Below the pieces are notes generated by a model. That model saw only the letters and a program-made list of their open reading frames with translations. It ran no database searches and had not been told where the DNA came from. A stretch of 20,000 nt of DNA from an uncultured virus (IMG/VR IMGVR_UViG_3300022914_000005) (Duplodnaviria > Heunggongvirae > Uroviricota > Caudoviricetes), in the IMG/VR virus record IMGVR_UViG_3300022914_000005; one strand, 5' to 3'. Shown here piece after piece: positions 1 to 20,000 of the stretch. Every line of letters begins with the position of its first letter. The first letter of the stretch is position 1. The position numbers and the translations under genes were made by a program.

Positions 1-3000
1 TGCCGGGCTGTACTCAGGCGAATCAAACATGTCGCCTTTAAACTCTTGTAGTCTTTCGACGTTGCTGACACGGTTAGGGTCATCAAACGCCGAGTCGTAG
101 ATGCCCGCAAGAATTATGTCGGCATCGACACCTGACATTTGAAGCGCTTCATAGAGCGCCTCAGCAGGCACAGTTTCATCTCCGTCTGAGAACTCAAGAT
201 TGCCGAGACCTTCAGCACGGTCCCCACTCTCGCTAGGCATGACAGCTTCGCGCAGAGCCTTGGCAAGCTCTTCCTGCGAAAATCTTGTCGAAAGCTCAGA
301 AGGATCGTCTGTGTAGTCTTCGCTTGTCTCATCGGTGCGACCACGGGGCTCGTACATCGAGTAGATGTCAACCTTGTGCGCGCCATCTGGGACCTCGAAC
401 ATCGAGTCAAACTCGCTCTCGAATTCTGGAGAAATCCCAGACGGAGTCTTAGACTCGCTTGGCATCGGCGAGATTTTGTCAATAGAGAACGTTCTCTCTT
501 CCATCTCGCCATCGACGTCTAAGAACCCGACGACGTTAGTTAGCCCGTTCTTCGGGTTACTGTAAATGCGACTTGGAGTAAACGTTCTCTCCTTGCCGCT
601 GTACATGAACCGAACTGTTCCGCCGGCCTCCATCGCGTCTTCTATTGCAGATCTAATGCCGAAGAAGCTCGTATCTGTAATATCAGCGGGCCCGCCAGTG
701 TATAGCTCTGGGTCTATGTCTGGAGTAACCCCGTCAAAGATGTCTGGGTCGCCGTCACCTTCGGTTAGTTTCTGGAAAAGCTCGGCGTTCTCCTCGTCAT
801 CGTTGCTGAAACGTGCGTTAAGTGCACCGTCAGTCTCAGCGTCGCCAAGGAAGCTGCGAGCCTCCTCTGGAGTCAGCCTAGGCTTATCAAACGTAACAAC
901 AACCTTGCGTTCATCGCCCATTCCAAGAGGAGACCCGTCAAGACTGTCGTACAGACTGTCATTCTCTTCGATGTACCCGCCGGCGTCATTAACACGCTTA
1001 ACGAGATCTTCGGTGAAGTCCTCTTCAACCATTGGGAACGCAATTTGAACGCCATCGCCCTTAGGCTTAGTGTTCATTGGGCTAAGCGGATCGCTGCCGT
1101 CACCTTCGGTCGGAGGCGTGATGTCGTCATCGGTTGGCTTGAAGAAGTCAAGAACCTCTTGGCCGAAGTTATCTCTGATCTCAGCGTCAAAGTCAGTAAC
1201 TGACGGATCGCTTGAGTCTGCTCTGAACGCGACCTCGACGTCTTCTTCAGCGTCCTCTGGCGCGCGAACAATGGCAGTGACAATGTAGTTGCCAGGGCTT
1301 GGCTCCTCAAGAAATACCTCAGCGAGCTCGCCTTCGTACTCTGCGCTTATTGAGCCCTCTCGGTACTCACTCGAGGATACGGGAACCTGGCCTTCTGGGG
1401 TCTTGCCTTCTACAATGTCCTCAAGTTCGCCGTAGAAATCTTCTGTATCGTCGTCACCGTAGTAGAACGAGATTTTGTCGAAGTCGGCAACGTCTTCCCA
1501 GGACACTCTTTGAGTATCTGGAGAAGAAAGTCTTACTCCGTTCTCGTCGTGAGTGTACGTTACGTCAAAGCCGTCTTCGTCAGACTCAGTTACTACGCCG
1601 TAACCGTTCGGGCCCTGGACAATTGTCGCAATTCCTCTCTCGAGTTCGTCTTTTTCGGAAGGTTGGCGATCTACTTTCTTGAGAGTGGTGCCAGGTCTGC
1701 CTGTTTCGTCGCCTTTTGACTTGTCGTAGTCGATGACGCGGTCCATGACGTCTGTGATTTGAGAGTCCCTGCTTGGAGTTTCAGCAGCAGGTTTGCCGGA
1801 GTCAAGCTCGGGGAAGAACATGCCAGCCTGACCAGGCCTGTAGACCGTGTAGCCCTCATCGCCAGCAGCGTAGTCCCCATAGTACTTGGGCTTTCTTGGC
1901 CCACTCTTAGCAACTTCGTAGCCGCGGGACTGTAACTCCGCGATAATGGAACTAGCAGAGTACTCAGACTTATCCGCAAACAGTGAATAGCCTCTGTCAA
2001 ACGGTCTCTCCGCTCTCTTGCCATGTTTTGCGAGCTCCGCCATGAGCTCTTCGTCTGTCATCTGCTCGAGCTCTTTAGCCTTCTTGTCGTCGCGCTTTGG
2101 CCGAGGCTTCACTGGCTTCACTGGGGGGAAGAGATCACGTCTCTCCTCCTCAAGGAACTTTTCTATAGCTTTTCGAGCATCTCTCTCTGCGCGCTCTGCT
2201 TCTTTCTTTTCGCGCTCTTCTTCTTTTCTTCTCTCTTCGACAATTCTTGAGGTGTCCATCGGGCTAATCGGGTAGCCATCTGGAAACACGTCTTTTGGAA
2301 ATACACCTGGCTCATCAGCACGACTGTTTATCCACTTACGCCATTCCTCGTAAGTCATGTCTCGTGGGCCTGCGCCAATTTGATTCTTCCACGCCTCGTA
2401 CGCCTCGCGGGAGTCGTCAAACATTTTTTCTCCGCTAGGGAAACGCGCCTCAGCAGCGTCTACCTCGCGGGCACCCTCTACAATCCTCTCGAGTTCACCA
2501 TAGAAATCTTCTTGCTCCTCGGGTCTGAATGAAACTTCTTGGAAGTCCTCAGTGACGTCTCCCCAGGCAACTGTCCGAGTTTCTGGAGAATCAAGTTTGT
2601 TCCCGTCCCTGTCGTGCGTGTACAGGATGTCGATGCCGTCGTCATCTATATCGGTGATTAGGCCAGAGCCGTTTGGCTCACTGACAATTGTCGCAATATC
2701 ATTCTCGATTTCCTCTCGTTCGAGGACATCCTCTCTTATGTAGTCAGATTTGAGAGCTCGATCTATAACGTCTGCAATTTGAGAGTCTCGGGTCGGGAAT
2801 TCAGTGGCACCCTCTGCGTCAGCAGCCTCCTGTAGAACCTTCTCATATGCCGGCGAGTCATCTTTCGCGGCGCGCTGCACGTCAGCCCACGACTTGCCGT
2901 CAGCGACCTTTTCGCCAATGGAGTTGTCTGTGAGATCAGCACGATGGAGACTGTAGTCTCCGGTCTCAAGATTCTTTCGAACGAAGTAGCCGTCATCAGA

Positions 3001-3981
3001 TACGAACTGCTCAAAGCCGGCGTCACCGCTATCTGCTCTCGACCACCCCGTGGGAGCGTCGAGACGACTGATTTCTCCTTCTCGAACGAGCGACTCGCGG
3101 CCGCCGGTAACTCTGTCGAGCTCTACCTCCGGGATCTCCTTAAGCGCTTCTCTCGAGATAATCGCCTTCGAAGACACGCCCTTTGACGAAGGGAGCGCGT
3201 AGATGCCGCCTGGAAGACTTGGGCTGTCAGTGATCTCGATCTCGATGTCATCGTCGCCAGACGCTCCAACAACACGTCCGGAGACTGAGAAAATGCTGCC
3301 ATCAAGATCTAAGTTGAAGCTAAAGCCGCCGCCCATGAAGGCGAATCGACCGTAACGATCGCGTCGCTGCATTCTCGCGCGAAGCGAGCGAGCAGCTCTT
3401 GAGTTGCCACCGATGCCGAAGCCACCAACAGCAACAATGCTAAGAGGCTCCGGAGCAATAGCGTCGTCGAGGCGCAGGTAAGTTGGCACAGCACCTGACG
3501 GCGCGACAGACAGACGGGTGAACGCGTGAACTCTCTCTGACGAGCCGGGGAACGCCGAGTACGCGGCTGAAACAAGCGCGCGATAGCTGTCATCAATGAA
3601 CGGGTCAGCCGCAAGCCAACGAGCATTCGCGTGACGAAGCGACGCGCTGTTCATCTTATGACTCTTTGTCGACGCCGGATGCGACACTGGAAGCAAATCG
3701 CAGTGACGCATCGACTGAGAAGTTTGTGTATTAGAAGTGCAGAGTGAGATAAACTGTGACACCTCGCGAAGAGCGTTGAACACTCTTACTCGAGGGTCGT
3801 GCGTCACTGTTCGCGCCAGTGAACGGTTCGCTACAGCAATCGCAGCAGCAACAGCAACTCTGCGCTCCGGAAGAACGCGGCTGTTCGCATCAGCAACAAG
3901 CGCAAGAACGTCGGTACGGATCTTTATTCCGTACTGATGAATGAACTTACTCTTTGCAACACTTCTGTTTCTTGTTTTCAC
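1..3981 (-). CDS. Giant acidic multidomain phage protein, 3' end beyond window (>1327 aa); probable virion-associated/head-internal protein
   Basis: Manual translation: GTG at 3981 overlaps the TGA of the upstream gene (GTGA), and the frame has no stop down to position 1 (MKTRNRSVAKSKFIHQYG...FDSPEYSPA). Contains an RDRYGRF motif, a duplicated domain (2473-2796 / 1405-1776) and a WYL-like segment (472-657). Lies downstream of the portal. Missing from the supplied ORF track. Confidence 0.9.
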   Translation of the reverse strand, partial: MKTRNRSVAKSKFIHQYGIKIRTDVLALVADANSRVLPERRVAVAAAIAVANRSLARTVTHDPRVRVFNALREVSQFISLCTSNTQTSQSMRHCDLLPVSHPASTKSHKMNSASLRHANARWLAADPFIDDSYRALVSAAYSAFPGSSERVHAFTRLSVAPSGAVPTYLRLDDAIAPEPLSIVAVGGFGIGGNSRAARSLRARMQRRDRYGRFAFMGGGFSFNLDLDGSIFSVSGRVVGASGDDDIEIEITDSPSLPGGIYALPSSKGVSSKAIISREALKEIPEVELDRVTGGRESLVREGEISRLDAPTGWSRADSGDAGFEQFVSDDGYFVRKNLETGDYSLHRADLTDNSIGEKVADGKSWADVQRAAKDDSPAYEKVLQEAADAEGATEFPTRDSQIADVIDRALKSDYIREDVLEREEIENDIATIVSEPNGSGLITDIDDDGIDILYTHDRDGNKLDSPETRTVAWGDVTEDFQEVSFRPEEQEDFYGELERIVEGAREVDAAEARFPSGEKMFDDSREAYEAWKNQIGAGPRDMTYEEWRKWINSRADEPGVFPKDVFPDGYPISPMDTSRIVEERRKEEEREKKEAERAERDARKAIEKFLEEERRDLFPPVKPVKPRPKRDDKKAKELEQMTDEELMAELAKHGKRAERPFDRGYSLFADKSEYSASSIIAELQSRGYEVAKSGPRKPKYYGDYAAGDEGYTVYRPGQAGMFFPELDSGKPAAETPSRDSQITDVMDRVIDYDKSKGDETGRPGTTLKKVDRQPSEKDELERGIATIVQGPNGYGVVTESDEDGFDVTYTHDENGVRLSSPDTQRVSWEDVADFDKISFYYGDDDTEDFYGELEDIVEGKTPEGQVPVSSSEYREGSISAEYEGELAEVFLEEPSPGNYIVTAIVRAPEDAEEDVEVAFRADSSDPSVTDFDAEIRDNFGQEVLDFFKPTDDDITPPTEGDGSDPLSPMNTKPKGDGVQIAFPMVEEDFTEDLVKRVNDAGGYIEENDSLYDSLDGSPLGMGDERKVVVTFDKPRLTPEEARSFLGDAETDGALNARFSNDDEENAELFQKLTEGDGDPDIFDGVTPDIDPELYTGGPADITDTSFFGIRSAIEDAMEAGGTVRFMYSGKERTFTPSRIYSNPKNGLTNVVGFLDVDGEMEERTFSIDKISPMPSESKTPSGISPEFESEFDSMFEVPDGAHKVDIYSMYEPRGRTDETSEDYTDDPSELSTRFSQEELAKALREAVMPSESGDRAEGLGNLEFSDGDETVPAEALYEALQMSGVDADIILAGIYDSAFDDPNRVSNVERLQEFKGDMFDSPEYSPA

Positions 3982-4649
3982 GACGTTGCCTCGCCTGTGT
4001 AACGTGGTAATAGATCTCGATCTCTGCTGTATCCTAGAAGTGTCACTAAATCCTTAGCACGGTCAAACGGGTTTTCGTCATTAGCGAGCGCGCGCTTCCA
4101 CGCGGCTCGAACGGATGGAATGAACTCGTAGCCGAAGCCCGAGTACTCGGCCATCGCAACAATTGCTTCCTCTGGAGATGCATACTCGCTCTCATCGAGA
4201 ATTTCAACAAACAACTCTTCATACACCGGGCGTGTACCTGCGGTAATCGCCGAAGCGTCTTTCTTTGACGACCTCGGATGCGTCGCCGGAAGAAGATCGT
4301 TATCTTGGGTGTAGTTTGGGTTTGACGGCTTACCGGAGCGAAGAAGCTTTAGATACGCGTTCACTCTTGCCATCGCCCATTGATCTCGTGTCTTGCCTGG
4401 GCGATGAGATGTTGAAAACGCGCCTGCACCGCGGCGGTACACCGCCTTGAGCTGCCCCATCGTCGCCTTACGGCCAGCAGACGCCTTCTTATTGTGCTCC
4501 TGCATCTTGTTGCGAAGAGCTTTTTCAGTCTTGTCTGAAAACTTTATTTTCTTAGCGTTCTTTGCCTTTGCTGAACCAGGCTTATTTTTCTTTGAGCCCT
4601 TGATTCTCTCACTCGGCTTCGCCGGAACACTGCTACTCTTTGCCATCAC
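3978..4649 (-). CDS. Conserved phage head-region protein with LKAVYRRGAGAF..SHRPG..QWAMARV motif (DUF5824-like)
   Basis: 223-aa ORF translationally coupled to the portal (GTGA overlap). Basic N-terminus. Motif recalled from phage and giant-virus proteins. Confidence 0.75.
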   Translation of the reverse strand: MMAKSSSVPAKPSERIKGSKKNKPGSAKAKNAKKIKFSDKTEKALRNKMQEHNKKASAGRKATMGQLKAVYRRGAGAFSTSHRPGKTRDQWAMARVNAYLKLLRSGKPSNPNYTQDNDLLPATHPRSSKKDASAITAGTRPVYEELFVEILDESEYASPEEAIVAMAEYSGFGYEFIPSVRAAWKRALANDENPFDRAKDLVTLLGYSRDRDLLPRYTGEATS

Positions 4650-6340
4650 TGCGCCTCCGGTGGCTGTGGTGATTCTGGTTCTACGCCCTGCTGAGGCTCC
4701 GATGCCTGAGGCGGCGCTCCTTGAAGAAGTTGCTCGAGGCCGGGCGGCATCGGCGCGACACTCTGCGCCTGTTGTGCTGCTTTAGCCGCCTCGAGAGCTT
4801 CAGGCGCGAACGCTCCAATCATCGCTTCAGTGAGCTCTGGAGTGATCATGCCTTTCTCGAAGACGAGACGCATCGCGACCTCCTGAGGAGTCGGCGCATC
4901 TGAATCACTGAAACCGTGAGTCTTACGCCAGGTGTCAAACGACACCGCCATGCGATCAAAGCCGCTATCAGCGTCTGCCGCGCGGTCATTACGAGTCGCA
5001 ACGGCGCTTGGGTCAAACCAAACAACGATGCGCTCGACCTCTGTCTTATCGAAGCCGTTTGCAATCAGATAAGGACGAAGATATACAACGGTGAGCGCGT
5101 CGGCGATCAAAAGCATCAACGGCTCGATATGCGCCTTGTACAGTGACTCGTCGATCTGAAGAGCGTTCGAGTACTTCACGTTCGCAAGACCGGTGATGAT
5201 GTCCTTTGGCACATCGAGGCCCTGAAGAATTCTCTCGAGCACACGGTCAGCACGCTGCGCAAGTGCTGGGTCAAATGAACGCTCGAACTTAAACTGCTTA
5301 ATGCGATCGCCAAGTTCAGCAGGCCCACGAATAATCAGCGGAACAACGGCACTGGCGCTATCCTCGTCTCGGATCGGTGTCGTCATCGCATCGATGAGTT
5401 GATCCTCGAATTCGTCACCCATCTCCTCGGGTGTCGCCTCCGGGTACATGTCGGTCGGATCGTCAAACGGGTAGTCGGGGTCCGGAGACGCCGCGACACT
5501 AAGCCCGTCCGGAAGATACAACGCACCAGCGTTCAGACGAGAACGAGCGGTCGCACGGAATGTTCTGTTCAGAAGCAGAAGCTCGGCGCAAAGATCAAGA
5601 AGACCGCGCAAGCTCGAATCAGCCTCGTCAGAGAATCTGGGGTGCGCGCGCCAAATGCGACCAATAAACGCATTTCCCGGAAGAAGAACAAGACCTTGCT
5701 TTTGGTTCATGCTGCCGTTTCCACCAAGAATGTCCCGGCGAGGCGCAATTCCGTAGTTGTTCTTTTGGTCGATCTGTACCTCGTCAACTGAGCGAATGTC
5801 CCACGATTCTGGAGTGCCGGAGCCTGGCTTCGCTGGCATCTGAACGAGATAGCACTCGCCGGAGACGCTCAGGTTTAGTGCCGCATCTCGAATCAAACCA
5901 GCCTGACCACCGTACGCCGAGTCAAGACGGCTTAGCGCGCGCTCAGCGGCGCGTGCAAGCCTCTCGTCAACACGTGAGCTTGTACGCACCGAGATCGGAG
6001 TCTCCGCTGGATTATCAACTGTCGCCGCGTAGATACGAATTCTTGACGCAACGGACGCAACAAGATTGAATGCGTACTTCACCTCGCCGATTGCGTCGTA
6101 GTACTCCCACGCCTCGCTCTGCCATGCGCTTGAATGAGCCTGGCGAGTAGCCTTGAACTTCTCGGCCTCGCTTCGATCGTTCAGACGAAGCTGAGTCGCG
6201 GCCGCGGTTAGTGTTCTCGGAGTCGAGTACGCCGCGGGTCGAGCAGGTGTGTACCCGGGAGGAAGAGCCGTCACAGGTGACGGAAGAGACGGTGGTGTGT
6301 ATCGTCGTGACCTAGCAACTTCTCGGCGGTATACGCCCAC
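4646..6340 (-). CDS. Portal protein (actinophage type)
   Basis: ~564 aa. Motifs WQSEAWEYYDAIGEVKYA, NLSVSGECYLV, RIWRAHPRFSDEADSS, SASAVVPLII and GLDVPKDIITG are typical of actinophage portals. Follows a DUF1360-like gene. Start moved to GTG 6340 after GAGGAG RBS. Confidence 0.85.
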   Translation of the reverse strand: MGVYRREVARSRRYTPPSLPSPVTALPPGYTPARPAAYSTPRTLTAAATQLRLNDRSEAEKFKATRQAHSSAWQSEAWEYYDAIGEVKYAFNLVASVASRIRIYAATVDNPAETPISVRTSSRVDERLARAAERALSRLDSAYGGQAGLIRDAALNLSVSGECYLVQMPAKPGSGTPESWDIRSVDEVQIDQKNNYGIAPRRDILGGNGSMNQKQGLVLLPGNAFIGRIWRAHPRFSDEADSSLRGLLDLCAELLLLNRTFRATARSRLNAGALYLPDGLSVAASPDPDYPFDDPTDMYPEATPEEMGDEFEDQLIDAMTTPIRDEDSASAVVPLIIRGPAELGDRIKQFKFERSFDPALAQRADRVLERILQGLDVPKDIITGLANVKYSNALQIDESLYKAHIEPLMLLIADALTVVYLRPYLIANGFDKTEVERIVVWFDPSAVATRNDRAADADSGFDRMAVSFDTWRKTHGFSDSDAPTPQEVAMRLVFEKGMITPELTEAMIGAFAPEALEAAKAAQQAQSVAPMPPGLEQLLQGAPPQASEPQQGVEPESPQPPEAQ

Positions 6341-6401
6341 AACCTTCTCCTCGTCTCGTGACGGAGTCAACTAAGATTCATATGTCCGGCGAACCGGGAA
6401 A

Positions 6402-6692
6402 CTAGTTGACGCGGTCTAATATCGCGCCGGCGATGAGTGAATATGCGAGAACGCATGAGACAAACAACGTCGGCTCTTCTGCTATTTTATACATAGATAC
6501 AACAAGCGTTGCTGTGTAGACACTTGCGCACCAATTGCACGTAATCAAATATCCGAGATTGATCCGTGTTGGCGGATATCTTTTCCAAATTCTCGTGCGA
6601 AGCCCGTCAAACATCGTGTCGGTCGTCACAAAACGGGTTAGCCGTGTGGCGGCTAGTCCAAGTGCAATAAACTCAAGGGCTGTCACGATCAC
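6402..6692 (-). CDS. DUF1360-like membrane protein
   Basis: LAATRLTRFVTTD...YLITCNWCASVY motif with hydrophobic segments; this family commonly precedes portal genes in actinophages. Confidence 0.8.
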   Translation of the reverse strand: MIVTALEFIALGLAATRLTRFVTTDTMFDGLRTRIWKRYPPTRINLGYLITCNWCASVYTATLVVSMYKIAEEPTLFVSCVLAYSLIAGAILDRVN

Positions 6693-7066
6693 TCAGGGTC
6701 TCCTGTTGCATACATTGTTCGGTACGGGTTCCATGAACGCAAACGAGAGCCGCAGCCGCAGTTCGCATCCTTCTCAAGAACAATCACCTTTCCTGTCAAC
6801 GTACGAAGACGTGCTGTTTTCTTCGCATCACGTGACAAAATAAGTGATTCTGGGTCATACTTTTCGCGGAAAATCAGCATTGGCCCTTGATCAGAGTCAG
6901 ACGCAATCATTATCGTGTCGCTCGTGATCACGGCGCGAACGGCGGTGACCATTCGTGAGCGAGGTATTCTCTCGTAGACCTGAAACGTCTCGTATTGATC
7001 ACTTTCTACGGTGCCTGCCGGGCAGACCCGTGAGCGTAGTGGAAAGTTGTCATACAGAATCTTCAT
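6689..7066 (-). CDS. Hypothetical protein with C-terminal CGCGS motif
   Basis: 125-aa ORF with 4-nt overlaps to both neighbours. Confidence 0.75.
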   Translation of the reverse strand: MKILYDNFPLRSRVCPAGTVESDQYETFQVYERIPRSRMVTAVRAVITSDTIMIASDSDQGPMLIFREKYDPESLILSRDAKKTARLRTLTGKVIVLEKDANCGCGSRLRSWNPYRTMYATGDPE

Positions 7067-7683
7067 GTTCTACTCAGTCTTCTTCTCATTGCCGAGTACG
7101 TAACATCGGCCGCGTCGGCGAGCTCACGAACTGAGACGCCGCGTTCAGCCTCGGATCTACAGATCATTGTCAGTTCGGCGTTTGCTCGAGCGTGCGGTCC
7201 GTCGGGATTTGTGCCGGCGCGGTAGCGACGTGCGATCGGTGAGATCTCGGCGATTCTCTCTCGAGCGGCTGATGACAACTCAGGAGCGTTCGGATCAAAT
7301 CGAGTAGCGATCTTTCTGGCGTTTCTGGCGTTTCTGGCGTTTCTGTCTGGCGCCGCGGAGGAAGCGGCAGCGGAGGAGGTGGATGAGGAGGGAGAGGAAA
7401 AGCTCTCTTTTTCCGCCGTCCTTAAGATTGTAGAAGAAGAAGAAGAAGAAGAAGAAGAAGAGAGGGGAGGCAATGGAAAGATGTGTGTTTGAGGTGAGTG
7501 TGTTGTGGGGCGAGTGACCCAGGCGCGCACCGTTGACCGCGTTCTCGGCGGGTCCAGGGCCTCACCAATTGCCGCGAGCGGCCAACCCGCCTTGTGGAGG
7601 GCGGTGGCTCTCGCATGGAGCGCCGGGCCCTTTAATGCACGCAAGAGACCAATCTCGGAATTCGGTAGCCTCTTCTTCGACAC
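7063..7683 (-). CDS. Putative DNA-binding protein with two HTH-like segments joined by a Ser-rich linker
   Basis: N-terminal LHKAGWPLAAIGEAL..RSTVRAW and C-terminal RGVSVRELADAADVTYSAMRRRL look like HTH motifs. TACTAT -10 box 6 nt before the GTG start. Confidence 0.75.
   Translation of the reverse strand: MSKKRLPNSEIGLLRALKGPALHARATALHKAGWPLAAIGEALDPPRTRSTVRAWVTRPTTHSPQTHIFPLPPLSSSSSSSSSSTILRTAEKESFSSPSSSTSSAAASSAAPDRNARNARNARKIATRFDPNAPELSSAARERIAEISPIARRYRAGTNPDGPHARANAELTMICRSEAERGVSVRELADAADVTYSAMRRRLSRT
7432..7461. repeat. (AGA)10 microsatellite encoding Ser10
   Basis: Ten perfect AGA units read directly; TCT codons on the minus strand. Confidence 0.9.
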
Positions 7684-7689
7684 TCTCTT

Positions 7690-7698
7690 ATAGTAACA
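7690..7698 (-). promoter_or_regulatory. Extended -10 promoter (TGt-TACTAT), leaderless, for 7063..7683
   Basis: Minus strand reads TGTTACTATaagagaGTG. Confidence 0.6.
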
Positions 7699-7705
7699 TA
7701 ACGAC

Positions 7706-7875
7706 GGCGGAAAAAAGTGTACATTTTGCGGTTGCTTTGTACATTCAGCGTTTTCTCTCTCAAATGCTCACCCGCTCTGCGGCGGATCGCTCTTCAGGGG
7801 CCTCCTCTTTTTCTGCCGCTCTTTCATTCATCGACGACGCGGAAGAAGTGTACAAATCCGACGACTTTGTACAAA
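7706..7875. repeat. Two ~40-bp imperfect direct repeats, each with a pair of TGTACA palindromes (putative operator/binding sites)
   Basis: TGTACA at 7718, 7738, 7849 and 7868, in the context GCGGAA(A/G)AAGTGTACA...CTTTGTACA. Confidence 0.6.
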
Positions 7876-7952
7876 GGGGCAAAGTGGTTTGGACGTGAGA
7901 GAGTGAGGCGCGTTATTCGGAGGCGCTTTTGAAACGTTTCGAGCACTTTTTC

Positions 7953-7996
7953 TGAGCGAGAGAGCGAGAGCGAGAGCGAGAGAGCTTAGCGAGAGA
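7953..7996. repeat. GAGAGC-type low-complexity tandem repeat
   Basis: gagcgagagagcgagagcgagagcgagagagcttagcgagag. Confidence 0.75.
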
Positions 7997-8471
7997 AAAG
8001 TCTCTCTTAGCGTGAGAAGTGTCACTTTTGGCAACTGTCAACTTTTTCCTGCTTGAGAGCAAGAGAGAAGTTGTGAGCGCTCTTTCTCTTGCTACTTGTC
8101 TGAGCTCTCAGAGGAGACGTTGACATGACGACGAGGTAGTCACTACTTGAGGCCTACAACTGCCTAGGAGAATGTCGTCGACGCTTGAGCAGGCAGCTTA
8201 CCTGCCTCTCCACCTCTTGAGGTCGAGACACCAGCCAGGTAGTGGTCGCCTGCTGCCTTGTGGCGTCTGAGTGGCCTCTGAGTGGTCAAGTAGGCCTTGT
8301 AGTGTGCGCCTGCCTGCCTGCCAGGCCTGCCAGGGCCATGGCCATGGCCAACATGCTTTTCTGTGGTCAAAGTCTGCCAGCGAACAGGAAAGTGCAAAGT
8401 TTTTTTCGTTGAGTGACAACGACTTCCAAGCTTTCTGCAAAAAAGTTTGGTAAAGGGGGTGTACTTTTGAT

Positions 8472-8487
8472 CTAAAGATGATACTAT
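8472..8487 (+). promoter_or_regulatory. CTAAAGA-N3-TANNNT promoter motif (CTAAAGA tga TACTAT)
   Basis: Upstream of plus-strand gene 8543; one of 7 copies of the motif. Confidence 0.7.
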
Positions 8488-8542
8488 GGTCTATAACAAG
8501 CCAGCCGCACCCGCAAAGGTGCAACGACGAAAGGAAAACCAA

Positions 8543-8773
8543 ATGAATATGAAGAAGCTTCCCGCACTCATCGCCACCGCGATCGTCGCCCTCTTCGGGT
8601 TTGGAATGATTGCCGCATTCATTGCTGACGTCAACAAGACGTACGACATGAGCGGCATGACCGCATGGGAAACCGTCATCGCGGTCTCAGTCTTCCTCTT
8701 CTTCATCGGCGTCATGACTACCGCATGCGTCGGCATCTACGAGACGCTGACTGACAACTACGACGAGATCTGA
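8543..8773 (+). CDS. Small two-TM membrane protein (76 aa)
   Basis: AAGGA RBS, own promoter motif and downstream hairpin; two hydrophobic helices; GC3-rich codons. Only credible plus-strand gene. Confidence 0.8.
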   Translation: MNMKKLPALIATAIVALFGFGMIAAFIADVNKTYDMSGMTAWETVIAVSVFLFFIGVMTTACVGIYETLTDNYDEI

Positions 8774-8793
8774 CCGCAAAGGAGCAAGCCGCA

Positions 8794-8829
8794 CGGAAAA
8801 GGCCGGGGTGAATGCCCCGGCCTCTTCCG
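8794..8829. terminator. Hairpin between convergent genes (probable bidirectional terminator)
   Basis: cggaaaaggccgggg-tgaatg-ccccggcctcttccg, ~15-bp stem with one mismatch. Confidence 0.75.
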
Positions 8830-8849
8830 CGTGTGGTGAAATGCGGCGA

Positions 8850-9407
8850 TCAGTTGACGACGGTCACGTTGCAGTCATCCGCAAACAGAGACTCAAGTGT
8901 CTCCATCGTGATGACCCCTTCGCCGTCAAGACCCTCGTCGGATTGGTACTGAGCGACAGCCGCAAGGGTGAGGTCTCCATACCAACCGTCCTTGTCAGTG
9001 TACGCGTCGGGGTAGCCGAGCTCGGTCAGGCGACGCTGGACGTGGTGAATTGACAGCGACTTCTTCGCGGCCTTGTTCTTGAAGACGCAAGCCGCAAGTG
9101 ACACGTTGTCAGTTTCGTTGCCACTGACTGCTGCGCCACCCGGCGATGGGTCGCGTCGTTTCTTTGAAGCCGGCTTTGACTTTGGCTTCGGCTCTGGCTT
9201 CGGCTCTGGCTCTTCCGCGGCAGCGACAACAGCAGTCTCTCCTACCGGGCGCTCGAACTTGGTGCCGTCCTGCACCTTGCCATCGCCATCGCCATCTGTG
9301 GCGTCTGGGTTGTAGCCATCGCCGATTGGGCGCTCGAACTCTGTCCCTTCCTGGACTACTCCGTCGCCGTCGCCGTCTTTGGCGTCTGGGTTGAACTCTG
9401 TGCTCAT
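8850..9407 (-). CDS. Protein with two DxDxDG repeats, PEPK linker and C-terminal peptidoglycan-binding-like (PG_binding_1) domain
   Basis: Two 27-aa NPDAxDGDGDGxVQ(E/D)GTxFERP repeats; C-terminal VQRRLTELGY..DGWYGDLTLAAVAQYQSDEGL..GVITMETL. Start ATG 9407 after AAGGAAG. Confidence 0.8.
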   Translation of the reverse strand: MSTEFNPDAKDGDGDGVVQEGTEFERPIGDGYNPDATDGDGDGKVQDGTKFERPVGETAVVAAAEEPEPKPEPKPKSKPASKKRRDPSPGGAAVSGNETDNVSLAACVFKNKAAKKSLSIHHVQRRLTELGYPDAYTDKDGWYGDLTLAAVAQYQSDEGLDGEGVITMETLESLFADDCNVTVVN

Positions 9408-9437
9408 GTTACACTTCCTTGTTCGGTTTGGTATCAA

Positions 9438-10859
9438 TTACCGTACTGTAAATACTCTACCACCTCTGCCCGTTGACGACTGCCCTCCACGGAACGCTGG
9501 CAGTCTTCTTGACGCGACAGACTTGGCAGTGATCGTGCCTCCGACAAAACCTTTCGGCGGTTTGATGAGCAGCGCGGTGAGCGCGTGTACGAGCGCGTCG
9601 ATTCTGTCTGGCGACTTCCCCTCGCCGGGAATCCACGCGATCATCTGCGACTCGAGCTCCGGAAGGTAGTTGATGTGGTGGACTCGGTTCTGTTCGTACG
9701 CGAGCGTAACTGGTTCGGCGCGAAGCGCCTTGCCATGTTTCGAGTGTACCTCGAGAACCTTGATCGACGGGTCGATTGCGAGGATGGCGTTCGTGACAAG
9801 GGCGCCGCCCTGGTTGACTTCTGCCACGACAGGGCACGAGTACTTTCGCGCCATCTCGACGACCTTGTTCGCCCATTGCTCAGGTGAGCCGTGGATACTT
9901 GCGTCCTCGAGAACCCACGCGTTGCGTTTGTACAGATCTCGCTCGCCTGTCGACGCGCAGACGACAATCCCGCACTCGTCTCTTGGGTTCTCGGCGACTG
10001 ACGGGTCGACACCAACTACTCTGAGTGGCGCCGAGTGCGGGAACCCGGTTTCTCTCGATCGTTCGATGAGTTCATCTGTCCAGAGCGCGCCTTCGACGTC
10101 GGAGAGCATCTCGCCGTAGAGCTCCTGCGCAGCAAGCCGCGTTCCAGCGTAGACACCGGTGATCGCGTCGAGATACGTCGACGAAAGGTTGCCGGCGTTG
10201 TCAAGCGTCGATCCTCTCGAGATGCGAACGTTGTAACCCTTCTCGGATTCCGCAAGCAGCGAGTACAGAACCGGCACGCGTTTCGGCGTGGTCGTGCAGA
10301 TGATCTGTGGCGCCTTCCCAAGACGAGTGGCGACGCGAAGGTTGTCCCACGATGTCATTCCAGCCGCGTCCGGCGACTGCCGCCATGCCGCGATCTCGTC
10401 TGCCCAGGCGTAGTGGAACTGCGGACCACGAAGGCCGTCTGGTTCGTCCGCGGTGAAGCACGTCGCGGTGTTTCCGTTCGGCCACGTCAGTCGTCGCTTC
10501 GACGGCTCGTACAGTGGGCGCTCGCTCGGCGGCGAGACGCTGATGATCCCAGACTCGCCCTCGACGATGACGTCACGCACGTCAGCCGCAGTACGTGCGA
10601 CGAGCGCGAAACGTATTTGACCCTGCGAAGTGTCCTTCGCCTTCTCACGGACCCACTCGGCGGCTGATCGCGTCTTGCCGGCGCCTCTGCCCGCGAGGTA
10701 CATCCAAATTGACCAATCGGTTCCGTCAGGCGGTAGCTGTTCGGGCCTCGCCCAGGCTCGCCAGTCCCAAACGAGCGCGTCCATGTCTACTCCGTCGAGC
10801 AGCGCGGCGCGTTCTTCGTCTGGGAGCAGGGCGAGCCGCTCCATCATGCTCTTGCCCAT
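9438..10859 (-). CDS. terL: Terminase large subunit
   Basis: Walker A AGRGAGKT, Walker B YAWADE, coupling motif TTTP, nuclease VVGVDP and SPDRIDAL. TGa-TACAAT 6 nt before ATG. Confidence 0.95.
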   Translation of the reverse strand: MGKSMMERLALLPDEERAALLDGVDMDALVWDWRAWARPEQLPPDGTDWSIWMYLAGRGAGKTRSAAEWVREKAKDTSQGQIRFALVARTAADVRDVIVEGESGIISVSPPSERPLYEPSKRRLTWPNGNTATCFTADEPDGLRGPQFHYAWADEIAAWRQSPDAAGMTSWDNLRVATRLGKAPQIICTTTPKRVPVLYSLLAESEKGYNVRISRGSTLDNAGNLSSTYLDAITGVYAGTRLAAQELYGEMLSDVEGALWTDELIERSRETGFPHSAPLRVVGVDPSVAENPRDECGIVVCASTGERDLYKRNAWVLEDASIHGSPEQWANKVVEMARKYSCPVVAEVNQGGALVTNAILAIDPSIKVLEVHSKHGKALRAEPVTLAYEQNRVHHINYLPELESQMIAWIPGEGKSPDRIDALVHALTALLIKPPKGFVGGTITAKSVASRRLPAFRGGQSSTGRGGRVFTVR

Positions 10860-10871
10860 GGCAAGATTGTA

Positions 10872-10994
10872 TCACTTCTTGGTCTTCGGCTTCTTCGAAC
10901 CTCGCCAAGCCCAGTGACCTGCGCCACCGACAAACTTGGTCGAAGACCCTGGAATCGGTCGGCGGATTGCTTCGTTACCCTGGTTACCTGTCAT
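10872..10994 (-). CDS. Small basic protein, 40 aa (MTGNQGNEAIRRPIPGSSTKFVGGAGHWAWRGSKKPKTKK)
   Basis: ATG 7 nt downstream of a CTAAAGA-N3-TACTAT motif; fills the gap directly upstream of terL. Confidence 0.55.
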   Translation of the reverse strand: MTGNQGNEAIRRPIPGSSTKFVGGAGHWAWRGSKKPKTKK

Positions 10995-11001
10995 GTAGAC
11001 C

Positions 11002-11017
11002 ATAGTAACATCTTTAG
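11002..11017 (-). promoter_or_regulatory. CTAAAGA-N3-TANNNT promoter motif (CTAAAGA tgt TACTAT)
   Basis: Matches the 8472 copy at 20 of 21 positions (CTAAAGATGwTACTATGGTCTA core). Confidence 0.7.
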
Positions 11018-11028
11018 TTTTGAGTTTC

Positions 11029-11253
11029 CTAGCCCTTTGCCGCTGCTTGAAGGTGCTCGATCTCGGCTCGCAGCTCTGCGATCACCGAACGAAGCTTTTC
11101 GGACTCGGCGACAGCTCTGAGCATGTTGTCGCGATACTCTGTCGTCAAGGACTTGATGTGCTCTCGAAGATGCCGTATCTCGTCCGCTGCGTTGTGCGCC
11201 GCGTTGACTATTGCGGTTTCGGGTGGATCTGACTCGACCTCAAAGAATGTCAC
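11029..11253 (-). CDS. Hypothetical coiled-coil protein (AADEI motif)
   Basis: 74 aa; GTGA overlap with the upstream gene; GGAG RBS. Confidence 0.7.
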   Translation of the reverse strand: MTFFEVESDPPETAIVNAAHNAADEIRHLREHIKSLTTEYRDNMLRAVAESEKLRSVIAELRAEIEHLQAAAKG

Positions 11254-11585
11254 GATGCGTCTCCTCCCCGGGCATCATCCCAAGCGTCTAGAGCGCTGTC
11301 CCAGCGGCCAGTTCTGATGCTGGCAGCAAGATGATCACCGGCATTGCGGAGTCGTTCAATGACGAGGCGAGCATCGTCGAGTTCGTCTTCGGCGTTGGAG
11401 ATGTCTTGGCTGATGCCTGCCGTTTTTGCCTGCCATTGATCACGCTCTGTGGCGAGACGCTCGATCTCGTCGGCAGCGTCGTCGAACAGTGAACCGGACA
11501 GCATCGTCACAGTCGCTTCGCCCTGAGACTCATCAACGACCCGAGCCATGGTTCTCAAGTCTTCTACGATGTTTCTGTCACTCAT
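11250..11585 (-). CDS. Hypothetical coiled-coil protein (AADEIERL motif)
   Basis: 111 aa from ATG 11585 (TGATG overlap); DIVxxLR/AADEIERL pattern common in small phage proteins. Confidence 0.7.
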   Translation of the reverse strand: MSDRNIVEDLRTMARVVDESQGEATVTMLSGSLFDDAADEIERLATERDQWQAKTAGISQDISNAEDELDDARLVIERLRNAGDHLAASIRTGRWDSALDAWDDARGGDAS

Positions 11586-12058
11586 CAGCCGGCAAGAGCT
11601 TCGATCTGTCCGAAGTGCTCTGGGCAGACGTAGCGAACTACATGCCGCATCCAAAGTCCGATGCTTTCGTTGAGCGTCGGGTCTACTTCGGACACCATCA
11701 GCATGACCTCGACGAGAAGCCTGTCGATCGCGAACCCCTGATCAAGCGAATCACAAATGCCGGCGGCGAGGTTGATGAGAACGTCATCCGTATAGCTGTA
11801 GTACCACAGAGGCGTGTCTTCTCTGACCATGTCAAGGTAGACGTCTGGTTGGTACCCGTTCATCGGCGGCTCTTCGTACGGAGCCAGAGTCGGGCGCGTT
11901 TCAGAGGTTGGCACCTCGGCAGTAGTTGTCGGAGGCACAGTCGTGTCCGCTGGCTCTTCTGCCGCGGGTGGCGTCGTAGTTGTTGCTTCGACGTACACGA
12001 TCCTCTCTCCGCCGCAGGCGGCCAAAAAGATAATCGGTAGAAGAATTGTCTTTTTCAT
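11585..12058 (-). CDS. Lipoprotein with Thr/Pro-rich linker and DUF732-like C-terminal domain
   Basis: Signal peptide MKKTILLPIIFLAAC (lipobox LAAC); LINLAAGICDSLDQG...VRYVCP pattern; AAGGGA RBS. Confidence 0.8.
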   Translation of the reverse strand: MKKTILLPIIFLAACGGERIVYVEATTTTPPAAEEPADTTVPPTTTAEVPTSETRPTLAPYEEPPMNGYQPDVYLDMVREDTPLWYYSYTDDVLINLAAGICDSLDQGFAIDRLLVEVMLMVSEVDPTLNESIGLWMRHVVRYVCPEHFGQIEALAG

Positions 12059-12253
12059 TGTCGTTTCCCTTCGCTGCAGCGTCGTACAGCCATCATACAC
12101 GTGTGACCGGCAGAACCCTAGACACACTTGTGCTTTCTGTGCCACTTCTCGACGTGCGCCCACGTCGACCAGCGAAATGACTTTCTTCCGCAGATCGTGC
12201 ACTGCCCTCTGCGATTCGGTGAGCCTGGCTCGATTTCGACGAGCGTTCGAGCG

Positions 12254-12628
12254 TCACTTGCTTCTTCCGTGTGATCTGTTCGCATTTCTCAAGTTCTTCT
12301 GTCGTGTGATGTCTTTTATTCCACGCCAGGGCTCGTCTAACGGTGTAGACAACCCTGCCGCACGAGCGTGAAGGCACTCGATCATGAGGATGCCACGCGG
12401 TGTGATTTCGTACGCAGATGTCTCGTCATTCCGCGTGGCTAGACCTTCGTCTACAAACTTCTTCAAGACGATTGTCACTCGGCGATTCTCGAGGTCTCTC
12501 GGATTGAACGCGGTGATCTCGTCTACGGTCATCGACTTTCTCGCTGACTTCAAGACCGTGAGAATGAAGTACGGCTTGCCATGCAGAGTAAGCGGGAACG
12601 GCTCGACGAGGCGTGCTGACTTTGCCAT
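12254..12628 (-). CDS. Putative winged-helix DNA-binding protein
   Basis: MTVDEI...VLKKFVDEGLA...YEITPRG wing pattern; AGGAG RBS. Confidence 0.65.
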   Translation of the reverse strand: MAKSARLVEPFPLTLHGKPYFILTVLKSARKSMTVDEITAFNPRDLENRRVTIVLKKFVDEGLATRNDETSAYEITPRGILMIECLHARAAGLSTPLDEPWRGIKDITRQKNLRNANRSHGRSK

Positions 12629-12637
12629 CGAAGTCTC

Positions 12638-12889
12638 CTAGGTTCTTTTGTGTTGGTCGTCGATTGCAAGGCTGAATCCGCAGTGAGGGCACACTCGGCG
12701 CTCACCGTCGTCGACAGTTTCCATGTCCATGAGGCACTTGCCGCAGATCAGAACTCGACCCTTCCAACGCTCTTTCTTGGGAACGTAGCGCGTGGCGTGT
12801 TCAAGTGTCAGATGCGCAGCGTGCTCCGTCGCTCGCTCGAAGCCTTTGCCACAGCGCCGGCAAACATGCTTGAGCTTCGACTTCGCCAT
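12638..12889 (-). CDS. Zinc-finger protein (C2H2 finger + C4 zinc ribbon), 83 aa
   Basis: CRRC-GKGF-x8-H-x4-H followed by CGKC...CPHC; start ATG 12889 just after the upstream stop. Confidence 0.75.
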   Translation of the reverse strand: MAKSKLKHVCRRCGKGFERATEHAAHLTLEHATRYVPKKERWKGRVLICGKCLMDMETVDDGERRVCPHCGFSLAIDDQHKRT

Positions 12890-12890
12890 C

Positions 12891-13235
12891 TCAGTACAGC
12901 GACGCGACCTTGTGCGTGTCTGAGACATCGAGCATGGTGCTCCAGACGCCTCCGCATGCTGCCGCCCACTGCTTTCCTCGAGAAACCTTGACGCGGTCCT
13001 TGAAGTTCGAGTAGTTGAGCGTGTCGACCTGCCCTGCAAGCCACTCCGCGTACGTCCCGGGCGACACGAACACTCGGTGCTCGTAGTCACGATGAGGCGT
13101 CGAGATGATCTCAGTTTCCTCGAGATTCGCGATGGACTCCAATGAACGCACGTCTCGAGCGCGAACCGTAAGCTTCCCATCGTCGCGATTGTGATTGACG
13201 ACGCTTACAAAACCTTCTTGGGTGAACACCCACAT
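12891..13235 (-). CDS. Conserved hypothetical protein (MWVFTxxGFVSVV...VRAR...DY..R...YSNFK family)
   Basis: 114 aa; GGAGG RBS; upstream promoter motif. Confidence 0.8.
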   Translation of the reverse strand: MWVFTQEGFVSVVNHNRDDGKLTVRARDVRSLESIANLEETEIISTPHRDYEHRVFVSPGTYAEWLAGQVDTLNYSNFKDRVKVSRGKQWAAACGGVWSTMLDVSDTHKVASLY

Positions 13236-13289
13236 ACCTATCCTCCGTCATTTTGTCATTTGGTTTGTTAGTTGTAGTGGGCTGGTGCC

Positions 13290-13305
13290 ACTATACAGTC
13301 TTTAG
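13290..13305 (-). promoter_or_regulatory. CTAAAGA-N3-TANNNT promoter motif (CTAAAGA ctg TATAGT)
   Basis: Intergenic, upstream of 13235 via an A/C-rich leader. Confidence 0.7.
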
Positions 13306-13524
13306 TTATTCAGCCGGCGTCTCGTCATCGAGCGCGACATTCGACTTCTTCACTTGCTCGAGGATGTCACTCGGCAGATCAGAAAACGCCATCGGCGTCA
13401 CCTCAACGTTGCCGTATTCCTCCATCATGCTCCTCGAGAACATTCGGTGCATGCCGGGCATCGCGTACGACTCGAGACGCCTTCCGTCGGAGTCGAACGC
13501 GACAATTTTGTAGATTTCGGCCAT
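13306..13524 (-). CDS. Hypothetical protein
   Basis: 72 aa; AAGGAG RBS; TGa-TACAAT upstream. Confidence 0.75.
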   Translation of the reverse strand: MAEIYKIVAFDSDGRRLESYAMPGMHRMFSRSMMEEYGNVEVTPMAFSDLPSDILEQVKKSNVALDDETPAE

Positions 13525-13559
13525 TTCTGTCTCCTTACGCCGTAGCTAGGTTCATTGTA

Positions 13560-13733
13560 TCATTGCTTTGGCGCAAGAATCGCGAGAATGATACCGTAGA
13601 GCCCAAGCGACACGACGAGCTCAGTGCTTGCACCCGCCGCTGCGGCCGCGACAGACATCGCGCCTGCCGCAGTCGCAACGACGGCAGTCCAGACTACGTC
13701 TCGCAGTCTTGAGACCCAGTCGGGACGTCGCAT
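13560..13733 (-). CDS. Small two-TM membrane protein (57 aa)
   Basis: MRRPDWVSRLRDVVWTAVVATAAG...; ATG just after the stop of the HTH gene. Confidence 0.65.
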   Translation of the reverse strand: MRRPDWVSRLRDVVWTAVVATAAGAMSVAAAAAGASTELVVSLGLYGIILAILAPKQ

Positions 13734-13734
13734 G

Positions 13735-14115
13735 TCAGGAAGCGCTCTTCCGAGTGCGCCCCTTGAGCCGAGCGGAGGGGTCGCGCAGTTCGACACCAGC
13801 CTCGCGAACAAGCCGGCGAGCCTTGGCGTACGAAACACCGAGGTTCTTGCCAACGGCGTCGATGCTGAGGCCGGAGGTGTAGAGTCGTCCGGCGGTAGCC
13901 GCGTCGGTAACAGCCGGCGTGCTGTCTGAAATGAGGTTCTTCTCGTCTCGAAGCGTGCTCATCGGGTCGACGGCGATAGTTTCAGCCGCAGTCGTAGTTG
14001 TAGTGTCTGTGTTGTTCATTTTCTGCCTCTTTTTGTCTTGTTGTATGTTCTGAAGCTCGGTTCTTGATCTTTCGATCAATGATCGTGCTTCGTTTAGTAG
14101 TGACTTTTCGCTCAT
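13735..14115 (-). CDS. HTH DNA-binding protein (actinobacterial HTH_58-like)
   Basis: LYTSGLSIDAVGKNLGVSYAKARRLVREAGVELR. Start at 14115 (ATGA overlap) or 14019. Confidence 0.75.
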   Translation of the reverse strand: MSEKSLLNEARSLIERSRTELQNIQQDKKRQKMNNTDTTTTTAAETIAVDPMSTLRDEKNLISDSTPAVTDAATAGRLYTSGLSIDAVGKNLGVSYAKARRLVREAGVELRDPSARLKGRTRKSAS

Positions 14116-14270
14116 AGCAGATCGTCGAGTTGATTCAAACGCCTGTAGACGCGATCCATCTCGGATTGCAAGCGATTGCTTCGAGAAAGCTCCTCGTCGT
14201 ACCGTAGCTGTAGCTGAGCGACCTGCCACTCGAGTTGAAGTATTCTCTCTTCATCGCTTACGTCTTTCAT
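14112..14270 (-). CDS. Small coiled-coil protein (52 aa)
   Basis: MKDVSDEERILQLEWQVAQLQ...; TATAAT upstream. Confidence 0.65.
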   Translation of the reverse strand: MKDVSDEERILQLEWQVAQLQLRYDEELSRSNRLQSEMDRVYRRLNQLDDLL

Positions 14271-14313
14271 ATTGTCTTTTTCATTATACAGATCTTGGTT
14301 GTCGATTAGAACA

Positions 14314-14502
14314 TCAGGGCTGTGACCTACGGAAAGACTCGACGACGTTCTGAGACGGCGAAACAACTCCAAGAAGCGTGGCTGGCTGTTCTTTCTCATG
14401 CTTATCAATTCTTATCGACATTCTCCAAGCGACAACCGCGATGATTGTCGACAGTGCCGTCAGCGCGAAGCACGCCAGTGTCACGACGCCGGCGCGTTTC
14501 AC
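14314..14502 (-). CDS. Small single-TM membrane protein (62 aa)
   Basis: GTG overlapping the upstream TGA; VVTLACFALTALSTIIAVVAW hydrophobic helix. Confidence 0.6.
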   Translation of the reverse strand: MKRAGVVTLACFALTALSTIIAVVAWRMSIRIDKHEKEQPATLLGVVSPSQNVVESFRRSQP

Positions 14503-14681
14503 CTCTGGACCTCTGACATTTCCCGCAAATGATGCTTGCGTTCGTTGTCGCACGTCGGGATCGCAGTAAGCGCGAGGTACGTAGTGATGCGATTCCCGCA
14601 TGCCGGGCACTTCCAAACGTGCTCACCTCGTTTCACGACGGGCTCCCTTCTCTTCGACTTGGTTGCTTGTTGCTTCGCCAT
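14499..14681 (-). CDS. Small zinc-ribbon protein (60 aa)
   Basis: WKCPACG...PTCDNERKH. Confidence 0.65.
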   Translation of the reverse strand: MAKQQATKSKRREPVVKRGEHVWKCPACGNRITTYLALTAIPTCDNERKHHLREMSEVQR

Positions 14682-14695
14682 AGCGAAAGACAATA

Positions 14696-14962
14696 TTACA
14701 TAGACTCTTGCTTCTGAGTTGACTTTCTGTCATTTCTCAGGGTTTTTCTGATCTGCCGCTTGATTTTTTCGCGCTGGTTCGTTGTAAGTCCGGCCCAGAC
14801 GCCAAGGTCCGTGTGTTTCATCGCGTGCTCGTAGCACTTTTCTCTTGCACTACACGACTGGCAGATCTTTCTGGCTCTTTCTACTGTCTTTCTCGACGTT
14901 TCGTTGAAAAATAGCTCTGATTTTCCCGAGCAGGGTGCGTTTTTCATCCATGACGGCGTCAC
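14696..14962 (-). CDS. whiB: WhiB-family transcriptional regulator
   Basis: W..A.C...ELFF...ARKICQSC...C...A...GVWAGLT..QR: four Cys plus the G[VI]W[AG]G turn; basic C-terminal tail; GGAG RBS. Confidence 0.92.
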   Translation of the reverse strand: MTPSWMKNAPCSGKSELFFNETSRKTVERARKICQSCSAREKCYEHAMKHTDLGVWAGLTTNQREKIKRQIRKTLRNDRKSTQKQESM

Positions 14963-14970
14963 TGTGTCTC

Positions 14971-15561
14971 CTAGGGTGCTATGGTCTGAGAGATTACCTG
15001 TGATGGTAGCCTTGAACCTGTGTCAAGTTTTGTTGCTATTTCAATAGCTCTCTGAACATACTCTACCGCGAGCACGTCTGAGAGAAAGTTCGGATTGTAG
15101 TCGCATAGAGCGTTCATCGCGCCGATCGCATAGTCTCCGCCGCTGCCGGCGCTATAGAACCCATATCTGTCTCGAGTCCAAGCGTAGTCTTCGTCTACCG
15201 CGTAGATCACGCCGCGAACTGAGATGATGAGCGACGACCCGTGAGCTGCTTGCTCTTTGTCGCTCTTTGTCGCGTATCCGTGGGACTCAAAGCACTCGCG
15301 GAGGGCAGGTATGAACTTCGACGTGAAAAACGAATCCAAGTCTGCGCCAAAGACTTTCGGCGGCTTTGGCGGATCAAAAGCGTGACAAACGATGTTGATC
15401 GCACGAAGATCGCCGGCAGTCGCCATGACATAGCCTGACTTTTCGGTCATCTTCGAGACACCAGGCGCGAGGCTGTATGCTCTGCCGTTGTCGTCGGACA
15501 CGAGCGAATCGCAGCCAACAACTGACCAGGTGTCGCCTTGAACCGCGAGAATTGTCGTCAC
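14971..15561 (-). CDS. Proteasome beta-subunit/HslV-like Ntn threonine peptidase
   Basis: (M)TTILAVQG...GCDS, downstream Lys, TAGD, SAGSGGDYAIGAM, AIEIATKLD. GTG start at 15561 gives an N-terminal Thr; TATAGT 6 nt upstream. Confidence 0.85.
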   Translation of the reverse strand: MTTILAVQGDTWSVVGCDSLVSDDNGRAYSLAPGVSKMTEKSGYVMATAGDLRAINIVCHAFDPPKPPKVFGADLDSFFTSKFIPALRECFESHGYATKSDKEQAAHGSSLIISVRGVIYAVDEDYAWTRDRYGFYSAGSGGDYAIGAMNALCDYNPNFLSDVLAVEYVQRAIEIATKLDTGSRLPSQVISQTIAP

Positions 15562-15568
15562 ATCGGTA

Positions 15569-15898
15569 CTATACCTTGTCAATGATCGACAGCGGCACCT
15601 TCACCTCGACGCCATGCGAGATTCCGTTCTCATCGACTGACGAAAACCTTCCGACCGGCCTGTCAAATCGCATGAGAAGCTTTGTTCGCGCTTTGCCGAC
15701 AATTGTCCCGAGCTCGCCGTGAATATACGCCGGCGACGCCTTAGTGTTCACGCGTACGCGGTCTCCGATCAGATAGTCGTCGACTTTCGCGGTCACGCGA
15801 ATCTTTTCTCGTCTCTCGGCGACCGCGTTGTCAATGTTGAAAAGATCTCCGTCAAGCCGGCCGCTCTCAATTGCTTTCAATACTTCTTCTGCGTCCAT
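15569..15898 (-). CDS. Hypothetical protein with SH3/KOW-like beta domain
   Basis: IGDRVRV...P.Y..G..GTIVGK pattern; GGAG RBS. Confidence 0.7.
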   Translation of the reverse strand: MDAEEVLKAIESGRLDGDLFNIDNAVAERREKIRVTAKVDDYLIGDRVRVNTKASPAYIHGELGTIVGKARTKLLMRFDRPVGRFSSVDENGISHGVEVKVPLSIIDKV

Positions 15899-15910
15899 AC
15901 GTCGCTCCAG

Positions 15911-15933
15911 TGTTGTGTTGTGTTGTGTTGTTG
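15911..15933. repeat. (TGTTG)4 short tandem repeat; CAACA repeats in the leader of 15898
   Basis: tgttgtgttgtgttgtgttgttg read directly. Confidence 0.8.
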
Positions 15934-15934
15934 C

Positions 15935-16462
15935 TTACGCGACAAGAACTATCTCGTCGCGGAGGCGCTTTGTTGCTCTGTGAAGAGCTACTCGAACGGC
16001 TGCGTCACTCATTTGCAGCTTTGCTGAGATCTCCTTTGACGAAAGCTCCCAAGCGTACCGCAACGAGACGATTTCACGCGATCTGTCGTCAAGCACTTCG
16101 AAAGCTTTCCTGAGAGCTTCTACGTTTGCTCGGTAGTCGTCATTCTCGAATGCGTAGACGTCTTCGCAAGACAGTTTGCCGTTGAACGCGAAGGAAAAGT
16201 TTTCTGGGTCGCAGGGCTCAGTCTTTCTCGCGGAATTTCTGCGATGCTCGTCCATGACTGCCGCGTGCGCGATCACGAGAGCAAGCGATCGAAGACCGCT
16301 GGTCCCGCCGTAGACTGAGTCTCGAGCAAGCAGCTTAGAGAAAGTCATCGAGACGATCTCGTCTGGGTCGCTCGACCCCTTCTTTGTCGCGTACGACGCG
16401 ATCATCTTCTTGAACGATCGGTACTCTTTTTCGAGAGTTGAAGCTACGTTTGTCGTTGTCAT
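15935..16462 (-). CDS. ECF-type (sigma70 group 4-like) RNA polymerase sigma factor
   Basis: Region 2-like DPDEIVSMTF..L...IAHAAVMDEHRR and region 4 LDDRSREIVSLRYAWELSSKEISAKLQMSDAAVRVALHRATKRLR. Start probably ATG 16462. Confidence 0.88.
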   Translation of the reverse strand: MTTTNVASTLEKEYRSFKKMIASYATKKGSSDPDEIVSMTFSKLLARDSVYGGTSGLRSLALVIAHAAVMDEHRRNSARKTEPCDPENFSFAFNGKLSCEDVYAFENDDYRANVEALRKAFEVLDDRSREIVSLRYAWELSSKEISAKLQMSDAAVRVALHRATKRLRDEIVLVA

Positions 16463-16467
16463 TCGCG

Positions 16468-16566
16468 TCAGTGAAGAATGAAGATGCTCGTCAGTAGAGT
16501 GGCCACCCCCGCTGCCAAGCAACTAAGCGCAAACCACCAGCCAACATCATCGGCGTTTTTGTTCAT
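16468..16566 (-). CDS. Leaderless micro membrane peptide, 32 aa (MNKNADDVGWWFALSCLAAGVATLLTSIFILH)
   Basis: ATG 6 nt after CTAAAGA-cat-TATAAT; single hydrophobic helix; ends 5 nt before the sigma start. Confidence 0.6.
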   Translation of the reverse strand: MNKNADDVGWWFALSCLAAGVATLLTSIFILH

Positions 16567-16572
16567 GAAGAT

Positions 16573-16588
16573 ATTATAATGTCTTTAG
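16573..16588 (-). promoter_or_regulatory. CTAAAGA-N3-TANNNT promoter motif (CTAAAGA cat TATAAT)
   Basis: Consensus -10; would drive the peptide + sigma factor transcript. Confidence 0.75.
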
Positions 16589-16595
16589 AAAGACA

Positions 16596-16937
16596 TCAGG
16601 CCCAAGACGGCAGAGGAAGCGTCACGATCTTTCCGTAAATTTTGTCGCGCGCTTCGTTGATGATCGCCCTGTCCAGCGCCTCGAAGTACTCGATCGCGGG
16701 CTCAAACGATCCCAGCCCGCGGTGCTTTGCCCAGTCTTTGAACTCCTCGAGTGCTTCGTCAAATGAGCTACACGGCTGACGGAAGTTGATTCGGACTTTT
16801 CGCAGCACGCGCGGCGAGTTGTTGCCTGTCATTTGTATTTCGAGCCACCACTTGTTGTCGCTCGAGCACTCGGCATTGACGAGAGGCGACATAATCGTCA
16901 CGTCAATCTCGATGGTCGGGGTCGCTGTCGTTGTCAT
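16596..16937 (-). CDS. Hypothetical protein
   Basis: 113 aa; leaderless start 6 nt after TAAGAT. Confidence 0.75.
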   Translation of the reverse strand: MTTTATPTIEIDVTIMSPLVNAECSSDNKWWLEIQMTGNNSPRVLRKVRINFRQPCSSFDEALEEFKDWAKHRGLGSFEPAIEYFEALDRAIINEARDKIYGKIVTLPLPSWA

Positions 16938-16943
16938 GAGGTC

Positions 16944-16959
16944 ATCTTACTTTCTTTAG
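16944..16959 (-). promoter_or_regulatory. CTAAAGA-N3-TANNNT promoter motif (CTAAAGA aag TAAGAT)
   Basis: Intergenic; ATG 6 nt downstream. Confidence 0.7.
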
Positions 16960-16960
16960 A

Positions 16961-17161
16961 TCAAGCACGTTCTTCTGCGCTGAGCCGCTTGACCTGCTCT
17001 TTTTCCGCGGAGGTGACGTACGACGACTTCATCGCGGATTTCATCGCCCGGAGATGGCTTTCGTGATGATACAGCCGCGCCACGGCGTATTCGCTTGCGA
17101 ACGACCGCGGCCATCCGGTTCTCTCAACGATGTTGTCAATAACTTCGCTGTACTTGCCCAT
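16961..17161 (-). CDS. Hypothetical protein
   Basis: 66 aa; leaderless start 6 nt after TACAAT. Confidence 0.7.
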   Translation of the reverse strand: MGKYSEVIDNIVERTGWPRSFASEYAVARLYHHESHLRAMKSAMKSSYVTSAEKEQVKRLSAEERA

Positions 17162-17167
17162 GCCTAC

Positions 17168-17183
17168 ATTGTATCTTCTTTAG
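17168..17183 (-). promoter_or_regulatory. CTAAAGA-N3-TANNNT promoter motif (CTAAAGA aga TACAAT)
   Basis: Intergenic; ATG 6 nt downstream. Confidence 0.75.
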
Positions 17184-17702
17184 TTAGTAGATTTCAAACC
17201 CGCCGGAATGAACTAAGAAGTCTGCGAACTCCGCGATGTCGACAGTGCTTAGCCGGTGGCTGCGTTCGAACTCGAGAACTCTACCCTCTCCGCGGCAGTA
17301 GTTACACCAGCCGCGGGCTCTGCCGAGTTTGATTGCCTGATCGACGTCAAGAGCGCGCCACGGCATCGACAGATCTTCTCCGACCTGGTCTGAGCGAACA
17401 CCAGAGCCGCCGCAAATGTGACATTCGTTGTTTGGTAGCGCGTACACGATCGCGTTTCTCGAGTCGACGTATTCTTCAGCGATTCCGTGAACAAGATCGA
17501 AGAACAGTCGCCAACCGAGATCTGTTGCCTCGTTTTCGTCAAGCCCATCGCCATCCGAGGCGTACGGACGATGAACGCGATGCGCCAAGTCCTCGTGACG
17601 ATCTTCGCAGTACGTCCAAAGAGAGTGCCACGCCCAGACGTTTCTGTAGAACTTCTCGCCAGCCGGCGAGTCGGGTTCACATCCGTAAATGTGCATCGTC
17701 AT
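17184..17702 (-). CDS. Conserved phage protein with DnaJ-type CxxCxGxG zinc-finger repeats
   Basis: CHICGGSG and CNYCRGEG; N-terminal FYRNVWAWHSLWTY; C-terminal FADFLVHSGGFEIY. Confidence 0.8.
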   Translation of the reverse strand: MTMHIYGCEPDSPAGEKFYRNVWAWHSLWTYCEDRHEDLAHRVHRPYASDGDGLDENEATDLGWRLFFDLVHGIAEEYVDSRNAIVYALPNNECHICGGSGVRSDQVGEDLSMPWRALDVDQAIKLGRARGWCNYCRGEGRVLEFERSHRLSTVDIAEFADFLVHSGGFEIY

Positions 17703-17723
17703 TCCTTCACAGCGGAGAGATGT

Positions 17724-17760
17724 CTCGAGCGGGCAGTCTGCTTGAGACCACCCGCTCGAG
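17724..17760. repeat. Perfect 10-bp inverted repeat (possible hairpin/regulatory site)
   Basis: ctcgagcggg-N17-cccgctcgag upstream of 17702. Confidence 0.5.
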
Positions 17761-17835
17761 GCTATCTTTCATTAGTTTTTCCAATTGCGAGTCGCAAGGG
17801 CACTAGGCCGGCCGCATCGCTGGCGAAGCGTGAAT

Positions 17836-17940
17836 CTACCTACCGCGCTTGCGCGTAATAAACATTCCTCCGAGTAGAAAAACTACTAGGCCCCAGGTGA
17901 TTCCCACGGCAGTGTTGTAAAACTCGATGTCAAAACGCAT
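17836..17940 (-). CDS. Micro membrane protein, 34 aa (MRFDIEFYNTAVGITWGLVVFLLGGMFITRKRGR)
   Basis: GGAG RBS; TGa-TATAGT upstream; TM helix with basic C-terminal tail. Confidence 0.7.
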   Translation of the reverse strand: MRFDIEFYNTAVGITWGLVVFLLGGMFITRKRGR

Positions 17941-17996
17941 CTTTTCTCCAGTCTGTTCGTCAGGGTTGCTTCGGCCTCCGAATGTGAGGCACTATA

Positions 17997-18236
17997 TCAT
18001 GGGATGTCGTCTTCTGCCCAATCGAGGGCTTTTCTTGCCAAGATGACTAGATCGATCAAATCGTCGACCGGCACAACATCGTCTCCGGTCGAGAACTCTT
18101 CTGCCCACTCGTCAGCCGGCACGAGAGAGTCTTTCTCGAGTAGCGCGCACTCAACACGCTTGTCGACGCTCGCTATCGAAAAGATGAGCGATTTTTCTTT
18201 GTCGACGTTGAAGTGAATCGTGTCGATGCTGATCAT
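17997..18236 (-). CDS. Hypothetical acidic protein (79 aa)
   Basis: ATGA overlap with the upstream gene; MISIDTIHFNVDKEK... Confidence 0.7.
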   Translation of the reverse strand: MISIDTIHFNVDKEKSLIFSIASVDKRVECALLEKDSLVPADEWAEEFSTGDDVVPVDDLIDLVILARKALDWAEDDIP

Positions 18237-18454
18237 TCCGTGTCGCCCCAGTTGTTGTGAATGACGCGCCATGTCTCGTCGCTGACGACTCTTTTGTAGA
18301 ACGGGTCGTTGGCAGTGTCGCGCAGTGTCTCCGCGATGTCGGGTCGAATTGTGTGAAGTTCGTTGAACACGACTTGGCCATAGCGAAGTTCGCCGCGGCA
18401 CGCGTGATGCGCCTTTACCGCGTGAAGAACAAACTCGTCGAACGTCATTTCCAT
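18233..18454 (-). CDS. Conserved small phage protein (LRYGQ...DPFY family)
   Basis: 73 aa; leaderless start 6 nt after TATATT. Confidence 0.8.
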   Translation of the reverse strand: MEMTFDEFVLHAVKAHHACRGELRYGQVVFNELHTIRPDIAETLRDTANDPFYKRVVSDETWRVIHNNWGDTE

Positions 18455-18460
18455 ATTGTC

Positions 18461-18476
18461 AATATATCTTCTTTAG
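18461..18476 (-). promoter_or_regulatory. CTAAAGA-N3-TANNNT promoter motif (CTAAAGA aga TATATT)
   Basis: Overlaps the TAA stop of 18473..18652; ATG 6 nt downstream. Confidence 0.7.
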
Positions 18477-18652
18477 TTCAATCTCTCGATGAATCGCATT
18501 GCCGCAGATCTGATGTCAAGAAGCATGTCGCACACGATGGACGCTGGCACCATTGTTTTTTCGTGAGTCTGCGAGATAGAACTGTCGATTGTCTCGAGCA
18601 TCTCGAGCACTTCGGTTTCAAAGTCACTTTCGGCTTGCTCAAGTGTTTGCAT
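18473..18652 (-). CDS. Hypothetical protein, 59 aa (MQTLEQAESDFETEVLEML...RFIERLN)
   Basis: Manual translation; GGAG RBS; below the ORF-track cutoff. Confidence 0.7.
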   Translation of the reverse strand: MQTLEQAESDFETEVLEMLETIDSSISQTHEKTMVPASIVCDMLLDIRSAAMRFIERLN

Positions 18653-18782
18653 TTTCGTTCTCCAGTTCAGAAGATTTCTTATCGACTCTCACACACGAGA
18701 CCGCTCGAGGTCTCTCAAGAACAATGTGATCTTCAAGACTGTCATCATACTGCGCGCCGCAGCTCATACAAACACGTTGCAT
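18639..18782 (-). CDS. Small CxxC protein, 47 aa (MQRVCMSCGAQYDDSLEDH...)
   Basis: Strong AAGGAGG RBS 5 nt before ATG; overlaps the next gene. Confidence 0.65.
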   Translation of the reverse strand: MQRVCMSCGAQYDDSLEDHIVLERPRAVSCVRVDKKSSELENENANT

Positions 18783-18903
18783 AGCGACCTCCTTGCTATG
18801 AATACGCTATCACATTGCTACCGCGTTGTTTGGTTGACACCCTCCGCCGGGTACCACTCTCCACTTTCTGTGGTCCCGACGAAGAGTGTCACTTCTCACC
18901 GGC

Positions 18904-19215
18904 TCACAGGCCGGCGAGGAACTCGCGACCGAACTCGATCAGGTAGTCCAGATCGAACTCGAGCGCCTGACGAAGCTCTTCTTCGTCCGCGTCGGCGATG
19001 TTTGACGGATTGTAAGCGGCAGACTTCCACCGGGCACCCTCCCGATTGGGAGTGAAGCTACCGATGCGCTGCCAGCCGTTATCAGTCCAAACAGAAACTG
19101 ACGCGCTGTAGTCGACGTGATCGAAGTCGAGATAAAGGTCGGCTTTGATCCGACCCTCGTATCTGACACCCGACCAGCGATGGCGGTTGATGCTAGTTAC
19201 ATCTGTACGTTCCAA
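18904..19215 (-). CDS. Hypothetical protein
   Basis: 103 aa; TTG start after AAGGAGG. Confidence 0.75.
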   Translation of the reverse strand: MERTDVTSINRHRWSGVRYEGRIKADLYLDFDHVDYSASVSVWTDNGWQRIGSFTPNREGARWKSAAYNPSNIADADEEELRQALEFDLDYLIEFGREFLAGL

Positions 19216-19263
19216 GGTTTACACCTCCTTTCGTAAGTATCCACATTTGCCTTCCGCCATCGA

Positions 19264-19866
19264 TTAGTGAGTGCGTTCAATCGTTGAATCGTGAGCCCTT
19301 ATGATCTGAGTCCAAGTCGCGTATGACTTGGAGAAACGTGCGCGAACTGTTGAGAGGAGCGGGAGTTTGTTCTCGCTGTCACGAGCAAAGCGATCGTACG
19401 CTTGCTGCGTCGGCTTGATCTTCTCTTCGCGAGCAAACTCTACGAAAGCTCGGACAGCGTCTGAGATTTGATCGTCTGAAAAGCTCTTTGACGTCGACCG
19501 AATGGCGCGTCGGCGCGTCGGCAACCTGGCGGCATCGCGCGCGGCAGACCATGAGCCGAAGCGGAGGATGATTGTTTGCGCTGACGGCATGGAAAGCTCG
19601 GGATGCTCCGCGCGATACGCTTGGTACGCCGCAACTGACTGTGCGCCGGCGACGTTTGCCTTCGACAACGCGAGAAGCAAGTCGTCTTCAGTAGCGGCAT
19701 CGCGCCGAGGGAACCGCGAAAGCGAGAGGTGCTTTCTCGGCTCAAGAACGTCGCGCACTACTGCTGGGCCGACTCGACCGCGAAACGTGTCGATGACTGC
19801 CGCAACGCTTCTCGAGCGCTCGAACTCTGCGATGATGTCTGCTTTGATCTCTTCGGTGGGGGTCAT
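19264..19866 (-). CDS. Protein with two homing-endonuclease-associated repeats (HNH_repeat-like); no nuclease domain seen
   Basis: TEDDLLLAL...Y..Y...PSAQTIILRFGSWSAARDAA and SDDQISDAV...PTQQAYDRF...PLLSTVRARF...TW. Confidence 0.78.
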   Translation of the reverse strand: MTPTEEIKADIIAEFERSRSVAAVIDTFRGRVGPAVVRDVLEPRKHLSLSRFPRRDAATEDDLLLALSKANVAGAQSVAAYQAYRAEHPELSMPSAQTIILRFGSWSAARDAARLPTRRRAIRSTSKSFSDDQISDAVRAFVEFAREEKIKPTQQAYDRFARDSENKLPLLSTVRARFSKSYATWTQIIRAHDSTIERTH

Positions 19867-20000
19867 TCTTTCTTCTCCGTGTCTTCGCTCTCGGCCAAGA
19901 TCGCCTTGACCGCTTCTTGAATCTTGCGAACGTCTGCGTTCTTGGACGCGTATGTGTCGTTGATGAACTTTCTAACGACTCTTTCTTTCAAGCCGGCGTG
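19863..20000 (-). CDS. 3' end of a hypothetical protein (partial)
   Basis: Open frame ...HAGLKERVVRKFINDTYASKNADVRKIQEAVKAILAESEDTEKKE* ending in an ATGA overlap. Confidence 0.6.
   Translation of the reverse strand, partial: HAGLKERVVRKFINDTYASKNADVRKIQEAVKAILAESEDTEKKE

What the first reader, a model, noticed from the sequence alone, without database searches (positions are those of the whole stretch)
472..657. WYL-like domain embedded in the giant phage protein
Seen: IRSAIEDAMEAGGTVRFMYSGKERTFTPSRIYSNPKNGLTNVVGFLDVDGEMEERTFSIDKI. It follows the WYL pattern (helix..V.F.Y...R...P..(I/L)....G......R.F.(L/I)D(R/K)I) but has TNVVG in place of WYL. Known: WYL domains sense single-stranded nucleic acids in regulators of DNA-damage response and anti-phage defence (PafBC, DriD, BrxR, CapW). 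Inference: a stand-alone WYL module in a putative virion protein could bind nucleic acid or act as a decoy for host WYL signalling.
Basis: partly seen in the sequence, partly recalled or inferred. Interest (0 to 1): 0.72.

Follow-up and report, generated by a model that had tools for sequence, protein, structure and literature searches.

The report
WYL-type barrel in giant phage protein
A 65-residue stretch of a 5,188-residue phage protein is a divergent copy of the WYL ligand-binding barrel that bacteria use to sense DNA damage and phage attack, here carried by the virus itself without the usual partner domains.

Summary
The peptide is real. It is encoded on the minus strand (657 to 472) as residues 1109-1170 of a giant gene that starts at window 3981 and runs off the window. 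A longer record of the same virus gives 5,188 aa. The gene lies between the portal and the protease/capsid genes of an uncultured phage related to actinobacterial phages.

Three lines identify a divergent WYL (Sm-like) domain:
- PF13280 is the only Pfam hit of the segment, below its cut-off. 25 of 28 family members hit PF13280 when scanned as isolated domains, and 8 of 21 whole relatives pass the cut-off.
- A family profile finds WYL regulators (PafBC, DriD) as its eight best PDB sequences.
- An AlphaFold model (pLDDT 85) matches CapW, BrxR, PafBC and DriD best (Z 7.7-9.1), ahead of Hfq (about 6).

The module occurs in 1-4 copies in related giant multi-enzyme proteins. I detected no HTH and no WCX domain. 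Part of the canonical ligand face is kept (β1 Tyr, Phe, one basic residue). The WYL tyrosine is Asn and one essential arginine is Ser.

Best reading: a nucleic-acid or nucleotide-binding grip inside a probably injected polyvalent protein. This is inferred, not shown. The decoy idea stays open but unlikely. It is a new variant of a known kind, of moderate interest.

The parts
463..663 (-). WYL-type (Sm-like) barrel: N-terminal helix plus bent strands, residues about 1107-1173 of the giant protein.
   Evidence: Peptide located. AF2 model pLDDT 85.2 with helix 8-20 and strands 24-28, 31-42, 49-57, 60-67 of the 79-aa query. My family HMM envelope is 1110-1173. PF13280 is the only Pfam hit. PDB profile and fold matches are to WYL proteins.
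1..3981 (-). First 1,327 codons of the giant polyvalent-protein gene. GTG start at 3981, overlapping the upstream gene's end by 4 bases. The gene continues beyond the window to 5,188 aa.
   Evidence: ORF list and translation. Continuation in the same virus record. Full length from a 109.8-kb record with an identical 4,721-aa prefix. Beyond the window Pfam finds RNase_T exonuclease 2020-2199, UvrD helicase 2344-2914 and NUDIX 4288-4405.
22..438 (-). Conserved domain directly after the barrel (residues about 1182-1320): helices plus one beta hairpin, family unknown, not WCX-like.
   Evidence: Conserved in 19 of 29 other module-bearing proteins by phmmer. AF2 model of residues 1095-1345 has pLDDT 83.2 and pTM 0.56. 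In Foldseek only the WYL part of the model superposes on PDB chains (TMq about 0.22). No Pfam hit at E<=0.05.
3978..4649 (-). 223-aa gene between the portal gene and the giant gene (DUF5824).
   Evidence: PF19141 at E 4.6e-10.
4646..6370 (-). Portal protein gene (574 aa). It places the giant gene in the head-assembly module.
   Evidence: phrog_776 portal protein at E 1e-104. Weak Pfam Phage_portal hit.
9438..10859 (-). Large terminase subunit gene (473 aa).
   Evidence: Terminase_6N at 5e-21 and Terminase_6C at 6e-10. 84% identical to the terminase of Actinomycetia phage DSL-LC01.

Best explanation
Residues about 1107-1173 form a divergent member of the WYL-domain superfamily: an Sm-like small beta barrel with an N-terminal helix. 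It is one module of a 5,188-aa polyvalent protein encoded between the portal and the protease/capsid genes of an uncultured phage related to actinobacterial phages. The protein is probably packed into the head and injected with the DNA. The barrel most likely serves as a ligand grip for a short stretch of single-stranded nucleic acid or a nucleotide-derived ligand. It would hold the chain's enzymes (3'-5' exonuclease, SF1 helicase, Nudix, ART-like modules) on their substrate, much as the WYL domain of Thermotoga elfii PIF1 helicase is reported to bind ssDNA. Relatives carry 1-4 such barrels in a row, which would add avidity. SHOWN here: the fold, the homology to WYL domains, the absence of a detectable HTH or WCX, the gene context, and the family's restriction to giant phage proteins. 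INFERRED: ligand binding, the kind of ligand, packaging and injection.
For: Identity:
- PF13280 is the only Pfam hit of the segment.
- 25 of 28 family members hit PF13280 at E<=10, best 9.1e-7, while each of 24 other families was hit by a single member.
- PF13280 passes its 21.8-bit cut-off in 8 of 21 relatives scanned whole.
- The eight best PDB sequences for the family profile are all WYL proteins: PafBC 6sj9 at 5.6e-5, plus the DriD and PafBC chains 7u02, 7tzv, 7p5x, 9fnd, 9cu3, 9pfq and 8tp8 at up to 9.7e-4.
- The model (pLDDT 85.2) has WYL regulators in Foldseek ranks 1-12 (TMq 0.62-0.69) and VIA-align ranks 1-11 (Z 7.7-9.1), against 6.1-6.3 for Hfq.

Binding function:
- Across 74 copies the most conserved non-glycine, non-proline positions are aromatic, basic or polar: F .95, Y .92, K .81, R .86, N .81, K .77, N .76, R/K .96, F/Y .95, K .72.
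- The module has mean net charge +1 inside a protein with 529 K+R against 942 D+E.
- Y28, F66 and K70 align with PafB residues needed for function or ssDNA binding: the beta1 His/Tyr, F210 and R214.
- WYL domains without WCX occur with helicases, and the PIF1 WYL domain is reported to bind ssDNA (passages of PMC6789036).

Context:
- Gene order is portal, 223-aa gene, giant gene, protease-like 1,375-aa gene, major head protein, then tail genes.
- One relative with the same module carries MPTase-PolyVal and ArdC-N, the hallmark polyvalent-protein domains.
Against: - No binding was measured or modelled.
- The window's copy scores only 12-13 bits against PF13280, below the 21.8-bit cut-off.
- A six-frame PF13280 search of the virus record found nothing at E<=10.
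- No Foldseek match reached E<=0.001; the best was 5e-3.
- The ligand face is only partly canonical. [quoted passage not shown] PafB R211, one of the two arginines whose joint mutation abolishes ssDNA binding, is Ser67. If TNV equals the WHV of CapW's RWHVR motif, the two flanking ssDNA-contacting arginines are Leu48 and Val52.
- In the regulators ssDNA sits in a crevice or tunnel formed together with WCX domains, and no WCX is detectable here.
- The window's copy has net charge -2.
- The barrel lies about 850 residues before the exonuclease and about 1,170 before the helicase. Only 12 and 11 of 29 other module-bearing proteins have recognisable exonuclease and helicase blocks, so the link to those enzymes is loose.
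- Virion packaging rests on gene position alone.
Confidence: 0.55

Rival explanations
1. Cis sensor: the barrel binds a small nucleotide-derived or nucleic-acid signal inside the infected cell and switches on or positions the enzyme modules of the same chain allosterically. This would be the role WYL plays in transcription factors, with enzymes as output instead of an HTH.
For: In every characterised regulator the WYL domain is the ligand-sensing input (abstracts and sections read of PMC11662680, PMC6789036 and PMC11804915). Makarova et al. 2014 report WYL fusions to enzymatic domains (passage). The altered ligand face (Asn for Tyr, a family-specific NPK.G loop) would fit a ligand other than ssDNA.
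Against: The copy number varies from 1 to 4 in otherwise collinear proteins, and the distance to the enzymes is large and variable, which is hard to reconcile with a fixed allosteric coupling. The model gives no defined packing against the next domain (pTM 0.56, linker pLDDT below 50).
Confidence: 0.15
2. Decoy or sponge: the injected barrels soak up the ssDNA or nucleotide cue that host WYL regulators read (PafBC for the DNA-damage response; BrxR/CapW-type repressors of defence systems), so the host's alarm is not raised.
For: Host WYL regulators are switched by ssDNA, and restricted phage infection is a natural cue (preprint PMC13622015, passages). Actinobacteria average about 5.2 WYL proteins per genome (PMC6789036 passage), and the phage's nearest relatives are predicted or known actinobacterial phages. 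The protein would arrive with the DNA, at the right time.
Against: A virion can carry only a few copies of a 570-kDa protein, with one barrel each in this phage. That is too little to titrate ssDNA fragments stoichiometrically (my inference). Key ssDNA-binding residues of the regulators are not kept, and the WCX half of the regulators' pocket is not detectable. No paper found describes a phage WYL decoy.
Confidence: 0.1
3. Non-ligand role: a generic small beta barrel used as a spacer, a protein-protein contact or an anchor to packaged dsDNA inside the capsid (Sso7d/Sac7d-like or SH3-like use), with the WYL ancestry no longer relevant to function.
For: The family profile also gives partial hits to Sac7d/Sso7d dsDNA-binding proteins (E 6.2e-3 and weaker, 37 of 75 profile positions), and one member hits Pfam 7kD_DNA_binding at E 0.083. 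Designed SH3 barrels score Z 7.5. Copy number is variable, as with spacer repeats.
Against: WYL proteins score better and over the whole module including the helix. Conservation is concentrated in exposed-type polar, basic and aromatic residues across very divergent copies. In the tree, copies group by type across proteins rather than within one protein (62 columns, supports not inspected), which suggests each type is kept for a function.
Confidence: 0.15

Closest known systems
WYL domains of the HTH-WYL-WCX transcription regulators (PafBC, DriD, BrxR, CapW; Pfam PF13280)
   Same: Same fold (helix plus bent beta strands). These are the best structural matches (Z 7.7-9.1, rmsd 1.7-4.9 A over 64-70 residues) and the best sequence-profile matches. 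Shared motif skeleton: [IV]xFxY in beta1, RxxxP in beta2, a G-rich turn, then [RK]xFxxx[KR][IM].
   Different: No HTH before it and no detectable WCX after it. T-N-V stands in place of W-Y-L. PafB R211 is Ser/Thr here. The beta2-beta3 loop is 2 residues longer in the PafB alignments and carries a family-specific N-P-K-x-G signature. It sits in a 5,188-aa viral multi-enzyme chain and, in relatives, in arrays of up to four.
WYL domain fused to helicases without WCX (class J of Müller et al. 2019; Thermotoga elfii PIF1)
   Same: A WYL barrel without HTH or WCX in a polypeptide that contains an SF1 helicase. In PIF1 it is reported as an accessory ssDNA-binding module (passages of PMC6789036). This is the closest working analogy.
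   Different: Here the helicase is UvrD-type and lies about 1,170 residues away, with many other modules between. Only 11 of 29 other module-bearing proteins have the helicase block. I made no direct comparison with PIF1 sequences or structures.
Polyvalent proteins of phages and conjugative elements (Iyer et al. 2017, PMC5512222)
   Same: A giant multi-domain protein encoded among head genes. A relative with the same module has MPTase-PolyVal and ArdC-N. Exonuclease, helicase, Nudix and ART-type modules sit in one chain.
   Different: In the passages shown for that paper, WYL is named only as a host sensor domain (2 occurrences, one of them shown). I saw no WYL module listed as a component of polyvalent proteins, but I did not read its figures or supplements.
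Hfq / Sm proteins
   Same: Same Sm-like barrel topology (Z 5-6.3). Loop residues serve as the nucleotide-binding site in that fold.
   Different: Lower scores than the WYL proteins and no sequence-profile match. Ring formation was not tested.

Membership tests
WYL-domain superfamily (Sm-like SH3 barrel; sense of Makarova et al. 2014) | Significant sequence-profile relationship to established WYL domains | tested here: met
   The family profile (28 sequences) finds 8 WYL proteins as its best PDB sequences, at E 5.6e-5 to 9.7e-4. 25 of 28 members hit PF13280. 8 of 21 whole relatives pass Pfam's cut-off. These relatives match the window's copy at E down to 1e-53.
WYL-domain superfamily (Sm-like SH3 barrel; sense of Makarova et al. 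2014) | Fold: N-terminal helix followed by strongly bent beta strands forming an Sm-like barrel | tested here: met
   AF2 model with pLDDT 85.2, helix 8-20 and four long strands plus a short C-terminal one. The best PDB matches are WYL domains in Foldseek ranks 1-12 and VIA ranks 1-11. This is a prediction, not a solved structure.
WYL-domain superfamily (Sm-like SH3 barrel; sense of Makarova et al. 2014) | Basic and aromatic residues lining the ligand groove (beta1 Tyr/His, Tyr of the triplet, Phe and two Arg of the beta4/beta5 loop) | tested here: inconclusive
   By alignment to PafB: Y28, F66 and K70 (for R214) are kept, and R64 (for R208) is kept. N50 replaces the Tyr and S67 replaces R211. 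Five basic positions are conserved in the family.
Pfam PF13280 by its curated cut-off, single sequence | Score of at least 21.8 bits for this sequence | tested here: not met
   12.3-13.4 bits, E 0.08-0.18. No hit when the whole 4,721-aa protein was scanned at E<=1. A six-frame search of the record found none. This is an operational threshold, not a property of the domain.
WYL-domain superfamily | Eponymous Trp-Tyr-Leu triplet in beta3 | tested here: not met
   Thr49-Asn50-Val51 align with W-Y-L. The triplet is not a defining feature of the superfamily: Makarova et al. state it is not strongly conserved (passage), CapW has WHV, and the aligned DriD sequence shows NYL.
HTH-WYL-WCX one-component regulators (PafBC, DriD, BrxR, CapW) | DNA-binding (winged) HTH domain N-terminal to the WYL domain | tested here: not met
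   No HTH family appears in Pfam scans of the whole protein (E<=1) or of 350-aa pieces (E<=0.05). There is only a sub-threshold LEM hit at residues 638-654.
HTH-WYL-WCX one-component regulators (PafBC, DriD, BrxR, CapW) | Ferredoxin-like WCX domain directly after the WYL domain | tested here: inconclusive
   The confidently modelled next domain is helices plus one hairpin. Long Foldseek alignments to DriD and PafBC have rmsd 16-18 A and TMq 0.22, so only the WYL part superposes. A very divergent WCX cannot be excluded by these tools.
Polyvalent proteins (Iyer et al. 2017) | Several unrelated effector or enzyme domains in one polypeptide of a phage or conjugative element | tested here: met
   RNase_T exonuclease, UvrD helicase, NUDIX and the WYL-type barrel lie in one ORF. 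Relatives add ADP-ribosyltransferase, KTSC, PI3/PI4-kinase-like, MPTase-PolyVal and ArdC-N domains.
Polyvalent proteins (Iyer et al. 2017) | Encoded among packaging or virion genes | tested here: met
   Order: terminase, portal, 223-aa gene, giant gene, protease-like gene, major head protein, major tail protein, tape measure. The layout is the same in DSL-LC01.
Polyvalent proteins (Iyer et al. 2017) | Packaged in the virion and delivered into the host | not testable with these tools
   This needs virion proteomics. No cultured phage with this protein was found: DSL-LC01 is metagenome-assembled, and the cultured Microbacterium phage A3Wally lacks the module.
Sso7d/Sac7d 7-kDa dsDNA-binding proteins | Full-length profile or fold match | tested here: inconclusive
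   Only partial profile matches (positions 21-57 of 75, E 6.2e-3 and weaker) and Foldseek TMq about 0.3. These are weaker than the WYL matches.

The most novel reading that the evidence does not exclude
A lineage of phages related to actinobacterial phages has captured the host's own alarm-sensing barrel. It delivers the barrel, in arrays of up to four, inside an injected giant protein to intercept the ssDNA or nucleotide cue that switches on WYL-controlled responses (the PafBC DNA-damage regulon, WYL-repressed defence systems). That would make it a virion-borne 'signal sponge' aimed at defence regulation rather than at defence effectors.
Probability: 0.1. Interest if true: 0.85.

Novelty: new variant of a known kind. 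Interest (0 to 1): 0.5.

Why it matters
WYL domains are known as the sensing half of bacterial regulators that detect single-stranded DNA and switch on DNA-damage and anti-phage responses. Here the same barrel sits on the virus's side, stripped of its DNA-binding and WCX partners and multiplied up to four times, inside a probably injected multi-enzyme protein. This shows that the module works as a portable ligand grip outside transcription control. It also gives a defined, small and easily expressed target (about 70 residues) for asking what such giant phage proteins hold on to when they enter the cell. If the ligand turns out to be the cue the host's own WYL regulators read, this would be a new kind of counter-defence. 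If it is simply an ssDNA handle for the exonuclease and helicase, it still annotates a recurrent unlabelled block in a family of 2,000-7,400-residue proteins that databases call 'hypothetical'.

Tried and rejected
- The + strand reading of 472-657 has stops.
- Megablast of window 1-4000 against 50,697 phage records found no match.
- PHROGs found no family for the segment at E<=1.
- A six-frame PF13280 search of the virus record found 0 matches at E<=10 and returned no loci from the control genomes. The planned profile-profile comparison with an alignment of canonical WYL domains was therefore not made.
With the single sequence it returned only 3 loci, all 100% identical over the part matched (the third covers only query residues 1-32).
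- The search for homologous proteins with A1, lengths 'longer', searched only 141-2000 aa and found 4 proteins, 3 of them already known.
- tblastn of the module against the phage collection found 1 of 50,697 records, DSL-LC01.
- The cultured Microbacterium phage A3Wally (terminase 62.8% identical) has a 1,913-aa gene at the same place, but no module (best 2.5 bits) and no phmmer similarity to the giant protein.
- Fold search with the WYL-plus-next-domain model identified nothing for the next domain.
- Sac7d/Sso7d and Hfq/Sm were considered as the closest kin and ranked below WYL.
- The ESM Atlas gave only leads: small viral clusters at 0.90-0.92, one with PF13280 in 27% of members.
- Look-ups of earlier findings by place and by sequence found nothing, and by words found nothing about WYL.
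- The paper search 'WYL / MuF / ejection protein' returned noise.
- No complex-prediction job was run, because no protein-protein binding is claimed.
Full report
OBSERVATION. The quoted peptide is encoded at window 472-657 on the minus strand. The + strand reading of these bases contains stops. The minus-strand ORF 3981..1 holds the peptide as residues 1109-1170.

THE GENE AND ITS GENOME. The window is part of a 52.7-kb linear virus record (estimated 33% complete). In that record the ORF continues for at least 4,721 codons and runs off the contig end. A 109.8-kb record of the same virus (82% complete) has an identical 4,721-residue prefix and gives the full length, 5,188 aa.

Pfam recognises an RNase_T-type exonuclease (2020-2199), a UvrD-type helicase (2344-2914) and a NUDIX domain (4288-4405). 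Scanning the protein whole or in 350-aa pieces gave no family for the first 2,000 residues.

The gene order in the direction of transcription is:
- large terminase (window 9438-10859);
- a peptidoglycan-binding protein;
- portal (4646-6370, phrog_776, E 1e-104);
- a 223-aa DUF5824 protein;
- the giant gene;
- a 249-aa gene;
- a 1,375-aa protein with head-protease and portal-type PHROG hits;
- major head protein, major tail protein, head-tail adaptor and tape measure.

The terminase is 84% identical to that of Actinomycetia phage DSL-LC01 and about 62% identical to those of Microbacterium phages. DSL-LC01 is a metagenome-assembled lake phage whose authors predict an actinobacterial host (passages of PMC10611076). 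It has the same layout, with a 3,289-aa 'hypothetical protein' between portal and protease.

IDENTITY BY SEQUENCE.
- Scanned alone, the segment gives PF13280 (WYL) as its only Pfam hit. The score is 12.3-13.4 bits (E 0.08-0.18) over profile positions 4-66 of 70, below the 21.8-bit cut-off.
- An exhaustive phmmer search of 1.84 billion representative proteins with residues 1095-1180 found 30 proteins at E<=1e-3 (15 at <=1e-10, 5 at <=1e-30). Most are 2,000-7,000 aa long and have several matching stretches.
- Two rounds of my own HMM over these proteins, the query protein and two relatives defined a 62-position module. It is present in 74 copies in 30 proteins: 6 with one copy, 12 with two, 4 with three and 8 with four. 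Three of the 30 representatives (P0017, P0021, P0024) dropped out; they had many short stretches.
- I aligned one copy per protein (28 rows, A1; the near-duplicates P0005 and P0013 were left out). 25 of the 28 rows hit PF13280 at E<=10 (best 9.1e-7), while each of 24 other families was hit by only one row.
- Among 21 relatives scanned whole, PF13280 passes Pfam's cut-off in 8, is just below it in one (20.4 bits) and is not reported at E<=0.01 in 12.
- The A1 profile searched against all PDB sequences gives eight WYL proteins as its eight best hits: PafBC 6sj9 at 5.6e-5, then DriD and PafBC chains up to 9.7e-4. Weaker, partial matches to Sac7d/Sso7d follow.

IDENTITY BY STRUCTURE. AlphaFold2 with A1 as the alignment gives a confident model (pLDDT 85.2): a helix followed by long bent strands.
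- Foldseek against the PDB puts WYL proteins in ranks 1-12 (DriD, PafBC, BrxR), with CapW and the Cas13d-associated WYL1 close behind. TMq is 0.62-0.69. No E-value is below 0.001; the best is 5e-3.
- Realignment with VIA-align puts WYL regulators in ranks 1-11 at Z 7.7-9.1. The best is ssDNA-bound CapW 9c5g (Z 9.1, rmsd 2.7 A, 67 residues).
- A designed SH3 barrel scores 7.5, Hfq 6.1-6.3 and Sm proteins 5-6. The tool warns that Z below 8 can reflect a common arrangement only. Ten WYL entries are at 8.0 or above.

THE FAMILY.
- Collinearity. The giant proteins are collinear. The N-terminal 330 residues are shared by 23 of the 29 other module-bearing proteins. Then comes a variable stretch holding the 1-4 barrels, then a conserved block that I call, from sequence patterns, post-WYL, ART-like and kinase-like. 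The exonuclease follows in 12 of 29 and the helicase in 11 of 29 (phmmer with pieces of this protein).
- Companion domains. In some relatives a KTSC domain follows the array. One relative combines the module with MPTase-PolyVal and ArdC-N, the hub domains of polyvalent proteins.
- Copy types. In a FastTree of the copies (62 columns, P0005 and P0013 left out, supports not inspected), copies from one protein are scattered and group by type across proteins, except in P0029. This suggests old duplications followed by differential loss.
- This phage keeps a single copy. DSL-LC01 has two strong copies and one weak copy and is the only one of 50,697 GenBank phage records with a tblastn match. The cultured Microbacterium phage A3Wally lacks the module.

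THE LIGAND FACE. In PafBC the following are needed for function: the beta1 Tyr/His, the Tyr of the WYL triplet, and the Phe and two Arg of the beta4/beta5 loop (PMC6789036, section 8 read). PafB R211A/R214A abolishes ssDNA binding (PMC11804915, passages).

In the HMMER alignment to M. smegmatis PafB the window's copy maps as follows:

| Window residue | PafB equivalent | Status |
|---|---|---|
| Y28 | beta1 His/Tyr | kept |
| R33, P37 | beta2 R...P | kept |
| T49-N50-V51 | W-Y-L | changed |
| R64 | R208 | kept |
| F66 | F210 | kept |
| S67 | R211 | lost |
| K70 | R214 | conservative |

CapW contacts ssDNA through S144, R164 and R168 (the RWHVR motif, where WHV equals WYL) and R184 (PMC11662680, section 15 read). 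By that equivalence, R164 and R168 correspond to L48 and V52 here. That mapping is my inference.

Across the 74 copies the strongly conserved positions are F, Y, K, R, P, N, K, G, N, G, R/K, F/Y and K. The mean net charge is +1, in a protein with 529 K+R against 942 D+E. The window's copy is -2.

So a conserved polar, basic and aromatic surface exists, but its chemistry differs from that of the ssDNA-sensing regulators.

PARTNERS. No HTH family is detectable upstream. Residues 1095-1345 were folded with nine relatives as the alignment (A2). The result has pLDDT 83.2 and pTM 0.56, with a low-confidence linker. The next domain consists of helices and one hairpin, not a ferredoxin-like WCX. In Foldseek only the WYL part of this model superposes on DriD, PafBC and CapW (TMq about 0.22; rmsd 16-18 A for the long alignments).

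HOW IT MOST LIKELY WORKS. Shown: this is a WYL-superfamily barrel, without the regulators' input-output partners, in a multi-enzyme protein encoded in the head module. Inferred: the protein is packaged and injected, as proposed for polyvalent proteins encoded among virion genes (PMC5512222, passages). The barrel would then bind a short single-stranded nucleic acid or a nucleotide-derived ligand and so tether or aim the chain. [quoted passage not shown] I give this 0.55. The decoy idea is attractive because host WYL regulators read ssDNA during infection. It is weakened by stoichiometry and by the altered ligand face.

NOVELTY. Makarova et al. 2014 already noted that the WYL triplet is poorly conserved, that WYL domains occur in multiple copies, and that they are fused to enzymes (passages). 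The principle is therefore known. What I did not find in print is a WYL module as a component of phage polyvalent or virion proteins:
- Full-text searches with 'polyvalent protein / WYL / phage', 'WYL domain / virion / anti-defense' and 'WYL / MuF / ejection protein...' gave none.
- The passages shown from PMC5512222, PMC9503650, PMC7824862 and PMC13700489 mention WYL only as a host sensor or a defence-protein domain.
- I did not see those papers' figures or supplements.

Public annotation calls these proteins hypothetical. JGI names one fragment 'YafY', and one cluster has a precomputed PF13280 hit.

Verdict: a new variant of a known kind, of moderate interest.

LIMITS. All structure is predicted and no ligand was tested. 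Packaging rests on gene order. The module tree is short and its supports were not examined. The ART-like, kinase-like and SH3-like labels for other parts of the chain come from my reading of sequence patterns plus Pfam hits in relatives, not from hits in this protein. If that applied here, the barrel could be released on a smaller fragment. I did not test it.

Noticed in passing
window 22-438 (-), residues about 1182-1320: A conserved domain directly follows the barrel. It is shared by 19 of 29 other module-bearing proteins and folds confidently (helices plus one hairpin), but has no Pfam family and no PDB fold match beyond the WYL part of the model.
   Followed up: partly
window 2302-2694 (-) and 1237-1629 (-), residues about 430-560 and 785-915: Two copies of a roughly 130-residue internal repeat, seen only in this protein and in none of the other 33 proteins compared by phmmer. 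They sit where relatives carry extra WYL-type barrels.
   Followed up: no
window 2020-2070 (-), residues 638-654: A sub-threshold LEM (helix-extension-helix type) hit, at E 0.019-0.24 and 11-15 bits against a cut-off of 24, inside a very charged Lys/Glu-rich stretch. It may be another DNA-contact motif or chance.
   Followed up: no
window 3978-3981: The giant gene's GTG start overlaps the end of the upstream 223-aa DUF5824 gene by 4 bases, which suggests translational coupling.
   Followed up: no
L002 (same virus), residues about 1480-1700 and 3800-4010 of the giant protein; also 1710-1960: Two mutually similar blocks that look ART-like to me, and a block whose counterpart region in relatives (P0028, P0030) gives PI3_PI4_kinase hits. 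None is recognised by Pfam in this protein.
   Followed up: partly
whole giant protein (P0002): Extreme acidity: 942 Asp+Glu against 529 Lys+Arg in 4,721 residues.
   Followed up: no
relatives P0011, P0014, P0015, P0019, P0031: A KTSC domain (PF13619) follows the WYL-type array, with three stretches in P0031. It was not detected in this phage's protein.
   Followed up: no
L008 12323-16450 (-), downstream of the giant gene in the 109.8-kb record: A 1,375-aa protein whose C-terminal part hits both 'portal protein' and 'head maturation protease' PHROGs (E 1e-95 and 8e-57). It is an unusually large protease-region protein before the major head protein.
   Followed up: no
ESM Atlas clusters (no coordinates): The nearest clusters by language-model features are small viral hypothetical proteins of 82-98 aa (scores 0.90-0.92), one cluster with PF13280 in 27% of members. 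Stand-alone viral WYL-like mini-proteins may exist.
   Followed up: no
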